From: a virus
Taxonomy: Duplodnaviria > Caudoviricetes
Virus record (IMG/VR): IMGVR_UViG_3300031992_000016
Location: 1 to 64,000 of that record
Length of the DNA: 64,000 nucleotides
Direction: 5' to 3' (one strand)
Part shown: positions 1-64,000 of the stretch, piece by piece
Layout of the letters: each line of letters opens with the position of its first letter
How positions within the stretch are numbered: the stretch's first letter is position 1
Notes under the pieces: generated by a model
The model's database searches: none
What the model was told of the DNA's origin: nothing
The model's input: the letters and a program-made list of their open reading frames with translations, nothing else
Translations under genes and position numbers: made by a program

Positions 1-180
1 GAGGTGAGCGAAAATCAGGCGATGCTGTGGGGACTTTACACCACGAAAGAGAAGGCCGAGAAAGCGCTGACTGAGTGCGGATTTCATGGATGGATTAATG
101 AAGAGGTCGCGGAGTAATCCGCGGCCCTTTGCTTTGGGCCGGTCGCGCGCGGGCGTGCGCGACCGGAGTTGGCCTGCGTA

Positions 181-420
181 ATAGTCTTGTAATAATTTTG
201 TAACAAATTCGTAACACTTTTGTAACAAAATTGTAATCCCGAAATTGTTACGAAAGTATTAAATTTTTATTACAAAAATTTAATACTTTTTTAATAATAT
301 TTAATAATTATAAGAAAAGAATAAAAAATCGTGGAAAAATGCGATTTAACATAATCTTAATACTTTTGTAACACTTTTGTAACAAAAAAAGTGATTTTGT
401 AACACTTTTTTAACAAAAAA
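181..420. repeat. AT-rich array of TTGTAAC/GTTAC-core repeats (left)
   Basis: Many copies of TTGTAA(C/T)A and TTGTTAC in both orientations; no ORF. Confidence 0.8.
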
Positions 421-501
421 CGCTTGACAAGTGCCCGTGTAGGGTGTATAATGAAGTCACAAAAGAGGTCAAGGACAGACCGAAAAACCAGAAGGGGCAA
501 A

Positions 502-1008
502 ATGATGATGAACCGGAATTACAATCCCGCGTGCGCGATGAACAGCCTGTCTTATATGGTTACCAAATACCACAAGCTCTCCGCGTCTCACATTTACTTC
601 TTCGGTTTTGAGTTTAACGGCGCTGTTTATGCCTACACCAGCAAGAACCTGCCCCGTAAAGTCCTCCGCACTGAAAAGGCTTCCTCTAAGAACGGCGGTT
701 TCCGGCAAGTCAAGTTCCGCCCCACTAAGTTCTGGAAGATGGACATGATCCTCTCCGGCAAAGCTATCAAGGTCGCTGATATGGCCGACTTTATGGCTCT
801 TGCTCCTAAGAACAAGGGTTGCAAGTTTGAAATGTGGGTAACTGAAACCTACACCAGCGAAAAGTGGGTCAAGGATAGCGTCCGGTTTGACAAGGCTGGC
901 GATGTGGTCATCAACGGCGAAAACGTCCAGGTCAAGTTTGAAGGCGCCGAAGTCATCAACGAACGTTCTCTCCGCAATGCTTACTATGATGCGATGGGGC
1001 TGGCCTAA
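502..1008 (+). CDS. Hypothetical early protein (possible PD-(D/E)XK-like C-terminus)
   Basis: ORF after promoter 424 with RBS GAAGGGG; GDV...VQVK motif. Confidence 0.7.
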   Translation: MMMNRNYNPACAMNSLSYMVTKYHKLSASHIYFFGFEFNGAVYAYTSKNLPRKVLRTEKASSKNGGFRQVKFRPTKFWKMDMILSGKAIKVADMADFMALAPKNKGCKFEMWVTETYTSEKWVKDSVRFDKAGDVVINGENVQVKFEGAEVINERSLRNAYYDAMGLA

Positions 1009-1099
1009 GCCCCATCCATCCCGGGCCCTATATGAAAAAAACTATTGACAAAATCCAAATTATATGATATAATCCAAATGTACCAAGAGAAAGGAAGTA

Positions 1100-1543
1100 A
1101 TGAGAATGACAAAGGCAATTTGGTTCGATATGGATGGCACAATCGCTGACCTATATGCGGTGGATGGCTGGCTGGCTGACCTGCAAGCGGAAAATACAAG
1201 GCCCTATGATGAAGCGAAAGTGATGCACAATATGGCAAGGCTGGCGCGATTGCTGAACACTTTACAGCGCAATGGCTACACCATCGGCATTATCAGCTGG
1301 ACCAGCAAATGCGGTTCTGACCTCTACAATGGCGCGGTCGCTCTGTCAAAACTCTGCTGGCTGAACAAACACTTGCACAGTGTCCAGTGGGATGAAATCA
1401 AGATTGTAAAGTATGGCACTAACAAGCGTGAAACCTGCGGAGATGGTATCTTGTTTGATGATGAAGAAGGAAACCGCAAGGCATGGGGCGAAAATGCTTA
1501 TACACCTGACAAGATTTGGGAAGTGCTGACTGCTCTGCGGTGA
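1100..1543 (+). CDS. HAD-family phosphatase (5'-nucleotidase-like)
   Basis: FDMDGT motif I and ILFDD motif IV. Confidence 0.75.
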   Translation: MRMTKAIWFDMDGTIADLYAVDGWLADLQAENTRPYDEAKVMHNMARLARLLNTLQRNGYTIGIISWTSKCGSDLYNGAVALSKLCWLNKHLHSVQWDEIKIVKYGTNKRETCGDGILFDDEEGNRKAWGENAYTPDKIWEVLTALR

Positions 1544-1924
1544 AGCACTCCCAAACCCGGGCGCGAAAAAAAATTTTTAAAAACCTATTGACAAAATCGC
1601 AATCATGCCTTATAATAATAACTGTCAAGAGGACGAGGGCGCGTCCCTGAGAGAAAAAAATCTCTTCAAACCCTCTTGACAAACCCTCAAAAGTATGGTA
1701 CAATGAACAAGACGAAAGGGGATGAGCCAAATGGTCTAAGCAAGCGTGGTGTGGGTGTGGGATGAGAAGCCCAACACAACAAGACCGCAAAAGTTCTCAA
1801 AAAAAGTTTCAAAAACCTCTTGACAAACCCAACCAACCATGATATAATAAAGATGTTCCAAGGGAACAACAAAAACAAAAGGCAAGCGGATAAGCCCCAC
1901 AAACCGCAGAAAGGAATTGATACT

Positions 1925-2299
1925 ATGACTACCACCATCACCAACATCTCTGCTCTGAACACTGCTATCGAAACTCTGACCGCTGTCGAAGGTATGGAAG
2001 AGGTTGTAACCAAGCTGACCAACATCAAGGCTTCTTATGAGAAGCGTGCGTCTGCGGAGCGCAAGCCCACCAAGGCGCAGATTGCCAAGAAGGAAGAGAA
2101 CGCCGCTTTTGCGGAGGAAGTCTTTGAAGCAATCAAGGAAACTCCTGCGACTGCCAAGGCTCTGGCTGAGCGGTTCGCTGTCACTCCGCAGAAGATGACT
2201 TCTGCTCTGGTCGCTCTGCGCAAGGCTGGGCGCATCAATGACAAGGAACAGGAAAAGAAGTCCTGGCCTCACATCTGGCAGGTGGCTGTGGGCGCGTAA
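1925..2299 (+). CDS. Winged-helix protein, paralog family A copy 1
   Basis: ERKPTKAQ..K.EEN motif then HTH-like TAKALAERFAVTPQKMTSAL. Confidence 0.75.
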   Translation: MTTTITNISALNTAIETLTAVEGMEEVVTKLTNIKASYEKRASAERKPTKAQIAKKEENAAFAEEVFEAIKETPATAKALAERFAVTPQKMTSALVALRKAGRINDKEQEKKSWPHIWQVAVGA

Positions 2300-2388
2300 G
2301 CGCCCCAGCCCTGGGCCCGGGCGAAAAAACTTCTTGACAAATCAATAGCAACATGATATAATAATCATGTTGAAAGGAGCTGAACCAA

Positions 2389-2862
2389 ATGAACGCTATT
2401 CCCTCTCTTGACATTGTAAAAGAACTTGAACCGCTGACCGCTGTAGTGCGCGAGTTCGTAAAGAGCTTTGATGAAGAGTATGATGCTGTGCTTGGCCCTG
2501 GCTTCATGGCTAACATGGACGAAGATGTAGTTGTCTATTCAATCGCAATGTCTGATGCTGGCGGGCAATCCTTCCGCGACAACTTTGTAAAGCGCTTTCC
2601 TAAGTGCGATTGTCTTTCAACCTTTGCGCTGTCTCTGTTCCATGAGGTTGGACACCTTGAAACAGAATGGGACATGGACGATGATGTGGAATTGCGCAAC
2701 AGCGACAAGATGGACGATGAAACATACTATAATTTGCACAATGAGTGGATAGCTACACAATTCGCTGGTGAATGGGCCACTTCTCATTTGGAAAAAGCAA
2801 AACAATTTGATTTGAAATTCAATGAGGTTGCCCGCGCGATTATTGGCCGACTTTTGGATTGA
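2389..2862 (+). CDS. Zincin-like (HExxH) hypothetical protein
   Basis: LFHEVGH plus downstream HNEWIA. Confidence 0.6.
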   Translation: MNAIPSLDIVKELEPLTAVVREFVKSFDEEYDAVLGPGFMANMDEDVVVYSIAMSDAGGQSFRDNFVKRFPKCDCLSTFALSLFHEVGHLETEWDMDDDVELRNSDKMDDETYYNLHNEWIATQFAGEWATSHLEKAKQFDLKFNEVARAIIGRLLD

Positions 2863-3218
2863 AAATTGAAACCGCCCTTTTGTAGGGCGTTTTTCATTTT
2901 CATTTTCCCATTGCCCTCGGCCGGGCCGCGCGCGGTCGCCCAGGCTGCGTGCGGGCCGCATTTGCGCACCAACAGGCCCAACACAAAACCAAAACCAAAA
3001 TCAGCGAGCGAAAAAAATTTTAAAAAAATCCTAAAAACCTATTGACAGGCACCCCATTTGGTGATATACTTATATTGTTCCTGAGGGGAACAGAAACGAA
3101 AAACCAAAAATGAAATTAAAAAAAATTTCAAAATGGTCTTGACAAACTGCTCACCCTCTGGTATAATAAAAGAGAAGAAAGGGAAGGACACCCTACAAAC
3201 CAGAAAGGAATTGATACC

Positions 3219-3584
3219 ATGACTAACAAAATGACTTACTCTGATGCCCTCCGCAACGCTATCGCCACTGTCACTGATGAAGCTACCAAGTCCCGCCTTG
3301 AAGATTTGCTGGTTTCCATTGAAAAGCGTTCCAACTCTGAGCGCAAGCCCACCAAGGCCCAGCTGGAAAAGCAGGAAGAAAACAAGGCCCTGGCTGAGGT
3401 TGTGTTCAAGGTGCTGTCTGCTCACAGGGTTGAAGCTTCTGTCGCTGAGCTGAAAAAGCTGGACGATCAGCTTGTCGATCTGTCCTCCCCTAAGCTGACC
3501 GCTGTGCTGAAAATCCTGATCGACCAGAACAAGGTTTCTAAGGATGACAGTGGAAGGGTTGCCAAGTACATCGCCCTTGACTAA
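3219..3584 (+). CDS. Winged-helix protein, family A copy 2
   Basis: ERKPTKAQLEKQEENK; C-terminal half nearly identical to 9270-9665. Confidence 0.75.
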   Translation: MTNKMTYSDALRNAIATVTDEATKSRLEDLLVSIEKRSNSERKPTKAQLEKQEENKALAEVVFKVLSAHRVEASVAELKKLDDQLVDLSSPKLTAVLKILIDQNKVSKDDSGRVAKYIALD

Positions 3585-3712
3585 CAAACAGAGGGCAGGG
3601 GAAACCCTGCCCTCCTCCCGCCCCGGGCCGAGAACCTTAAAAAAACTATTGACAAGCTGACAATCCTGTGCTATAATCTTATTGAAATCAATACGAAAGA
3701 GATGATGACAAA

Positions 3713-4288
3713 ATGACAAGAGCAGAAATTATCGCCAATAATAATTTTGAAATCGCCAAAGAAAAATTTGAAAATGCAAGTCTGAGATGGTCTAATTATT
3801 GGTGGGAAGCTTGCGAAAAAATTTATAATGCAAGTAAAGAATGGGCAGAAAAATATATTCTTGATCCAGTAAAGCGTATTATCAAAAGAATTAAAAGAGT
3901 TTTAGGTGGCATTGATTGGAATGGTTTTGAACCCTTCCCGCATGGAGTACAGCAATTTTATTTGATTAGATTATTAAATGCCGAAGGTGAAAATGTTTGG
4001 AATAAAATCGGCACTACATCTCGAGCAACATACATTCGCATGAAAGACCATCTAAAAAACGCTGACTATCGTAAGCATGGAGTAAAAACTATTCAAATCA
4101 TCGGCCTGTGGGATTGTAAAAATGTAGACGCTGAAATTATTGAAAATCGCGTGCGCAAATATTTACGCAAAGATTACGAACAGCAATTCGTCCCAAATGA
4201 TCGTTTTGAAATAGAATTTGATATTCCCTCCCTGTCTAAAATGATAGAAGAGACAATTGCATTTGAAAATAGTTTTATGTATAATTAA
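3713..4288 (+). CDS. GIY-YIG/T5orf172-like nuclease-domain protein
   Basis: FYLIRL...KIGTT..R..R motif and later IIENRV. Confidence 0.55.
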   Translation: MTRAEIIANNNFEIAKEKFENASLRWSNYWWEACEKIYNASKEWAEKYILDPVKRIIKRIKRVLGGIDWNGFEPFPHGVQQFYLIRLLNAEGENVWNKIGTTSRATYIRMKDHLKNADYRKHGVKTIQIIGLWDCKNVDAEIIENRVRKYLRKDYEQQFVPNDRFEIEFDIPSLSKMIEETIAFENSFMYN

Positions 4289-4351
4289 AAAAGGGATTGA
4301 CAAATCCCTTCCCATGTAGTATAATAATGGTGTTGAAAGGAGCTGATAAAC

Positions 4352-4501
4352 ATGGCGAACAAGAGCAAAAGCAAAGTCAAGAATAGCTATGAAATCAACA
4401 AAGGCATTCGGCGCGATTGGGGCAACATCAACCCTGTTACAAAAATCATACCAGACAAGCGCAACAAGAAACCTAAGCACAAAAAAAATTGGGAAGAGTG
4501 A
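4352..4501 (+). CDS. Small basic protein (49 aa), below the ORF-track cutoff
   Basis: Own promoter (4296), RBS AAAGGAG, MANKSK...RRDWGNINPVTKIIPDKRNKKPKHKKNWEE. Confidence 0.75.
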   Translation: MANKSKSKVKNSYEINKGIRRDWGNINPVTKIIPDKRNKKPKHKKNWEE

Positions 4502-4572
4502 TACACACCTATTGACAAATTTAAAAAAATGTGATATAATAATTATAGAAAATCAGAAAGGAAGTGTGCGTA

Positions 4573-5022
4573 ATGGCAAAGCAACAGCGGCAACCCACTC
4601 CACCTACCAGAGAATGGATTGATGAATGGATTGACAAGTATTTGGAAGAGCATCCAAATGAAATCATTGAAGATTTCCAAGGGCTGGAAGATCAAGCTGA
4701 CTATGAGTGGTGGTGCAAAGAGATTGACGCAGGACGCCCCACACCTTACGACTTGACCAAAGAGCAAGAAAAGGAAAGCCACAAAGCAAGAGTAACGCCT
4801 GGCGGAAGTGGCAAGCCCAAGGCAAACACTGAGCGCAAGCGCAAGCCCAATGACACAAAGAGAACCATTATCGGCTGGGTTCAAACCTTGTTTGAAGGTT
4901 TCGCTCTTAATGACAAAGTGGCTAATGTGATTGTCTCCAATGTTGAAAGGTCAATAGATTTTGAAATGGATGGCAAGCATTATACATTGAGCCTGACAGA
5001 GCATCGCCCACCTAAAAAGTGA
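4573..5022 (+). CDS. Hypothetical protein, paralog family B copy 1
   Basis: Shares YDLTKEQEKE..KAR, RKP...KR.II and HRPPK with 9775-10203. Confidence 0.75.
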   Translation: MAKQQRQPTPPTREWIDEWIDKYLEEHPNEIIEDFQGLEDQADYEWWCKEIDAGRPTPYDLTKEQEKESHKARVTPGGSGKPKANTERKRKPNDTKRTIIGWVQTLFEGFALNDKVANVIVSNVERSIDFEMDGKHYTLSLTEHRPPKK

Positions 5023-5134
5023 GCGGTGCTTTTTTTCGGCCCGGGCCAAAAATTTTTTTCGCAAACCTATTGACAAACCTCTTTCAGAGTGCTATAATAA
5101 CATTGTTCCAAGGGAACAGAAAGGAAGTAAAATT

Positions 5135-5371
5135 ATGAAACCTATCAAAATTGCTGGCACTGTCTTTGATGCTGATGCACTTTCTATTGAAGCAATTGAT
5201 GCGTTAATTGAAAAACTTGAAGAAGCAAAATGCACACAACGCCGCAAAAAGGCAGAAGAATACGCAGAGAAAATTCATAACTTAATTATCGAAGCAAAAC
5301 AGCAAGATTTAAATGTGATGATTGACAATGAATGGATCCCTGATGATTTCAGAGTTGATGTTTATATCTGA
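5135..5371 (+). CDS. Hypothetical protein
   Basis: ORF with promoter 5070 and RBS AAAGGA. Confidence 0.7.
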   Translation: MKPIKIAGTVFDADALSIEAIDALIEKLEEAKCTQRRKKAEEYAEKIHNLIIEAKQQDLNVMIDNEWIPDDFRVDVYI

Positions 5372-5637
5372 TAATACAAATAAGCAATAGAAAGGAAATA
5401 AAAGCAATGTATAAAACAACTTGGATGATCACTGATGAAAGTGATGAAGGCACATTCCAGACAGAGCTGACCTTGTATCATTTTGGCAAGCGTCCCAAGT
5501 TCCCTCGCTGGTACATGGGAGAAAATCATTCTTATCAGATTGAAATGATTTGGAATTTCCATCTGATTGTTCGCCCTTCTATTTTCTTTAAATGCCTGAC
5601 CCATCAATACATTATCAGATGAAAGGAAGTATCCACA

Positions 5638-5922
5638 ATGAGAGACGCGAAAAAAGGAACTTATAATGATAGTTATACTTATTGCCCTGTTAATGCGTAT
5701 GGAGATTGTCCTTACTGTGACCAAAGTGATGTATGCCACATCGATGATCCTCTCAAAGATTGCGATGACTGGGGCGCGTTTTGGGAGAGCTGGGAAGACT
5801 GGCTAAACGCTGATGATGCAAACCCTGATGCACCAGAGGATTTTGCGGAAGATGAAATCCGCTGGGCTGGTGATGTGTATGGCTATGAAGATACAATGGA
5901 GGACAACAATGAATACTTATGA
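5638..5922 (+). CDS. Acidic Cys-rich hypothetical protein
   Basis: YCPVN..GDCPYC....CH motif; RBS. Confidence 0.7.
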   Translation: MRDAKKGTYNDSYTYCPVNAYGDCPYCDQSDVCHIDDPLKDCDDWGAFWESWEDWLNADDANPDAPEDFAEDEIRWAGDVYGYEDTMEDNNEYL

Positions 5923-6798
5923 AATCATGATTAATTATCTTAACTATGTATTTCCAAACAGAAAATTTAGTAAAGAATATTTAGACATCCTTTACGCTAT
6001 CTTTATAAAGGGATATGGCGAAGGCGAACTCGCGGGAGAAATTGAAGCAAATAAATATTGGAGCGAAAGGAAAGAAAAATAAATAAATGTATAATTATAA
6101 TAATGACCCATTTGCGAAGGGCACACAAAAATATCAACAAGAGATAGTCGCAAAAGCATTAAATGACCATTTGCTCAAATGTGTTAAAAATAGTTATTGG
6201 TGCGCTCATTGCTCTCTAAATCATAGTGGCATCTGCTTTTTTGCAAAAGAATGTTTTGAGAATGATCGAAAATATTATAGAGAAGATGATGAGGAGGAAT
6301 AAACTTCTCATTTTGCCCGGGCCAAAAAATTTCAAAAAAGTATTGACAAGCTGAAACAAATGCTGTATAATAGCTATGTAATCAAGAGGAGGTAATCAAG
6401 ATGAAGACTTTGAAGGTGCTGGCTGTGATTGGTTGCTTACTGACTATCTGGGGTCTGGTGTGGGGTATCTTCATCAAAGATTTCATTTGGGGTGCGTTTG
6501 TTGGTCTGGCGCTAATAATGCCTTATCTGGTTTGGGGAGATGAGGAAGAATGAAAAGAAGTCTTTACAAGCGTTATGATGATTTAGCCTGCTGGGATTTG
6601 GACAAAGGATGTAGGCGCATCATTGACCAGTCTCGACCTGGTAGGCGTCGCCTGAAAAAGGTTCTTCGGCGTCAAGCGCGCAAGCGGTTAAATCAGCGGG
6701 AAGAATAACCGCCCGGGCGAAAAAAATTTCTAAAAAGCTATTGACAACCTATCAAGATGGTGCTATAATAAGCATGTAATCAAGAGGAGGTAATCAAA

Positions 6799-7314
6799 AT
6801 GACTAAGAACACTTACGAAGCTCGCGCCTATAAGTTCGCCACTTTCCTTGCTCGTCTGTTTGCTGGTTGCTCTTCTCTGGAAGATTTCATGTGGGCGCTG
6901 GACTATTACAACGCTACGCACTCTCGCAAACTGCGCTGGGCGCATGGTGTTTCTCGCATTGCGATTATCCGCTCTGACTATGTTATCAAGTTTAACATGG
7001 TGCCTGATGAAGAATGGGAAGATGGTCGCGCTGGCAACTGCGAAAGCGAAGAAGCGGTCTATGAGCGCGCCTGCGAAGATGGCTTTGAGTATCTGCTGGC
7101 TAAAACCACTGTTTGCACCATCGAAGAACACACTTTCTCTATCATGCCTCGCATTAACCATGTGAATGATTGGACACGCGACTGGACAGAGTATTGCACT
7201 GATGAAGAATATAACTGGCTGGTGCAAAATGTGAATGACTTGCATGAAGGTAATGTGGGATACAGAAATCGAAAAGTGTGCGTAATCGACTACGCCTGGG
7301 ACGCGGAAATGTAA
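6799..7314 (+). CDS. Minimal protein-kinase-like protein
   Basis: GVSR...VIK, E..VY, DLHEGNVG and IDYA motifs of the kinase-like fold. Confidence 0.7.
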   Translation: MTKNTYEARAYKFATFLARLFAGCSSLEDFMWALDYYNATHSRKLRWAHGVSRIAIIRSDYVIKFNMVPDEEWEDGRAGNCESEEAVYERACEDGFEYLLAKTTVCTIEEHTFSIMPRINHVNDWTRDWTEYCTDEEYNWLVQNVNDLHEGNVGYRNRKVCVIDYAWDAEM

Positions 7315-7663
7315 TCCGCGCCCTTTTGCGTTCGACCGCGCGCTGCCGGATGTGGCGCGCGGCATTTGCCCCACAGCATACCCCACACAATTTTCGGCGC
7401 GAAAAAAAGTTCAAAAAAAACTTCAAAAAAATTCCTAAAACCTATTGACAAGACCAGCGAAAGCGAGTATAATAATAACTGTCAGGAGGGCAAGAGAACA
7501 TCCTCTCCCCTGATGGCACTGGCAAGGACGCTCTGACAAGATGCGGAAACTTCAAAAAAAAGTTTGAAAAACCCCTTGACAAAGCGCTGAAAGTGTGATA
7601 CAATAAGGATGTCAAATGAAGGGGAGCTGATAAACCCCACAAACAGAGAAAGAGGTAGATACC

Positions 7664-8047
7664 ATGATGAACACCAAGATGACTAACAAGAGCGCTCTGT
7701 CCTTTGTCCTGACCAACTGCGAAGTGCCTGCGGATGTCAAGGAGCGTCTGGAAGCGATGCTGGCTTCCCTTGAAAAGCGTTCTGAGAACGCCAAGGGCAA
7801 GGAGCGCAAGCTGTCTCCCAAGCAGGAGCAGGAGCGCAAGGAGCGTGAGGAGTTCCGCTCCAAGGTGTATGAGACTATGTGTGAGAACCTGAACTTCGAA
7901 TACACCTGCAAGGGTCTGGCTGACCTGTTCGCTGTCTCTTCTCCCAAGATGGCGAACGCTCTGACCAAGCTGGTTGAAGCTGGCAAGGTTGAGCGTCTGG
8001 TTTCCACCACCAACAAGTCCAAGGTGTGGTTCAAGGTGGTAGCGTAA
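7664..8047 (+). CDS. Winged-helix protein, family A copy 3
   Basis: RLEAMLASLEKRS, TCKGLADLFAVSSPKMANAL. Confidence 0.75.
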   Translation: MMNTKMTNKSALSFVLTNCEVPADVKERLEAMLASLEKRSENAKGKERKLSPKQEQERKEREEFRSKVYETMCENLNFEYTCKGLADLFAVSSPKMANALTKLVEAGKVERLVSTTNKSKVWFKVVA

Positions 8048-8179
8048 GCTACCACCGCCCCACCTGGGGCGCGCCGGGGCCGAAAAAAAATTTTTAAAAA
8101 CCTATTGACAAAGCTTTAAAACCGCTGTATAATAAACATGTTCCAAGTGAGAACAAAAGAAAGAAAGGATTTGATAACA

Positions 8180-8836
8180 ATGGCTTCTAAGTATAATGAC
8201 ATTTTTGGTGATACTGAGACGCTGGGTCCGCTGGATAGCCCCATCATTTACAATGGTTACATGCATTGCAGGGAAACAGATGAAGAAGTAAATGCACTGA
8301 TTAATGAATATTTCTTCAACCTTGAAAAATTCGCCACAGCGTATTATGCAAACAAGCGTCCGCAATATTTGGACGATTTGTGGGACAGCAAAATCTTTGC
8401 TGAAAATTTTTGGGACTTCCGCAAAAAAGTGCTTGCCATGCTCAACCCCAATAAAAAGAACAGATTTTTCGCTCACAATGCGAGATTTGATGTTATGGCA
8501 TTGAATAACACTTGCAGAGCGTTAAGCGATGGAAAAGTGAAATATTTCTTCCCCTATGAAGTTGAAGTTTGTGATACTCTCAAAATGGCGCGTCAAGTTG
8601 TCGCAAAAATGCCCACCTACATCAAATACTGTCAAGAGAATGGATACATGACCAAGCACAAGACGCCCAGGGTTCGCCTGACCGCTGAAATTCTTTACAG
8701 ATTTATTACAAAAGATGAAGAATTTAATGAAGAGCACAGAGGGAAAGAAGATGTTCTGATCGAAGAAAAAATTTATGACTACATCAAGAGACAGCATAAA
8801 AAGTGCAATCCTGCGCTCTACGCCCGCAAGGCATGA
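8180..8836 (+). CDS. DEDDh 3'-5' exonuclease
   Basis: DTET, AHNARFD, CDTL, EEH...EDV motifs. Confidence 0.8.
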   Translation: MASKYNDIFGDTETLGPLDSPIIYNGYMHCRETDEEVNALINEYFFNLEKFATAYYANKRPQYLDDLWDSKIFAENFWDFRKKVLAMLNPNKKNRFFAHNARFDVMALNNTCRALSDGKVKYFFPYEVEVCDTLKMARQVVAKMPTYIKYCQENGYMTKHKTPRVRLTAEILYRFITKDEEFNEEHRGKEDVLIEEKIYDYIKRQHKKCNPALYARKA

Positions 8837-9269
8837 GCGCAGGCGGCCCGGGCCGAAAATTGTATACAAAAAAAATTTCAAAAACCTATTGACAAGAACC
8901 TGAATCAGCAGTATAATATAAGTGTCCCAAGGGGCAAGGGACAGTCAAGGCCAGGTTGCCGAAAGTCAACAGAGACAATACGCATGGACTACAGAAACAT
9001 TTGGCCATTAGCAAACACAATGTGCGAAAAAAGTTTGCGAAACCCCTTGACAAAGCCCACAACCTGTGGTATAATGCAAATGTAAGATAAAGGAAAGGGG
9101 AAAAATAAAAAGCCACCCCAATCCCAATGCGCAAAAATGCAAGGCTTTGCTTCCATGTGCTTCTTACAAAGTCAAGAAATAAAAAATAAAAAAAGTTCTT
9201 GACAAACACCACAAAGCATGATATAATAAAGATGTTCCAAGAGAACAAAAGGAAAAAAAGAAAGAGGTA

Positions 9270-9665
9270 ATGAAAATGACTAACATCACCAAGAACATGA
9301 AGTACGCTGACATCCTCTCCATCCTGCATGGCGAAAATCCTGCCTATGGTTGCTCCATCGAAACTCTGACCGCTTTCATCGAACATGAAATGGAACTGAC
9401 CGCGAAAAAGAACGCGGCTCCCAAGAAGCCTTCCAAGGCTCAGGTGGAGAAGCAGGAGGAGAACAAGGTTCTCGCTCAGACGCTGTTTGAAGTCCTCGCG
9501 GCTCATGGTAAGGATGTAAGCGTCGCGGAAATCAAGAAACTGGATGATCGCTTTGTGGATCTGTCCTCTCCCAAAATCACTGCGCTGTTGAAAATCCTGA
9601 TGGATGAAAACCGCATGGTCAAAGATGATAGCGGAAGGGTGGCAAGGTATCAGGTTCTCGCCTGA
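9270..9665 (+). CDS. Winged-helix protein, family A copy 4
   Basis: KKPSKAQVEKQEENK; SVAEIKKLDD...SSPK. Confidence 0.75.
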   Translation: MKMTNITKNMKYADILSILHGENPAYGCSIETLTAFIEHEMELTAKKNAAPKKPSKAQVEKQEENKVLAQTLFEVLAAHGKDVSVAEIKKLDDRFVDLSSPKITALLKILMDENRMVKDDSGRVARYQVLA

Positions 9666-9774
9666 TACCTCCGCCCCTCGCGGGCCCGGGCGCGAAAAAA
9701 ACATTTTCAAAAAGGTATTGACAAGCTGATTGCAAGGTGCTATAATAGAACCATCGAAAGGAGCTGATGACAGT

Positions 9775-10203
9775 ATGACGAAGGAACAGTACATTGAACA
9801 GTATCTCGATGAGTATGAGCGCAAGCACCCTGATGAACGAATTGATTATGAAAAGTTGCGTGAGCAGGCTGACTGTGAATGGTATGACAAGCAGGTAGAT
9901 GCAGGCAAGAAGACTGAATACGATTTGACCAAGGAGCAAGAGAAGGAAGCCAAGAAGGCTCGACAGTATGCCAAGTCTGACAAGGAGCGCAAGAAGGTTG
10001 TGCGGGAGCGCAAGCCTGATGAGGACAAGCGCGAAATCATCGAAGTCATTGCACAGAATTTGAAGCGCGTTTGTACTGAGGATGACCAAATGGCAAAGGA
10101 AATCACTGTTGTAAATCCTGAGCGTGAAGTCACCTTTATTTTGCGGGGCGTTGAATACAGCGTCCAGGTTATCAAGCATAGACCGCCCAAGGCCCCTCAG
10201 TGA
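9775..10203 (+). CDS. Hypothetical protein, family B copy 2
   Basis: Paralog of 4573-5022. Confidence 0.75.
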   Translation: MTKEQYIEQYLDEYERKHPDERIDYEKLREQADCEWYDKQVDAGKKTEYDLTKEQEKEAKKARQYAKSDKERKKVVRERKPDEDKREIIEVIAQNLKRVCTEDDQMAKEITVVNPEREVTFILRGVEYSVQVIKHRPPKAPQ

Positions 10204-10823
10204 GGGGCCGCCCGGGCGAAAAAAAATTTTTAAAAAGTATTGACAAGTGCGCGAATGGATGCTATAATAATGGTGTTCCAAGAGAGAACAGAAAGGGCTG
10301 ATAAAGAATGTGTGATTGTGTAGCAAGTGCAATGTTAAATGATTACGAGCGACAAGCATGGACCTTTATCGAAAAGGGAACCCGCATCATTAAACTTTGC
10401 ACAGAATTAAGACAATTAAATTGTAACAAAGAAACTGTTGATTTTGCTTTGGTGTGGTTAGAACGCTCAAAGAAAACTCCTGAGGAAATTATTCAAATGG
10501 TCAAGCTCTATCACAAAGATTTGGAGGATGAAAAATGAATATTGTGGCGCGTGGGTATAGCATTTCACTGAACAAAGAGGAAGAAAATTTTACAAACAAG
10601 ATAGTCGATTTTGTTGATAAGCTGGAAAAGGAAATCTTTGAAGCTGGTGCATTACCTCCTGATGATTTGCAAACAGTTTTTGATGCTTTAAGAGATAACG
10701 CCTGCAAGCTCAGAGACAATGAATTTTATGATGAAGGAGAATAAAAAAAGTATTGACAATCCTTCCCACCTGTGTTATAATGAACATGTTCCAAGAGAGA
10801 ACAAAAGAAAGGAAAGATAAACT

Positions 10824-11024
10824 ATGAATGAAGAGCGTTGCCCATATTGCCAATCTGAAAACTTCATCACTGATGATTATGAAGAAGATTATGCCGAACA
10901 GGATAAAATCACCTTGTACTGGAAATGCAAATGCAACAACTGCGGTAAAGAATTTCACATCCAAGAATGGTACAAGTTACAGCGCAAAACCATCTCGACC
11001 GCGGAACAGTGGGAGGAAGAATAA
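10824..11024 (+). CDS. Small Zn-ribbon protein
   Basis: CPYC...CNNC. Confidence 0.7.
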   Translation: MNEERCPYCQSENFITDDYEEDYAEQDKITLYWKCKCNNCGKEFHIQEWYKLQRKTISTAEQWEEE

Positions 11025-11319
11025 ATGACTATCCAGCGTCGCATTGTATTAGATGATGAAGAACAGAACCTGATTACTCAGGTGGATGATTTGATTACTC
11101 AGGTTTATAATGAATTAGATTCCTCTGATAAGGAGGGCCTCAAAAAGATAATGGCTTTAACAAATGCGTTAGCCGATTTCGCCTATGATTATGGGTCTGA
11201 TGACTATCGAAGTGGGTGCCTGTGACCGCAGGCGCCCGCTTGTTTTTCGCCCGGCCGAGCACCATACGTGCGCAGGCCGCAATTTTGTCAAGACTAACCC
11301 CACACAATTTTTACGCAAA

Positions 11320-11550
11320 TTTTACGATTTTGTTACAATTCTGTTAATTTTCCCGAAACTTTTGTTACAAAAGTATTAAATTTTTGTTACAAATTATTAA
11401 ATTTTTATTAAATTTTTGTAATAATTGTAATAATTTTGTAATATTTTAAATTGTTACGAAAGTATTGCGAAATTGTTACAGATTTATTACGAAATTGTTA
11501 CAAAACTTAACAAAATCGTAACATTTTTGTAACATTTGACCCACTTTTGT
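11320..11550. repeat. AT-rich array of TTGTTAC/GTAAC-core repeats (right)
   Basis: Same motif family as 181-420, including the shared AAATTGTTACGAAAGTATT. Confidence 0.8.
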
Positions 11551-11554
11551 AAAA

Positions 11555-12105
11555 ATTTGGCCCCATATGCACCTGGGCGGCGCGTTCACGCGCCATATGC
11601 GCCGCGCCCACGAATTAATGCTAATGCTACACTCATATGCGCCGAAAATGCGGCATCCGCGGGCACGCAGATAATTTCCCTTAATCCATATGAAATCGCC
11701 GCGTTTTTTCTTGCGCACGATTACAGAATCGCAAGAAGCACCAATGACCCTCATATGCTCTCATTTCCTGACCACGGGCGTAGCAAAATCTTCCCCTCTC
11801 TGAGCCCATTTTAAGACAAAGGGAGCGACCCGACCGGGTTTTCCACTTATCTATTAATAACCCGACCGGTGCGCATACTTTTTTCCACACTACCGACCGG
11901 GTTTTCCATAGTCCCATATGCCTAACCCGACCGCATTCTATATATTTATTCACTTTGCTCACAATTCTTTAATAAATATACACCTACCCGACCGGGTTAT
12001 ACACAAAAAAGCGGGCTATCTACAATACTGTAAATAACCCGTTCCACTTTATATATGTAATTTTACTCAGATAACTCAAAGTATTGTGAATAACCCGACC
12101 GGTCT
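11555..12105. repeat. Non-coding block with CATATG and ACCCGACCG repeats
   Basis: About 6 CATATG(C) at 11560-11920; about 6 (A)CC(C)GACCG(G) at ~11828, 11860, 11892, 11926, 11986, 12093. Confidence 0.8.
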
Positions 12106-12145
12106 GCACATTATTAAAAGGAGCCACATATGTGTGGCTCCTCTT

Positions 12146-12673
12146 TTATATGCCCTTCTCTTTTAACTTCTCAGTCAGTGTCTTCTCTTTTACGTCCGTA
12201 TCAGTCTTGGCCTTATTCGCCTCAATCACCTTTAACGCATCCAACATCTTCTGCCGCATCTCTGGTGTGAGCGTTCGATCTTTCTTTGTACCAGACCATG
12301 CTGGCATTGGCATCGCTTGCCAAGATTGCATATGTGTAGGCGAGAATGTAGTCGCAGGTGCAGTTGTATCTTGTGCTTTTAATGACCGAATAGCAGTATC
12401 AATCCGCGCATCATTGTACATATCTTTCCAATTCCGGTGCTCAGCTAGTGCTAGCCAGTAAGCCAGAAAGGATCTAAGCGTGGTTTCTTCCCCACCCCGA
12501 CCATTTTTAATAAGCTCTATAATTACATCTGCATAGTCCTTCATCTGCTAATCAGCTTGTAGTTTCTGTGCCGCATTACGCAGAGAAGTATTCATCATAT
12601 TAAGGAAGTCATCTTCCTTAGGATACTGCTTCATTAGTTCATATAGTGTTTGCTAAAACATTGTATTATCCAT
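12146..12673 (-). CDS. Hypothetical protein with 2 in-frame TAG (Gln)
   Basis: ORF 12146-12544 extends through two TAG to an ATG with RBS TAAGGAG. Confidence 0.75.
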
Positions 12674-12754
12674 ATTGTCATATCTCCTTATTACGAATTA
12701 CGGTAACGATTAAATTCAAGGGGTCGCATATAGCAGTGTGCAGCGATCGCACGA

Positions 12755-12830
12755 CACATCCACAATTTTTAAGGACACATCCACAATTTTTAGATATGTA
12801 TCCACAATTCTTAAAGATACATCCATAACA
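12755..12830. repeat. Four ~21-bp tandem repeats (ACATCCACAATTTTTA core)
   Basis: Direct repeats visible in an intergenic region. Confidence 0.75.
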
Positions 12831-12848
12831 TGTTCAATAGCTAACTGC

Positions 12849-13295
12849 TTAAATATGTATATCTGTATCTACTTCTTTAACAATCTTCGGCTTCCCCGTC
12901 GGTATCCAATGTGGATCAAAATGCCAAAAGTCCTCATTCCTCAACCTAGCATATTCCAATAGCACATCATCCCACTCTTTGGACCCAACCCACTGCCCAA
13001 GATAATTCAACTCATCCAAATAACTATGAACCAATATCCAATTCTTACTATACTTTATATGATCCAGCCCACACATTTGCACACGAGCCAACTGTTCAAT
13101 AACACTTTGATCCCAACCAATATAATATCCAAAACCACTGAAATCACTATCAGGAACTTCATGATTACCAAGCACATTCCATATATAGTCTCTTTCAGTA
13201 ATATACTCCTCTTTCTACGTGCCGTGCAATAGCGCCGCAATCAAAATTCCCAGAAATGTAAAAACAAAAGCCAACAGTACATAACTATACCACAT
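12849..13295 (-). CDS. Membrane-anchored hypothetical protein with 1 TAG
   Basis: RBS GGGAGG; hydrophobic N-terminus; reads through TAG into ORF 12849-13175. Confidence 0.7.
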
Positions 13296-13312
13296 CGCGC
13301 AATTAGCCTCCC

Positions 13313-13687
13313 TTAGTCTAAATTAACATATACACCATCATAAGTGCCGATTTTGTTAAATCTTCCATCATACATGCTATTATCATTCAATACAAAATAT
13401 TGCTGCGCTCGTTCATCACTCGCATCAACTATTTTGCGCAAAGTCTCACTAATCTCAATTGTATCTTGCGCTTTCATCCAAGGTATCAAATATATAGGCA
13501 GCTTTTTATAAGTCCCAATGTAAAATATCGACCCACTATAACGAAACTCAGTTGGTACTTCCTTATTACTCTCATAGTACAAATTCGGTGTGTCTTCGAC
13601 AGTCTCAAACTCAATCTTTTCCTTCAATATATATAAATACTTACGCTTATTTTCAGTTGTAACAGCGTAAGTTAATTCCATCATCAT
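13313..13687 (-). CDS. Hypothetical protein
   Basis: ORF downstream of a minus-strand promoter at ~13715-13752. Confidence 0.65.
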   Translation of the reverse strand: MMMELTYAVTTENKRKYLYILKEKIEFETVEDTPNLYYESNKEVPTEFRYSGSIFYIGTYKKLPIYLIPWMKAQDTIEISETLRKIVDASDERAQQYFVLNDNSMYDGRFNKIGTYDGVYVNLD

Positions 13688-13752
13688 ACTTAAATCACTA
13701 GCCTTTTTCTATCTTTCATATATATTATACCAAAAATTTTTAAAAAAATCAA

Positions 13753-14006
13753 TTTTTTGAAATCATTTTTTGAAATGCTCCTTGGGCTTACGTGCCAATT
13801 TTTGAAATGAAATTTTGAAACCCCTACTCGGCCCCATTTTGAAATCATTTTTTGAAATGTATCCACCCCAGGGTATAATTCATCACAAAGTGATGAATTA
13901 TACCCCTTATTTAGATTTTTTATTTCGCTATTATTTAGATATTGGTAGATGTTTTACCCAAGTATGGTAGATTTTTTACCCATAAGTATGGTAGATTTTT
14001 TACCCA
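13753..14006. repeat. Origin-like region: TTTTGAAAT repeats, 16-bp perfect hairpin, 3 iteron-like TGGTAGAT(G/T)TTTTACCCA units
   Basis: TTTTGAAA(T) about 7 times at 13753-13860; stem 13871-13886/13890-13905; units at 13943-14006. Confidence 0.75.
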
Positions 14007-14605
14007 ATCGGCATTTTAGTCTACATATAATGCTCAGACCAATTTAACAAACGATAACGCGGTGCTTTTCCATCGAAAAAATTTTCAAATGAAATCAAAC
14101 CATTATTCTATAACACATCAAGAGCATTATGAATGGCCTATCTAGCCCGCGGATTACCCCCTAATTTTACACCCAAATGTTCTGCTATTTCTTCCTATGT
14201 AAATACATAACCAGGTTTATATTTCCAACGTTGCCCTAAATAAATATATGTTTTAATAACTGCTTCTTTAACTGTATCAGTTAAAAACTAAACAGTAGCC
14301 AAAGGTAATAATAAATAAATTTCTTCTACATTCGGCATAATATATCTATTATCTTCTTCAATTAAATAACCAATTTCCAACAAATAATTTAAATGAACAC
14401 GCAACGTCTTTGCACTTTTTATTCCAATTTTTTTACATATTGCAGCCTATGTCGGTAAATCACTCTTCAAAACAATAGTGACCCCATCTTCTGGATACGA
14501 CATAGACTATAAATAAGCATATAATTCAGCATCAATGCGTGGGTCTTTCAAGAACGTAATCTCCTTTGTTAAATTAGTGTCAGCTGGAAAGCGTTTTTGA
14601 ACCAT
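14000..14605 (-). CDS. Tandem winged-helix DNA-binding protein (candidate replication initiator or regulator), 201 aa, 7 in-frame TAG
   Basis: RBS GGAGGTG; open frame MVQKRFPAD...PTQAAICKKIGIKSAKTLRVHLNYLLEIGYL...FTQEEIAEHLG...HNALDVLQNNGLI when TAG=Gln; ends TAA. Confidence 0.8.
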
Positions 14606-14732
14606 ACTTGTTTTCACCTCCTTCATAATCTACTGAAAGAGAAATAAGTAAAAATAACTTTTTTTACCCAAGTATGGTAGATATTTTTCCCAAAAATTTT
14701 ACCCATATATAATATAAAAACGGAGTGAATAA

Positions 14733-14963
14733 TCACTCCGCATCAGTATCGTTTGCAATAGTTACATATTTAGGCGCGCGAGGTGGTCTCTCAGCCAAAA
14801 TTGTATTCAAATCCTTTTCAAACTTAGGATTGTTGGCAAACACCCAGCAAAGAAACTCCGGCTTACTAGGATTTGGCGTAGTAGCAACCGGTAAATTACC
14901 CATTTCAATCAACTTAGTCGCGATGCGGCGTGTGTAAATAATCTTATTAACATTCTCAGCCAT
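14733..14963 (-). CDS. Small hypothetical protein (DUF5659-like)
   Basis: IYTRRIATKLIEMG...PNPSKPEFLCWVF. Confidence 0.6.
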   Translation of the reverse strand: MAENVNKIIYTRRIATKLIEMGNLPVATTPNPSKPEFLCWVFANNPKFEKDLNTILAERPPRAPKYVTIANDTDAE

Positions 14964-15132
14964 TTTAAATTCCTCCATTATGCGTCTGGGCGCACTTCGT
15001 TAATGTATTTGAAAGTTTTTTTGTCTCACTTTCTACATATATTATACCAAAAATTTTTCCGTCCGTCAAGTTGATTTTTTCAAAAAAATTTGTTATAATA
15101 TACATATACGATGAAAGAAGGAGGAATACCCC

Positions 15133-15306
15133 GTGATTAAAACAGAACGCATTGATAATTTAATTCACACATATAGTGATTAGGGCTTTATGATTAAGGC
15201 GCCAGATGGCTCAATAGTAAGTGAAGCCTTTGACCTGCGGCCGCAGACATATACCGAGACAAACGTCAAAGCGCCCGCACACGAAGAAATTGACGAAGAA
15301 GCATAA
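15133..15306 (+). CDS. Small hypothetical protein with 1 TAG
   Basis: RBS AGGAGG, GTG start, HTYSD[TAG]GFMI. Confidence 0.7.
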
Positions 15307-15372
15307 AACTTGATTTTTTAATAAAAATATTATATAATATATATATAAGATAAAGAAAGGGTTGGTGGCAAA

Positions 15373-16128
15373 ATGGTAGCAAAGTCTTATCAGAACAAAG
15401 AAATCGTCGGTGAGCCCTACACTGTGATGCTTGACAAACGTGGCGCCGTCCAGTATGTAAAGATTAAGACGGGCCGCACCAATCCGGATGGCTCTCCCGT
15501 TATCAAAGAAGTGCGCTGGTATTCCGAAGAGGAATACTATAAAATGTATCCCCAGGAGATGCCGCAAATCGTCTTTGATGCTAAGAAGGGCTTTGGCTTC
15601 GATAAAGGTTATATTTGGATTTTCGGTGGCGATACTTATAGCGAACTGGAATGGTTCCGCGCATGCCCTGTAACTCGTTACGCTCGCCATTTCGGTTGGT
15701 ATGTTGTAAGTACCGATGAGCTGCCCAACGATATTCCCGAAGGCGTTGAACCCATTAAGCTGATGTGGGAACAGGTGTCGGATGGCAACGACAACATCCT
15801 CGATGAAGATAAAATCAAGTCGATTGTGCGTGACATCCTTCATCCTATTGATACGCGCAGCACCTATCAGGGCGAAATTGGCGGTAAGATTACTGTAACG
15901 GCCAAATGCACGATGTGCCGTGAGGTTTATGGACCGTATGGTATTTCTGTGCTGCACAATTTCGTCGATGCTAATGGTAATGTCTATGTCTGGTTCACTC
16001 AAAAGAGCCTTGAATCTGGCAAGACCTACACTTTCAGCGCGAAAGTAAAAGACCATAAGGAATATCGTAACCAGCAGCAGACTATTATCTACTATCTGCG
16101 TAATATTAAGGAGGTAGAAAATGCCTAA
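15373..16128 (+). CDS. Hypothetical protein with C-terminal OB-fold-like domain
   Basis: YGPYG...FVDANGNVYVWFT...AKVKDHKEYRNQQQT. Confidence 0.7.
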   Translation: MVAKSYQNKEIVGEPYTVMLDKRGAVQYVKIKTGRTNPDGSPVIKEVRWYSEEEYYKMYPQEMPQIVFDAKKGFGFDKGYIWIFGGDTYSELEWFRACPVTRYARHFGWYVVSTDELPNDIPEGVEPIKLMWEQVSDGNDNILDEDKIKSIVRDILHPIDTRSTYQGEIGGKITVTAKCTMCREVYGPYGISVLHNFVDANGNVYVWFTQKSLESGKTYTFSAKVKDHKEYRNQQQTIIYYLRNIKEVENA

Positions 16129-16471
16129 TTATAACATTACGTCTGAATGTATGAGTGCAAAAGATGCAGTTGCTCTTTCTAATAAGGAATACCAGCGCCT
16201 GCGGGACCTGGTATTCCAGCTTTTGCGTAAAACTTTTAACGATGAAGTGCGCAAGGCCGCAACCACTGGCCTGCATTGGTTTAGATGGCGCGTCGTAGAT
16301 AATAATTTGCATGTATCAACAGCCGTCACAGAAGAACTAAGTGATTTTGTGCGGCACCTGCGTGCGCTAGGATATGCGGCGGATGTAACTACTGGCCATT
16401 CTGGTGTAACGAATGGTTATATTTGCGCATGGGGCGAAGATGCTGCTAAATTGATTGAGGAGAATATGTAA
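16121..16471 (+). CDS. Hypothetical protein
   Basis: ORF with RBS AAGGAGG. Confidence 0.7.
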   Translation: MPNYNITSECMSAKDAVALSNKEYQRLRDLVFQLLRKTFNDEVRKAATTGLHWFRWRVVDNNLHVSTAVTEELSDFVRHLRALGYAADVTTGHSGVTNGYICAWGEDAAKLIEENM

Positions 16472-16673
16472 TGGATGTATTAAAAATGACGGTCGGGCAT
16501 CTTTCAGAAACTGAAAGTGAAGCTCTTAAAACTGCGGTTGATGTATTAGAAGAAGTCATGGCAACTGCGCAAGAATATAATTCTATTTATCATGATGCAG
16601 AGACAGCCAAAGATGCTATTGAGATGTTCATAATTAAATATGTTCGCAATAGAACGGACGTGTGGTTCAAATA

Positions 16674-17147
16674 ATGAAATTTTATACATCATATTTCTAT
16701 CAAGTTAGGTTTTTTCCACCTAATTTAATTCCTCTATCAACAGCATGTTCAGACCCAAAATGGTTTCACGACAATAAAGGTTTAAAATGGCAATTCAAAG
16801 ATAAGCGCGGCGTGCTAAATGGACTGCGTGCCGAACCGTTTGTGCCCGGCTAGCAGTTATATGGATTGTGTCGCGGACCTGAATATTGTGAAACAATTAA
16901 TCCTCAAACGTGTGATTTTTTACGTGCTTATAAAGCACAATTAGATGCGTTATACTATGATAGTATAATGTATCGTTTCCAACAGTTGCATGATAAAATA
17001 TGTCATGCAGAGAACCTTGACAATGTAGATTTTGCTCTTTTGGTCCATGAGGCACCGACAAACCAATGTAGTGAAAGAAAAACTCTACAAAATTGGTTTC
17101 TTTCACATAACGTGCCAATTAGCGAATGGTCAAAAGATCAAATATAA
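16674..17147 (+). CDS. DUF488-like protein with 1 TAG
   Basis: ORFs 16662-16853 and 16866-17147 are in frame across TAG 16851; MKFYTSYF start, HE.P...CSER motif. Confidence 0.7.
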
Positions 17148-17172
17148 ATAATTTATTTAAAGGAGAAAGTGT

Positions 17173-17841
17173 ATGAAGAAGTTTGTAGTTTTCATTATGT
17201 CTATTCTCGTCGCGCTGTCAGTAGTAATGTCAGCATCTGCGCTGACGCTATCTGGTGAAGCATTGTGGGCCATTAGCACCGAACAGCATGTTATGGGCAT
17301 TATTGACCCGGCTAAGGTAGAGCACTACTTTGGTCCGCAGGAACCTCCTAAGCCCTATGTGCGCGGGTTCCTTGAAAATGGCCTGGTGCGCGAGAAAGGT
17401 TTGCAGGCTTACACTATCAGCGCAAGCGGTCAGCTGGGTGGATTTACTACTCTGAAAACGACTGTTACAATTTTCCCTCAGTTTGAGGAAGTCGTTTATG
17501 GCCTAGTAACTGATAAGTGCGGATATGAACCCAATAGTGTAACAGATTATATCCTTGCTACTATGTATTTTACTGATGAGTATGTCGGTCACGTATTTAT
17601 TAAGACTAACGTGCCGAAGTTCCATGTTGGTACAATTACTATTACCGATAAAAAGGATACTATTGAACTTTATATGGGCGACTTTGATCTTGATGGAAAT
17701 ATGGAACTTGGATTTGCGCCTGGCTGGACTCCTTGTCAGCCCGCACCTAAGAAGTGCTGCGGCAAATGGACAGTTAAGTGCATTACTGTAACTCAGATTT
17801 GTTATATTAAGCAGTGCTTCCAGAAGACTAAGTGTAAGTAA
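17173..17841 (+). CDS. Secreted hypothetical protein with Cys/Lys-rich tail
   Basis: Signal peptide ending ASA. Confidence 0.7.
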   Translation: MKKFVVFIMSILVALSVVMSASALTLSGEALWAISTEQHVMGIIDPAKVEHYFGPQEPPKPYVRGFLENGLVREKGLQAYTISASGQLGGFTTLKTTVTIFPQFEEVVYGLVTDKCGYEPNSVTDYILATMYFTDEYVGHVFIKTNVPKFHVGTITITDKKDTIELYMGDFDLDGNMELGFAPGWTPCQPAPKKCCGKWTVKCITVTQICYIKQCFQKTKCK

Positions 17842-17950
17842 TTTATTTGGCCGGTGAAAATCCGGCCTATTTTTTTATGCAAAAATGAATCATCTATTTG
17901 AAAATTTTAAAAAAATATTATATAATATATATGTAAGATAAATAAAGGAG

Positions 17951-19762
17951 ATGTGGCAAATGAGCGTTTATGAAATCTTTAATGCTTATCGTATGCGTTA
18001 CGCGACTGGTTCTGAAAATTGTGAGTGTTCTCCTGACGAAGTGTCTGAGGAAGTATTGCTGCAACCCTGGCGCAAAGCTAAGGGCGAATATCTGATGCAG
18101 TTGTTCGGGGATCAGCTTATCCTGGAACGTCCTTTCACCTATCGTCGTGGTGAGGACGAACTGCGCAATGATATGTCTAATTTCCTTGATCGCAACATTG
18201 CCATGTCTTTCCGCAAGATGATGTGGTCTAAGGTTTGTGACCTGCTTGGTATTGAAAGCCGGCAGTGGTATTGGAATGATGGAGTTCTCTTTGGTGATGT
18301 AGAGGACCTTCCCAAAGAGTCTCAGGAGCGCGCTAAGCGTTATAAGGTGGCGCTGGCGCTTGAAAATGCGTTCAGCTTTGATTCTCTGATGGAGAACCAT
18401 ATCGGTGTGGATAAGGCAGTCTCTTGCAAACTGGATGATGGTCGGCGTATTTCCATTGGTTTGAATGAAAAGCCTATGCGCGTTATCGGTAAGTTTGTTA
18501 AGCTGTTCCCTGACGATACTGACATGAAGGAACAATTTGATAAGTATTGTGTTATGCACTCTCAGGTGCTGAACCAGAAGACGCTGAAAGGCACCATCTG
18601 TCTGTCTATTCATCCTCTGGACTATGCTACCGCTTCTGACAATGCGAATGGCTGGTCTAGCTGTATGTCTTGGCAGGAGCAGGGATGCTATCGTATTGGT
18701 ACTGTCGAAATGATGAATAGTCCTATGGTTATTTGCTGCTATGTCAAGAGCGATAATAACATGCTGGATTGGAATTACGCGAATAAGCATTATGTTTGGA
18801 ATAGCAAAAAGTGGCGCGCTTGGGCTATTCTGGATATTCATCAGTGCCTGATTAATAAGCAGTATCCTTATGACAATGATGATTTGGCCACTTTCTGCCT
18901 GAACTGGATTCGTGAGCTGGCGGCTGAAAAGCTGGGCTGGACTTTTGATGCTCCTAAGCTTATCTATGGTGAAAATCCTTCTCATCATGGCGGTCGTGAG
19001 ATTGATGGCGGTTATACTCTTGTGTATGACATGAATAAAATGTATAACGACATCAACATCAATGGTGAAGGTAATCTTTGCTGTCTGCGGCATAATTATG
19101 CTAAGCTGTGGAAAATGCCTCAGCGCGTTCATATTAACGTGAGTGGCGTAGATCAGTGCATGTGTTGCGGCAAGGTGTCTAACTGGGACGACCAGACCGA
19201 AGGTTCTCTGTTTGGCACTTGCTGCGATGCTGAAAATGGTTGCCATTGCGCTCGGTGCGGTGATTACGTCAATGAAGATGACATCTATTATGGTCCTGAT
19301 GATGTCGCTTATTGCCAGGATTGCTATAATGATATATTCGGTCATTGCGAAATTTGCGACAGTGATGTTGAGCGCGAATATATGAATGATGTAACTGTTC
19401 ATATCCCCGAGGATATGATTAAGGAAGGTCTTGAAAAGATTAACGCCATGCCGGAAGTTGATGGATATTTCGACCTGAGCGATTGGCAGATTACCGATTA
19501 TAGCCTGCGCAGCTTCTCTGTGTGCGACCAGTGCTGTAAGGATTATCATTGGAGAATTGTGCATGACCCTCGTCTCAATGGTCATCAGTTCTTTGGCGAT
19601 TTTATTGATACTACGAACAAGCAGATGGATGAAATTGATATTAGCATGTTACTGAGACATTGCGACCTGCCTGGCACTCATTATAACTTCCGTTTCAACC
19701 ACTCCACTCGCGAAAAGATGCAGGCTGTGTGGATGGACCTGTGGGATAAATACATGAAGTAA
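17951..19762 (+). CDS. Large hypothetical protein with C-terminal Zn ribbons (paralog of 22941-24278)
   Basis: SIHPLDY..S.N...W.SC, NSKKWR, QYP; multiple CxxC. Confidence 0.8.
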   Translation: MWQMSVYEIFNAYRMRYATGSENCECSPDEVSEEVLLQPWRKAKGEYLMQLFGDQLILERPFTYRRGEDELRNDMSNFLDRNIAMSFRKMMWSKVCDLLGIESRQWYWNDGVLFGDVEDLPKESQERAKRYKVALALENAFSFDSLMENHIGVDKAVSCKLDDGRRISIGLNEKPMRVIGKFVKLFPDDTDMKEQFDKYCVMHSQVLNQKTLKGTICLSIHPLDYATASDNANGWSSCMSWQEQGCYRIGTVEMMNSPMVICCYVKSDNNMLDWNYANKHYVWNSKKWRAWAILDIHQCLINKQYPYDNDDLATFCLNWIRELAAEKLGWTFDAPKLIYGENPSHHGGREIDGGYTLVYDMNKMYNDININGEGNLCCLRHNYAKLWKMPQRVHINVSGVDQCMCCGKVSNWDDQTEGSLFGTCCDAENGCHCARCGDYVNEDDIYYGPDDVAYCQDCYNDIFGHCEICDSDVEREYMNDVTVHIPEDMIKEGLEKINAMPEVDGYFDLSDWQITDYSLRSFSVCDQCCKDYHWRIVHDPRLNGHQFFGDFIDTTNKQMDEIDISMLLRHCDLPGTHYNFRFNHSTREKMQAVWMDLWDKYMK

Positions 19763-20719
19763 TATAACTATCCTCACTCTACAACAAGAGTGAGGATTTT
19801 TTATTTGAAAATTTTAAAATATTTTGATATAATATATATAGAAAGTGAGGGGTGATGAATGATGTTTGTAAGTTTTGAAGATGTTTTTAACGCTGAAAAA
19901 CAAGAGATGTTAGCTAATAAAATTCATGAACGTGCCATTAAGGAGCATTGGTGCTGCACGTGTCGTCATTGTAAATGCGAACATGATGGTGATTGGTGCG
20001 AATTCCGTAACACTGTTGCTGATGGCCCTTGCTTATTTTATGAACTTGAACCAAGTCATTGGACTATATATATTACAGAAGGAGGCAACGATAAATGAAA
20101 AGTCAAAGATGGTATGAAGATAATCCTGAACCGTATTATGAAAAATTTAGAGTTATTGACCAAGAGCTGGCTAATTTACGTATTGAAAATGAATTACTGC
20201 GGTATCAAAATATACGGCTGCGTGACCAGCTCTCTGCCTTTCAAGCCAGATATGGCCCATTGACATTGGATGATGATACCAGTGGTCCGCCCGAAGGACA
20301 TGAGCGCCACGATACTGGCGTCTGGACGCCTGCTAACAAATGGTAAGCACAAACTTGAAAATTTTAAAAAAATTTGATATAATATATATGTAAGATGAAG
20401 GGAGGCAATCGAGTGCGTGATGTAGATTATGGCATAATCGACAAGGATGAGTTAATGCGATTACTAATCGACTTGCAAGAAGGACTAATTGAAGAACGGC
20501 GCATGCGTGATAAAATGTGTGAGCTATATGAGCGACAATTAAAAATTCAAGACGCTGAAATTAAACGGTTGCAATCTGAATTAGCCTTAGCTCATGAAAA
20601 AACAAAAACATCTTTTATAAAACGACCGGCTCCCTTGAGAAAATAAAAAAAATTTGATATAATATATATGTAAGGTAAGGAAAGAAATCCTACCAAATAA
20701 AGAAAGGAAGTAATTCACA

Positions 20720-21109
20720 ATGACGAAGCGCGAAATGTTTGAGAAGGCTATTGCTATCCTGTCCAACGACAATGCCAATGACGAAGTTGTTGCTATGATG
20801 CAGCATGAGATTGAGATGCTCGATAAGCGTGCGGAGAGTGCGAAGGCTGGTTCCGAGAAGCGGAAGGCAAAGCGTGCGGAAACTTCTGACACCATCCGGA
20901 ACTCTGTGTATGATGCCGTAGCCAATGCGGGTGCGCCGGTTGATGTATTCGCGATTGTTGGTGCGATGGATAACGCTCTTACTAAGGGCCAGGTAGTTGC
21001 TTATCTGACTCAGCTGGTGCGGGATGGTCGTATCACTCGTGATGCCATCAAGTATAAGGATGCTGATGGTCATACCAAGAACGGCTCCGTATACTCTGTC
21101 GTAGCGTAA
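20720..21109 (+). CDS. Winged-helix protein related to family A
   Basis: HEIEMLDKR; LTKGQVVAYLTQLVRDGRI. Confidence 0.7.
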   Translation: MTKREMFEKAIAILSNDNANDEVVAMMQHEIEMLDKRAESAKAGSEKRKAKRAETSDTIRNSVYDAVANAGAPVDVFAIVGAMDNALTKGQVVAYLTQLVRDGRITRDAIKYKDADGHTKNGSVYSVVA

Positions 21110-21168
21110 TAAGAGTGTAAGCGATGGGGAGCGATGTGTTGTCGCTCCCCATTTTTAGGAGTGATTTA

Positions 21169-21987
21169 ATGAAATATATAATAAATAAACAATGTAGTAT
21201 GCCATATAAACGTAATGATAATTGCGGTGGGATTGAGTATTATTGGCGTGATTTAAAAGATGCGCTGGAAGATAATGTCAATCTCAATGGCGAAAAAAAT
21301 ATTTATTTAATGTTTCCATCTGATTATGATTTCTCAGATATAGATGAAATCTTAAACACAATGGAACGGTTGCCTAATTCTTGGTTTTTGCTGCCTTCAA
21401 TTGAAGCTATTAATGTTGTAGTAACTGCCGCAAAAGCAAAAGGCATTGAACCTCGGTGCGGTTTCCGTTATATGATTACAACTTGGAAATTGTTTTTGCG
21501 AGCACAGCAAGCTGGCGCCACATATTTCTTATTTGGTGAGCCCCTCACATTTATGATGCGCCGGCTACATGAAGTTAAAAAGGATAATTACATTTATTCT
21601 ATGATACCATGTGCGTGTGATGAATCTCATTATATCAAAGACATTTGTCAATTCTGGGTATTGCCGCAGCATATGTATCTTTATGAAGGCTTCATAGATT
21701 ATGCGGTAATTCCTTTTACGACGCTTAATCAAACTCAGACTGTAATTGATAGTTATTGGTCTGATAAAGATTATGTTTATCCTTTGTATTTGTTAATTTA
21801 TAATATGGAATCGAAATATAAATTGCCAGCTAATTGGTTCACAGATAAATTTGCAAAGCTGCGTTTGGATTGTGAGCAAGAGTGTATAGTTGGTAATCCA
21901 AGATGTCATTATTGCGAACGAGAGTGCCACTGGTGGGACTTTGTAAGGGAGAATAGAAATGACTTCAAAATGGTTAAAACTGTATAA
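21169..21987 (+). CDS. Hypothetical protein, possibly U32-peptidase-like, Cys-rich C-terminus
   Basis: FWVLPQHM.LYE and RLDCEQEC...CHYC. Confidence 0.55.
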   Translation: MKYIINKQCSMPYKRNDNCGGIEYYWRDLKDALEDNVNLNGEKNIYLMFPSDYDFSDIDEILNTMERLPNSWFLLPSIEAINVVVTAAKAKGIEPRCGFRYMITTWKLFLRAQQAGATYFLFGEPLTFMMRRLHEVKKDNYIYSMIPCACDESHYIKDICQFWVLPQHMYLYEGFIDYAVIPFTTLNQTQTVIDSYWSDKDYVYPLYLLIYNMESKYKLPANWFTDKFAKLRLDCEQECIVGNPRCHYCERECHWWDFVRENRNDFKMVKTV

Positions 21988-22993
21988 AAATCTTTGTGGC
22001 ATGAATCAAGTTCAAACTCGTCAATTTATGGCGCAGTTTCTACGACATCAAGATTACAAAAATGTCACATTGACAAATAACTATGTGTATGCGGAAGGTG
22101 ATATTCCTATCGCGCTAGTTGCACATAGTGACACTGTGTTTAAAACTTTGCCAAGAGAGATTTTTCATGACCAAGAGAAGAATGTCATTTGGAGCCCAGA
22201 AGGCATGGGCGCTGATGATAAAGCTGGTATTCTAATGATGATTGCGATTATTAAGAAGTATGATTTAAAACCGCATATCATTGTTACTGCTAACGAAGAA
22301 ATTGGATGTCTTGGTGCATCGAGCCTGGTAAAGAAAGTTCCGAATTGTCCGTTTGCTGAATGTAAGTATCTCATTCAGTTAGATCGTAGAGGAGCAGATG
22401 ACTGCGTATTTTATGATTTAGATGATATTGAGTTTGAAAAGTATATAGAGTCATTTGGTTTTAAAACTCAATGGGGTAGTTTTAGTGATATTTCTACTAT
22501 TGCTCCTGCTTGGGGTATTGGTGCGGTAAATCTCTCTGTTGGGTATGAGGATGAACATAGTTATCAAGAGCGGTTGTATGTAAATTGGTGGCAGGCCACG
22601 CTTGAAAAAGTTGTAAAGATGTTAAATGATGCTGGTAATACTTGCCAGTGGGGCTATACTGAACGAGCCTATTCTTATCATTATAGCGGCTATCCTTATG
22701 GTTGCAACGATTGGGAAGATACTTGTGATTGTTGCCATAACCCCACTCCTTATGCAGATATGCTGCCAGTATATACAAAAGATAATCCTACTTATGGTAT
22801 GGATATTTGTCCAGACTGCTTTGCAAAAATTTGTTTGGAAATGTCCTGGTGTAGCAAATGTAATAAAGGCTGGTATGGTTTTGGCCAACAGCCAAAAAAT
22901 TGGGTGTGCCCAACTTGCGCTGGAAAGGAAGTAAATACCAATGCAGCAACTAAACTCAATAAAAGACCTTCAAAAGATACATATAAGTTTTAA
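21959..22993 (+). CDS. M20/M28-family zinc peptidase with C-terminal Zn finger
   Basis: AHSDTV, GADDKAG, EEIG, QLDRRG, SDI, EHS. Confidence 0.85.
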   Translation: MTSKWLKLYKNLCGMNQVQTRQFMAQFLRHQDYKNVTLTNNYVYAEGDIPIALVAHSDTVFKTLPREIFHDQEKNVIWSPEGMGADDKAGILMMIAIIKKYDLKPHIIVTANEEIGCLGASSLVKKVPNCPFAECKYLIQLDRRGADDCVFYDLDDIEFEKYIESFGFKTQWGSFSDISTIAPAWGIGAVNLSVGYEDEHSYQERLYVNWWQATLEKVVKMLNDAGNTCQWGYTERAYSYHYSGYPYGCNDWEDTCDCCHNPTPYADMLPVYTKDNPTYGMDICPDCFAKICLEMSWCSKCNKGWYGFGQQPKNWVCPTCAGKEVNTNAATKLNKRPSKDTYKF

Positions 22994-24278
22994 TTACGTG
23001 TATGACTGGCTGTATGAACAGCGCCACGGCACTGTTCATACAGACCATCTATTTAATACTTGGGTCGAAGAAAAGAAACGTTTTTATAGCGCTTGGGGAG
23101 ATAAGTTAATCTGGGAATATCCTAAGCGCGTTAGTTTTGATTTGTCCGAGCGTGAGCGCGAACAGCGCTTGACTGAGTTTATTGGCCACGTATATGATGA
23201 TTTGTGCTGCGACCTTGGAAAATTTCTGGAAGATAATAAAAAAGGTATTCTGGAAAATAAAATGGTGTCTAATCAATTTATAGATATTAATGGTAGGCCG
23301 CACACATTCCCAGAGCATCTTAAATTAAGTCGTGCTATTCTACAAATGGCATCAAAAGAAAAACTGTGTGAGCCATCAGAAGCTGAATATGTGCGGTGCC
23401 GCATCGCGGAACTTATTCAAGAGACTAAGATTACAGGAAAACTTTGTTTTTCTGTGCATCCTCTTGATTATATTAGTATTAGCGAAAATCAGTCGAACTG
23501 GCGCAGCTGTCATGCTCTTGATGGTGAGTTCGCTAGTGGCAATTTATCATATATGCTAGATCCTTATACTGTTGTAGCATATCTTCGCAGTGATAAGCCT
23601 GAACGACTGCCGCGCTTCCCAGATGATGTGCCGTGGAATAATAAGAAATGGCGTATGCTGCTTTGTTTTGACAACATTCATCATATGGTATGGGCTAATC
23701 GACAGTATCCTTTTTATAGCAAGAGCGCATTAGATACAATTGGTGAAATTTTAAATGATCATATGCATGATTGGAAATTCTTCGATAAAAATTTTGATGT
23801 AGCAGATTTATTACATATACCGCGTTTTTGTTCAAATTCTTTTAAGAGTTTTAAAAAGAACACTGCTAATAGTGATACTTTTAATTTGAATGAAACATGG
23901 ATGTTTTGGAAAGGCGATATTTGTAAGGTAGAAGAGTTGGTTGGCAACGAATCAGGGAGTTTGAATTTTAATGATTTAATTGATTCAAGCACTTATGTAC
24001 CAGACTTTTTAAGTTATGATAGTTATACAGATTTAGATAAATTGCGGAAATATCCTAAGATGCTTTTAGGCGGGGTACCACATTGTATCTTCTGTGATAA
24101 CCAACCAATAGCATATACATCAATTCCGCTTTGTCCGGACTGCCTTCAAGAAAGTAAAATCGAGACGGAGTATATTACATATTGTTCATGTTGCGGAAAG
24201 AGGATTCTCTCAGAGGATGCACAATATGATTGCGGCGATCCATACTGCGATGATTGCTATGCGCGGTTATATAATTGA
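22941..24278 (+). CDS. Hypothetical protein with C-terminal Zn ribbons (paralog of 17951-19762)
   Basis: SVHPLDY..SENQSNWRSC, NNKKWR, RQYP. Confidence 0.8.
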   Translation: MQQLNSIKDLQKIHISFNYVYDWLYEQRHGTVHTDHLFNTWVEEKKRFYSAWGDKLIWEYPKRVSFDLSEREREQRLTEFIGHVYDDLCCDLGKFLEDNKKGILENKMVSNQFIDINGRPHTFPEHLKLSRAILQMASKEKLCEPSEAEYVRCRIAELIQETKITGKLCFSVHPLDYISISENQSNWRSCHALDGEFASGNLSYMLDPYTVVAYLRSDKPERLPRFPDDVPWNNKKWRMLLCFDNIHHMVWANRQYPFYSKSALDTIGEILNDHMHDWKFFDKNFDVADLLHIPRFCSNSFKSFKKNTANSDTFNLNETWMFWKGDICKVEELVGNESGSLNFNDLIDSSTYVPDFLSYDSYTDLDKLRKYPKMLLGGVPHCIFCDNQPIAYTSIPLCPDCLQESKIETEYITYCSCCGKRILSEDAQYDCGDPYCDDCYARLYN

Positions 24279-24334
24279 TTTTTTTAAAAATATATGATAT
24301 ACTATATATAGAAAATAAGAGGAGGATTTGAGCT

Positions 24335-24619
24335 ATGGCCAAGGGTTCTATTGCTAAGGGTAATCTTATTAAACGATTTGCGGACGCCGTGGGCGCCGAT
24401 TATGTAGGTGAGTATGATAAGAAATGGTATTTTTGGAGCACTGAGAATGGCGAGCGCGTTCAGGTTGCTGTCTCATTGACATGCCCAAAGACGCCGGTCG
24501 GTGAATCTAATGTTAATACTTTTGGTGGAGAGGAAGTAGCGCCAGCTGCTGCACCAGCAACAATGTCTGAAAGTGAGCAAGCGCAGTTGGATAAGCTCAT
24601 GGTCGAGTTAGGGCTATGA
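24335..24619 (+). CDS. Hypothetical protein
   Basis: Promoter, RBS GAGGAGG. Confidence 0.75.
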   Translation: MAKGSIAKGNLIKRFADAVGADYVGEYDKKWYFWSTENGERVQVAVSLTCPKTPVGESNVNTFGGEEVAPAAAPATMSESEQAQLDKLMVELGL

Positions 24620-24849
24620 TTATTCAAAGCGAAAAAGAATTTTTAGATTGGCTAAGTGGTGCTTCCACAGATGAATAGGATAAAGCAGTTTGTTAGTATT
24701 ATCAAGATGAAACACTTGTTTCTCTTGCTGATGCTATGTGGGATTTAAATCCTAATGATTTTTGGTGGTATTTAGATAATGGCGATATAAGAGTATTCAC
24801 AGTTGAACCTACTAAGGAGGAATTAGATTCGCCATGGCTGAGCCAATAA
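24616..24849 (+). CDS. Hypothetical protein with 2 TAG
   Basis: Overlaps the upstream stop (ATGA) and the downstream start; open only if TAG is sense. Confidence 0.7.
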
Positions 24850-25373
24850 GAGGAGAAATAAAAATTACTGTATCTGAGCCAGCAAGAAAACCATCTCCAT
24901 TAGAAGCAGGTGAGCCACAACCAGTATGGTTAGGCACAGAAGAAGATAAATTAGCTCCGCTTGATGAAGATAAATATTATAATACTTCTACAGTGTTAAT
25001 GCCAGATGGTTCGTATAGACATGTAAGTGTTGCTTATGAGAAATATTTACATGAAGATTTGGTATGGCAGATAAAATATACTGATTATAATGGTAGAAGC
25101 AAACGTTTTAAAGAACAACAAGAGAAGAGAAATATAGAAAATAAGTATTATAAGTTTTGTTTGGGCGAAGAAGGACAAAAGAAATTTGATGATTTTATAA
25201 AAAAATACAGAAATTATGAGAACAAGAGCGGTATGTATCCTCCTGGTGCATATTACGTGTTTATTATACATCCGACATATTTGGGCGATGTTGTGACATG
25301 TGAAGTGCGGCAGTCGGATAAATACGGCGACGAGACTATTATTGATAGTTGCGAAGTTTATAATGAAATATAA
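24834..25373 (+). CDS. Hypothetical protein
   Basis: RBS AAGGAGG. Confidence 0.7.
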   Translation: MAEPIRGEIKITVSEPARKPSPLEAGEPQPVWLGTEEDKLAPLDEDKYYNTSTVLMPDGSYRHVSVAYEKYLHEDLVWQIKYTDYNGRSKRFKEQQEKRNIENKYYKFCLGEEGQKKFDDFIKKYRNYENKSGMYPPGAYYVFIIHPTYLGDVVTCEVRQSDKYGDETIIDSCEVYNEI

Positions 25374-26079
25374 TCCTTATAGTTGAAAATTTAAAAAAAA
25401 TTTGATATAATATATATGTAAGATGAAGGGAGGAAGTAAATGATGGATTTTGAAAATGCTAAGCAACAGCTGATGGATTGGATTGGTGCGTCACCTTTCT
25501 CTTGGAAACTTGCGGTTTTAGCTGAGATAGAGCAAATTCAAACTTGGGATGAATTGCAGCGTATGGCTCGGCAGTGGGGTGTTACTTTTCAGTGATACCA
25601 AAGGCGGGTAAATAAATTGGGGCCAATATTCCGCCACCCCTGAATATATTTAATGGCAAAGGAGGCAAAAAGTATGGAAGCTTTGCAAAAGAATAAGATT
25701 ATATTCACCTATAAGAACAACGATAATGTCTATGCGCATGATATTAATCTGGAATTTTCTATCGGAGAACCTAAGTTAAGTGAAATTCATTCGATGTGCA
25801 AGGATTTTGCACGAGTAATGGGTTTCTCGTCTGAACAGGTTGAAGAGTATTTTGGAGAGGACGTGTGGGACATTGACTAAATTGTTGCGGCTGGACCTGG
25901 ATATAAATCAGTTGATGCAGAAGTTGCAGGATGGCGATTGCTCTGAATCTGAGCTGAATTTTCTTAAGAACCTGTATCATGATTTGGACGAACTCTTTAA
26001 AGACCTCAAAAACTTGAAAAATTAAAAAATTTTTGATATAATATATATGTAAGGTTGAGAGAGAAATCAATCAATCCTG

Positions 26080-26216
26080 GATGACAAGAGATTACCACCT
26101 ACGCTGTGCATAGTGTAGGATGGAGTGTGAAGTCGCCCACGGTAATGGGGTCTGGGTAAAGAAATGGAGCGCCAGATAGTAGGAGTTGATCGCCCTATAA
26201 GACTCACTAAGTCATC
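26080..26216 (+). ncRNA. Candidate structured RNA heading the tRNA array
   Basis: Closing stem GATGAC/GTCATC with inner stems ATTACC/GGTAAT, CCTAC/GTAGG, TCTGG/CCAGA; downstream of a promoter; no ORF. Confidence 0.5.
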
Positions 26217-26225
26217 TGCTTTAAT

Positions 26226-26301
26226 GCCGGTATAGCTCAGTAGGTAGAGCGTTTCCTTGGTAAGGAAAAGGTCCCCAGTTCAAATCTGGGTACCGGCTCC
26301 A
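26226..26301 (+). tRNA. tRNA-Thr(GGT)
   Basis: Cloverleaf, CCA. Confidence 0.95.
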
Positions 26302-26497
26302 TTACGCGCTGCTCGCGCCGTTTAAGAGGTGGCAAGGAACCCAGTCGCCAGAGCAAAACATGGGCAAGCCCCACGAAACTGAGGCCGTAGAGCCGAGCAC
26401 GTGAATCGCGATAAGTCGTGCGAAGGGAGTACTGGGATACAGGGCTGAGGTCACTCGCGAAGGTGGCGAAACCTTAACCATACGTGCGATTTTATAT

Positions 26498-26652
26498 GGG
26501 AAGTGATTGACACATCAGGGTAGTGTCCGCTGTGATAAATCACCGACTCCGGGCAAACAGGAGCTAATGCGTAAGGGCAATAGAGCATTTAATTGCACGC
26601 GCCGAAGTGGATCCGCACATCCACTGGGGTTCAAATCCCCCACTTTCCACCA
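26498..26652 (+). ncRNA. Mini tmRNA-like / Ala-acceptor tRNA mimic (155 nt)
   Basis: GGGAAGT/ACTTTCC acceptor with G3:U70, A73, CCA, T-loop TTCAAAT; interior is several hairpins, not D and anticodon arms. Confidence 0.65.
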
Positions 26653-26655
26653 TAT

Positions 26656-26731
26656 ACCCCTATAGCTCAACTGGCAGAGCATCTGACTCTTAATCAGAGG
26701 GTTCAGGGTTCAAGTCCCTGTGGGGGTACCA
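26656..26731 (+). tRNA. tRNA-Lys(CTT)
   Basis: Cloverleaf, CCA. Confidence 0.95.
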
Positions 26732-26811
26732 GTTCGCCTTTGGCGATGTATTCATCTGAACAAAAGCGATGATTAAACTGATGTGTGGTTGGCTGACCTC
26801 AAAGCTATTAT

Positions 26812-26887
26812 GCCGTTATGGCGCAATAGGTAGCGCGAGTCTTTCGTAAAGACTAGGTTCTGAGTTCAAGTCTCAGTAACGGCCCCA
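26812..26887 (+). tRNA. tRNA-Thr(CGT)
   Basis: Cloverleaf, CCA. Confidence 0.9.
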
Positions 26888-26891
26888 TTAT

Positions 26892-26967
26892 GCCGCGTTA
26901 GCTCAGTTGGGAGAGCATTTGCCTTACAAGCAAGGGGTCGGCGGTTCGAGCCCGTCACGCGGTACCA
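26892..26967 (+). tRNA. tRNA-Val(TAC)
   Basis: Cloverleaf, CCA. Confidence 0.95.
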
Positions 26968-26968
26968 T

Positions 26969-27042
26969 AGGCGATTGATGTAACGGTAACATACCGGACT
27001 CTGACTCCGTTGTTCAAGGTTCGAATCCTTGATCGCCTGCCA
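26969..27042 (+). tRNA. tRNA-Gln(CTG)
   Basis: Cloverleaf, G73, CCA. Confidence 0.9.
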
Positions 27043-27045
27043 TAT

Positions 27046-27122
27046 CGGAACTTAACTCAGTCGGTTAGAGTTCTGGTCTTATAAACCAGCGGTCCTGGGT
27101 TCGAGTCCCAGAGTTCCGACCA
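27046..27122 (+). tRNA. tRNA-Ile(TAT)
   Basis: Cloverleaf, loop CT-TAT-AA, CCA. Confidence 0.9.
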
Positions 27123-27148
27123 TACAAAATTCAATAGGAGATGATGTT

Positions 27149-27556
27149 GTGTATCAGAATGGTCAGCGTCTTAATAGACATGCGCGGAAGCGTCGGCACA
27201 TTGATAATTTGAAGCGTCGATCTACTCCTTATGAGTTTAGTAGCTATGAAAGTTTTGTTGAGTATGAACGTTATTGGGATGCATTCCGTGATGGTATGTT
27301 CGCGGCAATGTATGGTGATTATTATCCTCGTAGAACTCCTACTGGTCGTCCTTGGTATGAACGCTATTGGGAGGCTTATACAGGATATGTCTCTCCTGGT
27401 TGGAAAAAGAATCTGAAAACGCAGGCGCACCGCGATGAGCGGCGTTACTGGCGTGAGCACCTTGGCGATGTCATGAAAATGGAAGACATCGAAGATGAAG
27501 AAACTCCGCATGAGCGGCGTGGTCGTCGGCATAGTGACCCTTGGCACTGGGATTAA
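27149..27556 (+). CDS. Arg/Trp-rich hypothetical protein
   Basis: RBS AGGAG, GTG start. Confidence 0.7.
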   Translation: MYQNGQRLNRHARKRRHIDNLKRRSTPYEFSSYESFVEYERYWDAFRDGMFAAMYGDYYPRRTPTGRPWYERYWEAYTGYVSPGWKKNLKTQAHRDERRYWREHLGDVMKMEDIEDEETPHERRGRRHSDPWHWD

Positions 27557-28180
27557 CTTCCTTGAAAATTTACAAAAAATATTATATAATATATATGTAA
27601 GATAAAGAAAGGGGATGCGCTCAATGAAGTGGGATTGGTGTGATGAGTATAGCACTGGCGTTGATAATTATCATGGCCAGATGGATTCTTTCGTATGTGA
27701 TCTAACCGCAGAAGATATGTATGCGTATGATTATGCAATGCACGATACTTGGCAGGATGTTGAGCGTGAGTGGGCTGAGGAACTTGGCGTTGAGTTGGAA
27801 GTTTATGAAGATTAAATCCCTGACCGCGAACTTGAAAAATTAAAAAAAATTTGATATAATATATAAGTAAGGTTAAGAAAAAAAGTAAAAGAAAAAAATG
27901 CTGGAAAACCTCACAACCTTGACAAAATAAAAAAAATATGATATAATAATTAAGGAGAAGGAAAACTCCATAAACCCCACAAACTACGACAATGTGGTTA
28001 AAAAGTCGAAACTGGGTCCCGCGGCCAGGATAAAGACACGTGGGGTAGATTGGTGAGAACGTAGTGTAGGGGTTCGAATCCCCTTGCGGTGGCTCGAAGT
28101 AACAAGTTGGTCACTTGTGCTCGCCGCACGGATATAGGCGATACCGCGTTTGGCAAGATCACCGCTTGCATCACTTTTAT

Positions 28181-28256
28181 GACCTGTTCGTCTAGTGGTT
28201 TAGGACGCGGCCCTCTCAAGGCTGGGACATAGGTTCGAATCCTGTACAGGCCACCA
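28181..28256 (+). tRNA. tRNA-Glu(CTC)
   Basis: Cloverleaf, CCA. Confidence 0.9.
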
Positions 28257-28263
28257 CGTATAA

Positions 28264-28338
28264 TGCGGCGAGGGCAAACGGTAAGCCACCTGGCTCATAA
28301 CCAGAAGATAGTGGGTTCAACTCCCACCGCCGCTACCA
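28264..28338 (+). tRNA. tRNA-Met(CAT), unpaired 1:72 (initiator-like)
   Basis: Cloverleaf, T1:T72 mismatch, CCA. Confidence 0.85.
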
Positions 28339-29280
28339 GGACTGGCACTGTCCGAAATAAGTGCTGTGGGGAACGCCAGCGCACATCTGGTGAGGGTGAA
28401 AAGGTAGAAGGCATTGTCCGGGTTCGACTCCCGGCGGAGGAGGGTCGCGATGTCAGAAAACTCTGATGCACTTAGAGTCTAGCCCCGCTCAAAGGGAGGC
28501 CACCCGAGAGCGCATACTGAGCCCATAACAGATAAGAGAGTGGGCAGTAGTCACGCTACTATAAAAAGGTGTAAGTTCCGCCTATGGAAAAGTATCGTAG
28601 GAGTCGGCAAGCAGGGCCAAACTGCTACAAGCTTGGTAGTCAGGCAAGCTATTTACACTCAGCCAGAGATCTGGTGGCGTAAAGGCATCGTCGTAATTAG
28701 TATAAATGTTGCGTAGCAACCACGCAACCCGTCCGTGGGCAGAATAGATGGGGTAAATTGAGTGTAAAAACTGGATACATGACCCAGTATAAAAAGGTGT
28801 CGCGCTTATAAGCCGCAAGTTCGCAATAGCTTATACAGTTGCCCACTCTGTAAAAGGAGGCGCGCCGATAGACCGCAAGTGAAATAGTCTATTAAGGTGC
28901 CCAAATGCGGTAATTAGCGTGTAAGTTTTGAACAACTAAGACTGAGGAGCTCTGGGTCGCGCGCTATGAAGAATGGGTTAAATGGAGTTTGAGGAACAGC
29001 CAAGCGCAAACTGTATGGCTTTGTATGTGCCAGATTGCTCGGCGCTTAATAAAAGAAGAGCAAAGTAAGCTCCTAGTTGCTGATAAAGTGAGTATAGTAA
29101 GGTTCTCATACTAGGATTGACCGAATCCCGCAGGTGGGAAAGCACAACATCCCAGCCCGGTCAAGACAGGGTTAAGCCATCACGTGTGCCAGTGGATGCG
29201 GCGTACCGATAGGAAGTTCGGAGTAGGTCACTTTTGGAGATATTCAGAAATGCCGAATAGGCTATCCGGAAATTCTCCAC
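28339..29280 (+). ncRNA. Large ornate ncRNA candidate (GOLLD/ROOL-like setting)
   Basis: ~940 nt between tRNAs with no sense ORF; nested helices 28537-46/28840-49, 28652-61/28759-68, 28946-51/29068-73, 29117-23/29158-64. Confidence 0.7.
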
Positions 29281-29285
29281 TTTAT

Positions 29286-29360
29286 GCCCTGTTGGACAAT
29301 CGGTAAAGTCGGCGGCCCTTCAAGCCACAGTGCCGGGTTCAACTCCCGGACAGGGTACCA
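29286..29360 (+). tRNA. tRNA-Glu(TTC)
   Basis: Cloverleaf, CCA. Confidence 0.9.
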
Positions 29361-29408
29361 CCTTTCTTAATAGCTGGTGTTTCCTTTCGTAGTGGCACAT
29401 GCCACTAT

Positions 29409-29485
29409 CTGGGTGTAGCGCAGTTTGGTAGCGTACTTGATTTGGGATCAAGGGGTCGTGGGTTCAAATCCCACCACCCAGACCA
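29409..29485 (+). tRNA. tRNA-Pro(TGG)
   Basis: Cloverleaf, CCA. Confidence 0.95.
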
Positions 29486-29641
29486 TTGCCCTTAAATGGG
29501 ACGCCCTTTAAAGTTGTTTGCGGTAGTCGAATAACCTTCGCTATGGCGAAGTAAAATATCCATAGCATTATATGGAACTAAATCTATCCCGAGTTCCTGC
29601 GGTTCAAGGATAGGGTTTGCGGCAACCTTAGCGCCGCGCAT

Positions 29642-29713
29642 AGGTCGGTAGTGTAATTGGTAGCACGCTAATCTCCAAAATTAGTTGTTTAGGTTCAAGT
29701 CCTAACCTTCCTG
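29642..29713 (+). tRNA. tRNA-Trp(CCA), degenerate copy
   Basis: Cloverleaf with two acceptor-stem mismatches and no encoded CCA end. Confidence 0.7.
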
Positions 29714-29718
29714 CTTAT

Positions 29719-29795
29719 GGTGCCATAGTTCAGCTGGTCAGAACGCCTGCCTGTCACGCAGGAGGTCGCGGGTTCGAACCCCGCTGGCATCGCCA
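29719..29795 (+). tRNA. tRNA-Asp(GTC)
   Basis: Cloverleaf, CCA. Confidence 0.95.
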
Positions 29796-29954
29796 TTAAA
29801 TGTCGGTAGGCAAGTATTAAAAGCCGAGAAGAGAATAAAGCCTATGTGATAGAACACTTTGAGGTCCAACTCAACAGGGTGTAGTAGTCCCAATTAAGAA
29901 GGATGTGCAATCTATCGAGGATGCGCGTGATTGTAACTGCACGCCCGACAATAT

Positions 29955-30030
29955 GCCCGGTTAGCTCAGTCGGTAGAGCAGCTGGCTGTTAACCAGCGTG
30001 TCGGGGGTTCAAGTCCCTCACCGGGCGCCA
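29955..30030 (+). tRNA. tRNA-Asn(GTT)
   Basis: Cloverleaf, CCA. Confidence 0.95.
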
Positions 30031-30120
30031 CCTTTCCTGAGCAAATGCGGAGATTAAACCGATGTGCGGTTAGCTGACCTTAAAGCTAATTCTTGCAAGA
30101 GTTAAAGGAGAGAAATAACA

Positions 30121-30660
30121 ATGGCTGATGCTAGATTGAAGATTTTGCCGCCTTGGACAATTGTTATCCGTAAGTTTGAAGCATTGTTCGATGGTGATCC
30201 GTAGATTGCATGTAACTGTAACTTCGGCGGTTCTGCTCCATCAATTGTATTTGCTTGCAATAACGGTGATAAGGTAGCTGCATTGCAGAAAATTCTTCCT
30301 GAGGAAATTAACTTTGGCAATGTCAAGCTCAAAGTAAAGGTTGATGGTATTCCTTCTAATCGTGCCTTCACCAGTAAGGTTGAACTATTTGATACTGCTT
30401 TCAAGGGCAATCCTGCTTATGCTTATTCTGTTTGCCCTGCTGAGGAAGGTTATCAGTGGATTGGAACAACTTATGTTGTATTCAATAACTGCGTAGTACA
30501 GTTCCCGGCTGACAATTTGAATGACTGTCATGGTATTATCAGTACTCTTTATGAGACTATTGCTGATGAACTTCTAACTGGTCCTGCTGTTCAAGGTGTA
30601 TTCTTTAATACAAACGTTGAACGCGCTAACCTCGGTAAGCCGCTGGGTGAGTGGCCGTGA
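30121..30660 (+). CDS. Hypothetical phage protein with 1 TAG
   Basis: RBS AAGGAG; LPPW...LFDGDP[TAG]IAC continues in frame into ORF 30283. Confidence 0.8.
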
Positions 30661-30876
30661 TAGTTGAATTAACAAATCATTGGGTTGAAATGAGCGGCCA
30701 ATATGAAATTGAAGGAGTAGAAGATCATAATGATTATTTCCGCTTCTACTTCGGCAATGGTAAGTGGTCAAGAGAGTATAATACATCAATGTACTCTTAT
30801 AGGATTATACAAAAATGAATTGCGGTAATTACTCTTCGGAGATTACCTTTATAGGGTGGATGCGTCTGCCCTGTAT

Positions 30877-30951
30877 GCCCGATTAGCTCAACGGATAGAG
30901 CACGCGGCTACGGACCGCGGGATGTGGGTTCGATTCCTACATCGGGTGCCA
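30877..30951 (+). tRNA. tRNA-Arg(ACG)
   Basis: Cloverleaf, CCA. Confidence 0.95.
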
Positions 30952-31163
30952 CTTTAATCTAATCCACTCGATATGGCTGTGACTACAAAGCGCGGAAGAG
31001 TGGCGGTAGTATAACGCCTTAATTGGCTGAAACGATAGGCCGATTAAGGATGAAATAAAGCACCAGGATGCAAGAGAGTTATACACTACGTAAAACTTTA
31101 ATATAGATGTGTGTAGTCGTGCTACCGGTGGCGCGTAACAACATAATAGGACACCGGGTACTT

Positions 31164-31241
31164 CGGGATGTAGCACAGTCGGTTTAGTGCAGCGCTCTGA
31201 TAAGGCGAAGATCACTGGTTCGAGTCCAGTCATCCCGACCA
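31164..31241 (+). tRNA. tRNA-Ile(GAT)
   Basis: Cloverleaf, CCA. Confidence 0.9.
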
Positions 31242-31248
31242 TTTTTAT

Positions 31249-31322
31249 GTGCTATTAGCGTAATGGTAGCGTTGCTGCCTTCCAAGCAGCGGGTGTCAGT
31301 TCGAATCTGATATAGCACTCCA
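31249..31322 (+). tRNA. tRNA-Gly(TCC)
   Basis: Cloverleaf, CCA. Confidence 0.9.
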
Positions 31323-31329
31323 TGGCCGC

Positions 31330-31418
31330 AGACACGTCAGCAAACTGACTTAAATAATTACTGCTAATGTTGCTGTATCGTAAGCACCGGGTTCGGCTCC
31401 GGGAAGATAAGCGTGTCT
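31330..31418 (+). ncRNA. ACAGCAA-family stem-closed RNA, copy 1
   Basis: AGACACG/CGTGTCT stem, TCAGCAA motif, internal CTGCTAA and T-arm-like CCGGG-TTCGGCT-CCGG. Confidence 0.65.
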
Positions 31419-31427
31419 AGTTTTTAT

Positions 31428-31503
31428 GCTCCCTTAGTCCAACGGCAGAGACAATGCGCTTAGAACGCATCCAGTGTGGGTTCGAATCCCATGGGGAGTA
31501 CCA
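31428..31503 (+). tRNA. tRNA-Leu(TAG), short variable arm
   Basis: Cloverleaf, CCA. Confidence 0.9.
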
Positions 31504-31507
31504 ATAT

Positions 31508-31597
31508 GCGCTCGTGGCTGAGAGGTCGAAAGCGGTGCCCTGCTAAGGCATTGACTCTTTCCCGGGTCCGAAGGTTCGAATCCTTCCGAGCGCGCCA
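31508..31597 (+). tRNA. tRNA-Ser(GCT)
   Basis: Cloverleaf with long variable arm, CCA. Confidence 0.95.
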
Positions 31598-31667
31598 TTT
31601 TAAATTAATTCATCTATCTAAATCTTCATTATAAAATAGAATCTCAATATTTCAAAGGGGGATTACT

Positions 31668-32468
31668 ATGTATAATGGATACAAAGAAATTCGTGGGACC
31701 ACTGACGAAATTAATGAGCTAATGTTTCAAATGGATCCTGCGGATTGGGCAATCAATGAATATCTTATTATTCACAACACAGATGAAAATCGCACAACTG
31801 AAATGCGTTGGACTGGTTCGTAGTTTGTTGCATTAAAATTACCGCCATCTTCATATGTAAAAGCACTCAATAGTGAGCAAAGATGTTTGTTGGATTTGCT
31901 TAATAATAAAAACATTACTGTTGTTGCTGCACTTGGAACTTATGGTTCTGGTAAAACTTATTTAGCTTTACAAATGGCACTTTACGGTTTAAAAGAAAAA
32001 GGATGGTATGATAAAATCCTTGGTGTGCGCGAAGTCATTGGTGAAGGTCGAGATATTGGTTTTTTGCCAGGTGAGTAGAAAGCTAAAACAGATAATTTCT
32101 TTAAACCGTTAGAACAATAGCTAAATGGTGGAGAGTTTGAATTAGATAGCTTAGTGCGGCAAGGGCAATTAGAAACATAGATTCCTTATTTTTTAAAAGG
32201 CTGTACTTATAATCAGACTGCGATTGTCGTTGATGAAGCCGAGGACTTAACTGAAAAACAAATTAAGTTAATTGGTACTCGCGCTGGAAAAGGCAGTCGT
32301 GTTATTTTTGCCGGTGACTATAAACAATCATTAGTAAATCACACTGAGTCCAATCCACTTGTTAAAATGTGTGATGCATTGCGCGGTAACCCTCTGTTTG
32401 GATGCGTAGTATTAAAAGAGGATGTCCGTAGCGAAACTTCTAAATTATTTGCTGACCTCTTCACTTGA
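31668..32468 (+). CDS. phoH: PhoH-family ATPase with 4 in-frame TAG
   Basis: GTYGSGKT, IGFLPG, LKGCTY, VDEAEDL, GTRAG, FAGDYKQ, DVRS all in one frame across TAGs at 31821, 32076, 32118, 32178. Confidence 0.9.
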
Positions 32469-32713
32469 AAATTTTAAAAATTTTTGATATAATATATATA
32501 GAAAGTGAGAGGGAGGTAAGCCTTATGACCTATGCTGAGTGTCCTTGGTATGATTGCTACGAATTGTGCGACGGTTGTCCTGAACGAATTGCTTGTAATG
32601 AGTATAGAGACTATGTTGATAATGGCGTATGTGAATTTGAGCATCGTGAGTATGGCGAAGAAGGCTATCCCGACATGGAAGAAGACGATTAAAATCACAG
32701 GAGGAAGAGAGCC

Positions 32714-33013
32714 ATGAGCGATACTAAAAACACCTGTTCGCAGGATTGTTCTAAGACTTGTAAAAATTATTAGCCAGTTACTCCGTAGAAAGATAATTAT
32801 GGATGGATTTGCGCGAAGTGTGGTCGTGGCATTGCGCCAAATCAAATAACTTGTCCTTATTGCGGACCTACTTATACTTGGATTAGTACATCACCTTGGT
32901 GGAGCGGTCCATATTATACAACTACTAATGTTTCTAACACTATTGATAAAGATAGTGTAACAGCAAGTGCGTCAAATATCACATTAAATGCTAATGCTAC
33001 TACGCTAACTTGA
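32714..33013 (+). CDS. Zn-ribbon protein with 2 TAG
   Basis: GWICAKCGR...CPYC; RBS GGAGG. Confidence 0.75.
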
Positions 33014-33070
33014 AAATTTTAAAAAAATTTGATATAATATATATGTAAGATAAAGAAAAGGAGAAATTAA

Positions 33071-33286
33071 ATGTATTATTACCTTGTAGATTTTCTTGAT
33101 GAGGATTATAACGAGCATAAAGAATCTGGCCTAATTGGTGCTCAGTCTTATAGCACTGCTACTGCACAGGTTACTGATTTCTACGGTGAAGGTAATATTA
33201 TTTCTCTTTATCTTGAACAGTGGAATGATGTTGTAACCGAGGATGAAGTTCTCGATGGCTTTGAAGAAGCCGATGTGAGGGTTTAA
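33071..33286 (+). CDS. Small acidic hypothetical protein
   Basis: Promoter and RBS AAGGAG. Confidence 0.7.
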   Translation: MYYYLVDFLDEDYNEHKESGLIGAQSYSTATAQVTDFYGEGNIISLYLEQWNDVVTEDEVLDGFEEADVRV

Positions 33287-33298
33287 TCCCTCACTTAT

Positions 33299-33382
33299 GC
33301 GGGTATGGTGGAATGGCAGACACCACAGACTTAAAATCTGTTGCCGCAAGGCGTGCCGGTTCAAGTCCGGCTACCCGCACCA
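33299..33382 (+). tRNA. tRNA-Leu(TAA)
   Basis: Cloverleaf, CCA. Confidence 0.95.
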
Positions 33383-33384
33383 TT

Positions 33385-33446
33385 AAGGCTCACACAGCAA
33401 ATTTTAATGCAATAGTATTGGTAAACTATAAGTGCAGGCGAGCCTT
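33385..33446 (+). ncRNA. ACAGCAA-family stem-closed RNA, copy 2
   Basis: AAGGCTC/GAGCCTT stem, ACAGCAA, inner hairpin ATAGT-ATTGGTAA-ACTAT. Confidence 0.7.
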
Positions 33447-33454
33447 GTTTTTAT

Positions 33455-33536
33455 GCCCGAGTGGCGGAATGGCAGACGCGCTTGACTCAAAATCAAGTTC
33501 GAGAGAGTGTGGGTTCAAGTCCCACCTTGGGCACCA
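33455..33536 (+). tRNA. tRNA-Leu(CAA)
   Basis: Cloverleaf, CCA. Confidence 0.95.
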
Positions 33537-33655
33537 GATTGTTGTCCGGCCGGCAACCCAGTGGATGGATTGTTACGCATCCCGTGCTACTACTGCGAGA
33601 GGGATCACGCTTAGGCTTTGCATGCGCACCACGGCCCATGAAGGTAGCACACTAT

Positions 33656-33732
33656 GCTCCCTTAGCCCAATTGGCAGAGGCAGTTGGCTAAGAACCAACA
33701 CAGTGAGAGTTCGAATCTCTTGGGGAGTACCA
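33656..33732 (+). tRNA. tRNA-Leu(AAG), short variable arm
   Basis: Cloverleaf, loop CT-AAG-AA, CCA. Confidence 0.9.
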
Positions 33733-34227
33733 CCAGGGCATGCCTGGTTTATATTGTCTAGCAACAAGGCAATCACACTGCAATGTTGTATGTAGGTAAA
33801 TGATGGGGAGGAGTTAAAGGCGTCCTCTCTCTGGGGCAATGCGGTAATACCTGCGCGCGGGTAGCAAAGTTACCCTACCAGTAGTTAGAAGTCTGTAAAA
33901 CTTCCATTGGGCTGGCTGAGAGGCCCTGGTCCATCTTCCTTGCCAACAGTGATAGTCCTGTTTAAGGCAAAAAACATGCGGGTTAGCTAAACGCGATGAT
34001 GGCTAGTTTTAGGGTTTTACGCCACGCTTTTAAGGACTTTGGCATTGATAAGCAAATTTGCTTGTCTATACTAGTTAATGCCGCAGTTCTAATTTGTCTG
34101 CACACTCGATTGGTAGTGTCCCACAAAAAAACTTGTTGAAGAGTGAAGTTGGTGGTTTTAGCTCTTAAAAAATATCTTATATGCGCTAAGATAAGGGCGC
34201 TTAATAGTGAAGGAGAGGAACTTAACT

Positions 34228-34542
34228 ATGAAATTTTTTTCTGAGGTAACGAATAGGGTTTATGATTCTGTTGATGCACTTAACGCCGCCGAAAAAAAGG
34301 TAGCCGATGAGAAGCGTGCTCGTGAGGAAGCCGAAGCTAAGAAAAAGGAAACTCGTGAAGCCCGCGCAAAGGAAGTTGAAGCTGCCCTTGAACTTGCTTC
34401 CAAGACTCGCTCAGATGCTTTGGAGAAGTTGAATGCTTTTGTGAAGGACTATGGTGCCTTCCATACTTCCATCAAGAATGTTGATTCACTGTTTGGATCA
34501 GAGCATGCATTGAGTACCCTGTTTGATCTGTTCAACTATTGA
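34228..34542 (+). CDS. Coiled-coil hypothetical protein
   Basis: RBS GAGG, MKFFSE...FVKDYG. Confidence 0.75.
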   Translation: MKFFSEVTNRVYDSVDALNAAEKKVADEKRAREEAEAKKKETREARAKEVEAALELASKTRSDALEKLNAFVKDYGAFHTSIKNVDSLFGSEHALSTLFDLFNY

Positions 34543-34582
34543 TTAGATGCCTCTGGCGGCAGGCAAAAAGCCGCCTTTATAT

Positions 34583-34658
34583 GGGGATGTAGCTCAGTTG
34601 GTAGAGCGCCTGCCTTGCAAGCAGGAGGTAGAGGGTTCGATCCCCTTCATCTCCACCA
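34583..34658 (+). tRNA. tRNA-Ala(TGC)
   Basis: Cloverleaf, G3:U70, CCA. Confidence 0.95.
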
Positions 34659-34659
34659 G

Positions 34660-34776
34660 AAGACCTGTCAGCAATTATCTTTTTGCATTAGGAGCACGGG
34701 GTTCCAGGTTCGAATCCTGGGTCGGGGATTATTCCCCGGCTAGCTCAACTGGTAGAGCACGTTATTAGCGGGTCTT
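34660..34776 (+). ncRNA. ACAGCAA-family RNA, copy 3, with circularly permuted tRNA domain
   Basis: AAGACCTG/CGGGTCTT stem, TCAGCAA; T arm 34704-34720, loop-closed acceptor 34721-34740, D arm 34743-34758. Confidence 0.85.
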
Positions 34777-34810
34777 GTATTTTAAAAGTATCAAAAGGAG
34801 AGGTTACACT

Positions 34811-35233
34811 ATGAGGAAAGTAATTAGTTTAATAATGGTGATGCTTATGTTATTCTTGCCATTAACAAGTTAGGCATCTTGTGCATCCCCATCTGTCGAA
34901 TCTTTGGTTTCATTTACACCTAAAATTAGCTGGCAATACGCCACAGAAGATAGTTTGTTTAGCAAATTTTATCCTGAGTGGGTAGATACATTCTTATTCA
35001 GGTCTGAGTGGAAAATTATAGACGCATTTGAAATTAGTCTGCAAGCACCGCATCGTCTTGTTACTATGTATTGGGCGGTAATGCCAGAGAATGTAAAAGA
35101 TTTCGGTGTCTTGTTTGTGGGTAATAACCAGTTCATCTTGCGCTCTGCGTTTGTATATGATGAAACCCATCTTATGATTAATTTCACAAATGTATTACCT
35201 GGCGATTATCTTATGGTAATAGTTGCGCGATAA
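34811..35233 (+). CDS. Secreted hypothetical protein with 1 TAG in the signal peptide
   Basis: MRKVISLIMVMLMLFLPLTS[TAG]A in frame with ORF 34904. Confidence 0.75.
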
Positions 35234-35248
35234 TTTTCGCGCATAAAT

Positions 35249-35322
35249 GCGGCTATAGTATAGTGGTAATACGCGGCCTTGCCAAGGCTGAATCACGGGT
35301 TCAAATCCCGTTAGCCGCTCCA
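35249..35322 (+). tRNA. tRNA-Gly(GCC)
   Basis: Cloverleaf, CCA. Confidence 0.95.
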
Positions 35323-35360
35323 TTCAATAGACCTGTTCATACAACAGGTCTATATTTTAT

Positions 35361-35436
35361 GCGCGTGTAGCTCAGTCGGTAGAGCACGTGACTTTTAATC
35401 ACGGCGTCGGGAGTTCGATCCTCCCCACGCGCACCA
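35361..35436 (+). tRNA. tRNA-Lys(TTT)
   Basis: Cloverleaf, CCA. Confidence 0.95.
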
Positions 35437-35439
35437 TAT

Positions 35440-35514
35440 GGCTTGGTAGCTGAGACGGATTAGCAGCGGACTGAAAATCCGCATAGGTTGGATCGTTACC
35501 AACCCAAGCCACCA
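35440..35514 (+). tRNA. tRNA-Phe(GAA), atypical T-loop
   Basis: Cloverleaf, T-loop ATCGTTA, CCA. Confidence 0.85.
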
Positions 35515-35635
35515 GGGAGTCGGGAAGCTGTGTCATTAGTATCACGTGCTACGGTGACAATGCAGTGAAACAATTGCGCATAATACCGAATAGAGACACT
35601 CCCACCATTTTAAATAATCAATAGGAGGCCATTCT

Positions 35636-35845
35636 ATGAGTTTTAAAGACGCCTATAAAGCCATGCGTGAAGGTAAAGCTATTTCTAATACTGAGCATCC
35701 TGATGATCAGTGGGTTTGGAAGAATGACTAGATGATTTTCCAAAGTGGTGATGGCATTAGCTATCCGGTTAATGATATGCTATCTATTGAATATCTCCTC
35801 GATTAGATTGTACAAGATATTTGGTTTGTTGTAGAAGAAGAATAA
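35636..35845 (+). CDS. Small protein (DUF2829-like N-terminus) with 2 TAG
   Basis: RBS AGGAGG; MSFKDAYKAMREGKAI...DIWFVV. Confidence 0.7.
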
Positions 35846-35857
35846 ACTTCTTCTTAT

Positions 35858-35932
35858 GTGGAGTGTCGTCTAATGGTAAGACAGCAGATTGTGGCTCTGC
35901 GAACGCAGGTTCGATTCCTGTCATTCCACCCA
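35858..35932 (+). tRNA. tRNA-His(GTG)
   Basis: Cloverleaf, G-1/C73, CCA. Confidence 0.95.
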
Positions 35933-36005
35933 GCTAGCGGTGAGGGCAATTGACGAATGGGGCTAGCGGAATCCGCACGCGACGTCGGTAAAAAAGCTCC
36001 TATAT

Positions 36006-36080
36006 GCGCTGAACCCTCGTCGGTCGGGGAGAGGTCTGCAAAACCTCTGTTAGTGGGTTCAACTCCCACTCAGCGCTCCA
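36006..36080 (+). tRNA. tRNA-Cys(GCA)
   Basis: Cloverleaf, U73, CCA. Confidence 0.9.
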
Positions 36081-36102
36081 ATTAAAGAGGGGAGCGATGC
36101 AT

Positions 36103-36780
36103 ATGTTATTAAGAAAAGGAATGCGTGGAGAATCGGTTCGATAGTTACAAACACGTTTAACTGAATTAGGTTTCCTCAATAGTAAGATTGATGGAGTATT
36201 TGGTCCAGTAACTTAGAACGCAGTTATGAATTTTCAAATGCAAGCAAATTTAGGAGTTGATGGTATTGTTGGTCCAAAAACAGAAGCAGCATTAAATGAT
36301 GTGAATGCGCCGCATTATGTTATACCAACTTCAACTGCGGTTCCTGCTACTGGCACTGCGCAAATGATGGATTGGTGGAAAAGTGATATTTCTAAAATCT
36401 TTGCGCGTGGTGTAGTGGCAACTATTACAGATGTAGATACTGGCTTAGCTTGGCACGAAGTACGTAAAGGCGGCTCTAACCACGCTGACGTTCAACCATG
36501 TACTGCCGCAGATACTGCTGTATTGAAATAGGCTTATGGTGGAAAATGGTCATGGGCTAGACGCGCAATTTTTGTAACGATCAATGGTGTTAATTATGCC
36601 GCATCAATGAATGGGATGCCACACAGCGGACAATCTATTTTAGATAATAATTTCCCTGGACATCATTGTATCCACTTTACTAATAGCCGCACACATAATA
36701 CAAATAAAGTGTGTCCAGACCATCGTAAAGCTATTGAAAAAGCAGCAAAAGCAAATTTAGGTGATAATTCGGTGGGTTAA
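36103..36780 (+). CDS. PG_binding_1 domain plus putative His/Cys catalytic (L,D-transpeptidase-like) domain, 3 TAG
   Basis: LRKGMRGESVR[TAG]LQTRL...DGVFGPVT[TAG]NAV..FQ...VDGIVGPKT; C-terminal ASMNGMPH...NNFPGHHCIHF. Confidence 0.85.
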
Positions 36781-36794
36781 TTAACCCACTTTAT

Positions 36795-36869
36795 AGGGGA
36801 ATGGTGTAATTGGCAGCATGTCGGTCTCCAAAACCGCTGGTCTAGGTTCGAGTCCTAGTTCCCCTGCCA
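36795..36869 (+). tRNA. tRNA-Trp(CCA)
   Basis: Cloverleaf, CCA. Confidence 0.95.
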
Positions 36870-36873
36870 TTAT

Positions 36874-36948
36874 GCGGGTATAGTTCAACGGATAGAATAA
36901 CAGACTTCTAATCTGTACATCAGGGTTCAATTCCCTGTACCCGTACCA
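36874..36948 (+). tRNA. tRNA-Arg(TCT)
   Basis: Cloverleaf, CCA. Confidence 0.9.
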
Positions 36949-37015
36949 GTTGATTTTTTTAAAAATTTTTGATATAATATATATGTAAGATAAAGAAAGG
37001 AAGGGCAAACAGTAA

Positions 37016-37354
37016 ATGAAAATTACTCTGTTTGTGGATGATGAACGCAGACCTCACAGAGAAGATGCGCATAGTTGGATACTTGTTAGAACTGGTAAGC
37101 TTGCAATTGATTTACTTGATGCTCTTCGTAAAATTAATTCTAAGAATGTTTTTGATATATATCTTGACCATGACCTTGGCTCTGGCATAAGCGGTTATGA
37201 TGTAGCAAAATATATTGTAGATAACAATATCACAGAAGTGCAACATGTATATGTAATAAGTATGAATCCAGTTGGTGCGCAGAATATTTGTGATTTGCTT
37301 AATCATTACGGTTGGTCGGCAAAGCGAGTGGGGCTAGATGTTATTGGATTATAA
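37016..37354 (+). CDS. Cyclic-phosphate-processing receiver-domain protein
   Basis: LFVDDER.P, LDHDLG, GYDVAK, SMNPVG motifs. Confidence 0.75.
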   Translation: MKITLFVDDERRPHREDAHSWILVRTGKLAIDLLDALRKINSKNVFDIYLDHDLGSGISGYDVAKYIVDNNITEVQHVYVISMNPVGAQNICDLLNHYGWSAKRVGLDVIGL

Positions 37355-37447
37355 AGCCCCTTAGTTCAACGGTAGAACACCGGTCTCTAAAACCGTTATA
37401 TCCCTCTGAAGGAGGTAGTCTGGGTTCGAATCCCAGAGGGGCCGCCA
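37355..37447 (+). tRNA. Amber-decoding tRNA (anticodon CTA), probably Gln; extended variable arm
   Basis: AGCCCCT/AGGGGCC acceptor (unpaired 1:72), G73, CCA; loop CT-CTA-AA at 37385-37391. Confidence 0.9.
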
Positions 37448-37451
37448 ATCA

Positions 37452-37561
37452 TCGACACGTACAGCAAATATAAAGAGTAATCTTTATGTCATGGGTTCAA
37501 CTCCCATCCTGCACACAGTGCATGTAGCTTAGTTGGTAGAGCGAAAGAATATAAGTGTCGA
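37452..37561 (+). ncRNA. ACAGCAA-family RNA, copy 4, with circularly permuted tRNA domain
   Basis: TCGACAC/GTGTCGA stem, ACAGCAA; TCTTT/AAAGA stem, T arm 37491-37507, loop-closed acceptor 37508-37524, D arm 37527-37542. Confidence 0.85.
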
Positions 37562-37572
37562 GTAAATTTTTA

Positions 37573-37665
37573 TAGACAGCATACTGCAATGAAATATTGG
37601 ATAATATAACAGTTTTTATGCAACTATTATTAGAAGGTTCAAGTCCTTCGCTTATGCGCTGTCTA
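37573..37665 (+). ncRNA. ACAGCAA-family RNA, copy 5 (ACTGCAA variant) with isolated T arm
   Basis: TAGACAGC/GCTGTCTA stem; GAAGG-TTCAAGT-CCTTC. Confidence 0.7.
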
Positions 37666-37763
37666 GAATTTTATTAGGACATAATTAATCAACGCATTGT
37701 CCTTAAAATTGAATAAATATTAGGGTGTACATACCTAAAATTTCCATGGAAAGGACGATGCTT

Positions 37764-38219
37764 ATGGCAGCTACAATTTTATTTACCAAGCCTGAAACTC
37801 AAGAGCTTGCTAATATATACCAAGAGTATGCGTTGCAAAATGCTGAATTGGTAGCTAAGAAAGAACTTGCGTTGATTGGCATAGCCATTAACAATGCTGC
37901 GGCGAAAGGCGCCACTAGCATTAATTACAAGGCTTCAAAAGACTTTACTACTTTACAGGGTACTTATTATAATAAGGCTGTAGAGATTATGAACGCAGAT
38001 TTCCAAAATGCTGGTTATTCTGCTGAAGCAACCACTGACCGCAATGGTTATGCAATTGCATTCTCTTTTGATTGGTCTGTAATTGATGGCGATGTTCCTG
38101 GTGGTAATACTAATCCATCTGCACCAGCAGCAGAGGAAAATTGGGAAGAAATTCCTGATCCAGCCCCAGCAGACCCAGCAGAAGGAGAGCCAACCGAAAC
38201 TCCAACAGATGGCGAGTAA
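37764..38219 (+). CDS. Hypothetical protein with acidic Pro-rich tail
   Basis: Long ORF; start uncertain. Confidence 0.7.
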   Translation: MAATILFTKPETQELANIYQEYALQNAELVAKKELALIGIAINNAAAKGATSINYKASKDFTTLQGTYYNKAVEIMNADFQNAGYSAEATTDRNGYAIAFSFDWSVIDGDVPGGNTNPSAPAAEENWEEIPDPAPADPAEGEPTETPTDGE

Positions 38220-38234
38220 TTGATTGATTAATGA

Positions 38235-38305
38235 TAGGCTCCAACAGCAAGACAAGAAACACATTCATTTTTAACAAGAAAACGATAGGTGCTATAGGGA
38301 GCCTA
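38235..38305 (+). ncRNA. ACAGCAA-family RNA, copy 6
   Basis: TAGGCTCC/GGAGCCTA stem followed by AACAGCAA. Confidence 0.7.
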
Positions 38306-38326
38306 GATTTTTATGAGGTATAAATA

Positions 38327-38479
38327 ATGATAACAGTAAGTTAGATTTTTGTTTTTCTTTTAATGTTTGATGCAGCCTGGGTATTCTATGGACTGCTACA
38401 TAAAAAAAATATGTGGAAATGGATTTGTCTTTATTGGATACTCCTCACATTAAAAAATGCAAGTGATCTAATTTTTTGA
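38327..38479 (+). CDS. Small membrane protein with 1 TAG
   Basis: RBS GAGGT, two hydrophobic segments. Confidence 0.6.
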
Positions 38480-38483
38480 GGAG

Positions 38484-38738
38484 ATGAAAAAGATGTATTC
38501 AAGAGCACACATTAGATGTAATGGCCCACAGGAAACTGCGCAATTAGTAAGTTTATTAAATACTGATGGTACAACCAATAAGTATATCTTAGAAACGGCA
38601 GATAGTGCTTATCGTGTAAATGCAAGAAGTTTCTTAGGTGCGGTATATTTTACTACTGAGCATGCTGATGATACTTGGTTAGTAAATACTGATAATGATG
38701 GTTGGTATCCTATTGGTATTGATAACTTCCGTATCTAA
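38484..38738 (+). CDS. HPr-fold-like small protein
   Basis: YRVNARSFLG resembles the HPr Ser46 motif; no His15 motif. Confidence 0.5.
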   Translation: MKKMYSRAHIRCNGPQETAQLVSLLNTDGTTNKYILETADSAYRVNARSFLGAVYFTTEHADDTWLVNTDNDGWYPIGIDNFRI

Positions 38739-38761
38739 TTGGGACAAAATAGTCCCCATAA

Positions 38762-38838
38762 TGGGGTGTAGCCAAGTTGGCCAAGGCATGGGACTTTGAC
38801 TCCCACATTCGCAGGTTCGAGTCCTGCCACCCCAGCCA
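38762..38838 (+). tRNA. tRNA-Gln(TTG)
   Basis: Cloverleaf, CCA. Confidence 0.95.
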
Positions 38839-38842
38839 ATAT

Positions 38843-38917
38843 GCCGTCGTGGCTCAATGGTAGAGCAGCTGATTTGTAATCAGCAGGTTGTAGGTTCGAC
38901 TCCTATCGGCGGCTCCA
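38843..38917 (+). tRNA. tRNA-Thr(TGT)
   Basis: Cloverleaf, CCA. Confidence 0.95.
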
Positions 38918-39060
38918 AGAGAGCATACTCTTAACCAATGTCGATTGCAGGTGGTATCGTTAAATCCACCCCAGGCGGACCAGAGGATAATGCAGACGTG
39001 CAAAAATGCCCCAAACCCAGTGCGGTTTGTCAGTCGTCACAATCGGGACAAGCTGGTCTA

Positions 39061-39174
39061 AAGATGGAAAGCCGGCTCATTACAGCAATGTTAGCCAGAG
39101 TAGTATAAAAGGCAAGTACAGCGCAGATGACAATGCGAAGATTTCGGTTCGACTCCGAACTAAAAATCCATCTT
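39061..39174 (+). ncRNA. ACAGCAA-family RNA, copy 7, enclosing an acceptor-less tRNA core
   Basis: AAGATGGA/TCCATCTT stem; TACAGCAA; D arm GTAT/GTAC, CGCA-GATGACAA-TGCG, T arm TTCGG-TTCGACT-CCGAA. Confidence 0.65.
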
Positions 39175-39181
39175 GAAATAT

Positions 39182-39270
39182 GGGCGTGTGGCCGAGAGGC
39201 TGAAGGCTATGGTCCTGAAAACCATCGTGGTGATGAGCCACCGTAGGTTCGAATCCTACCGCGCTCGCCA
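39182..39270 (+). tRNA. tRNA-Ser(TGA)
   Basis: Cloverleaf with long variable arm, CCA. Confidence 0.95.
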
Positions 39271-39315
39271 GTATAAAGACTACAATAAGTAGTCTTTTAT
39301 TTTTTTACAAATATA

Positions 39316-39978
39316 ATGACCGAGGAGGATTTTAATATGAAAGTTCAACATGCTGTTGGTAATGCTGCCGCAATTGCAGCACTTCCTGTTACCCCAGGTA
39401 AAATTTATTTTTCTAAAGACACCAAAAAGATTTTCTTTGATACTGCTGATGGTCGTATTGAAATCAACAGTGATGTAGTCGCACAAGTAGCTAATTTACT
39501 TGCTGCAGTAAATGTTTTAAATGGCGATGCTAATGTAGCAGGCTCAGTTGCTAATGTTGCAAATGCCGCTGCCGCACGTAAGGTCGCTGAAATTGTTGGC
39601 GATGCTGATGAAAATTTAGATACTCTTGAAGAAATCGCTACTTGGATTAGTTCTGATGAAGGCGGAAAAGCTGCTGCCGCATTAGCTAGTCGCGTAGAGA
39701 CTGTTGAAAATACTTTACAGGGCATGAGTGATCATGGTTCTCGTATTAGTGGTTTAGAGTCCTCAATGCAATTAGTTGTTACTAATAGCCAGTTGGCTAA
39801 TTATGCTTTAAAAACTGATTTGAATGATTTAGTAACAAATACCGCATTGACCACTGCTCTTGCTGATTATGTACAAAATGCAGCTTTAGCTACCTATGCT
39901 ACCAAAGCTGCACTTGATGCTTTGGATACTCGTGTTACTGCTCTTGAAACCGCTAATGATGAAGGTGCTGGTGCTTAA
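39316..39978 (+). CDS. Fiber/decoration-like coiled-coil protein
   Basis: PGKIYFSKDT, GSVA...AEIVGDADENLDTLEEIATWI, YATKA repeats. Confidence 0.7.
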   Translation: MTEEDFNMKVQHAVGNAAAIAALPVTPGKIYFSKDTKKIFFDTADGRIEINSDVVAQVANLLAAVNVLNGDANVAGSVANVANAAAARKVAEIVGDADENLDTLEEIATWISSDEGGKAAAALASRVETVENTLQGMSDHGSRISGLESSMQLVVTNSQLANYALKTDLNDLVTNTALTTALADYVQNAALATYATKAALDALDTRVTALETANDEGAGA

Positions 39979-41120
39979 TGGAACCAGTTGCAGGTGTTAT
40001 TACAGCTTCAGGTTGGAGTTTTGGTTTTAATCGTTATTATATGGAAAGTAATCAAGCACCTATAATTAGCGGATATAGTAGGCGTTGTAAAAGTTCTTCA
40101 ACTGGTAATGGAAAAGCATATTTTTCTAATATCCCCGCCAATTATCATCCAATTAGTTTGGTTTTAAGTGTAGGTAGTTGGAGTACAAGTTAGAATACGC
40201 CTAGTGCTGGTATGGCATATGTTTTGTATGATTATGATACACCATCACATTATGTTGTACTTTGGACTGGAGTGGCTTCAAGCGCATGGTCAGAGATTGT
40301 TAATTCTATCTGCGCGAATTGGAACCAAGATGGTACTTATTACGACGGAGATTATCTATATATTAATGATATGCGTATTTGGAATACTTTAGCTGGTGCT
40401 TCAACAATTATTTTGCATGTTTATACTACCGCATCAAAAACTGAATATTCAACTCATATTCATTAGACATATGGCTCAAATGTCGGTATGTTGTATTATG
40501 CTAAAGATAATAAAGCACCAATTAACTGTTAGATTAAATGGCCTGCAGCAAATAATCGTTCTACATATAATACAACGCCATATTTTAAAGCAGTCGCTAC
40601 TGATGAAGATGGCGATTAGATTCAATATAAATTTGAAACATACCAATACAATAATGGTGGAACTCCGACATTAATTCAAGAATCAACAACTACTCCAGCC
40701 AATAGCGGCACAGAGGTAGTATGGCATGCGACAACAGCATGTACAGGAGATGCTTAGAATAAATATATTATAAAAGTTACACCTATTGATACTAATGATG
40801 TAGCTGGTGCTTCAGTACAATATGTATTTATTGAAGAAAGCCCTCCTGTTGTACCAATTGGTTTAATTACACTTGTGAATTTAGAAACATATCGTAATTA
40901 TACTAATACAATGTATAATTGGTATGGCATGACTTTGCCGACTTGGACTACAAAAGCAATTGGAGATCCGATTTTACACAGCGATGTTGCAGAGTTAAAA
41001 ACTAAAATAGAAGGTTTGCCAAATACTGCTAGTGGTGCTGTTTCATTAGCTTCACAATATACGACAATTCGTACAAATACATCATTAAATAATATGAAAA
41101 CTGCATTAACACGTGCATAA
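39978..41120 (+). CDS. Virion-associated-like protein with Ig-like segment, 380 aa, 5 TAG
   Basis: ORF fragments 39978, 40212 and 40875 share one frame; ATDEDGD[TAG]IQY motif. Confidence 0.8.
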
Positions 41121-41156
41121 ATTAAGCCCCTCATTTGAGGGGCTTAATTTTTTTTG
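41121..41156 (+). terminator. Rho-independent terminator
   Basis: ATTAAGCCCCTCA-TT-TGAGGGGCTTAAT followed by a T-run. Confidence 0.85.
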
Positions 41157-41214
41157 CCTTTTTTATTTTTTTATGTTATAATATAAATGAAAAATAAAAA
41201 GGAGGTTAATTTAT

Positions 41215-41601
41215 ATGAAACGCCTTATTACTCTTTTTTTGACATTATGTTTATTTATATATCCACTCGCGGCATATGCGACAGAAGTAGAATCATAGAC
41301 TGTAAATTTAGATGGCGTAGAACTAATTATTCCAGAACCTGACCCATGTCTTACCAGTGTTCGTATTGATTGGAAGATGGGACGTCCAAGCGTAGTAGAA
41401 GAAAATACTCCTCTTACTTTAACGAGTACATTAGAGGGTATTAGAATTGATGAATTAGTTTTATCATATCAATGGTATTATGACAAACATGATGGTCAAG
41501 GTTTTGTTCCAATTTCGGGCGCAAATTCTAAATCATATAGTTTCCCAGCAACCGCCGCAACTTTAAGTTATGATTATAAATTAATTGTTACTTATCAATA
41601 A
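41215..41601 (+). CDS. Secreted Ig-like protein with 1 TAG
   Basis: Signal peptide AYA; LSYQWY...ISGANSKSY. Confidence 0.75.
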
Positions 41602-41686
41602 ATAACAGGGCTGTATAAAACAGCCCTTGATTTTTTTTATTTTTTTTGATATAATATATATAGAAAATCAATAGGAGGTTCTATAT

Positions 41687-42247
41687 ATGAAAGCATATCT
41701 CGCTGGTAGTATTTTTTATCTTGGCGATAAATTTAGAAATGAATACTTCTCTTAGAAATTGCGCGAGGCTTTCCCAGATTTAGATTTATATAATCCATTA
41801 GAAAATACTGCGATTAATGATAAAACTAAATTTGCCGATGCGAGAGCTATTGCTGATGGAGACAATGAACGTTTAAACAATAGTGATATTCTAATTGCTT
41901 GTATTGATGGAGATGTATTACCAAGTGGCACATGTTCAGAAATTGGAAAATTCCATGAAAAAATTGCACGCGGCGACCATAAGTTACTTGTGGGAATTTG
42001 TACTGATACACGTCAGCAATATCTCACTCATAGTGCAGAAAAAGATAGCACATACAACGAACCCGGTGAGTGCCAATATTGTTATGAAAATCTATATGTT
42101 ACTGGACTCATTAAGCAAGCGGGCACTTTGGTAACAAATATTGAAGATGCTATTAAAGCTATTTCTATTTGGTTAGATCAAAAGGATATAAAAGCTTTTA
42201 TTAATGATTATCATACATTTTGGGAGGAAGGGTCTGAATGGCGGTAA
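41687..42247 (+). CDS. Nucleoside 2-deoxyribosyltransferase family, 1 TAG
   Basis: MKAYLAG, YNP, D..RL..SD, SGTCSEIG, NLYV.G. Confidence 0.85.
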
Positions 42248-43524
42248 ATTATTCTTTACGAGAAAAACCTCGTAATTGGAAAGACGCAATTGGTTATACT
42301 CTATAGTTTGTATTTGCGGTCCTAACCGCAACTATTTTAATCGCAACTATCTGCGGAACCAGCATCGCGGCAGGTCTCGTCGCAGCAGGTATCGGCACAT
42401 TAACTTTTTTGTGTATCACAGGTTTTAAAGCGCCAATAGTGATTAGTAATAGCGGCGCTACGGTATCTGCGGTAGTAGGTGCATTAGCTCTATCTAGTGC
42501 AGTTGAAACTAATTTCGCTGGTGTTATTTTAGGTGGCGCGGTAATCGCAGTTATTTATGGAGCAGCAGCATTGGCAATTAAGAAATGGGGCATTCAATGG
42601 TTACAGAAGCTAATTCCGCCACTAATTTCGGGGACAACCATATTAGTAATCGGTATTACATTGGCTGCATTTATTCCGACATACGCACTTGTGGGTGGCA
42701 GCTATTCGTTATGGGGCATCCTTATTGCGGGGATTACAGCAATAACCACAGTTCTGTGTATGCATTATGGGAAGAGCTTAGTCAAGACAATGCCTTTCTT
42801 AATTGGTTTGCTAGTAGGGTACATTGTCAGTTTTGTCCTAACTTTAACAAATGTTGCTCCATTAGTCAACATGGACGCATTGAAGATTTCAAGTGTCTTT
42901 ACTGTTCCCCAATTTGCCTTCTTGCAAACGAACTTCAATACTTTCGATTGGTCAGCTCTACCGCAAATCATTCTCTCATTTGGAATGGTAGCACTTGCGG
43001 CAATGACTGAGCACATTGGAGATATGACGACTGCTTCTGCTGTAACTGGATATAATCTATTAGAAACTCCTGGTTTGCATCGCACATTACTTGGTGATGG
43101 CGTAGGTAGTTTAATGGGTACTATTGTTGGCGGATAGCCCAATACCACTTATAGTGAATATACTTCTACAATGGCAATTAGCGGAGTTTATAGCACTTGG
43201 TACACATTATATACTGCTATTGTTTTAATCGCACTTGGTTTTATTGCACCATTTAATGCTTTCTTAATGGCATTACCTAATGCGGTATTTGCTGGTGTAT
43301 CAATAGTAGCATATGGTATGATTGCTCTTGCTGGTTTGCGCACTATTGTAAATGCAAATATTGATTTTAGCAATAGTAAAAATCAAATTATATTTGCGGC
43401 AATGGTAACAACCGGATTGAGTGGTTTAGCAATTACATATGGAGCATTTAATTTAACAGGCATTGCGCTTGCAATGATTGTCGGTGTGCTATTGAATGTA
43501 ATTTTAAAAAATAAGGGAGAGTAA
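42238..43524 (+). CDS. NCS2/UraA-family nucleobase permease, 2 TAG
   Basis: L[TAG]FVFA (conserved TM1 Gln), EHIGD, PGLHRTLLGDG, GG[TAG]PNTTYSE, YGMIA..G.R. Confidence 0.9.
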
Positions 43525-43626
43525 TCTCCCTTGATTTTTTTTAAAATTTTTGGTATAATATATATGTAAGATAAAGAAAAGTCCTACGGTCTTGAAAAAG
43601 ACTAAGAGAAAAAGGAGAGAAAAAAA

Positions 43627-45159
43627 ATGAGTGAATTTCTTAACAGCTTAAAGGTTGCTACTAACATGACCCATACGACTAATGGCGCTCTTACCTATAA
43701 GTCTACGCTTAACAAGGTGTATGATTTGTTCGCTCAGGGTGCGGCTATGCGTAATGGCGATGAATCTATGTGTCGTTCTTTGTTTATGTCTGCATATCAT
43801 GAAAATCCTACGCTGGCATTAAAGTGTCTGTTCTATTTGCGTGATATTCGTGGCGGTCAAGGCGAGCGGCGCTTCTTCCGCATTGCTATTCGTTCACTGG
43901 CTCAGAAGTATCAAAAGGAAATGTCTAATCTGGTAAAGTATATTCCTGAATTTGGTCGGTGGGATGACCTATATACTCTTGTAGATACCCCTCTGGAAAA
44001 TGAAGCATTTGCTTTTATGAAGAAGCAGATTATGCTGGACTTGGACAGCAAGACCCCTTCTTTGCTTGCTAAGTGGCTGAAGTCTGAGAATACCTCTTCT
44101 CAGGAGTCTGTGCGCTTGGCAACTAAGACTCGTCTGGCTTTCGGTCTGTCTGCGCGGCGTTATCGTAAGATGCTGTCTCTGCTTCGTAATCGTATTAACA
44201 TCGTTGAAACTCTGATGTCTCAGAACCGCTGGGACGAGATTGAGTTTGATAAGCTGCCTTCTCGGGCTGGTATTATTTATAAGAATGCATTCGCACGCCA
44301 TGACATTACTAAGGCTCGTTATGAAGCATTTATTAAGGATGAGAACACTAAGGTCAATACCGGAACTCTTTATCCTTATGATGTTGTTCATGAAGTATCT
44401 AAGTTGTGGAAGGGTTGGTATAACTATAAGCTGACTAAGGACGTCAATGACGTTGAACGTTTGGCCATCAATAAGTATTGGGATAATCTGACCGATTATT
44501 TCAATGGTGCAACTCTGAACGCGCTGGCTGTTGTAGATACCTCCGGTTCTATGACTAGTGGGTCTGGAAATATTGCTCCTATTGATGTCGCTATCGCTCT
44601 CGGTATGTATTGCGCTGACCGTGCGCAGGGACCTTTCCATAATCACTTTGTTTCTTTCAGCCGCCGTCCTGAGTTGATTGAAATTGAGGGTGTGGATTTC
44701 TGCGAGAAGGTAAGCAATATCTATCGTCAGAACCTGTGTGAGAATACCAACATCGAAGCTACCTTTGATTTGCTTCTTAACACTGCAAAGCGCGCTCATC
44801 TGCGTCAGGATCAGCTTCCTCAGTCTCTGATTATCATCAGCGATATGCAGTTTGACCGGGCAACTGGCCGCTACTGTAATGATGATGAAATGGATGCATG
44901 GGCTAACACTTTGTTTGAAACTATTAATCAGCGCTGGGAAAATGCCGGATATGAGATGCCTCATCTTATCTTCTGGAACGTAAATGCTGCTTCTGGTGGC
45001 GGAAACATTCCTATGCGCGACAGTGGAAATGTTACTTACGTCAGCGGTGCTTCTCCTGTTATTCTGGAACAGGTGCTTACGGGCAAGACTGGCCAGGATG
45101 TCATGCTGGACAAGCTGATGTCTGAACGCTACGCTGTTATCAAGTCTATTACTGAGTAA
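43627..45159 (+). CDS. DUF2828-family protein (helical TROVE/Ro60-like N-terminus plus vWA domain)
   Basis: TNGA..Y.ST, FYLRDIRGGQGER, GRWDDL, LLAKWL.SE, LYPYDVV, VVDTSGSM, IISDMQFD, IFWNV, VSG.SP. Confidence 0.85.
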   Translation: MSEFLNSLKVATNMTHTTNGALTYKSTLNKVYDLFAQGAAMRNGDESMCRSLFMSAYHENPTLALKCLFYLRDIRGGQGERRFFRIAIRSLAQKYQKEMSNLVKYIPEFGRWDDLYTLVDTPLENEAFAFMKKQIMLDLDSKTPSLLAKWLKSENTSSQESVRLATKTRLAFGLSARRYRKMLSLLRNRINIVETLMSQNRWDEIEFDKLPSRAGIIYKNAFARHDITKARYEAFIKDENTKVNTGTLYPYDVVHEVSKLWKGWYNYKLTKDVNDVERLAINKYWDNLTDYFNGATLNALAVVDTSGSMTSGSGNIAPIDVAIALGMYCADRAQGPFHNHFVSFSRRPELIEIEGVDFCEKVSNIYRQNLCENTNIEATFDLLLNTAKRAHLRQDQLPQSLIIISDMQFDRATGRYCNDDEMDAWANTLFETINQRWENAGYEMPHLIFWNVNAASGGGNIPMRDSGNVTYVSGASPVILEQVLTGKTGQDVMLDKLMSERYAVIKSITE

Positions 45160-45434
45160 CTTATATACAAGGCTGAGTAAATCTCAGCCTTGATTTTTTT
45201 TATATTTTTTGGTATAATATATAAGGAAGGTGAAAGAAATGAAAGAGTTTGAATTTTTGCCAAAGCAAATTTTCCTTGAATGGTATGAAACAAATCGTAT
45301 TAAACCTGGTAAATATTATTGGGTTGTAGAAGAAGAAGATGGGTGGCAACGTCAATTGCGTTATCCCATTATGAATTATCGTCCAGATTTGGCAGCGGCT
45401 GCCACGAATCCTCAATATATAGGAGTGAATTATT

Positions 45435-46238
45435 ATGCTCTTTAATAAAACGCAGGAACAAAAACAGAAAATTCTTGACAAGGTTCAAAATCATCATTAT
45501 TTCGTCGAAAATTATTTGCCAGATGAAGTAATTTTTACAGCACTAATTGGTAGTCAAAATTATAATTTAGATACTGAGAATAGTGATATTGACACTATTA
45601 CATTTATTTTGCCGTCTTTATCTTCCTTTTATACAACAGAACAATTAATTTCAAAAGAATATGAACTTGAAGATGGCAAAGCAGTAATTAAAGATATTCG
45701 TTTATTTTTTAAGCTTTTGCGCAAAAGTTCGCCCAATAGTATTGAATGGATTTGCAGCCATTATATGTATATTAATCCAACATATGAAACTGTTATTGAG
45801 CGGATGCGCAATGATTGCAATCTATTAAGCAGCTGCGATATACTCAATATGCTACATGCAATTGCTGGCACCGCAACACAGTTACATGGTAGAAATATGA
45901 CTATTGGTAAGCGTTTCTCACATGTTTTACGTTTAGATGATATGATGTACACTTATACAGTTAATTTTGAAAATGGCGATTTCTTAGCGCTGCGGCCTGG
46001 CGATATGCGCATGGCATTAGATGCAAAAACTGGTCATTGTAATTTAACTGATGATGAAATCAAAAGTGAATGTGATAAATTAACCACAAAGATTAATCAA
46101 GAAGTTACTGATTATCATTTAACTTCTATCGACATTAATCGCATGGCGCTTGCGCGAGCACTTTTAAAATTTCATGAAAGACGCTTATTTGAGACTTACT
46201 TGCATACCCAGGGATTTGAAAAAATTAAAAAAATTTGA
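45435..46238 (+). CDS. Pol-beta-superfamily nucleotidyltransferase
   Basis: GSQNYNLDTENSDID; K.SPN.IE. Confidence 0.8.
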   Translation: MLFNKTQEQKQKILDKVQNHHYFVENYLPDEVIFTALIGSQNYNLDTENSDIDTITFILPSLSSFYTTEQLISKEYELEDGKAVIKDIRLFFKLLRKSSPNSIEWICSHYMYINPTYETVIERMRNDCNLLSSCDILNMLHAIAGTATQLHGRNMTIGKRFSHVLRLDDMMYTYTVNFENGDFLALRPGDMRMALDAKTGHCNLTDDEIKSECDKLTTKINQEVTDYHLTSIDINRMALARALLKFHERRLFETYLHTQGFEKIKKI

Positions 46239-46267
46239 TATAATATATATAGAAAGTGAGGGATTAA

Positions 46268-46558
46268 GTGATGGCTATGAAGGTTTGGTTTGAAGATGCT
46301 AATGGCAATGAGCGGATTATTAAAAATACTGCTTTGACCTGGGCAGAGGTTGATCAAGCTATCAATGAATTTATTCGGCGATGCAATATCAATAAGATAA
46401 ACCAAGCTAAGCGGTTGTATGGCGACCAGTATGATGAGTCTAAGGTTAATCTCTTCAAACGGTATTATACTCGGGTATGGAAGCAAGAGGATGGCCGAAC
46501 CAAGATTGACGTAGGTTCTCATAGTGAGTTCTTCTTATGGGAGGGAACGTATGAGTAA
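46268..46558 (+). CDS. Hypothetical phage protein
   Basis: YYTRVW...DVGSHSEFF. Confidence 0.75.
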   Translation: MMAMKVWFEDANGNERIIKNTALTWAEVDQAINEFIRRCNINKINQAKRLYGDQYDESKVNLFKRYYTRVWKQEDGRTKIDVGSHSEFFLWEGTYE

Positions 46559-47075
46559 AAGTTGGTTTTTGCATGAAATTGATTATAGTCGTATTCCTCC
46601 AAGAGATAATGGCTATTGGGAAATTCGTGGCAATAAGCCTCAACCTAACACAATCATTCAAGTATATAACATGATGGGCGGTCATCATGATTATAAAGTT
46701 ACTGAATTGGATGAATTTATTTACTCTGATTGGGAGACAGTAGGACGTCGTAGATATACAGAAAATCAGAAATCAGATTATGGATGGATTGATTTAGAAG
46801 GTAATTTTTATGGTTGTGATTGGGCCGAACATAGAGATTGCGCATATATATGTTTTGGCCTAACTGAGTTAGATGCTGAACGCCAAGGCTATGTAAAAAT
46901 TTATTATGATAAATCTAATGCCAAATATGATAATTATCATTACCGTCCTGATGGTTTAGGCTGGTACTGCGATCGTCCCTTAACTGATGCGCAGATAGCT
47001 AAATTAAATGAACGAGGTTTCTCTGCCAACAGAGAAAGAGAGGATTTGTTATATGACGACGGATATGATGATTAA
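46551..47075 (+). CDS. Hypothetical protein
   Basis: GWIDLEGNFYGC...H motif. Confidence 0.7.
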   Translation: MSKSWFLHEIDYSRIPPRDNGYWEIRGNKPQPNTIIQVYNMMGGHHDYKVTELDEFIYSDWETVGRRRYTENQKSDYGWIDLEGNFYGCDWAEHRDCAYICFGLTELDAERQGYVKIYYDKSNAKYDNYHYRPDGLGWYCDRPLTDAQIAKLNERGFSANREREDLLYDDGYDD

Positions 47076-47248
47076 ACGAATTAATGAATTAGAAAGCACT
47101 GTACAAAGGTATGAAGCAGAAAATTTCGCATTGCGTGTGGAGCTTAATAGGCTTCGAGATGAATCAGCAACAATACAACAGCAAGCCGAATTTGGCAAAG
47201 CAACTGAAACTTTTATTAAAGAAATCAAAAGGATTATGAGGTGAGATT

Positions 47249-48652
47249 ATGGCATATTGTGGATATGTAGTTAAGGTAGAACATCTTCGTAAGCATACCA
47301 ATGCGGACCGTCTGCAAATTGCTACTTTTTTTGGTAATGATACTATTGTTGGTATGAACACTCAGTACGGTGATATTGGTGTTTATTTCCCTGTTGATGG
47401 TCAGTTATCTGAGCGCTTTTGTGAGGTAAATGACCTTGTGCGCCGCAAGGATGAAAACGGTAAGCAGGTTGGCGGTTATCTTGACCCTGATAAGCGTAAC
47501 ATAAAGGCCTTGAAGCTGCGTGGTGAAAAGTCTGATGGTCTTTATCTGCCTATTACTTGTTTAGCTGACTTCTGCAAGATTTCTGATTTGAAGGTTGGTG
47601 ACACTATTGATACTGTCAATGGTGAGCTGATTTGCCAGAAGTACATTCCTCATTCTAATGCTCGCACTCATGCTGGCGGTGCGAAGGGTGTAAAGAAGGT
47701 CAAGGCCAACATCGCACCTACTTTCTATGAACATGTTGATACTGCTCAGTTGGCTTATAACCTCAACGCTTTTAAGCCTGGTGATACTGTTCAGCTGACC
47801 TTGAAGATGCATGGCACTTCTGGTCGTACTGGGTATCTACCTCTGGTACATGTAAAGCAAACTTGGTTTGATAAGTTGTTCCATCGTCCTGGCAAGGAAT
47901 ATAAGGAGTATGGTTATATTACTGGCACTCGTCGTGTAGTCCTGGATGGGAAGCGCACTGGTGGTTTCTATGACTCTGATGATTTCCGTGAAGCTATGGC
48001 TGCCAAGTTCGATGGTAAGCTCCGTAAGGGCGAAGTTGCCTATTATGAAATCGTTGGATTCCAGGGACCTAATGGTGCTCCTATTATGAGCCAGGTTCAG
48101 AACTCTAAGGTAAAGGACCCTGAATTTACTAAGCAGTATGGTTCAGTAACTACTTTCTCTTATGGTTGTGAGCAAGATGGTGGCTATGAAGCTAAGAGCA
48201 TCCTTGATCCTGGCGTAGAATTTAACAAGGCTCCTTGCTGTGAAGTGTATGTCTATCGTATGACTATGGTCAATGAAGATGGTGATGTAGTAGAATATTC
48301 TCCTGCTCAGATTAAGGAGCGTTGTGAGCAGATGGGTATTCATACTGTAATGGAATTTGAAACCTTCATAATTCCTGATATGATTCAGCTACCTGACGAT
48401 GTTGGGTCTTTACAGGCGGTCGATGCTGGCGAATATGTTCTTCGTAAGGTTGAGCAGTATTTCGATGGTCCTGACCCTATCGGTAAGACCCATGTGCGCG
48501 AAGGAGTAGTTGCTCGTATCCTTAACCGTACTAACTTCGCAGTTTATAAGCACAAGAACTTCTCTTTCAAGGTGTTGGAAGGCATTGCCAAGGATGAAGC
48601 TACCGCGCCTGACATTGAAGAGGCTCAGGAAATAATGGAAGATGGAGTTTAA
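47249..48652 (+). CDS. RNA ligase (DRB0094/Rnl2-like) with N-terminal OB domain
   Basis: H.NADRL, YFP.DG, KLRGEKSDG; motif I TLKMHGTS; EGVV; K.K. Confidence 0.85.
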   Translation: MAYCGYVVKVEHLRKHTNADRLQIATFFGNDTIVGMNTQYGDIGVYFPVDGQLSERFCEVNDLVRRKDENGKQVGGYLDPDKRNIKALKLRGEKSDGLYLPITCLADFCKISDLKVGDTIDTVNGELICQKYIPHSNARTHAGGAKGVKKVKANIAPTFYEHVDTAQLAYNLNAFKPGDTVQLTLKMHGTSGRTGYLPLVHVKQTWFDKLFHRPGKEYKEYGYITGTRRVVLDGKRTGGFYDSDDFREAMAAKFDGKLRKGEVAYYEIVGFQGPNGAPIMSQVQNSKVKDPEFTKQYGSVTTFSYGCEQDGGYEAKSILDPGVEFNKAPCCEVYVYRMTMVNEDGDVVEYSPAQIKERCEQMGIHTVMEFETFIIPDMIQLPDDVGSLQAVDAGEYVLRKVEQYFDGPDPIGKTHVREGVVARILNRTNFAVYKHKNFSFKVLEGIAKDEATAPDIEEAQEIMEDGV

Positions 48653-49672
48653 TTTATGAATAGAGAACAATATAGACGTTGGGCTAAAACTAATAAAAAA
48701 CATTTTACAGACACTTGTCCTTATTGCAAACGTGATACTCGTTTTATCTTCGCTGAGGATGTACCTGGCGAAGTAACTGTAAAATGTGCTGTATGTGATG
48801 CGGTTGTTAATTCAGAACCTGAACTTAAAGAATTTGGCGTGAAGGGCGTGTATATGCCCTTCCCGCTTCGCACACTGGAAGCAATTATTCTATCTGCGAG
48901 GATGCAAAAGCAAAAAGAACAAGAGCAGAAGGAGAAAATGCTGAAAGATGAAATATCTGATAGTGCTCGGATATCGTGACTCAAATACGCATAAAACAAC
49001 TTATACTAATGGTTTTTGTAAAGAGATGCTCGATGGTAATGCGGCTAGAATACTCGCGCGTCAGAAAGAAATTGAATATCTGCGCTCATTAAATGTATGG
49101 AAACGAGTTGTAGAAAATGCACCTACTTTAGAAGCTGCCGCAGAAACTTTTAAAGATATGATAGCTTATATGGTATGCTGGCTACATAATTACGTCAATT
49201 TACCAGTTGTGCAAGTGTTACCATGGGAAATTATTTATCAAGAGTATATATTCTATAAGGAGGAGTATCATGACTAAGGAACAGAAAGTCGAGCAGCTTC
49301 AAGCGCGTAAAAAGAGGATCCTGTCGCGTGGTTATTATAATATGAGAATTGCGAATAAAATTGATCGCAAAATTAGGAGGATTCAAAATGGATGAATTTT
49401 TTAAAGTAATTGGAGTATTAGTGCTACTTGCGCTTCTTATCTTCCTCGGTCCGCTCGTTGTGATGATTGGTTGGAATTGTGCGCGAGAAGCATGGCCAAT
49501 GCTTCCAGTACTGTCTTATTGGCAGGTATTTTGGATGACAAATGGTTTGAGCCTGATTTTTAAAACAACCACAACTGGTCGCTACAAAAATGATTAATTA
49601 ATCAAGGGATTTACTCCCTTGATTTTTTTATAATTTTTTGATATAATATATATAGAAAGCGAGGGAAGAAGT

Positions 49673-50413
49673 ATGAACTACTATGCAATGGGTGACATTC
49701 ATGGCCGTGCAGATTTGTTCTGGAATGCAGTAGAATTTATGAGTCATGATGCTGCGCCAGGTAAGTGGCATTGTTATTTTCTTGGCGATGCCTGTGACCG
49801 TGGCCCTGATGGTTGGGAACTCATTAAAATCCTATTGGACAATCCTAACCTATTTACATATCTCTTGGGCAATCATGAAGATATGTTACTCAAAGCAATT
49901 GCATCATTAAAATCAGTAGCGCGATTTCATAATCTAGACATCACTGATTATGATGCAATAAGAGAGAATACTTATTCTCAAAACGTGGCACTTTGTGATT
50001 ATAATGGCGGCGACCCAACTATGAGAGCGGCGCTGAAAGACCCAAAGCTCAATGAATATGTTTTAAAGCTAAGACAGCTTCCACTTACTGCATCTCATGG
50101 AGTAATTGATATGTGCCATGCCGGTTGTACCATTGGCGATTGGGAGCGGTTAAAGGACGTTCGCAATGATGAGGCTATTGACATCTTCTGCTGGGACCGT
50201 GAGCATTTTGGGGCACCCTGGTATGAAAATCGTATTTTGCTTCATGGCCATACTCCAATAGTTAGCAGCCATTTTAGACCTTGGAAAGATTATGGCCCAT
50301 ATAAGACTGGCGAAAAAGTAAATCTTGATGCTGGCGCAGTTTGGACCAATGAACTTTATCTTTATGATTTTCAACAGCAAGATGTTGTAGTAATTCACGC
50401 TATTGAAAATTAA
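49673..50413 (+). CDS. Calcineurin-like Ser/Thr phosphatase (NinI/PrpA-like)
   Basis: GDIHG, GDACDRG, GNHE, HAG, HGHTP, DAGA. Confidence 0.85.
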   Translation: MNYYAMGDIHGRADLFWNAVEFMSHDAAPGKWHCYFLGDACDRGPDGWELIKILLDNPNLFTYLLGNHEDMLLKAIASLKSVARFHNLDITDYDAIRENTYSQNVALCDYNGGDPTMRAALKDPKLNEYVLKLRQLPLTASHGVIDMCHAGCTIGDWERLKDVRNDEAIDIFCWDREHFGAPWYENRILLHGHTPIVSSHFRPWKDYGPYKTGEKVNLDAGAVWTNELYLYDFQQQDVVVIHAIEN

Positions 50414-50940
50414 TAAAAAATTTGGTATAATATATATGTAAGATAAAGAAAGGGGTTTGGTAAGAAATGAAAGATACTTGCTATTGTATTTATCGTCATG
50501 ATGACCCTGACAATCCATTCTTTTTTGAAGATGCTGATTCTGCAATGTTCGTAATGAAGTACATTAATCCTGAGTACCGTGATAGATATAAGGTTGAAAA
50601 GTGTATGTCTCCGTTTATGGACCCTTGCGAAGCGATTGATAGAATTAACATGTTTGAAAATAAATATGGAGAGTGAGATATATGGCACGTGGAGTTAATG
50701 CTTTTGAATCTCATGACTTTTATTGTATGTGCTGCGGCAATAAAGGTATTCCGCTATCACGACAGGTTGGCAAAAACCGCGGCGCGCAACATCGCAAACT
50801 TCTATATTGTATCTACTGTCAAAAGCGCGTAAATCATATCGAATGTCGTAATGAGCAAGAAGTCAAAGCGTTCAAGGAGGATTTTGAAAATGGACTCTAT
50901 CTTGATGAAGCAGTCGCAGAACTTAACTATGCAGATGCCC

Positions 50941-51432
50941 ATGCGTAAGCCTATTCTATACATTATGTGCGGCATTCCTGGTAGCGGTAAATCTACCCTC
51001 GCTGAGAAGCTGATGCGCGACAAGGCTGATGAAGATATTCGATATGTTTCTCGTGATGAAATTCGGTTCCATTTACTTAAAGAAGGAGAAGATTACTTCT
51101 CTCATGAAGATGAAGTATATGATCGTTTTGTTGGAACCATTGCTAATACCCTGATTGATGGATTTGATGTCATTGCAGACGCAACTCACTGCAATCATGG
51201 CTCTCGGGCGAAGCTGTATAATTATCTGCGACTGTGGCATATGCCGCCCGAAGATTATGATGTTGTGTTTATCCAGATGACTACTTCTTTTGAAGAGTGC
51301 ATGAAGCGTAATGATTTGCGCGAAGGTGTGACTCATGTGCCAAAGTCTGTTATGAAGCGCATGTGGGCGCAGAGCACTTATCCTACTAAGCATGAATTCT
51401 CTAATGTTAAGGACGTGATCTATCATGAGTGA
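50941..51432 (+). CDS. Polynucleotide-kinase-like P-loop kinase (AAA_33)
   Basis: GIPGSGKST, SRDEIR, DAT, RN..R....VP. Confidence 0.85.
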   Translation: MRKPILYIMCGIPGSGKSTLAEKLMRDKADEDIRYVSRDEIRFHLLKEGEDYFSHEDEVYDRFVGTIANTLIDGFDVIADATHCNHGSRAKLYNYLRLWHMPPEDYDVVFIQMTTSFEECMKRNDLREGVTHVPKSVMKRMWAQSTYPTKHEFSNVKDVIYHE

Positions 51433-52030
51433 AATTTTTTTCACTTCTGACACTCACTTCTGCCACGAACAAGATTTTCTTTATGCACCACGCGGATGCT
51501 CATCTACTGAGGAAATGACAGAAAAGATTGTAAATCGTTGGAATGAAGTTGTAGGAAAAAATGATATTGTTTATCATCTCGGTGATGTGCTGATGGGACA
51601 TTATGATGTTAATATCCTATCCAGACTCAATGGTTCGATTAAATTAATTAGAGGCAATCATGACACCGATAAGAAATTGCGCGACATCTACGCGATTGGT
51701 AAATTGGCTACTGATAATATACTTACTAGCGAACTTATAAAGTTCGGCAAACTTTCGCTATTCTTGTGCCACTATCCAGTCCTTACTGCCAATTTCGATG
51801 ATAGGCATTTCAGTCAGCACGTGATTTCCCTGCATGGGCACACACATCAATCAAAGAACTGGTTATTCCCCTCTAACCCGTTCATATATCATGTGGGCCT
51901 TGATTCACACGATTGTTATCCGGTTCATATTGAAACCATCATTCAAGACATTAAGAACCGATGGAATGAATTGGGTACAATCAACGGCATACACCCTCTC
52001 GTCTCTGTAATGCCGGAATATCCCCTGTAA
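51425..52030 (+). CDS. Calcineurin-like metallophosphoesterase
   Basis: TSDTHF.H, HLGD, GNHD, HYP, HGHTH. Confidence 0.85.
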   Translation: MSEIFFTSDTHFCHEQDFLYAPRGCSSTEEMTEKIVNRWNEVVGKNDIVYHLGDVLMGHYDVNILSRLNGSIKLIRGNHDTDKKLRDIYAIGKLATDNILTSELIKFGKLSLFLCHYPVLTANFDDRHFSQHVISLHGHTHQSKNWLFPSNPFIYHVGLDSHDCYPVHIETIIQDIKNRWNELGTINGIHPLVSVMPEYPL

Positions 52031-52198
52031 ATGACTGAGCCTACACAAAGTAGGCTCTTTTTGTATCTACCACACCCTGAACTGCGATAACGGCCGGTGC
52101 CCCGGTCGGATGCACGCTAGCAAATTTTTTTACCAAAAAGGGCATATTTGACTTTTTCCATTTTTTTTGCTATAATAATTTCAAAGGAGTGAATTAAA

Positions 52199-52648
52199 AT
52201 GAAGCCAATAGTGTTTGATAAAATAGACCACACTACAATTTGTAAGCGACAGGTCAGAAATAAAATTTATACTGGTAAAGCAATCTGCCATCCGCACGAT
52301 TATGATTTTGAAAGCACGCTTGTAGGATAGAACTATGCTTATAGTCGTTCTCTTATTGCTGAGCTATGTGATAATCGTGATGCAAAAGCAGAGCAATTAA
52401 AAGTGTTAAAGCATGTGTATAATATTATGGAACAAAATAAAAATGTGCGCTTAGAAAGCGAGGAGTGCTATATCCTTCGTCGGCAGATTACTGTAACTGA
52501 GCGCGACTTACAGGAACTGCGCGATCTTATTCGCGCGATGAGAAAAGACTTACGCAACACTATTGAAGGGAGAGACAAAATGTATGCACGACTTCGAGAA
52601 ATCAGACGAGAACAAAATGTATCTAATTATGACACCGAGCGCGTTTAA
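52199..52648 (+). CDS. Hypothetical protein with 1 TAG
   Basis: RBS AAGGAG; GKAICHPHD...G[TAG]NYA..R in frame with ORF 52403. Confidence 0.75.
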
Positions 52649-53280
52649 ACAAATTGTATGGCATGGAGAATTGGCGCACCTAATGGAAAATATGAAAGCC
52701 AATGACCATAAGGTATATGTATATTCAGAAGTATATGAAGATTATGTATCTAGTTTTGAAAGTATGCCGCACTCTGAGGATATATTAAAATATTATTATG
52801 ATTTACATTTTATTCCACAAAGAACAAATACAACAGATGATATACGTTGTTTTGTAAATACATATTGTCCAGACAATGTATTAATTGTTGTATATAGTTT
52901 AGCAGAATTTAATTACCTCAATCGACTATTTAGCAATGATGAATTAATTCCTTATACAGATCCGCGTATATATGATTGGCCCATAGATAAAATTTTGTTA
53001 GACGTTAATAACAGATTTGGGGGCTAAAATTTGAAAAGTCAAGTAGGGAGATACTTGACTTTTTTTTATTTTTATGTTATAATATAAATGTGAAAGGATG
53101 AAAAGAGTATGAGTAATTTAGAAAAAGTTGAATTTACGTGTCCAGAATGTGGCACACAATGGACAGAATGGCAAGACCCAAGTGATGATTGGTTTAAACT
53201 GGCTACCAATCAAACTTTATGCGCAAACTGTGGCAAAGAAGTAATGAAACGGATTATCGACAAAATGGAGGATTCAGATA

Positions 53281-53823
53281 ATGAAGTTTTATCTAGCTGG
53301 CCCCGTAATCACGGATAATAAAGAAATTAAACAACAGATGGAAAAATTAGAAAAAGCCATCTATTGTATGAGATTGCCAGCCATTAATCCCGGCGAATGT
53401 GATATGCGCGATGATTATCCCGAGGTTTATAGACCTGGCAAGCATAAAGTACCAAATGCCTGGGGCATTGATATGGCGACTTGGGGTCAATGTGTATTTA
53501 CAATGGACGTGGTTGCCATTGATGAATGTGATTGGATGGTACTCGCGGACTATGGACGACAGGCCACAGCCGGCACTAGCTGGGAAGCAGGATATGCGTT
53601 CGCCAAAGGAGTAAAAATCCTTGTTGTGCAGATGCCGGGCGTAAAAGAAAGTAGTCTTATGACGCAAGGCTGCGCTGCGAATATCTGTAAATATGAAGAC
53701 TTTATTAGTGGTCTTGACTGCGATGAAGATAATTGGCGTGAATGGGATACAATTTGGGATGCTAAATTCAACCAGTTTTTCTTTGAGCGCGGTCGTGTGA
53801 AAAAAGAAATAACGCTAAACTGA
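53281..53823 (+). CDS. Second nucleoside 2-deoxyribosyltransferase-family protein
   Basis: MKFYLAGP, D..AIDECD, AGTSWEAGYAFAKG. Confidence 0.8.
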   Translation: MKFYLAGPVITDNKEIKQQMEKLEKAIYCMRLPAINPGECDMRDDYPEVYRPGKHKVPNAWGIDMATWGQCVFTMDVVAIDECDWMVLADYGRQATAGTSWEAGYAFAKGVKILVVQMPGVKESSLMTQGCAANICKYEDFISGLDCDEDNWREWDTIWDAKFNQFFFERGRVKKEITLN

Positions 53824-53835
53824 GGAGATAATTAA

Positions 53836-55740
53836 GTGAGTATTCATTTAGATTATGGTGTAAAAGATATAAAAACACTGGAAGGGATGGAAGCAATTCG
53901 TACCAGACCTGGTATGTATATTGGTTCTGTTGGCCCAGAAGGTGTTTGGCAAATTACATTGGAAATTATTTCTAATGCAATAGATGAATATCTGGTTGGT
54001 GCATGTGATAATATCGCTGTTACTATTGAGCCGCCATATGTAACCATCAGTGATAATGGCCGTGGCGTTCCTTTTGGTAAAAATGCTGATGGCGAAGAAG
54101 TATTAATTAATATTTATACAAAACTACATACTGGCGCTAAATTTGATAGTGATGGTAATACTGGTTATAATACTTCTGGCGGTATGAACGGCGTTGGCGC
54201 GAAAGCTACTAACGCACTATCTTCCTTTTTTAGAGTAGATAGTTTCCGTGATGGGAAACATGCACATGCTATTTTTAAGCAAGGACAACTTCAAGAGTAT
54301 AAAGTAGAACCATATGATGGAAAGGGTCATGGCACTAATGTGCGGTTTATCCCAGATGATAGCATTTTTACAGAAGGTATTGATTGCGACGTAACTCGCC
54401 TTCGTAAGCAACTTTGGGAACTCGCATATTTGTCTCCCGGTCTTCATTTTGCTCTCACCGTTGATGGGAAATGTGAGCAAATTGAGAGCAAAAATGGTCT
54501 TCTTGATTATCTGGACGTCTTAACTCAAAATCATAATAAATTAACCCAATCCTTTTCCGCAGAAACACAGCAAGATAGGATGCGGGTGCGGTTGGCATTG
54601 GTATATACTGATACATATAGTGATACGTATAAGCTCTTTACCAATAGTATCCCAAATACATCTGGTACGCATTTGACTGGTTTCCGTACCGCACTTACGC
54701 AAACAATCAATAAGTTTGCGCGTGCAAAGGGATTGCTAAAAGAAAAAGAAGATAATTTCACATCTGATGATTTAAAGGAAGGTTTAACGCTTATCCTTTC
54801 TTTAACAATGCCTGACCCAATATTTAGTGGGCAGACCAAAGATGTATTGACATCTGCGGAAGGCAGAACAATAGTTCAAAGTCTGTGCGCGAGTGAGTTA
54901 AATAATTGGTTCGCACAGAATGAAAAAGATGCGAAGGCTATTGTTAATAAAGCATTACTAGCACGTAAAGCAAGAGAGAGCGCACGCAAAGCAAAGGAAA
55001 ATACTCGTAACGCTGCAGTTAAGAACACAAGAATTACATTACCTGGTAAATTGGCAGATTGTAGCTCTAAAAATCGTAGCAGTTGTGAAGTATTTATTGT
55101 AGAGGGCGATAGCGCGGCTGGTAGTGCGAAAGAAGCGCGTGATCGCAACACTCAGGCAATTCTGCCAATCCGTGGTAAAATTCTAAATGTATTAAAAGCG
55201 GATTTAAACAAAGCTATGAGCAATGAAGAAATCAAGAGTATGATAGTTGGATTTGGTCTGCAAGTGCAGGGCAATAAAATTATTCTTGATGAATCAAAAC
55301 TCCGTTATGGTAAAATTATTATTATGGCCGATGCTGATGTGGATGGCGACCATATTAGATGTTTGTTTTTGACTTTCATTTGGAAGTTTTGTCCAGAACT
55401 TATTACCAAGGGATATATCTATGCCGCAGTGCCCCCATTGTTTAGAATTATCAAAGGCAAAGAATCATTTTATATTAAAGATGAAGCGGCATTGGCTGAG
55501 TATCAAAATAAAAATGCGTCAAGTAAATATCAAGTAAAACGTTTTAAAGGCTTAGGCGAAATGCCAGTAGAAGATTTGGAAGAATCTACTATGTCTATCC
55601 AAAACCGCACTTTAAAACAAATTACAATGAGTGATGTGCTGGGCGCAGCAGCTATGTTTAATAATCTGATGGGAGAGAGCAGCATTGCAAGAAAGAAATT
55701 CATCGAAGAAAACGCTGAACGGGCACAGCTTGATATATAA
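53836..55740 (+). CDS. gyrB: Type IIA topoisomerase subunit B (GyrB/ParE)
   Basis: RPGMYIG, EIISNAIDE, DNGRG, VEGDSA, PIRGK, DADVDG, RFKGLGEM. Confidence 0.95.
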   Translation: MSIHLDYGVKDIKTLEGMEAIRTRPGMYIGSVGPEGVWQITLEIISNAIDEYLVGACDNIAVTIEPPYVTISDNGRGVPFGKNADGEEVLINIYTKLHTGAKFDSDGNTGYNTSGGMNGVGAKATNALSSFFRVDSFRDGKHAHAIFKQGQLQEYKVEPYDGKGHGTNVRFIPDDSIFTEGIDCDVTRLRKQLWELAYLSPGLHFALTVDGKCEQIESKNGLLDYLDVLTQNHNKLTQSFSAETQQDRMRVRLALVYTDTYSDTYKLFTNSIPNTSGTHLTGFRTALTQTINKFARAKGLLKEKEDNFTSDDLKEGLTLILSLTMPDPIFSGQTKDVLTSAEGRTIVQSLCASELNNWFAQNEKDAKAIVNKALLARKARESARKAKENTRNAAVKNTRITLPGKLADCSSKNRSSCEVFIVEGDSAAGSAKEARDRNTQAILPIRGKILNVLKADLNKAMSNEEIKSMIVGFGLQVQGNKIILDESKLRYGKIIIMADADVDGDHIRCLFLTFIWKFCPELITKGYIYAAVPPLFRIIKGKESFYIKDEAALAEYQNKNASSKYQVKRFKGLGEMPVEDLEESTMSIQNRTLKQITMSDVLGAAAMFNNLMGESSIARKKFIEENAERAQLDI

Positions 55741-56356
55741 TGCCTGGCATCATGCAAAGACAATTCGCAAACATCGACGATGGGTGCGGCGATACTGTTT
55801 TAAAATAGGACTATATAAGAGAGGATTGATGCATGACTTCTCTAAATATTCTCCTATTGAATTTTTCACTTCAATAAAGTATTATACTGGTACAACTTCA
55901 CCGATTATTGAAGAGAAAAATCAAACAGGTGGATACTCTTTGGCATGGTTGCATCACAAAGGGCACAATCCTCATCACTATGAATATTGGATGGACAATT
56001 TTGATAAAAGCAAACAATATAATTTAACTCCGCAATGTCATTGTATGCCTTTTGAAGACTTTGCGGAACTAGTATGCGACTACCTTGGCGCCGCTCGCGC
56101 CTACGGTAAAAACTTCTCATATGCACATGAGTTAGATTGGTGGAGAGATAGACGCACTCGTATATCTATGCATCCAGCTAATGGTTTAATGTTAGATATT
56201 ATATTTCATGATTTAGCAGAAGCAGAAGCTATTAATGAAGTAAAAGAATTGTTTGCTAGGGATTATCTTGAAGCAGTATATAATGCAAATTGTCCAGTAT
56301 ATCTACGCACTAAAAATTACAAAGGAATACCACCATATATTCCATATGGAGACTAA
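55685..56356 (+). CDS. DUF5662-family (HD-like) protein
   Basis: HDFSKYS..EF, AWLHHKGHNPHHYEYW, CDYLGA; start uncertain. Confidence 0.75.
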   Translation: MQERNSSKKTLNGHSLIYNAWHHAKTIRKHRRWVRRYCFKIGLYKRGLMHDFSKYSPIEFFTSIKYYTGTTSPIIEEKNQTGGYSLAWLHHKGHNPHHYEYWMDNFDKSKQYNLTPQCHCMPFEDFAELVCDYLGAARAYGKNFSYAHELDWWRDRRTRISMHPANGLMLDIIFHDLAEAEAINEVKELFARDYLEAVYNANCPVYLRTKNYKGIPPYIPYGD

Positions 56357-56357
56357 A

Positions 56358-56984
56358 ATGCAACATATAGAGATATATACAGATGGTAGTGCCGCAAAAG
56401 CACGAAGTGGATGGGGATTTGTAGCAGTAGTAGATAATAAAATAATTACAAAAGCACAAAGTTTGCCAAAAGGCACAACTAACCAACATGCAGAATTGGT
56501 CGCCGCATTACAAGCATTAGATTGGTGGCGAGAACATTACCATGATGTATCATGTACAATTTATAGTGATAGCGCTTATCTAGTAAATTGTTACATTGAT
56601 GGTTGGTGGAAAAATTGGGTAAATAATGGTTGGTATAATACTTCTAAACAACCAGTAGTAAATAAAGAGGTGTGGCAATTACTGGTGCCGTATTTTACCA
56701 ATCCATATGTCCATATATGTAAAGTAACCGCGCATGTTGGTCATACTTATAATGAACTAGCTGATAAGCTAGCTCGTGGTATTGCTGTACCCAATTTTCA
56801 AGAAGAAATTAATTTGACAAAAACAAATAAATATGATATAATAAGTATAGAATTAAGTAATATTTTACTTGGTTTTCATGCAAATAAAAAATCTTATAAT
56901 GAAACAATTCATGCAATTATGAATATTATGATTAGGGAAGGAGTACAAATGGATGGAGAATATTATTCAAACACCGATAATTGA
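56358..56984 (+). CDS. rnhA: Ribonuclease HI
   Basis: IYTDGS, TNQHAEL, SDSAY, AH.G...NELADKLA. Confidence 0.9.
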   Translation: MQHIEIYTDGSAAKARSGWGFVAVVDNKIITKAQSLPKGTTNQHAELVAALQALDWWREHYHDVSCTIYSDSAYLVNCYIDGWWKNWVNNGWYNTSKQPVVNKEVWQLLVPYFTNPYVHICKVTAHVGHTYNELADKLARGIAVPNFQEEINLTKTNKYDIISIELSNILLGFHANKKSYNETIHAIMNIMIREGVQMDGEYYSNTDN

Positions 56985-59325
56985 AGAAGTAGAACAATCC
57001 TTCCTTGATTATTCTATGTCAGTTATCACAGATCGTGCAATTCCAGCGGCAGAGGATGGTTTAAAACCTGTTCAACGTCGTATCTTATGGGGAATGCTTG
57101 AAGGTGGTTTTAAATCTGATAAACCTACTGTTAAGTGCGCTCGGCCTGTTGGTGATGTCATGGGTAAGTATCATCCTCATGGTGACTCATCTATTTATGG
57201 CGCTCTTGTTACGATGTCTCAACCTTGGACAATGCGGTATCCGCTGATTGATTTCCAGGGTAATAATGGCAGTAGAGATGGTGATAACCCTGCCGCATAT
57301 CGTTATACTGAGTGTCGTTTGTCAAAAGTAAGTGAAGCAACCCTTGAACACATCAAAGATGATGCTGTTGATTGGGTTGATAACTTTGATGAAACAGAAA
57401 AAGAACCAGTATATTTGCCTGGTAAATTCCCAAACTTAATGTGTAATGGTACTACTGGTATTGCGGTTGCTATGGCATGTAATTTTGCACCACATAATTT
57501 AAAAGAAATTATGGATGCCGCAATTTGGGTCGAAGAAAATGGCAAAGAGAATGTTATCGCAGATGATTTAATGCAATTCGTTAAAGGTCCAGATTTCCCA
57601 ACTGGTGGTATTATTGTTAATCAAAAGGAATTGAAAAGCGTATATAGCACTGGTAAGGGAAGAGTGCGACTTCGCGGCGAATATACAATCGAAAATAAAA
57701 ATGGATATGAAACGATTGTATTTACATCTATTCCATATAAAGTATCAAAAGAACAACTGAGTAGTGAAATTGATGCCTTGTGCGAAGAAGGTAAATTAAC
57801 TGGTATTTCTGAAATTCGTGATGAAACAAATAAAAAAGGTGTTCGTTTTGTTATCGAATGTAATAAAGGTATTAGCGGAGATGTAATTGCTAAAAAATTA
57901 TATTCTTTAACAGACTTAGAGACAGTATTCAGCGTTAATAATGTAGCACTTGTCAATCATAAACCGCAGCAACTTACTCTTTATCAGATGATTAAGGTGT
58001 ATCTTGATCATCAGCGTGATGTGTTTATTAGAATGACACAGCATGAATACAATGAATTACAAATCAAGATTGAAGTTCTTAATGGTTTAATTAGAGCGAA
58101 TGAAGATATTGATAATGTAATTCAGTTGATTAAGAAGAGTAAAGATAAAACTGATGCACGAAATAAGTTAATTGAAAAATATCAGTTGAGTGCGCGGCAG
58201 GCAGATGCTATTTTGGATATGAAACTTAGCAGACTGTCTCAAATGGAAACGATGGATTTGTTAAATGACCGTGCTGAAAAAGAAAAAAGATGTTTATATC
58301 TTAACGAGATTTTAACAAATGATAGCTTTGCAAGCGCACAATTGGTATTGTCATTAAAAGCATTTAGAGATAAATTTGCTGATGAAAGACGAACCAAAAT
58401 CATTCAAGTAAATGAAGACCCAGAAGAAAAAGAAATTGAAGGTATCCAGCCAGAAGATTGCGTTGTTTGTGTAACGGAAAACGGCAATGTAAAAAGAGTT
58501 CCAAGCGCGAGTTTCAGAGCACAACGTCGTAATGGCAAAGGCGTAAGAACACAAGACGATATTAGTGTTATGACTTTGCGCACTAATACAATAGATGCGT
58601 TACTTATCTTCTCATCTTATGGTAAAGTATATCGTCTGCCAGTAATTGATATTCCTGTTGGTAATAATGTCGCGCGAGGAGTAAATGTAGCAACATTGGT
58701 GCCGATGGAGCAAGGTGAAAAATTTGTAACTGTCGCATCTGTTGATCATGGTGATAAAACTAGTTTTGTATGGTTCTTAACTGCAAATGGTTTGATTAAG
58801 AAAACACCTATTAGTGAATATCTTAATATTAAGCGTAAAACTGGCATTGTAGCAACTACACTTCGTGAAAATGATCATTTGGTTAAAGTCTTTATTACAG
58901 ATAATCATCCAATTTTGATTGTGACAAAAGAAGGTAAGGCAATTAAAATTGATGGTACAGAGGTTGCTCCATCGTCAAGAATATCTTCTGGTGTTAAAGG
59001 TATTGGATTAAATGAAACTGACAAGTGCGTAACAATGATACCTTTGACCAAAAGTCAAGTAATTATTTTCACAAAAACTGGTGGAGCAAAACGGATGGAT
59101 GCAACCGAATTTGTGATGCAACATCGTGGTGGAAAAGGTATTATTTGCTTAAAGAATGAAGAAATTGTTGATATACTTGGTGTCGAGGAAGATAGTAATG
59201 TACTGATAACTGGTTCTGCGCAGGCGATATGCATTGCTGTAAATGATATTCCAAAAGCAAGTCGTACCGCAGGTATAGTAAAAGTAATTAAAAACAGTGA
59301 TATAGTATCAACTGCGAGAGTTTAA
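56953..59325 (+). CDS. gyrA: Type IIA topoisomerase subunit A (GyrA-like)
   Basis: DGLKPVQRR, YHPHGD, AAYRYTE, GPDFPTG; GyrA-box-like QRRNGKG and beta-pinwheel repeats. Confidence 0.95.
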   Translation: MENIIQTPIIEEVEQSFLDYSMSVITDRAIPAAEDGLKPVQRRILWGMLEGGFKSDKPTVKCARPVGDVMGKYHPHGDSSIYGALVTMSQPWTMRYPLIDFQGNNGSRDGDNPAAYRYTECRLSKVSEATLEHIKDDAVDWVDNFDETEKEPVYLPGKFPNLMCNGTTGIAVAMACNFAPHNLKEIMDAAIWVEENGKENVIADDLMQFVKGPDFPTGGIIVNQKELKSVYSTGKGRVRLRGEYTIENKNGYETIVFTSIPYKVSKEQLSSEIDALCEEGKLTGISEIRDETNKKGVRFVIECNKGISGDVIAKKLYSLTDLETVFSVNNVALVNHKPQQLTLYQMIKVYLDHQRDVFIRMTQHEYNELQIKIEVLNGLIRANEDIDNVIQLIKKSKDKTDARNKLIEKYQLSARQADAILDMKLSRLSQMETMDLLNDRAEKEKRCLYLNEILTNDSFASAQLVLSLKAFRDKFADERRTKIIQVNEDPEEKEIEGIQPEDCVVCVTENGNVKRVPSASFRAQRRNGKGVRTQDDISVMTLRTNTIDALLIFSSYGKVYRLPVIDIPVGNNVARGVNVATLVPMEQGEKFVTVASVDHGDKTSFVWFLTANGLIKKTPISEYLNIKRKTGIVATTLRENDHLVKVFITDNHPILIVTKEGKAIKIDGTEVAPSSRISSGVKGIGLNETDKCVTMIPLTKSQVIIFTKTGGAKRMDATEFVMQHRGGKGIICLKNEEIVDILGVEEDSNVLITGSAQAICIAVNDIPKASRTAGIVKVIKNSDIVSTARV

Positions 59326-59412
59326 AAATAAATATTAATTATAGGAACCCATATTGGGATTATAATCAAATTACATTAGAAAACATAATGTCTGATAAAT
59401 GGTTAATAAAGG

Positions 59413-60576
59413 ATGAGTAAAATGCTTTGTATTGAACCTATGAAAATCAATAAAATCCCAGAAGGTAAAGAAGATCTTCTACCATCTATTTGTGCATCTG
59501 GTGAATATTTTGCACAAATTAAAAAGGATGGCTATTGGTATCAATTTGAAAAACAAGAAGGCGTGGCTTATCTTTGGAGTCGCACAACTTCAAAAGTAAC
59601 AGGAACACTTGCTGAAAAAGGCGCCAATGTTCCTCATATTATGGAGATTCTCGCGCCGCTTCCAGCTGGCACAGTTATTATTGGTGAAATCTATTATCCT
59701 GGTAAAGAATCAAAAGATGTAACACCAATAATGGGAGCATTACCTGAGAAAGCGGTTGAACGGCAGCAAGGTGAATATGGTCCATTACATTATTATATTC
59801 ACGATATGATTTATTATAATGGACGTAATCTTATGGATGTCGGTGCGGCAGTGCGCTATGATTTACTTAAAAAGGTTTATGAAAAATATCGTCTTGGCGA
59901 TTTTGAAGTAAATGATGAGCAGATTATTGAATTAGCAGAGCGCTTTGATGATGATATTTTAAATAAAATTAATGAAGTGCTTGCCGCGGGTGAAGAAGGT
60001 ATGGTTCTTAAAAAGAAGACTGCCCCATATACGCCTGGTAAGCGACCTGCATGGGATACAATTAAAGTTAAAAAGACCGATGGTTGTGATGCCATTCTTA
60101 TGGGCTTTAATGCGCCAACAGTAGTATATGATGGAAAATTGGACATTGGAGAAAATTATACTGGCGCAGATGCTGATAATTGGTCTTATTGGGCAACGTT
60201 TGAATTGACAAATGCTGATACAACAAAATTGATTGAGCGTAAGCCTATTGGTGACAGGTCTATTGAATTAGAAGAAAAACAAGTAATTTATCCTGTTACA
60301 AAAGCATTTTACTATGGATGGCCAACAGCAATTAAGATTGGTGCATATGATAAGGATAATAAAGTTGTACAAATTGGCACCGTATCTTCCGGCTTAACCG
60401 AAGAATTAATGCAAGATTTTGTGCAACATCCATTTAAATATCTTAATACTGTTGTAGAATTGCGCGGAATGGAAAAACATAATGAAGACCACACACTGCG
60501 GCACTTCTATTTTAAAGGTTTCCGTGATGATAAAGATCCAACTGAATGTACTATTGATTCAATTTTTGGAGGTTAA
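59413..60576 (+). CDS. ATP-dependent DNA ligase
   Basis: KKDG, GEI, EGMVLK, KVK, C-terminal OB domain with R.DK. Confidence 0.9.
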   Translation: MSKMLCIEPMKINKIPEGKEDLLPSICASGEYFAQIKKDGYWYQFEKQEGVAYLWSRTTSKVTGTLAEKGANVPHIMEILAPLPAGTVIIGEIYYPGKESKDVTPIMGALPEKAVERQQGEYGPLHYYIHDMIYYNGRNLMDVGAAVRYDLLKKVYEKYRLGDFEVNDEQIIELAERFDDDILNKINEVLAAGEEGMVLKKKTAPYTPGKRPAWDTIKVKKTDGCDAILMGFNAPTVVYDGKLDIGENYTGADADNWSYWATFELTNADTTKLIERKPIGDRSIELEEKQVIYPVTKAFYYGWPTAIKIGAYDKDNKVVQIGTVSSGLTEELMQDFVQHPFKYLNTVVELRGMEKHNEDHTLRHFYFKGFRDDKDPTECTIDSIFGG

Positions 60577-61134
60577 GATGTATATTATTGTATGGCAGGA
60601 TGAATTTGAGCATATAATTATTGATACCCATGCTCCTGTCTTTGATGATTATTATCTCGCAGTTGATTATGTTTCACGCAAAAATGAAAAATTTGCCGAA
60701 TCATCTTATTATCACAAGCGTTGGATTTATGAGGTCAAATAAAAAATAATTGACTTTATAAAAAATTTTTGATATAATATATATGAAGATAAGGAAAGGA
60801 AGAAAAAAATCGTGACTAAGAAACAACGCAAGCGCTTGGCACAACAGTTGGCTGAACTTGAACATATCATCCAGACTAGTGAAGATCGAAACGCAGTAAG
60901 AGATGCGCAAGAGCGTATGATGCAAATGCAAGAGGCCGCAGATATGAATACGGAAGATATGTGCGCGGTTGATGAAATGGTCCAGGATATTTTACAAACC
61001 TTGACTTATTAAAAAATTTTTGGTATAATAAATGTAGTTAATAATTGAGGGGCAAAAAAATCCACCCGTCAGATTATTATAAATACTATAAAAAATAGTG
61101 GTAAAACCACAGGAAAAAAAGGAGAAATGTTGTT

Positions 61135-61413
61135 ATGGCTATGAGTGAGAATTCTAAGAAGGTTATTACGTATCTGCAGGGTCTGGATAAGAACGCTAAT
61201 GTGACTGCCGGTGATGTGGCAGACGCTCTGGGCCTTGAAAAGCGCAGTGTTGATGGTGTCTTTACTTCCGCTATTCAGCGCAAGCATCTTGGTGAGCGCG
61301 TTGAAGCTGAAATTGAATTGGACGATGGCACCCACAAGAAGGTTAAGTTCCTGCACTTGAACGCTGATGGTTATGCGTTTGATCCTAACGCTGAGCCAGT
61401 TGCGGCTGAATAA
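61135..61413 (+). CDS. Small winged-helix DNA-binding protein
   Basis: VTAGDVADALGLEKRSVDG. Confidence 0.75.
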   Translation: MAMSENSKKVITYLQGLDKNANVTAGDVADALGLEKRSVDGVFTSAIQRKHLGERVEAEIELDDGTHKKVKFLHLNADGYAFDPNAEPVAAE

Positions 61414-61469
61414 TTTAGTGTAATTAGTTAGGGGAGACGATACTACATTGTCTCCCCTATTTTACTCGA

Positions 61470-62477
61470 ATGGTTTAGATTGTTATATCTGTTATTGCCG
61501 CAATTTTAATTCTGGCCGCGATTATAATTGATTCTAAATTATCTCAATAGCGCAAGGATTTAGTGCAGGAAATCACAGAATTAAAAACGCGCACAGAAGA
61601 ATTAGTTAAAACTCGTGATGAATTGTAGGATGCAAATGAAAAATTAATGCACACCCGCAATGAAAATGAGCAATATATCGGATGGCAAGAATCAAAAATT
61701 GCATCTACAAAGACATCTATTGAAGTGATGCAATTAGCTGTAAAAAATGCTGAAAAAGGTGCTAATCTTCGTATCGAGGAATTAAAAAAACAAATAGAAA
61801 AAGAATATGATTATGCTAAATTTGAAGCCAAGGAAGATTATCTTAAATTACAAGAAACACTAAGTCAAGATACTCAAAAGCAATTAGAAACAGATTTACA
61901 AAAATTACAAGAAGTAAATGATAATATAAATACGCAACAAGCTATTTTAGATGCTTTGCGCTCAAAGGCCATCGCGGCACGTAATATTAACATTGCAAGA
62001 GAAAAAGAAAAAGATGGAATTGCATTTTATCAGTTGCAATTAACGCCAGAAGCAAAGCATGATAGTGAAGTAATGCGTTCTTTTGAATATCAATTAAGTC
62101 GTCCTGATGTAATTAATAAACTTATTTGGAAAGTGTTTTATGAAAAACCATATACTAGTTTAGTCGGTCGAGTATTAGGCACTGCTACACATACTGGTGT
62201 TTATAAAATTACTGAATTAGAAAGCGGTAAAGTATATGTTGGTCAAGCAGTCGATGTTGCAGAAAGATGGCGTCAGCATATCAAGCGCGGCTTAGGCGCA
62301 GAACCAGTAACACAAAATAAGTTATATCCTGCTATGCACAAATTAGGTCCAGAGAATTTCACTTTTGAATTAATCGAAGATTGTCCAAGAGAAGAATTAA
62401 ATGAGCGTGAGCGCTATTGGATTGATTTTTATGGCGGGAAAGAATTTGGATATAATGTTACCGGAGGCAACAAATGA
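61470..62477 (+). CDS. Membrane-anchored coiled-coil protein with C-terminal GIY-YIG domain, 3 TAG
   Basis: Frame extends upstream of 61647 through 3 TAG to a hydrophobic helix; GVYKIT...VYVGQA...RW.QH...LNERE.YWI...GYN. Confidence 0.8.
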
Positions 62478-62758
62478 AAAGAATTATTGATACACGCGGC
62501 ACAGGAAAAACATATAGACTATTGGAACACGCGCAAGCAGTTGGCGGTATTGTTGTATGTAGTCATCCAGAAGGTATGAAAGTTAAAGCTGAATCATATG
62601 GTTTTGATAATATTACTTGTATGAGTTATGGCGAATATGCCAATGAAAATTTTTTACCTGGTAGCCGTACTCCAATTTTTATTGATGAATTGGAAGCATT
62701 TCTTACGTATAATATTAGTAATTATATAGAAGGCTATACTATTAGTGTTGATTATTGA
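62474..62758 (+). CDS. Small P-loop-like protein
   Basis: RGTGKT and IFIDE. Confidence 0.65.
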   Translation: MKRIIDTRGTGKTYRLLEHAQAVGGIVVCSHPEGMKVKAESYGFDNITCMSYGEYANENFLPGSRTPIFIDELEAFLTYNISNYIEGYTISVDY

Positions 62759-62815
62759 CTTTTTTAAAAAAATTTGGTATAATATATATAGAAAATGAAG
62801 AAAGGGTTTTAAAAA

Positions 62816-63169
62816 ATGTCTAAAAGCGAAGAGTTCTTGAATTTCTGGAATTATTTGGTTCATGATGTAGCAGGTGATATTGATGTGCCTGAGAATGTGC
62901 AGGCATACATTGATGCACTAAGTGGTAATGAGAAAAAGGAGAAACCCTTATTTACCGATAATGGTAAAGTAATTTTGCAATGGTTGCAAGGTGCGCCGGA
63001 CGCTTATTATAAATCAAAAGACATTGCTGAACAAGTTGGTTTGGCATCGAAGTCTGTGGCTGGCGCAATGAGAAAGTTGATTACAGATGGATTTGTTGAA
63101 AAAGTAGGCAAAGATCCAGTACTGTATATGATTACATCAAAAGGAAAAGAAATTAATATTGAGGAGTAA
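62816..63169 (+). CDS. Winged-helix protein
   Basis: KSKDIAEQVGLASKSVAGAMRKLITDGFVEK. Confidence 0.75.
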   Translation: MSKSEEFLNFWNYLVHDVAGDIDVPENVQAYIDALSGNEKKEKPLFTDNGKVILQWLQGAPDAYYKSKDIAEQVGLASKSVAGAMRKLITDGFVEKVGKDPVLYMITSKGKEINIEE

Positions 63170-63174
63170 TGATT

Positions 63175-64000
63175 ATGAAAAAGACAATGAACAATGTGCA
63201 TCTCGAAGGTTATGTGTATGATATTGACATGAAGGAAGCAGTTACTGGTGAAAGATCAAAAGTTCCTGGCACTAAGTATCTGCGCGGCACCATTCAGATT
63301 TGTACTGATGAAGTTGGCGCGAATGTATGCCCAGTTTATATTTCTTATGCTACTCCTGTGACACCGGCTGGTCGTGCAAATGAGACTTATAACATCTTGT
63401 CTAAGCTCATGAGTGGGGAATACTCTACTTGGATGAATGGTGGCAAGGATAATGCCTGCCGTGTTCGTATTGATACTAGCATTGGCGTAAATGATTTTTA
63501 TGCAACTGATGGAACTCTTGTTTCTCAGGTTCGTAATGAGAACGGTTTCCTCCATATTATGACCGAGGATTTCAATGAGGATACCAATCAGCGCGCTTCT
63601 TTCCAGGTTGATACGGTTATTACGAATGTAATTGAGAAGGAAGCAGACCCTGAGAGAGAGATGCCTGCACATGCTTTGATTAAGGGTTATACGTTTAATT
63701 ACAATGGGTCTAAGATTATGCCTGTTGATTTTATGATTACTAAGCCCGATGGTATTCGGTTCTTCCTTAGTATCGGTGCTTCTAATGCTAAGCCTTATTT
63801 CACGAAGTTGAGTGGTCATCAGACTTCTCGTACTGCTCAAATTAAGGTTGAGGAAGAAAGCGCATTTGGTGACCCAATTGTTCGTTTCCGTTCTATTTCT
63901 CGGAAGGCATATGTCGTTGATAGTTGCTTGAAGCAGCCTTATCTGTGGGATGATGCTGAAACGATTACTGCGGCTGAGTTTAAGAGTAAGTTGGCTGACC
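63175..64000 (+). CDS. Putative ssDNA-binding/OB-fold protein, truncated by the window end
   Basis: RBS GAGGAG; MKKTMNNVHLEGYVY...; open to the end of the window. Confidence 0.6.
   Translation, partial: MKKTMNNVHLEGYVYDIDMKEAVTGERSKVPGTKYLRGTIQICTDEVGANVCPVYISYATPVTPAGRANETYNILSKLMSGEYSTWMNGGKDNACRVRIDTSIGVNDFYATDGTLVSQVRNENGFLHIMTEDFNEDTNQRASFQVDTVITNVIEKEADPEREMPAHALIKGYTFNYNGSKIMPVDFMITKPDGIRFFLSIGASNAKPYFTKLSGHQTSRTAQIKVEEESAFGDPIVRFRSISRKAYVVDSCLKQPYLWDDAETITAAEFKSKLAD

Follow-up and report, generated by a model that had tools for sequence, protein, structure and literature searches.

An anticodon-less, tRNA-like RNA with an alanine-type acceptor, encoded within a phage tRNA array

The window that we analysed (64,000 nucleotides, the first 64 kb of a complete IMG/VR phage record of 168,960 bp with terminal repeats, from an uncultured phage) carries at positions 26498-26652 (+) a gene for a 155-nt RNA that has the frame of a tRNA and the acceptor identity marks of an alanine RNA, and that contains neither an anticodon nor a tag. 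Eleven distinct copies were recovered: the one in the window and ten further ones in phage and metagenome contigs. The molecular description of this RNA is one that we hold with high confidence. With respect to its function, we consider it probable that the RNA is a processed, alanine-chargeable and non-decoding tRNA mimic, which would compete for, or recruit, the factors that read the top half of alanyl-tRNA-like molecules; that it interferes specifically with the tmRNA pathway appears possible, though doubtful. The tRNA arrays of phages are usually read as a supply of tRNAs related to codon usage or anti-defence. An RNA that keeps the features for charging with alanine and does not decode would represent a second use of the charging machinery in infection.

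The gene belongs to the first block of a tRNA array that extends over 13 kb (ARAGORN finds 33 tRNAs in the window), where a tRNA-Thr is followed after 196 nt by the 155-nt RNA, and this after 3 nt by a tRNA-Lys. The local elements are:

26014-26042 (+): promoter-like site with an extended -10; 11 of 12 consensus positions match
26497 (+): U at -1; a T precedes G1 in all copies with flank read
26656-26731 (+): tRNA-Lys(CUU), 3 nt downstream of the 155-nt RNA

The promoter-like site, which would drive the first block of the array including the 155-nt RNA, was identified from its consensus match alone, the number of such sites in the region not being above that in shuffled sequences. Bacterial RNase P prefers a U 5' of its cut, and the U at -1 in all flanks read thus fits processing by this enzyme. 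The tRNAs around the 155-nt RNA also encode their CCA, and a tRNA-Lys is found within ~70 nt on the 3' side in 6 of the 11 copies (at 1-3 nt in five, and at ~70 nt in L075). The spacer directly upstream of the 155-nt RNA (26305-26490) is conserved along with it in L083 and L087 and its start has a motif in common with L081:716-755; this spacer may be a structured RNA in its own right, with a single-sequence fold (z = 0.35) that is no better than that of shuffles. Downstream of the array lie two genes (43606-45159 and 47240-48652), whose protein products match the PHROG families phrog_850 ('RNA-binding protein') and phrog_968 ('RNA ligase').

Relatives of the phage were reached via a topoisomerase subunit (47 related loci); the neighbouring 445-aa protein, used as query, gave no related loci. 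DNA similarity to GenBank phages was limited to matches of 27 nt in the T arm and acceptor, at chance level, and BLAST combined with an exact 5' pattern over 28 relatives recovered a clear homologue in G003 only. The other copies were obtained by scanning IMG/VR and a metagenome collection with IUPAC patterns made from the window and G003 copies; two frame-only patterns yielded no new copies, and a scan of bacterial genomes yielded one match, attributed to chance. The copies fall into three subtypes:

Subtype A, 154-159 nt: window, L083, L087, L074, L082 and L075
Subtype B, 148-152 nt: L049 (= G003) and L085
Subtype C, 112 nt: L076 (= G031), L078 and L081

The first 32 nt and the last 28 nt are near-identical in all three subtypes in the 11-sequence alignment, and the interior is not alignable between subtypes A, B and C. 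The G030 copy is 95% identical to that of the window. Its lineage (L082, L072) is not among the topoisomerase relatives, has a GC content of 45-48% (40% for the window) and shows a low coding density under code 11 with the largest rise when TGA is read through, which hints that the element moved between lineages, or at another recoding. In G029 (L075) a 64-codon ORF (L075 1315-1509) overlaps the RNA by 9 nt, its stop TGA being positions 7-9 of the element.

When TAG is read through, the late-gene half of the window's genome opens into frames of as many as 4,559 codons; the phage is therefore TAG-recoded, and according to ARAGORN the phage encodes a tRNA with a CUA anticodon. The sequence-only reading had offered, as one option, the 155-nt RNA as an SmpB/EF-Tu decoy that limits the tagging of ribosomes paused at recoded TAGs. 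This link found no support on comparison: the element is present in 5 of 32 related phage records, and G004 and G005, which are without it, have in-frame TAG codons, as seen in a late-gene homologue. Being present in so few of the related records, the 155-nt RNA is dispensable. The CUA tRNA at window 37355-37447 is labelled 'Pyl' by ARAGORN and has a long variable arm and G73, by which it looks serine-like. The window's genome is without a tRNA-Tyr; the L083 contig, which holds a near-identical subtype A copy, has a tRNA-Tyr of 92 nt.

The minimum free energy (MFE) fold of the 155-nt RNA is mildly better than that of shuffles (z = -1.97), and since this single-sequence signal is weak the case is built on the comparison with the other copies. 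For this we defined in the 11-sequence alignment a frame of 17 pairs, of which 8 belong to the acceptor, 5 to the D stem and 4 to the T stem. All of its 187 cells (100%) are paired and 7 of the 17 pairs are changed on both sides in a compensatory manner; the observed values were reached by 0 of 500 shuffles, and slid controls were ~55% paired. By this comparison the 155-nt RNA is a real RNA gene. Its frame is composed of:

26498-26505 (+): acceptor stem, 5' strand (positions 1-8, including G3); all 8 pairs form in 11/11 copies, with covariation at 4, 5 and 6
26509-26527 (+): D arm with a 5-bp stem and a 9-nt loop containing GG; 2 of 5 pairs covary
26626-26640 (+): T arm with a 4-bp stem and a canonical 7-nt T loop; 2 of 4 pairs covary
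26641-26648 (+): acceptor stem, 3' strand, with U70; from the frame alignment
26649-26652 (+): discriminator A73 and genomically encoded CCA; invariant in 11/11 copies

The G3·U70, A73, CCA and T arm that were described from the single sequence are all present, and G1-C72, G2-C71, G3·U70, A73 and CCA are invariant throughout the copies. Pair 4:69, which adjoins G3·U70, takes four forms (A-U, G-C, C-G and U-A). The G3·U70 pair is the main alanine determinant, and its invariance, with that of A73 and CCA, beside a variable 4:69 is the pattern expected if recognition by alanyl-tRNA synthetase (AlaRS) is selected. That G3·U70 determines alanine is also cited in PMC5389517. The D-loop sequence is invariant in the 11 copies but for one position, and its GG would meet the T loop as in the elbow of a tRNA; tested against RF00005, the elbow elements (D-loop GG and canonical T loop) are kept. 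Thus the GACAC/GTGTC hairpin, earlier listed as one of a string of small hairpins, is present and is now seen as a true D arm. In all copies (11/11) G8 stands opposite the C that follows the T stem, and positions 49:65, which could have formed a fifth T pair, are U·C; both features point to an acceptor branch of the 8/4 type. The acceptor/T stack is thus probably 8 bp plus 4 bp, the eighth acceptor pair being one that never varies and hence has no covariation.

Between the D and T arms the frame is interrupted by hairpins, which in subtype A comprise one at the anticodon position followed by three others, H2, H3 and H4:

26528-26545 (+): anticodon-position hairpin with a 4-nt loop and no anticodon; from the family fold
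26547-26563 (+): H2; its 4-bp stem covaries (in L075, both partners of two pairs are replaced) and its 9-nt loop is conserved
26568-26601 (+): H3, a long imperfect hairpin of provisional pairing; mostly invariant pairs and one U·G to U-A change
26606-26625 (+): H4, a variable-arm-like hairpin abutting the T arm; from the family fold

The anticodon-position loop reads UAAA in the window, GUAA in four close copies and GUAA, GCAA or GAAA in subtype C, where the tetraloop closes a stem that contains an internal loop. The changes among these 4-nt loops are those of structural tetraloops and not of anticodons, which argues that there is no anticodon. In line with this, ARAGORN and Rfam found in the 155-nt RNA no 5-bp anticodon stem with a 7-nt loop and no RF00005 score of at least 29 bits. 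As judged from these sequence features, the 155-nt RNA is without an anticodon and hence would be non-decoding. H2 forms the first hairpin of an enlarged variable region, and a similar loop is seen in subtype B. For the H3 region the single-sequence MFE fold gives two smaller hairpins instead, and the family consensus fold pairs 71-75 with 100-104 and 80-84 with 95-99. The interior hairpins proposed earlier do occur in the MFE fold, with the reservation that the family consensus fold prefers other pairings to AATGC/GCATT. The proposed GTGGA/TCCAC hairpin is also there, directly 5' of the T arm, and resembles a class II variable arm; in this H4 the pairs at alignment columns 115/130 and 116/129 have both partners changed, and the pair at 118/127 has one. 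The variable region of subtype C consists of two small covarying hairpins of 3-4 bp, and 11 of the 31 pairs of this subtype are compensatory (three sequences).

The constancy of the frame and the divergence of the interior bear on the main rival reading, in which the tRNA part is a scaffold for a cargo RNA: H2-H4 would be the functional part, the frame would serve excision and stability, and alanylation would protect the 3' end. Such a division of labour agrees with an interior that differs wholly between subtypes within a constant frame, with the conservation of the subtype A interior (compensatory changes, conserved 9-nt H2 loop), with the presence of other small RNAs with tRNA parts in the same array, and with the parallel of engineered tRNA scaffolds. 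A scaffold, however, has no need of an invariant G3·U70 beside freely covarying pairs, nor of single-stranded frame nucleotides that are invariant across subtypes, and subtype C has little cargo to carry, namely two hairpins of 3-4 bp. We therefore consider the cargo reading unlikely, although it deserves to be taken seriously.

Standard searches are silent on the gene. Rfam at gathering thresholds and ARAGORN at default settings return nothing at 26498-26652, and at a permissive E-value Rfam gives noise-level tRNA-like matches only and no tmRNA, tRNA, group I intron or Y RNA, which illustrates that tRNA and tmRNA finders leave genes of this kind unannotated. The earlier view that the RNA has no space for a normal tmRNA message domain, has an alanine-identity acceptor and is not an ordinary tRNA was confirmed. 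Its suggestion of a minimal tmRNA was not: neither ARAGORN nor Rfam makes a tmRNA call, and the G030 copy scores 15.5 bits on RF00023, where the threshold is 47 bits. In the tRNA-like domain (TLD) of tmRNA the D loop is stemless and SmpB occupies the place of the D and anticodon stems (PMC3968760); in the 155-nt RNA both places are filled by RNA, in all subtypes.

The search of the homologues for a conserved tag frame had a similar outcome, since the frames differ in length or are absent. A frame starting at GCA runs for four codons to UAA in the window, for 10 codons in L075 and for 19 in L085, has no stop in L049 and is absent from subtype C, and the H2 stem, which this frame would cross, covaries for pairing and not for coding. 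We accordingly discarded both the tag frame and the non-stop ORF as readings, the frames not being conserved. Minimal tmRNA was rejected as well, on its score, the D stem, the anticodon-position hairpin, the lack of a conserved tag and the tmRNA neighbours. Two records combine the element with a full tmRNA, at a distance of ~1.3 kb in G003 (333 nt, 102.5 bits) and of ~300 nt in L081 (350 nt, 81.3 bits), from which we conclude that the element neither replaces tmRNA nor is redundant with it. No tmRNA is found in the window's own genome (G000, 100% complete, with element), and no tmRNA-level match in G030 (95% complete, with element). The interior GUAA hairpin resembles a stretch near the 3' end of phage tmRNAs over ~13 nt only, and this likeness is unproven.

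The other possibility named at the outset, that of an intron-containing tRNA, derives some encouragement from ARAGORN, which at a lowered threshold and with introns of up to 120 nt calls a tRNA-Cys with a 58-nt intron in the window copy. It was rejected because such sub-threshold calls disagree between subtypes (Cys, Gly, Arg and none) and contradict the alanine acceptor. That the RNA is still a minimal tmRNA encoding a tag, or an intron-interrupted tRNA, is thus scarcely credible: the GCA frame of the window and the forced tRNA-Cys call are set against an unconserved frame, an H2 that covaries for pairing, inconsistent calls and the lack of an intron or tRNA match in Rfam.

The related phages do encode trans-translation RNAs. 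Bona fide phage tmRNAs, scoring 81-103 bits, are found inside the tRNA arrays of related records and contigs, and their tags end in two alanines. Shorter RNAs, scoring 36-39 bits on the tmRNA model, occur in relatives that are without the element and are probable TLD-only tmRNAs, judging from their sequence. These RNAs are:

L120 (G003:19504-19836): tmRNA, 333 nt
L119 (G014:10465-10814): tmRNA
L081 1279-1628: tmRNA, 350 nt
L096 1501-1597 (-) (= G015:19008-19104, identical in G021): 97-nt RNA with a G3·U70 acceptor and a T arm, 38.9 bits
G004:148351-148436: ~86-nt RNA with a G3·U70 acceptor and a T arm

Since relatives encode either full tmRNAs or 97-nt minis in the same arrays, the lineage invests in RNAs of trans-translation. 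Two other unusual RNAs were observed in these phages. L111 (G008:184187-184335) is a 149-nt tRNA-like gene with an insert of ~75 nt in the region of the anticodon loop (CUU context); the insert has D-like and T-like arms of its own and is closed by a 7-bp stem. Directly upstream of the subtype C element in L081 lies an RNA of ~95 nt (765-859) whose acceptor has 9 bp and whose T stem has 3 bp; it carries G73 and CCA and looks like a 9/3 allo-tRNA.

These tmRNA-like molecules raise the question whether the 155-nt RNA is itself a TLD-only tmRNA that titrates SmpB, of the type found in mycobacteriophage DS6A. It has the alanine acceptor and the T arm of such an RNA and, like it, no message domain; the 97-nt RNAs of relatives and the DS6A RNA score as truncated tmRNAs (38.9 and 43.2 bits), and a TLD-only RNA is known to inhibit tmRNA (PMC4131195). 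The 155-nt family scores far lower (15.5 bits, G030 copy) and gives no tmRNA match at a permissive threshold, its 5-bp D stem and anticodon-position hairpin stand where a tmRNA has a stemless D loop and SmpB (PMC3968760), and the element-bearing records are without SmpB, with a full tmRNA coexisting in two records. We consider SmpB titration of the DS6A type improbable. In particular, a covarying D stem and a hairpin fill the place of SmpB, which speaks against the RNA being a simple sponge for this protein, and a blanket inhibition of trans-translation would be odd in G003 and L081, where a normal tmRNA is encoded alongside the element.

We then looked for protein partners. The five element-bearing records encode no SmpB and no AlaRS, and no homologue of FemAB, Acetyltransf_6 or LPG_synthase_C; no conserved protein gene was found among the flanking ORFs of the copies, which were uninformative. 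Small Cys-rich ORFs lie near L075, L092 and L082 and are unalike, and there is none near the window copy. The absence of such transferases and of a conserved neighbour gene counts against a further alternative, in which the RNA, kept off the ribosome by its missing anticodon, donates alanine in a non-ribosomal transfer to lipids, proteins or cell-wall bridges. It is mainly the acceptor arm that Fem-type transferases recognise, and an invariant alanine identity combined with the loss of decoding would suit a dedicated donor; all in all, we regard the donor reading as very improbable.

Returning to the tRNA mimic that competes for or recruits top-half readers, the following sequence of events can be envisaged. 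RNase P would most likely cut the polycistronic tRNA transcript at G1 of the 155-nt RNA, and the 3' end would most likely be trimmed back to the encoded CCA. The host AlaRS, for which G3·U70 and A73 in the acceptor helix suffice, would then charge the RNA with alanine; charging of an 8/4 frame is plausible as 8/4 tRNAs with G3:U70 were alanylated in E. coli. With a tetraloop hairpin in place of the anticodon arm and three extra hairpins in the variable region, the charged molecule would not decode, and it would most likely act as a stable, chargeable competitor for AlaRS, for EF-Tu and for the tmRNA route into stalled ribosomes. The near-invariant D-arm core and the exchangeable variable region could provide a docking surface for a putative partner. 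In a variant that we consider quite unlikely, the RNA would be a dedicated alanyl-RNA kept off decoding, with a host or phage factor recruited through its invariant core and its swappable hairpins; it might for instance act as a decoy, drawing off defence toxins directed against the acceptor end or elbow of tRNAs, or serve alanine charging as a donor or sensor. If this variant is true, the 155-nt family is a branch of a large and unpublished class of anticodon-less alanine mimics in phages.

Among the known systems, the T4 species 1/2 RNAs (rnaC and rnaD) are likewise small stable RNAs (139 and 119 nt) from a phage tRNA cluster, and rnaC, like the 155-nt RNA, has its T arm close to the 3' end. 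They show no sequence likeness and, as we read them, no G3·U70 acceptor, the family model (R1) gave no match in L091 (T4 rnaC/rnaD), and they are positional analogues only. YrlA-type Y RNAs (PMC4201824) share the tRNA-like D/T elbow and the absence of decoding; their acceptor end is closed by a loop and their protein-binding stem, formed by the 5' and 3' ends, is open, unlike the 155-nt RNA with its open acceptor end and A73-CCA. A handle motif was seen at window 34660-34776 and 37452-37561 and is absent from the 155-nt RNA. The (8/4) allo-tRNAs, found in bacteriophages and bovine rumen bacteria (PMC5389517) and alanylated in E. coli when they carry G3:U70 (Mukai et al. 2017, PMC5389517), have a 12-bp acceptor branch split 8/4, as the 155-nt RNA probably has, and likewise a long variable arm, but keep an anticodon arm and decode, whereas the 155-nt RNA is without one.

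With tmRNA (RF00023) the 155-nt RNA has in common the G3·U70/A73/CCA acceptor, the T arm and the location in a phage tRNA array, and it differs in lacking pseudoknots, the H2 helix of tmRNA and any conserved tag or resume codon. In the tmRNA literature a single phage RNA, that of mycobacteriophage DS6A, is described as 'little more than the TLD' (PMC4131195, PMC11915505), along with organellar tmRNAs of ~65 nt without a coding sequence (PMC4131195, PMC11915505). Strong inhibition of tmRNA by a TLD-only molecule, perhaps through titration of SmpB, is noted there (PMC4131195), and it occurs whether the RNA is chargeable or not (PMC4131195, citing Mao 2009). We located the DS6A RNA: it is ~83 nt long, scores 43.2 bits on RF00023 and keeps the stemless D loop of the tmRNA type. 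This TLD-only tmRNA is the closest published relative of the 155-nt RNA; both are phage-encoded, with a G3·U70 alanine acceptor and a T arm, and with neither a tag frame nor an anticodon. The analogue, the only published one that we found, is a single sequence, and its inhibition of tmRNA was deduced from a similar molecule. On the tmRNA model the DS6A RNA (43.2 bits) and the G015 mini (38.9 bits) are set apart from the 155-nt family (15.5 bits, G030 copy), which represents a structurally different solution in three body plans: unlike the DS6A RNA, it has a real D arm, a capped hairpin at the anticodon position, an enlarged variable region of 2-3 hairpins and a probable 8/4 stack.

Follow-up and report, generated by a model that had tools for sequence, protein, structure and literature searches.

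The 947-nt interval at 28339-29285 (+) in the genome of a phage described as rumen-type is probably a co-transcribed string of about ten separately folding RNA modules, each of 35-130 nt, within a phage tRNA operon (rough probability, 0.7). We favour this reading because the interval is made of sharp-bordered blocks that are placed independently and covary locally, and because its long-range helices are not conserved. The first-pass annotation had described one ornate RNA of about 940 nt. Instead, the blocks proved to be conserved, shuffled and placed independently in relatives; the fallback offered there, a new RNA class of about 940 nt, likewise lacked support as one co-evolving molecule. 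The modules are small RNA families absent from Rfam 15.

Setting and coding potential

The source record is a complete viral genome of 168,960 bp with direct terminal repeats, and its first 64 kb form the window, that is, the whole stretch of 64,000 nt that was analysed. From 26.2 to 39.3 kb, ARAGORN identified 33 tRNA genes, all on the + strand. The interval coincides exactly with the gap from tRNA-Met(CAU) to tRNA-Glu(UUC), which agrees with its earlier assignment to the inside of a tRNA array. The claim that it is non-coding also stood: we found no credible ORF in 28339-29285 on either strand, whether with translation table 11 or with TAG read through as Q. The G+C content of the gap is about 0.51, as against about 0.38-0.43 in the coding flanks. 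The features that frame it are:

28264-28338 (+): tRNA-Met(CAU), which bounds the element on its 5' side; modules A/A2 or G come directly after a tRNA-Met in relatives
29286-29360 (+): tRNA-Glu(UUC), which bounds it on the 3' side; the relatives G002, G003 and G004 also have this Met..Glu(UUC) gap, at 897-1095 nt
27832-27860 and 27919-27947 (+): two strong sigma-70-type promoters, with 11/12 and 12/12 consensus matches, respectively

The promoter sequences, TTGAAA-17-TATAAT and TTGACA-17-TATAAT (both with TG), would drive a transcript comprising tRNA-Glu(CUC), tRNA-Met, the 947 nt and tRNA-Glu(UUC). No terminator-like site was found on the plus strand from the promoters to 31500. With strong promoters and no terminator before 31.5 kb, the gap should therefore be co-transcribed with the tRNAs.

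Several other features of the array were recorded. The promoters belong to a cassette of about 56 nt, TTGAAA/TTGACA-17-TGnTATAAT plus a conserved start region, that is present in four copies in the tRNA array (26011-26066, 27559-27614, 27829-27884 and 27916-27971; family D4). The leader of about 220 nt at 27960-28180, which separates the 27919 promoter from tRNA-Glu(CUC), likewise lacks an ORF; it carries a second orphan T-arm, GGGGTTCGAATCCCC, at about 28069-28083, and its part 28053-28153 has a 75% match to another place in G002. In the Rfam alignment, position 1:72 of tRNA-Met(CAU) (28264-28338) is unpaired. A tRNA at 37355-37447 with anticodon CUA and a long extra arm, labelled 'Pyl' by ARAGORN, suggests TAG readthrough in this phage; 'Pyl'-type CUA tRNAs also occur in the related contigs L037, L141 and L143.

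Modules and their structure

BLAST of the region against 50,697 GenBank phage records returned no match, and the upstream 445-aa protein, used as a query for related loci, returned no relatives. Related IMG/VR and metagenome contigs were retrieved with motif patterns, and chance matches were filtered out; for the pattern of module G, about half of the metagenome matches were due to chance and were removed. In about 50 related phage and metagenome loci, similarity to the interval is confined to blocks of 35-130 nt with sharp borders. The exception is metagenome contig L089, which matches the full 947 nt at 100% identity; every other locus matches block-wise only. Blocks with independent homologues account for about 90% of the length, and H and K are private to this phage. 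The modules are:

28339-28373 (+): A, small hairpins behind tRNA-Met, the first being GGAC..GUCC at 28339-28353; conserved in 8 loci
28374-28517 (+): A2, found as 16 sequence variants behind different tRNAs; no Rfam match
28518-28599 (+): B2, hairpins GCCCAU..GUGGGC and AGUAGU..GCUACU with the first TATAAAAAGGTGT copy; only in L008, L010, L083 and L058
28600-28650 (+): Bp, two hairpins, the second at 28630-28650 with conserved loop GGUAGUCAGG; 16 loci, 13 variants
28652-28768 (+): C, multibranch RNA of 117 nt closed by an 11-bp stem, UUUACACUCAG/UUGAGUGUAAA; fold z -2.6
28769-28893 (+): D, a small hairpin and a tandem pair of hairpins; contains the CCGCAAGT repeats as well as the second copy of TATAAAAAGGTGT; 20 loci
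28894-28968 (+): E, conserved GGUGCCCAAAUGC leader and a three-way junction at 28915-28966; 8 variants
28969-29003 (+): F, GAAUGGGUUAAAUGGAGUUUGAGGAACAGCCAA, usually just 5' of G; 34 loci
29004-29069 (+): G, 66-nt pseudoknot and the most widely shared block; 46 loci, at least 27 variants
29070-29116 (+): H, hairpin UCCUAGU..ACUAGGA; private, with a match only in the identical contig L089
29117-29231 (+): J, stem-closed tRNA-like four-way junction; 8 variants
29232-29285 (+): K, 45-nt hairpin at 29235-29279 before tRNA-Glu(UUC); private, with a homologue only in L089; fold z -2.9

The first hairpin of A covaries (GGAC/GUCC, GGGU/ACCC and GGGC/GCCC). A2 consists, in order, of a hairpin at 28374-28392, AGGGUGAAAAGGUAGAAGG, a stem GGCAUUG/CGAUGUC enclosing the T-arm at 28418-28434, the 22-nt motif CUGAUGCACUUAGAGUCUAGCC at 28463-28484, and CGCUC..GAGCG. 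This motif was invariant in all 16 homologues found, seven of which had been found independently of it, the later A2 set having been fetched with the motif as an exact anchor. The T-arm mimic described at first pass, CCGGG-TTCGACT-CCCGG, is indeed present at 28418-28434 and conserved, and its stem pairs change in a compensatory manner among the homologues (CG, UA and AU). The T-arm insert is wholly missing in L131, which makes the T-arm an optional domain of A2. It differs by one loop base from the T-arm of tRNA-Glu(UUC) (CCGGGTTCGACTCCCGG at 28418-28434 and CCGGGTTCAACTCCCGG at 29333-29349), and it could be a copied tRNA piece or a coincidence. In L136, a 'tRNA-Pro(CGG)' called by ARAGORN overlaps A2 in its 5' part; in L078, L135 and L137, the program called tRNA-like genes of no assignable identity 35 nt beyond the A2 motif. 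A2 may be derived from, or fused to, degenerate tRNAs.

At the position of B2, L078 has a tRNA-like gene. The second hairpin of Bp showed double changes in 4 of its 6 pairs, with 98.8% of cells paired, and its covariation score was reached by none of 500 shuffles. The closing stem of C carries four compensatory double changes relative to L025 and L058, with an interior that is 95% identical, and an inner hairpin carries one more; this comparison involves only two variants. The tandem hairpins of D share a conserved loop, C-GCAA-G-U..AAU, that corresponds to the CCGCAAGT repeats. D is a single unit in some relatives and has an extra copy in L037. Its covarying stems, judged by direct reading of the D copies, are UAUAAGC/GCUUAUA, GAUAGAC/GUCUAUC and AUAGGC/GCCUAU. 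The repeated submotifs noticed at first pass are where they had been reported (TATAAAAAGGTGT at 28560 and 28788, CCGCAAGT at 28813 and 28873), and the many local hairpins were borne out as well. Within D, 28852-28860 is a perfect Shine-Dalgarno-like sequence, AAAGGAGG, which is not followed by a start codon at a distance of 5-10 nt; comparable linkers, A-rich and with GG, lie at block borders (28561-28572, 28789-28800 and 28399-28411).

For E, 97.9% of cells were paired and three pairs had double changes, and 5 of 500 shuffles reached its score. F is separable from G: inserts of 73-95 nt lie between them in L002 and L023, and F is absent in L022 and L025. A link of F to the ACAGCAA motifs found elsewhere in this genome was considered, but F has ACAGCCA, one of many such heptamers on both strands. 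G, which is present as a single copy in the searched window, has three helices: P1 (GCGC/GCGC), a P2 hairpin (UGGC..GCCA) and P3 (UUGCUC/GAGCAA). The 3' strand of P1 lies inside the P3 loop, so that G forms a compact pseudoknot. P1 changes from GC to AU, P3 has two compensated pairs (GC to AU and CG to AU), and the fourth pair of P2 occurs as CG, UA, GC and UG, and also as AU by direct reading. Overall, 96.8% of cells were paired, and no shuffle in 500 reached the covariation score. A covariance model built from 27 variants recovered four more copies without the exact retrieval anchors. The extended G pattern was not found in 185,579 species genomes, in which the plain pattern gave only chance matches, in G+C-rich genomes. 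The P2 loop of G (29018-29034 and homologues) is often self-complementary (GCAUGU, GUAUAC, ACAUGU, GUAUGU), and we speculate that it would allow loop-loop dimerisation.

J is built of a closing stem (UGACC/GGUCA), an inner stem (CCGCA/UGCGG), three hairpins and then a hairpin CCGA..UCGG. Ten of its 26 consensus pairs are compensated, including the closing stem (CG/AU/UA), and the later J set was fetched with conserved motifs as exact anchors. The spacing of the inner junction is tRNA-like, with 2, 1, 4-5 and 0 nt between arms, and the third hairpin is a genuine T-arm in relatives and degenerate in this phage. Across modules, the covariation tests drew on few and related sequences, with few or no homologues for B2, H and K, and several alignments used exact anchor motifs, whose invariance is thus partly by construction. 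Where covarying pairs have G-U alternatives, these are consistent with an RNA that has the sequence of the + strand.

The whole-region fold scored z -1.9 against shuffles on the + strand and -1.2 on the - strand, and most module folds had z between -1.1 and +0.2. Because most fold energies were no better than those of shuffles, the evidence for structure is comparative, not energetic. We therefore weighed a non-functional spacer, made of decayed tRNA genes and recombination scars, that folds merely through its high G+C content. These fold energies would suit such a spacer, as would the T-arm remnants in A2 and J, the tRNA-like genes that ARAGORN placed inside or beside A2 in L136, L078, L135 and L137, and mosaic borders typical of phage recombination. 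By contrast, compensatory double substitutions occur in many helices, loop and junction motifs of 22-30 nt are invariant across otherwise diverged copies (for A2, in copies first found by other routes), and the same modules persist in dozens of contigs behind different tRNAs. On balance, we consider a mere spacer very unlikely. The earlier proposal of a structured RNA stands in so far as the interval is folded non-coding RNA with local covariation among the gathered homologues; it fails in treating the interval as one unit.

Block order and long-range pairing

In relatives, the order of the blocks differs, some blocks are duplicated and some occupy different inter-tRNA gaps; all keep the orientation of the tRNAs. 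The syntenic Met..Glu(UUC) gap of 897-1095 nt in G002, G003, G004 and L007 contains G, and the other blocks differ. G is directly behind tRNA-Met in L021, L022, L034 and L053, with F located 400 nt downstream of G in L021 and L034. L002 has two G copies in a shuffled order, L037 has an F fragment elsewhere in addition to its extra D unit, and L133 has A2 joined directly to D. Depending on the contig, A2 follows tRNA-Met, Ile, Leu, Ala or Val; J directly precedes tRNA-Gly(GCC) in seven contigs and tRNA-Glu(UUC) in L104. CGTCACAYAGTGTAG, the motif of a module of about 115 nt in L021, L023 and L025, is absent from the window.

These arrangements bear on a second alternative, in which the blocks are domains of a single molecule of about 950 nt, a new class of large ornate RNA released between tRNA-Met and tRNA-Glu, with F/G as a conserved core and an interchangeable periphery, like the halves of GOLLD. 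It is consistent with the recurrence of the Met..Glu(UUC) gap in the four syntenic relatives, always with G, and with the similar gap length and the absence of an interrupting tRNA here and in several relatives. Near-palindromic P2 loops of G could support multimerisation of such a molecule. A position downstream of tRNA-Met is shared by GOLLD env-38, and GOLLD has a variable part and a linker that can hold tRNAs (PMC12286853). However, two relatives split the modules between inter-tRNA gaps: in L025, D1 and G precede tRNA-Met, and C comes only after the four genes for tRNA-Met, Asn, Ala and Asp; in L058, C is upstream of tRNA-Met, and A2, D1 and F+G are downstream. Other relatives have the modules permuted or duplicated, most of the 3' 215 nt is private, and the whole-region z is only -1.9.

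Long-range pairing was compared directly. The MFE fold of the 947 nt contained three sets of long-range contacts. A closure of the 5' and 3' ends (28343-28418 with 29165-29230) gave a duplex z of -2.8 and beat 99 of 100 shuffles in this genome, which favours the single molecule, but pairing of the equivalent ends of the syntenic G002, G003 and G004 was not above chance, and the 3' strand of the closure is required by the covarying local fold of J, with which the closure would compete. For a 9-bp helix between 28537-28545 and 28841-28849, no relative carries both halves, and both halves have local partners; neither this helix nor the closure is kept in any relative. Formation of an 8-bp helix between 28510-28517 and 29023-29030 would disrupt the P2 hairpin of G, which covaries. 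Of the long-range 10-bp helices proposed at first pass, one survives as the covarying 11-bp closing stem of the local 117-nt module at 28652-28768, and the other is present only in this genome. Judged from sequence, the long-range helices have no comparative support and clash with conserved local folds, a single co-evolving architecture of about 950 nt appears excluded, and a single physical RNA of about 950 nt is possible. We regard the single-molecule reading as unlikely and retain the string of separate modules.

Possible functions

For such a string of modules, host RNase P and 3'-processing at the flanking tRNAs would be expected, from established tRNA maturation, to release the 947-nt fragment. 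We conjecture that AU-rich linkers and tRNA-like elements might then guide further cutting into stem-clamped small stable RNAs. The modules would act singly as protein- or RNA-binding units, either as tRNA mimics or decoys, or as scaffolds for proteins encoded next to the array, namely Ro60-like and RNA-repair proteins, and recombination would exchange them as cassettes between phages. RNA ligase and kinase genes lie next to the array. Conserved loops and covarying stems argue for sequence-specific partners and against mere spacers. Our best guess is that tRNA processing sets the modules free and that they work as tRNA-like decoys or as RNP scaffolds.

The gene at 43627-45159 encodes a Ro60/TROVE-like DUF2828/DUF7788 protein. 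Homologues occur in 702 phage records, and the best of them are in large Bacillus phages, which, together with the promoter type, suggests a Firmicutes host. A bolder and rather doubtful proposal is that rumen phages maintain, in their tRNA operons, a library of small RNAs (A2, C, G, J and others) that are stem-clamped, in part shaped like tRNA, and subject to recombination. Freed by the tRNA-processing machinery, these would act as decoys or scaffolds, either to counter host defences that target tRNAs or to assist the Ro60-like and RNA-repair proteins of the phage itself. If true, such phages would have a combinatorial RNA toolkit, not single giant RNAs.

At least eight conserved RNA families absent from Rfam 15 are present here (A2, Bp, C, D, E, F, G and J); among them are a compact pseudoknot that recurs in dozens of contigs and a tRNA-like cloverleaf held in an outer stem. 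On the modular reading, the unit of selection here would be the 35-130-nt module, and GOLLD- or ROOL-like giants are not to be assumed in long, ORF-free, G+C-rich gaps of phage tRNA arrays. The modules are candidates for new phage small RNAs and for the study of cassette exchange of structured RNAs.

Comparison with known RNA systems

We searched 27100-29400 with cmscan against all 4227 families of Rfam 15 (E<=10) and, noise apart, obtained the flanking tRNAs alone; the corresponding blocks of eight related loci had no match to a known Rfam family either. ARAGORN found no tRNA or tmRNA within 28339-29285, and the Rfam tRNA and tmRNA models were silent there. The interval contains neither a complete cloverleaf with acceptor, D, anticodon and T arms nor a tmRNA tag domain; its tRNA-like parts are the lone T-arm of A2 and the four-way junction of J, which lacks both a D loop and a free acceptor end. 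The RF01998 (group-II-D1D4-1) model gave no match. Identities as a tmRNA, a hammerhead type II, small ORFs or copied tRNA 3' ends were each considered and rejected.

The identification as GOLLD or ROOL made at first pass, and with it the idea of a divergent member of either family, had in its favour the size, the phage tRNA-array context and the position behind tRNA-Met (PMC12286853). The covariance-model search gave no match to either. ROOL (RF03087; cut-off, 99.1 bits) had no match at E<=10 anywhere in the genome, and the named control genomes were likewise without a match. The best GOLLD score in the genome (RF02032; cut-off, 150 bits) was 9.5 bits at 41124-41207 (-), outside the region. 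Both models were also silent on the homologous modules in relatives, and the conservation pattern differs. At the level of sequence and structure models, this reading is already refuted, and we give it virtually no weight.

Like the interval, GOLLD is a large structured RNA region that lacks ORFs and lies in a phage tRNA array, and its setting, a phage or prophage site near tRNA genes, is found here too (a 33-tRNA array, behind tRNA-Met, in a 169-kb viral record). The 3' region of GOLLD is universally conserved and its 5' region less so (PMC12286853). By contrast, there is no universally conserved 3' half here: the most widely shared block is 29004-29069, within a 66-100-nt core in the middle of the region, the 3' 215 nt are private except for module J, and the blocks are independently mobile. 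ROOL shares a rumen and phage origin, proximity to tRNA islands and the lack of a known function, but has one conserved architecture of about 580 nt, and its model matches neither the region nor the genome.

The YrlA-type Y RNAs are stem-clamped RNAs of about 110 nt with a tRNA-like domain including a T-arm and occur in phage tRNA clusters; a further parallel is the Ro60/TROVE-like protein encoded at 43627-45159. The YrlA model (RF02553; cut-off, 69 bits) had no match inside 28339-29285. The cloverleaf of module J is colinear with tRNA and exits via the acceptor-like stem, whereas YrlA exits through its anticodon-like stem. Elsewhere in the array, YrlA- or Y RNA-like sub-threshold matches lie at 34696-34765 and 37466-37572 (35.7 and 32.4 bits; best E, 9e-5), and several relatives have YrlA-like matches beside tRNAs (E, 1e-7 to 1e-4). 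Cow-rumen-3 (RF03083) and cow-rumen-4 (RF02948) are likewise small structured rumen-metagenome RNAs of the same type of array with no known function, although no module of the interval matches either. Another array spacer, at 33805-33935, has a sub-threshold cow-rumen-3 match (42 bits; E, 9.5e-7), and the related phage contig L143 has a cow-rumen-4 RNA (RF02948) above the gathering score at 2152-2219 (67.7 bits).

The nearest functional analogue of, and precedent for, the proposed modules is provided by RNAC and RNAD of phage T4, non-tRNA small RNAs that are co-transcribed with the phage tRNAs and have no known role (PMC3014915). The modules share with them a non-coding position within a predicted tRNA transcription unit, a likeness of context. 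T4 has two such RNAs, whereas this phage has a chain of about ten modules in a single gap and further ones in other gaps, and the modules are shuffled between phages.

Follow-up and report, generated by a model that had tools for sequence, protein, structure and literature searches.

The window, meaning the whole stretch of DNA that was analysed (64,000 nucleotides), covers the leftmost 64 kb of a phage genome that is complete at 168,960 bp and has direct terminal repeats. The window contains an array of 33 tRNA genes, every one on the + strand, and the phage has its own ordinary tRNA-Gln(CUG) and tRNA-Gln(UUG). The complete genome has a single CUA tRNA, identified by ARAGORN at positions 37355-37447. 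ARAGORN labels this gene "Pyl", a label that derives from the anticodon alone. The Rfam tRNA model (RF00005) matches the gene with 55.8 bits (E = 3.1e-11), which is above the gathering score of 29, and handles 20 nt of the variable region as an insertion. The gene is composed of the following features.

37355-37447, + strand: entire 93-nt tRNA gene, including its encoded CCA end (ARAGORN; Rfam RF00005, 55.8 bits)
37355-37361, + strand: 5' strand of the acceptor stem, AGCCCCU, which pairs with 37437-37443; A1.C72 is unpaired (sequence)
37364-37378, + strand: D arm of class I type, with a 4-bp stem, a 7-nt loop (AACGGUA) and G10 present (sequence, Rfam)
37380-37396, + strand: first anticodon arm (ASL1), with the stem CCGGU/ACCGU and the loop CUCUAAA at 37385-37391, CUA being at 37387-37389 (sequence, ARAGORN, Rfam)
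37397-37398, + strand: linker UA that joins ASL1 and the second arm (sequence)
37399-37415, + strand: second anticodon-type arm (ASL2), with the stem UAUCC/GGAGG and the loop CUCUGAA at 37404-37410, CUG being at 37406-37408 (sequence, conservation, covariation)
37416-37419, + strand: 4-nt tail UAGU, 5' of the T stem, of class I variable-loop length (sequence)
37420-37436, + strand: T arm, composed of CUGGG, UUCGAAU and CCCAG (sequence, Rfam)
37437-37447, + strand: 3' strand of the acceptor stem, AGGGGCC, followed by the discriminator G73 at 37444 and CCA at 37445-37447 (sequence)

ASL1 is in the canonical position, one nucleotide 3' of the D stem (A26 alone separates the two arms), and its CUA lies within a canonical 7-nt loop. 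The 23-nt variable region (37397-37419) pairs as UAUAUCC/GGAGGUA, with one A.G mismatch, and closes the 7-nt loop CUCUGAA. This loop differs from that of ASL1 by a single base. The ASL2 stem is composed of five stacked pairs (U.G, A.G, U-A, C-G and C-G), and the U and A of the tail are able to pair with the linker, which extends the second arm to seven pairs. The last U of the tail is position 48, the partner of A15. An earlier note, made from the sequence alone, had described the anticodon loop CUCUAAA, the 23-nt region, its TATATCC/GGAGGTA pairing and the loop CUCUGAA at 37404-37410. All of these held, and the coordinates are correct.

The minimum-energy structure given by RNAfold is not a cloverleaf, and it draws the hairpin in another register, CCUCU/GGAGG, with a 3-nt loop. 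This register was rejected because covariation in relatives supports the 7-nt-loop register instead. The GGAGG in the 3' strand of the hairpin resembles a Shine-Dalgarno sequence; this likeness was also set aside, since the motif is not conserved and reads GCAGG, GUGGG or GCCGA in relatives. One criterion of class II tRNAs, a variable region of at least 10 nt that forms a hairpin, is met (23 nt, with a stem backed by covariation). The other, a Ser/Leu/Tyr-type body with a small arm loop, is failed: the D stem is 4 bp, the D loop is 7 nt and the arm loop is 7 nt.

Immediately 3' of the suppressor tRNA, at 37466-37572 and 37520-37658, there is a sub-threshold Rfam match to YrlA (Y RNA-like; 32.4 bits against a gathering score of 69, E = 4.9e-5) together with a weak tRNA-like match that includes a 66-nt insertion. 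Elsewhere in the array, the first of two tRNA-Trp(CCA) genes (29642-29714) lacks the encoded CCA that most other tRNAs of the array have, and its acceptor stem is imperfect.

When TAG is read as sense, long frames open across the minus-strand late region, at 82-165 kb of the genome. There are 332 in-frame TAGs in 23 late ORFs of at least 250 aa, and one ORF alone contains 103. Pfam and PHROG domains cross the TAGs in the PhoH-like ATPase, the xanthine/uracil-type permease, the peptidoglycan-binding endolysin, the nucleoside deoxyribosyltransferase and the portal protein. The recoding also extends beyond the late minus-strand block, to four genes among or beside the tRNA genes (31668-32468, 36097-36780, 41627-42247 and 42238-43524). 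In these, the PhoH-like ATPase has 4 TAGs, the peptidoglycan-binding endolysin 3, the nucleoside deoxyribosyltransferase 2 and the xanthine/uracil-type permease 2.

The meaning of TAG was determined from a codon-level alignment of the likely large terminase (TerL), in which 40 of 80 fetched relatives were aligned. The likely TerL is the 578-aa ORF adjoining the portal gene; its PHROG matches carry no functional name. TAG occurs in 49 columns, where the partner residue is Q in 571 of 1728 cases (33%), compared to a background of 3%. Seven columns contain 7-18 TAGs each and are otherwise 100% Q. The likely TerL gene of this phage has five TAGs, two of which fall in Q/TAG or Q/TAG/K columns. TAG encodes Gln in this phage. 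The PhoH alignment is ambiguous on the amino acid because its four TAG columns are variable. We conclude that the gene at 37355-37447 encodes the functional amber suppressor with which this phage reads late-gene TAG as Gln, though its charging with Gln and its suppression of UAG in cells are inferred. A phage-encoded GlnRS or GluRS was looked for in the complete genome and none was found, and no PylS was found there either.

Relatives of the tRNA were retrieved from IMG/VR by exact search with the 17-nt ASL1 sequence. This search is blind to the variable region, and the retrieval is independent of the second hairpin because the anticodon arm alone was the query. It returned 44 viral loci, which deduplicate to 28 distinct tRNAs with a long region, besides a few that are short or have a long region of another kind. 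The sequences were re-anchored on the second loop, since in several rows MAFFT places the hairpin one base out of register. The consensus of the second loop is C32 U33 Y34 U35 G36 A37 A38. U33, U35 and G36 are kept in all 28 relatives, and a pyrimidine, C or U, occupies position 34, so that every triplet is one of the two Gln anticodons, CUG or UUG. The second loop is as conserved as the T loop: pairwise identity is 87.5% in the second loop, 88% in the T loop and 85% in the D loop, and it is 51% in the acceptor stem, 55% in the D stem and 65% in the second hairpin's own stem.

The second stem keeps its pairing through compensatory changes. Its loop-proximal pair is C-G, the second pair is CG, GC, UA or AU, and the third is UA, CG, GC, UG or AU. 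The covariation score of the stem is 0.517, compared to 0.185 in shuffles (0 of 500 as high), and slid registers reach at most 0.256. In the subfamily of the 37355-37447 tRNA, the linker and tail can supply two more pairs, and pair 7 is paired in 15 of 20 members.

A wider sample, obtained with a 15-nt core of the anticodon arm, gave at least 111 distinct CUA tRNAs, of which 52 are short and 59 are long. About 51 of the 59 long tRNAs have a CUG or UUG second loop (46 by motif match and 5 by eye), so that roughly half of all CUA tRNAs sampled with this core, long and short together, carry the second hairpin. Gapped patterns with 15 specified bases gave mostly chance matches, and only tRNAs were retained after ARAGORN filtering. 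As a control, 68 Ser, Leu and Tyr tRNAs from the same loci were searched for their own anticodon motif in the variable arm, and it was found in none (0/68). The second hairpin is thus beyond chance, as shown by the conserved loop in a blind retrieval and by these controls.

Some long CUA tRNAs (L018, L465, L498, L506, L509, L512 and L514) have variable arms without a Gln-type loop, and the D arm of L018 is of class II type. It is possible that these are amber suppressors derived from Ser, Leu or Tyr tRNAs. Related phage contigs also encode class I tRNAs of 84-92 nt (Lys-UUU, Thr-UGU, His-GUG and Ile-UAU) that have a hairpin in the variable region. The long-armed class I tRNAs on these contigs are at L361:3829-3912, L388:3787-3873, L370:2542-2625, L031:527-612 and L024:2437-2528. 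The arm loops of these Lys, Thr, His and Ile tRNAs do not present their own anticodons.

The body of the tRNA bears GlnRS identity marks known from E. coli, namely G73, a weak 1:72 pair, G2:C71 and G10. In the amber family, G73 is found in 38 of 43 tRNAs, G2:C71 in 32 and G10 in 39; the 1:72 pair is weak or mismatched in 41 of the 43 and is never G-C. The earlier note had called the acceptor Gln-like from its unpaired 1:72 and G73, and this held: A1.C72 and G73 are present in the 37355-37447 tRNA, and G73 and a weak or mismatched 1:72 pair are common in the family. Position 3:70 deviates, being C-G in 33 of 43, unlike the G-C of E. coli tRNA-Gln. The full YUG anticodon is absent from the decoding loop, which has A36 (CUA), and is found only in the second hairpin. 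Position 38 of this mimic is A, compared to C in the phage's own tRNA-Gln genes. The Levitt pair 15:48 covaries, with A:U in 35 and G:C in 2 of the amber-family tRNAs, which indicates that the L-shape is retained.

Each molecule is composed of two nested canonical cloverleaves on one shared junction, as shown in silico. When the first arm and linker of the 37355-37447 tRNA are skipped, ARAGORN reports a canonical 74-nt tRNA-Gln(CUG). When the second arm is skipped, a canonical suppressor tRNA remains. In both the amber family and the opal family described below, the 5' half (acceptor, D arm, nucleotide 26 and first arm) is of fixed length. Between the second loop and the T stem there are 8-10 nt, mostly 9, which corresponds to a 5-nt stem strand and a variable loop of about 4 nt. 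On its 5' side, counted with the 5' stem strand, the second loop is flanked by a segment that ranges from 3 to 11 nt across the family. An origin by tandem duplication of the anticodon arm fits the nested cloverleaves and is plausible. The two stacking models have identical helices, so that secondary structure does not discriminate which of the arms lies under the D stem.

Were the hairpin a substitute for the cognate anticodon, a CCA loop would be expected in UGA suppressors that insert Trp. A pattern search for a UCA tRNA with a CCA hairpin in this arrangement found ~25 tRNAs. To remove circularity, UCA tRNAs were retrieved by the anticodon arm alone, which gave 29 distinct contexts. The retrieval comprised 4 non-tRNA contexts, 4 short tRNAs, 4 Sec-like tRNAs and 18 Trp-like tRNAs. 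The 18 distinct long Trp-like tRNAs have a Trp-like body, with A1-U72 and G73, and all 18 present the Trp anticodon in a hairpin loop of the form N-U-CCA-A-N, usually CUCCAAA or GUCCAAA. The second stem of the opal tRNAs is 5 bp and is 95% paired, with a covariation score of 0.82 compared to 0.20 in shuffles. The opal second arm is often a near-copy of the natural tRNA-Trp anticodon arm, of the form xxGGU-CUCCAAA-ACCxx. When the first arm is skipped in one opal example (L397), ARAGORN reports a tRNA-Trp(CCA). The 4 Sec-like tRNAs in the same retrieval have unrelated long arms. Viral UCA tRNAs at L442, L455, L456 and L461 have long acceptor-type stems and long variable arms without a CCA loop and are tRNA-Sec-like.

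At several opal loci, reading frames open up once TGA counts as a sense codon. A small alignment of several loci pairs TGA with W more often than with any other residue (18 of 55), and two of its columns are W throughout, though the sample is thin. The tail sheath gene at L453:5384-7663 has four in-frame TGAs, of which two fall in F/Y/W columns and one in a Gly column (56 of 60 homologs). The single-gene test in L453 is therefore mixed, and the multi-locus test favours Trp, on thin evidence. Published surveys report that TGA is Trp in such phages (10.1101/2021.08.26.457843). With one test mixed and the other thin, the assignment of TGA to Trp rests mainly on those surveys.

The bins that hold contigs with such tRNAs (Faecalibacterium, Oscillospiraceae) encode GlnRS. 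A Lachnospiraceae bin also encodes GlnRS, but the pattern match there is not a tRNA. The closest proteins to the phage PhoH are from Lachnospiraceae. The earlier note had left the charging enzyme as either GlnRS or a non-discriminating GluRS with GatCAB. We judge GlnRS to be the likelier because the metagenome-assembled genomes with such contigs encode GlnRS and the phage has no GlnRS or GluRS. This is an inference, and the host assignment comes only from binned contigs and protein similarity.

Catalysis by GlnRS and TrpRS is strongly anticodon-dependent, and Gln and Trp are the amino acids to which phages reassign stop codons. The CUA anticodon is without G36, and the UCA anticodon is without C34. 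We propose that the second arm is a surrogate cognate anticodon for the host GlnRS (or TrpRS), with the first arm decoding the stop codon. This is an inference, without aminoacylation or suppression data for this tRNA, and our confidence in it is moderate. In this model, the first arm (CUA) would decode UAG on the ribosome from its canonical position. The second loop, C-U-[C/U]-U-G-A-A, would be bound by the anticodon-binding domain of the host GlnRS and would supply the G36 determinant that is missing from the CUA anticodon. The predicted outcome is a suppressor that is charged efficiently and specifically with Gln.

The synthetase would bind a form of the tRNA with the second arm under the D stem, and the ribosome would use a form with the first arm there. 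This arm exchange is the simplest geometry because both arms share one junction and each completes a canonical cloverleaf. In the alternative geometry, the fold would be static and class-II-like, and the enzyme would contact the second arm in the manner of a long variable arm. When a class I synthetase such as GlnRS binds its tRNA, the variable region points to the solvent, so a static long arm would be hard to fit into the anticodon pocket. Arm exchange may thus be the more workable of the two. Both the recognition of the second loop by a synthetase and the stacking position of each arm are inferred.

Several points count against the surrogate anticodon. The arm-swap geometry has no precedent. 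The 7-pair arm, with pair 7 paired in 15 of 20, favours a stable class-II-like arm over a 5-pair mimic of an anticodon arm as the resting state. Arm-less CUA suppressors exist (the 52 short tRNAs and the copies in phAss-1-like phages), and the second arm is therefore dispensable for amber suppression as such. Further points are A38 in the mimic, where the phage tRNA-Gln has C, the C-G pair at 3:70, and a host assignment that rests on bins and protein similarity alone.

The earlier note had offered two readings of the extra arm, a surrogate identity element for the synthetase or a relic of the duplication that created the suppressor, and had named a loop unconserved in homologs, together with no effect of mutation on charging, as refutation. 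The comparison of homologs was run, and the loop is conserved, with U35 and G36 invariant and C or U at position 34. The surrogate reading is supported, with independent support from the CCA hairpins of the opal tRNAs, although any effect on charging is inferred. As to the relic, a duplication origin is plausible; a functionless relic does not fit the conservation and covariation.

A bolder reading is possible, in which these are two-faced tRNAs whose two arms exchange the canonical stacking position on one junction. The synthetase would see the Gln anticodon CUG or UUG, or the Trp anticodon CCA, and would treat the tRNA as a cognate substrate for charging, and the ribosome would see the stop anticodon. 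If this were true, it would be a general, naturally evolved uncoupling of tRNA identity from decoding.

One rival explanation is a dual decoder, which we consider unlikely. Here the molecule would basically be a tRNA-Gln(CUG) into which a stop-reading hairpin has been inserted. Either arm could enter the A site, so that a single Gln-charged tRNA would read both CAG and UAG. The second arm would be kept for decoding and not for the synthetase. In its favour, skipping the first arm yields a canonical tRNA-Gln(CUG) or tRNA-Trp(CCA) cloverleaf, and the 3' half, from the second arm through the roughly 4-nt variable loop to the T arm, is fixed in length and class I-like. Against it, the phage already encodes ordinary tRNA-Gln(CUG) and tRNA-Gln(UUG), so extra decoding of CAG adds little. 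The synthetase must still see the sense anticodon, which makes this explanation overlap with the surrogate anticodon. It also needs the ribosome to accept a 17-nt hairpin at the 26/27 junction, which is unestablished.

Another binding partner is likewise improbable. The loop could be recognized by an anticodon-loop modification enzyme or by a phage protein that times late translation, or it could be a decoy for an anticodon nuclease. Conservation of the loop shows selection and not which partner is involved, and related phages carry the further class I tRNAs with long variable hairpins. However, in two separate families the loop corresponds to whichever amino acid the stop codon has been given (Gln for UAG, Trp for UGA). 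This match is predicted by a role in synthetase identity and is unexpected for a nuclease decoy or a timing factor. The long-armed Lys, Thr, His and Ile tRNAs do not carry their own anticodon in the arm.

A neutral relic, in which the suppressor arose when its anticodon arm was duplicated internally and the copy now has no function, is very doubtful. The two loops are one base apart (CUCUAAA and CUCUGAA), and the opal second arm is a near-copy of the tRNA-Trp anticodon arm, both of which would fit a relic. However, the loop is as conserved as the T loop while the acceptor and D stems are at 51-55% identity, the stems stay paired by compensatory changes, and the arrangement is kept in two families.

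Excision of the hairpin or first arm, or its cleavage after transcription to leave a one-armed mature tRNA, is a remote possibility: it has no direct support, Rfam finds no intron-like family or ribozyme match over the gene, bacterial machinery that removes a variable-region hairpin is not known, and the 15:48 covariation fits an intact L-shape. An identity other than Gln for TAG, with the gene being a genuine class II tRNA for Ser, Leu or Tyr or a tRNA-Pyl, is all but ruled out; the long variable region, the G73 shared with tRNA-Ser and the ARAGORN label speak for it, and the Q columns at TAG, the class I D arm and the lack of a phage PylS speak against it, though it is possibly true of L018, L465, L498 and L509. 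The tRNA-Pyl identity was rejected on the absence of PylS from the complete genome, a variable region of 23 nt and not 3, and the Q columns.

The tRNA shares several features with the known amber suppressors of TAG-recoded phages: the CUA anticodon, a phage tRNA array, TAG-recoded late genes, no synthetase encoded by the phage, and a host GlnRS that presumably does the charging. A second hairpin or Gln-type loop is not mentioned for those suppressors in the open-access literature searched. The E. coli suppressors supE (tRNA-Gln CUA) and su7 (tRNA-Trp CUA, charged by GlnRS) likewise have CUA, G73 and a weak 1:72 pair. GlnRS accepts supE and su7 through U35 and the marks at the acceptor end. These tRNAs are single-armed and are charged more poorly from the loss of G36, whereas the 37355-37447 tRNA keeps a G36-bearing loop elsewhere in the molecule.

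The class II tRNAs (Ser, Leu, bacterial Tyr and Sec) also have a hairpin between the anticodon and T arms, and they share the principle that a synthetase may recognize the variable arm in place of the anticodon. For SerRS, the long variable arm is an identity element (PMC7609411). The class II arms have small loops and no anticodon motif (0/68), whereas here a 7-nt mimic of an anticodon loop sits on a class I body of Gln or Trp type. The operator of the E. coli thrS mRNA and the tRNA-like structure of TYMV are anticodon-arm mimics that are bound by the anticodon-binding domain of a synthetase. Those mimics lie in an mRNA or at the end of a viral genome and serve regulation or replication; this one lies inside a decoding tRNA, beside a different working anticodon. 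In aptamer-tagged allo-tRNAs, a variable-arm hairpin carries a protein-binding module and amber suppression is retained (PMC7590224). They are synthetic, with coat-protein aptamers on allo-tRNA bodies, unlike the natural phage tRNA.

No description of the second hairpin was found in the open-access literature searched, which included the phAss-1, recoded-phage survey, zeta-crAss and theta-ribozyme suppressor-tRNA papers, a 2025 screen of 213 phage suppressor tRNAs and a review of non-canonical tRNAs. Subscription journals were not covered, so a prior description is not excluded. On how host enzymes charge such tRNAs, the survey preprint (10.1101/2021.08.26.457843) offers merely that "host synthetases are susceptible". 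A conserved hairpin that displays the cognate anticodon is a concrete and testable answer, and it covers both known reassignments, UAG to Gln and UGA to Trp. If true, it would be a new kind of tRNA identity element and would explain the choice of Gln and Trp for stop codons, their synthetases being anticodon-dependent. It would also permit better isotype calls for phage suppressor tRNAs and provide a natural template for engineered suppressors that stay good substrates of anticodon-reading synthetases.

The published phage phAss-1 (OQ749652) encodes a two-armed copy of the tRNA that is annotated merely as tRNA-Sup-CTA. Directly 5' of it is an arm-less CUA copy (L463:210-281 for the arm-less form and 288-375 for the two-armed form). 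Among 73 loci with a two-armed CUA tRNA, 9 have an arm-less CUA tRNA a few bases upstream. The arm-less and two-armed forms in phAss-1-like phages may possibly serve different enzymes or different stages of infection.

What the first reader, a model, noticed from the sequence alone, without database searches (positions are those of the whole stretch)
37452..37561. Circularly permuted tRNA domain, element 2, directly behind the amber tRNA
Same topology as element 1 with a different sequence: TCTTT...T arm ATGGG-TTCAACT-CCCAT, acceptor CCTGCAC-ACA-GTGCATG, D arm GCTT-AGTTGGTA-GAGC, then AAAGA completing a 5-bp anticodon stem. A competing local hairpin ATAAAGA-GTAA-TCTTTAT uses the same strand, so two folds are possible. 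Two dissimilar sequences with one architecture argue for selection on structure. It starts 5 nt after the suppressor tRNA, so co-transcription is likely.
Basis: seen in the sequence. Interest (0 to 1): 0.82.

Follow-up and report, generated by a model that had tools for sequence, protein, structure and literature searches.

The report
Phage Y-like RNA, inside-out tRNA
This 110-base stretch is a real, conserved phage small-RNA gene shaped like a tRNA with its ends swapped. It sits on a short conserved stem-plus-ACAGCAA "handle" that travels with a Ro60-shaped phage protein. It is most likely an uncatalogued phage cousin of bacterial Y RNAs, not a tRNA that decodes anything.

Summary
A 7-bp terminal stem encloses ACAGCAA, a small hairpin, a T arm, a closed acceptor hairpin, a D arm and a second AAAGA.

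- **Covariation.** Relatives in more than 60 phage contigs keep all five helices with compensatory changes. In a structure-blind alignment 95.8% of cells pair, against 65.6% when shuffled.
- **Closest known family.** This is YrlA, the bacterial tRNA-like Y RNA. The Rfam match spans the full model but scores 32 bits against a cut-off of 69. The YrlA Ro-binding motif and a TROVE gene are both absent.
- **Protein partner.** The stem-plus-ACAGCAA handle co-occurs with a DUF2828/DUF7788 protein (window 43627-45159). Its predicted fold best matches Ro60. The protein is present in 23 of 25 complete handle-bearing genomes and in 0 of 10 controls.
- **Cultured phages.** In 7 of the 8 cultured phage lineages I looked at, two to four handle RNAs lie next to that gene.

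Best reading: this is the RNA subunit of a phage Ro-like particle, with a tRNA-shaped module. A decoding permuted tRNA is unlikely here, because the copy has no 7-nt anticodon loop and no CCA.

The scan had already reached the same reading for element 1 of this window. I rate it a new variant of a known kind.

The parts
37452..37458 (+). 5' strand of the terminal 'handle' stem (TCGACAC)
   Evidence: It pairs with 37555-37561. This helix is 97.6% paired with compensatory changes in A1 and 94.6% paired in A2.
37461..37467 (+). Conserved single-stranded motif ACAGCAA, 2 nt after the stem
   Evidence: The motif keeps the same register (2 nt after a 7-bp stem) in 50 of 56 family members. It is present in handle RNAs next to DUF2828 genes of cultured phages.
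37470..37487 (+). Local hairpin ATAAAGA-GTAA-TCTTTAT. It consists of the upstream copy of the anticodon-stem 5' strand, a 4-nt loop and the 3' strand.
   Evidence: It is part of the minimum-energy fold. The upstream copy covaries with TCTTT in the orthologues L037, L064, L039, L101 and L163.
37486..37490 (+). Variable loop ATGTC. Its C48 can pair with G15 (Levitt pair).
   Evidence: Read directly from the sequence. Positions 15:48 read A:U or G:C in 46 of 59 family members.
37491..37507 (+). T arm ATGGG-TTCAACT-CCCAT
   Evidence: The helix is 100% paired in A1 and 99.7% in A2.
37508..37524 (+). Closed acceptor hairpin CCTGCAC-ACA-GTGCATG
   Evidence: The helix is 96% and 92.8% paired, and all 7 pairs show changes on both sides. 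The orthologues have G-CCA plus a spacer in this loop; this copy does not.
37525..37543 (+). U8 A9, D arm GCTT-AGTTGGTA-GAGC, G26
   Evidence: The D helix is 97% and 95% paired. U8:A14 and the GG of the D loop are present in 59 of 59 members.
37544..37548 (+). Downstream AAAGA. It can pair with TCTTT (37481-37485) to make the long-range anticodon-like stem.
   Evidence: All five pairs show changes on both sides in A1, which is 87% paired. A2 is 73% paired.
37555..37561 (+). 3' strand of the handle stem (GTGTCGA), followed by a T-rich tail
34660..34776 (+). Sister element 1, with the same design (handle AAGACC/GGTCTT, motif TCAGCAA)
   Evidence: YrlA 35.7 bits; R1 79.5 bits; fold z-score -3.9.
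37573..37665 (+). Next handle RNA, 11 nt downstream (stem TAGACAGC/GCTGTCTA, motif ACTGCAA). Its cargo is a lone T arm.
43627..45159 (+). DUF2828+DUF7788 protein with a Ro60-like fold, the proposed protein partner
   Evidence: Pfam; PHROG 850 'RNA-binding protein'; AlphaFold model with pLDDT 81.6; Foldseek top hits are all Ro60, E 1e-7, TM 0.5-0.55 over the full length.
37016..37354 (+). cREC (cyclic-phosphate-processing receiver) gene immediately upstream of the amber tRNA and this element
   Evidence: Pfam PF20274, 69 bits.
45435..52030 (+). RNA-repair gene set: RlaP-type nucleotidyltransferase, RNA ligase, phosphatase, polynucleotide kinase and phosphoesterase

Best explanation
Element 2 is a small non-coding RNA gene of the Y-RNA type.

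1. **Transcription (inferred).** It is transcribed with the tRNA cluster, probably from the promoter-like site at 36950 together with the cREC gene and the amber tRNA. The tRNA-processing nucleases then release it.
2. **Folding (supported by covariation).** Its two ends pair into a 7-bp handle. Next to the handle lies the single-stranded ACAGCAA. The rest folds into a tRNA-shaped body with T arm, D arm, tertiary-contact nucleotides and an acceptor stem closed by a loop. That body therefore cannot be charged as it stands.
3. **Protein partner (inferred from co-occurrence, adjacency and analogy).** The handle plus ACAGCAA is the docking site for the phage's Ro60-shaped DUF2828 protein. In the same way, the terminal stem and CGAA bulge of Y RNAs dock Ro60.
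4. **Role of the tRNA-shaped module (speculative).** It makes the particle look like a tRNA to enzymes that handle tRNAs. Candidates are RNase P, modification enzymes, exonucleases such as PNPase, host anticodon nucleases, and the phage's own ligase/kinase/phosphoesterase repair set. The particle would thus take part in the phage-host conflict over tRNA cleavage and repair.

The hairpin and the long-range stem compete for TCTTT. They may act as a switch between a five-way and a four-way junction.
For: **Architecture.**
- The element matches Rfam YrlA over the full model.
- All five helices covary in a structure-blind MAFFT alignment of 18 sequences. 95.8% of cells pair, against 65.6% when shuffled and 34-45% when the partner is slid. 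25 of 28 pairs have compensatory changes.
- The same helices hold in 62 distinct sequences aligned to the model.
- The tRNA tertiary signature is kept: U8:A14 and the D-loop GG in 59 of 59 members, and 15:48 as A:U or G:C in 46 of 59.
- G-U pairs and a constant orientation point to an RNA read from the + strand.

**Handle.**
- At least seven stem-plus-[AT]C[AT]GCAA RNAs with different cargos lie in this tRNA cluster.
- More than 100 further examples came from IMG/VR.

**Partner.**
- DUF7788 is present in 39 of 48 handle-bearing records, and in 23 of 25 that are at least 90% complete.
- It is present in 0 of 10 complete control records.
- It occurs in 702 of 50,697 INPHARED records.
- One of the two exceptions carries a true TROVE protein instead.
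- The fold is Ro60-like.

**Adjacency in cultured phages.** Two to four handle RNAs touch the gene in each of these:
- Mycobacterium phage JoeDirt
- Escherichia phage dune
- Listeria phage VAfA18
- Bacillus phage Tsamsa
- Staphylococcus phage CF9
- Campylobacter phage PC5
- Enterococcus phage EFDG1

**Literature.**
- YrlA-type Y RNAs mimic tRNA and are modified by TruB and DusA. In M. smegmatis YrlA is cut by RNase P and gains CCA (PMC4201824).
- A phage Ro60 binds two phage Y-like RNAs and host PNPase (PMC12135203).
- Felixounavirus Bas63 gp130 is Ro60-like and sits upstream of the tRNAs. Its authors guessed that some of those 'tRNAs' are Y RNAs (PMC11482910).
Against: - No binding has been shown; the protein link is co-occurrence and position only.
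- In this window the DUF2828 gene lies 6 kb away, not adjacent.
- The YrlA Ro-binding motif (GNCGAAN0-1G) is absent, and the Rfam score is under half the family cut-off.
- Bas63 gp130 counters the Ppl defence when expressed alone from a plasmid or from T7 (PMC11482910). The protein can therefore act without its RNAs, at least in that assay.
- The co-occurrence counts are not corrected for phage relatedness or genome size. The control genomes are mostly smaller.
- My pattern scan required ACAGCAA and a T loop, so motif frequencies are biased.
- The terminal-stem helix was also a selection criterion.
- One complete 332-kb record with a handle RNA has neither DUF2828 nor TROVE.
Confidence: 0.58

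Rival explanations
1. It is a true permuted pre-tRNA. RNase P and 3' trimming with CCA addition would open the acceptor loop. A phage nuclease plus the phage RNA ligase would remove the handle and seal the anticodon stem. The product would be a chargeable, perhaps decoding, tRNA, or a two-piece tRNA held together by the handle.
For: - All tRNA parts are present in permuted order.
- 12 of 62 relatives have N-CCA directly after a 7-nt 3' acceptor strand, where about 1 is expected by chance. The closest orthologues all keep GCCA although their stems differ.
- 14 or more relatives carry a local hairpin with a canonical CU-NNN-AA 7-nt anticodon loop.
- The phage encodes RNA ligase, kinase, phosphoesterases, an RlaP nucleotidyltransferase and cREC.
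- M. smegmatis YrlA is cut by RNase P and receives CCA (PMC4201824).
Against: - This copy has a 4-nt GTAA loop instead of an anticodon loop.
- Its acceptor loop is only 3 nt (ACA), without CCA, and it has a T-C mismatch in the acceptor stem.
- There is no bulge-helix-bulge motif, and no tRNA-intron endonuclease in the genome.
- The same handle carries cargos that are not tRNA-like at all: 46-70-nt hairpins in JoeDirt, Listeria, Staphylococcus and Campylobacter phages.
- The phage already has 33 ordinary tRNAs.
Confidence: 0.1
2. It is a free-standing tRNA decoy or processing element that needs no Ro-like protein. It could be a sponge for host anticodon nucleases or other tRNA-targeting defence toxins. 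Alternatively it could be a structured spacer that helps RNase P, Z or E process the tRNA operon and protects the ends.
For: - It has a tRNA-like core with an exonuclease-proof closed acceptor and a clamped terminal stem.
- It is embedded between tRNAs with 4-11-nt spacers.
- Many relatives display real anticodon loops for Asn, Thr, Arg, Lys, Ile, Ser and Phe.
- Phage tRNAs are known to counter tRNA-cleaving defences (bioRxiv 10.1101/2023.03.15.532788, title and abstract only).
Against: - It does not explain the invariant ACAGCAA in fixed register.
- It does not explain the near-perfect co-occurrence and adjacency with the Ro-like gene.
- This copy has no anticodon loop to offer a nuclease.
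Confidence: 0.2
3. It is a decaying relic: the junction of a tandemly duplicated tRNA gene whose outer halves were lost, with no function.
For: The layout equals a window cut from a tRNA-tRNA tandem: anticodon arm to 3' end, spacer, 5' end to anticodon stem. That also explains the duplicated AAAGA and the CCA in relatives. Ordinary tRNA-tRNA junctions give weak hits to the same models.
Against: - Compensatory changes occur in five helices across 62 sequences from very different phages.
- A conserved handle lies outside the tRNA parts.
- The element scores 95 bits, against 31 or less for real junctions.
- Both copies of the duplicated strand co-vary with their partner in the orthologues.
Confidence: 0.03

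Closest known systems
YrlA-type bacterial Y RNAs (Rfam RF02553; Chen et al. 2014, PMC4201824), partners of Ro60/Rsr
   Same: The 5' and 3' ends pair into a stem that carries the protein-binding module. The rest is a tRNA-like domain with a T arm, an acceptor-like stem closed by a loop, a D arm and tRNA tertiary nucleotides, including the covarying 15:48 pair. Several paralogues occur per genome, encoded near the protein gene and near RNA-repair genes.
   Different: The element scores 32 bits against a cut-off of 69. The GNCGAAN0-1G motif is replaced by ACAGCAA, 2 nt after a 7-bp stem. The partner candidate is a DUF2828/DUF7788 protein, not a TROVE protein. Many members keep a whole anticodon arm. 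The genes are embedded in phage tRNA arrays.
Phage Ro60 with Y-like RNAs: Thermus phage phiLo phiRo60 with Yrl1/Yrl2 (PMC12135203); mycobacteriophages, CcrColossus and Bacillus phage G (cited there from Chen 2014)
   Same: A phage-encoded Ro60-fold protein has two or more small stem-bulge-stem RNAs encoded right beside it. The proposed use is hijacking host RNA-decay enzymes.
   Different: Those proteins are recognisable TROVE proteins, and their RNAs carry the CGAA motif. The paper does not use the term 'tRNA-like' for Yrl1 or Yrl2. Here the protein family, the motif and the cargo all differ.
Felixounavirus Bas63 gp130, a Ro60-like counter-defence protein against Ppl (PhageMaP preprint, PMC11482910)
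   Same: It appears to belong to the same protein family as window 43627-45159: the Felixounavirus homologue in phage dune is about 32% identical, though Bas63 gp130 itself was not compared. It has the same position directly upstream of the tRNA array. The authors speculated that some annotated tRNAs are Y RNAs.
   Different: No RNA was identified there. In the related phage dune the handle RNAs lie between the annotated tRNAs rather than among them. The gp130 effect did not need the RNAs.
Circularly permuted tRNA genes of Cyanidioschyzon merolae and some archaea (known to me from Soma et al. 2007; reviewed in PMC4090602, which I did not read in detail)
   Same: The 3' half lies upstream of the 5' half. 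Leader and trailer pair. An intervening sequence sits at the acceptor end.
   Different: Those use a bulge-helix-bulge motif and the splicing endonuclease, and they yield decoding tRNAs. Here there is no such motif or enzyme, no anticodon loop in this copy, and the hosts are bacterial.

Membership tests
YrlA (Rfam RF02553) | Score at or above the curated gathering threshold (69 bits) | tested here: not met
   32.4 bits, with full-length model match 1-114.
YrlA (Rfam RF02553) | tRNA-like domain: T arm, closed acceptor-like stem-loop and D arm, with conserved tRNA tertiary nucleotides | tested here: met
YrlA (Rfam RF02553) | Ro60-binding module with GNCGAAN0-1G in the 5' strand (PMC4201824) | tested here: not met
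   The 5' part reads TCGACACGTACAGCAAATAT. It has no GNCGAA; ACAGCAA stands in its place.
YrlA (Rfam RF02553) | Encoded next to an rsr/TROVE gene | tested here: not met
   There is no TROVE match in the complete 169-kb genome. A Ro60-fold DUF2828 gene lies 6 kb downstream.
YrlA (Rfam RF02553) | Bound by Ro60 and modified by TruB and DusA | not testable with these tools
   Needs immunoprecipitation and modification mapping.
Stem-plus-ACAGCAA 'handle' RNAs of DUF2828 phages (family defined in this scan, not in Rfam) | A 6-9-bp terminal stem starting W-R-G-R-Y, followed 0-3 nt later by [AT]C[AT]GCAA | tested here: met
   The element has TCGACAC / GT / ACAGCAA. The second base is C instead of the usual A or G.
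Stem-plus-ACAGCAA 'handle' RNAs of DUF2828 phages (family defined in this scan, not in Rfam) | The genome encodes a DUF2828/DUF7788 Ro60-fold protein | tested here: met
Permuted tRNA genes (C. merolae type) | 3' half upstream of 5' half, with complementary acceptor strands | tested here: met
Permuted tRNA genes (C. merolae type) | A 7-nt anticodon loop reconstituted in the mature product | tested here: not met
   The only loop on TCTTT is GTAA, 4 nt. Orthologues have 4-5 nt.
Permuted tRNA genes (C. merolae type) | Bulge-helix-bulge junction plus a tRNA-splicing endonuclease | tested here: not met
   No PF01974 match in the genome. No 3-4-3 bulge-helix-bulge is visible between the handle and the anticodon-like stem.
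Ordinary tRNA / tmRNA | Detected by ARAGORN or the Rfam tRNA model | tested here: not met
   ARAGORN calls nothing at 37448-37700. The Rfam tRNA model gives only an 18.9-bit match that borrows the T arm of the next element.

The most novel reading that the evidence does not exclude
The family could be tRNAs re-plumbed for a ribonucleoprotein rather than mere look-alikes. The protein-binding handle is inserted inside the 5' strand of the anticodon stem, and the acceptor is closed by a loop. In many members that loop still reads N-CCA. RNase P and 3' trimming would then give a two-piece, CCA-ended and possibly chargeable tRNA, tethered to a Ro60-like ring. The duplicated anticodon-stem strand would act as a strand-exchange switch or as a splint for the phage nick-sealing RNA ligase. 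That would be a new route by which a virus makes or repairs tRNA-like molecules.
Probability: 0.12. Interest if true: 0.88.

Novelty: new variant of a known kind. Interest (0 to 1): 0.66.

Why it matters
Ro60-Y RNA particles are known in animals, in bacteria and in a few phages. The RNAs that partner the much commoner DUF2828 'Ro-like' proteins of phages have not been described in anything I could find.

These proteins occur in about 1.4% of sequenced phages. They include Felix O1-like, Listeria A511/P100-like, staphylococcal, campylobacter, enterococcal and mycobacterial phages used in research and therapy.

The handle rule (stem plus ACAGCAA) gives a simple way to find those RNAs. It shows they are tRNA-derived and it provides dozens of natural variants. 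That makes the function of a proven counter-defence protein (Bas63 gp130) and the meaning of tRNA mimicry by Y RNAs directly testable in laboratory phages.

It also warns annotators that gaps in phage tRNA arrays hold real genes.

Tried and rejected
- **Near-identical DNA.** The only match in 50,697 phage records was the amber tRNA of Phage Phass-1. An exact 22-mer of the element found nothing in IMG/VR.
- **Synteny through the cREC gene.** This gave only distant relatives. In those, the element next to cREC is the element-1 type, not the element-2 orthologue.
- **Intron-containing tRNA.** I considered a tRNA built from this D arm and the T arm at 37640. It scores 18.9 bits, has only 5 acceptor pairs and needs a 66-nt insert, so I rejected it.
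- **tmRNA.** ARAGORN finds none.
- **T4 stable RNAs rnaC and rnaD.** I read them; they have no 5' stem-plus-ACAGCAA, so they are not this family.
- **Sequence link from DUF2828 to Ro60.** None was found by phmmer against PDB sequences. Only the fold shows the link.
- **DNA-level inverted repeat or recombination site.** Rejected because stems differ between copies, covary and use G-U pairs on one strand.
- **Unavailable sources.** The supplement of Chen et al. 2014 (phage list) and the Sim et al. 2020 review are not held. I therefore could not check whether any DUF2828 phage RNA was already listed there.

Full report
**1. The observation**

Coordinates are given under 'parts'.
- ARAGORN finds 33 tRNAs in the window. 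It places the amber (CUA) tRNA at 37355-37447 and calls nothing in 37448-37700.
- The element begins after a 4-nt spacer.
- RNAfold closes the stretch with the 7-bp stem TCGACAC/GTGTCGA and forms the T, acceptor and D hairpins. It prefers the local hairpin ATAAAGA-GTAA-TCTTTAT (-30.9 kcal/mol, z = -3.1).
- Forcing TCTTT onto the downstream AAAGA costs 7.5 kcal/mol.

**2. What it resembles**

- A scan of the tRNA cluster against Rfam gave a full-length match of 37466-37572 to YrlA, the tRNA-like bacterial Y RNA (32.4 bits; cut-off 69).
- The same model gives weaker hits (23 bits or less) on junctions between adjacent tRNAs. Those are a known false-positive class (PMC4201824).
- The genome is a complete 168,960-bp phage with terminal repeats and has no TROVE (Ro60/Rsr) gene.
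- The YrlA Ro-binding motif GNCGAAN0-1G is not in the sequence.

**3. A handle shared by a family**

- Notes from this scan pointed to a stem-plus-ACAGCAA design. I tested it.
- Of the [AT]C[AT]GCAA sites in the window, eleven on the + strand have a perfect closing stem of at least 6 bp. Seven lie in the tRNA cluster with stems of 6-8 bp. About 16% of random positions have a 6-bp partner.
- The cluster copies lie at 31330-31418, 33385-33446, 34660-34776, 37452-37561, 37573-37665 and 38235-38305. All lie on the tRNA strand. Their cargos differ: a permuted tRNA twice, a lone T arm, or small hairpins.

**4. Relatives and covariation**

- A T-arm pattern scan found orthologues of element 2 in four other IMG/VR phages.
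- A scan for ACAGCAA followed by a T loop, filtered for a closing stem, gave more than 100 distinct elements from contigs of 4-424 kb.
- I aligned 18 of them with MAFFT, which is blind to structure. On that alignment 95.8% of cells pair, against 65.6% after shuffling and 34-45% after sliding the partner. 25 of 28 pairs carry changes on both sides. All five helices are supported: handle 97.6%, anticodon-like 87.4%, T 100%, acceptor 96%, D 97%.
- A covariance model built from this alignment scores element 2 at 95 bits, element 1 at 80 bits and tRNA-tRNA junctions at 31 bits or less. These are the only two such elements in the genome.
- Across about 100 loci the model found 66 matches, 62 of them distinct. 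Pairing was 94.6, 73.0, 99.7, 92.8 and 95.4% for the five helices.
- tRNA tertiary positions are kept: U8:A14 and the D-loop GG in 59 of 59, and 15:48 as A:U or G:C in 46 of 59. Element 2 has G15:C48 and element 1 has A15:U48.
- Caveats: the terminal stem and the T loop were selection criteria. The second alignment is fitted to the model.

**5. Finer anatomy**

- In the element-2 clade the strand that pairs with TCTTT is present twice, and both copies change together with it. The window and L037 have AAAGA/TCTTT/AAAGA. L064 and L039 have ATACT/AGTAT/ATACT. L101 has GAAGT/ACTTT/AAAGT. L047 has only the downstream copy. Both alternative helices therefore seem to be under selection.
- In the wider family at least 14 members have a local hairpin with a 7-nt loop. 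Most read CU-NNN-AA, a canonical anticodon loop (anticodons GAU, UGU, GUU, UCU, GCU, GAA, UAU, UUU).
- In these members the local stem is about 3 bp, and the downstream strand adds 2-3 bp from position 27. The handle thus behaves like an insertion in the 5' strand of the anticodon stem of an otherwise whole tRNA body.
- Twelve of 62 acceptor loops start N-CCA, where roughly one is expected. The element-2 orthologues all read GCCA plus a 5-6-nt spacer. The window copy has only ACA.

**6. The protein partner**

- Window 43627-45159 encodes a 510-aa DUF2828+DUF7788 protein (PHROG 850 'RNA-binding protein').
- It has no sequence match to solved structures.
- Its AlphaFold model (46-sequence alignment, pLDDT 81.6, pTM 0.80) is matched over its full length by Ro60. 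The twelve best-ranked chains are all Ro60: Xenopus, human, Deinococcus Rsr and Thermus phage phiLo Ro60. Scores are E 1e-7 to 1e-4, TM mostly 0.43-0.55 (0.34 for Deinococcus Rsr) and 10-16% identity. Plain vWA domains follow.
- DUF7788 is found in 39 of 48 IMG/VR records that carry handle-type hits, and in 23 of 25 that are at least 90% complete.
- It is found in 0 of 10 complete records without such hits. The seven 'control' records that did have the gene all turned out to carry handle elements or pattern hits.
- Of the two complete exceptions, one has a true TROVE protein. Two of its three permuted-tRNA RNAs carry CTACTTCA instead of ACAGCAA. The other has neither protein.
- In INPHARED 702 of 50,697 phages have a homologue, spread over Escherichia, Mycobacterium, Salmonella, Vibrio, Listeria, Staphylococcus, Campylobacter, Enterococcus and Bacillus phages. 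Some are annotated 'Ro-like RNA binding protein' or 'putative ribonucleoprotein'.

**7. Adjacency in cultured phages**

I fetched the gene neighbourhood in eight cultured phages. In seven, two to four handle RNAs lie within a few hundred bases of the gene. Most are in gaps left unannotated; the Tsamsa permuted copy partly overlaps an annotated tRNA-Glu.
- JoeDirt: three just downstream, one a permuted tRNA.
- Escherichia phage dune (Felixounavirus): four in the tRNA array just downstream.
- Listeria phage VAfA18: three just upstream.
- Bacillus phage Tsamsa: three upstream, one permuted.
- Staphylococcus phage CF9: three just downstream.
- Campylobacter phage PC5: two just upstream.
- Enterococcus phage EFDG1: three just upstream, two permuted.
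- Vibrio phage ValKK3: only a doubtful site.

In the present window the gene is 6 kb from element 2. It is followed by an RlaP-type nucleotidyltransferase, an RNA ligase, a phosphatase, a polynucleotide kinase and a phosphoesterase. A cREC gene directly precedes the amber tRNA and element 2.

**8. Literature**

- Chen et al. 2014 (PMC4201824) defined YrlA RNAs as tRNA mimics bound by Ro60. They showed TruB and DusA modification, and RNase P cleavage plus CCA addition in M. smegmatis. They also reported candidates in phages.
- A 2025 paper solved Ro60 of Thermus phage phiLo and showed it binds two adjacent Y-like RNAs and host PNPase (PMC12135203).
- A 2024 preprint found that Felixounavirus Bas63 gp130 is Ro60-like and counters the Ppl defence, even when expressed alone. 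Its authors guessed that some neighbouring 'tRNAs' are Y RNAs (PMC11482910).
- The jumbo-phage survey of Iyer et al. mentions TROVE proteins with a tRNA-like partner and defines cREC and RlaP (PMC7824862).
- My searches found no description of the ACAGCAA handle or of RNAs partnering DUF2828 proteins. The library is incomplete, and two key sources were not available.

**9. Verdict**

- Element 2 is a real, selected RNA gene.
- It works like a YrlA-type Y RNA but fails three of the four testable membership criteria for that Rfam family. I therefore file it as a new variant: a phage Y-like RNA with a permuted-tRNA module and an ACAGCAA handle, probably bound by the DUF2828 Ro60-like protein.
- Shown here: the anatomy, the covariation, the fold of the protein, and the co-occurrence and adjacency.
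- Inferred: the binding, the co-transcription and processing, and the role in tRNA damage and repair conflicts.
- The permuted-pre-tRNA reading is unlikely for this copy. Because of the conserved N-CCA and the real anticodon loops in relatives, it is not excluded for the family.
- The scan had already reached the same reading for element 1 of this window (finding e1-5844101). My evidence was gathered independently on element 2 and agrees with it.

Noticed in passing
window 37573-37665 (+): This is another handle RNA, 11 nt after element 2. It has stem TAGACAGC/GCTGTCTA and motif ACTGCAA, and its cargo contains only a T arm (GAAGG-TTCAAGT-CCTTC). Rfam's tRNA model stitches this T arm to element 2's D arm for a spurious 18.9-bit 'tRNA with a 66-nt insert'.
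   Followed up: partly
window 31330-31418, 33385-33446, 38235-38305, 39061-39175 (+): These are further stem-plus-[AT]C[AT]GCAA RNAs in the tRNA cluster, with small or T-arm-only cargos. Each ends in a T-rich tail after the 3' strand of the stem.
   Followed up: partly
window 37355-37447 (+): This is an amber (CUA) tRNA with a long extra arm; ARAGORN labels it tRNA-Pyl. Many long ORFs in 25-53 kb are open only if TAG is read as a residue, so the phage recodes TAG.
   Followed up: no
window 33805-33935 (+): There is a full-length but sub-threshold Rfam match to 'cow-rumen-3 RNA' (42 bits, cut-off 86.7), overlapped by a DUF3800-XI partial match. It may be another structured RNA in the tRNA cluster.
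   Followed up: no
L147:1316-1430, L037:6627-6742 (- strand of locus), L047:6951-7065 (- strand of locus): In related phages the same handle encloses a non-permuted tRNA body: D arm, anticodon arm with loop CTGTTAA, T arm and a weak A/T acceptor. The handle therefore accepts tRNA cargo in either order.
   Followed up: no
L106 (IMG/VR 3300017917_002918, 167 kb, complete): This phage has a TROVE protein instead of DUF2828. Its three permuted-tRNA RNAs carry ACAGCAA once and (C)TACTTCA twice, which hints that the motif follows the protein partner.
   Followed up: partly
L191-L194, L197-L199 (cultured phages JoeDirt, dune, VAfA18, Tsamsa, CF9, PC5, EFDG1): Mostly unannotated gaps beside the DUF2828 gene hold two to four handle RNAs each. 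Some are only 46-70 nt, consisting of handle, ACAGCAA and one hairpin.
   Followed up: yes
window 41627-43524 (+): A nucleoside 2-deoxyribosyltransferase-like gene and a xanthine/uracil permease-family gene (185 bits) lie between the tRNA cluster and the Ro-like gene. A membrane permease is unusual cargo for a phage.
   Followed up: no
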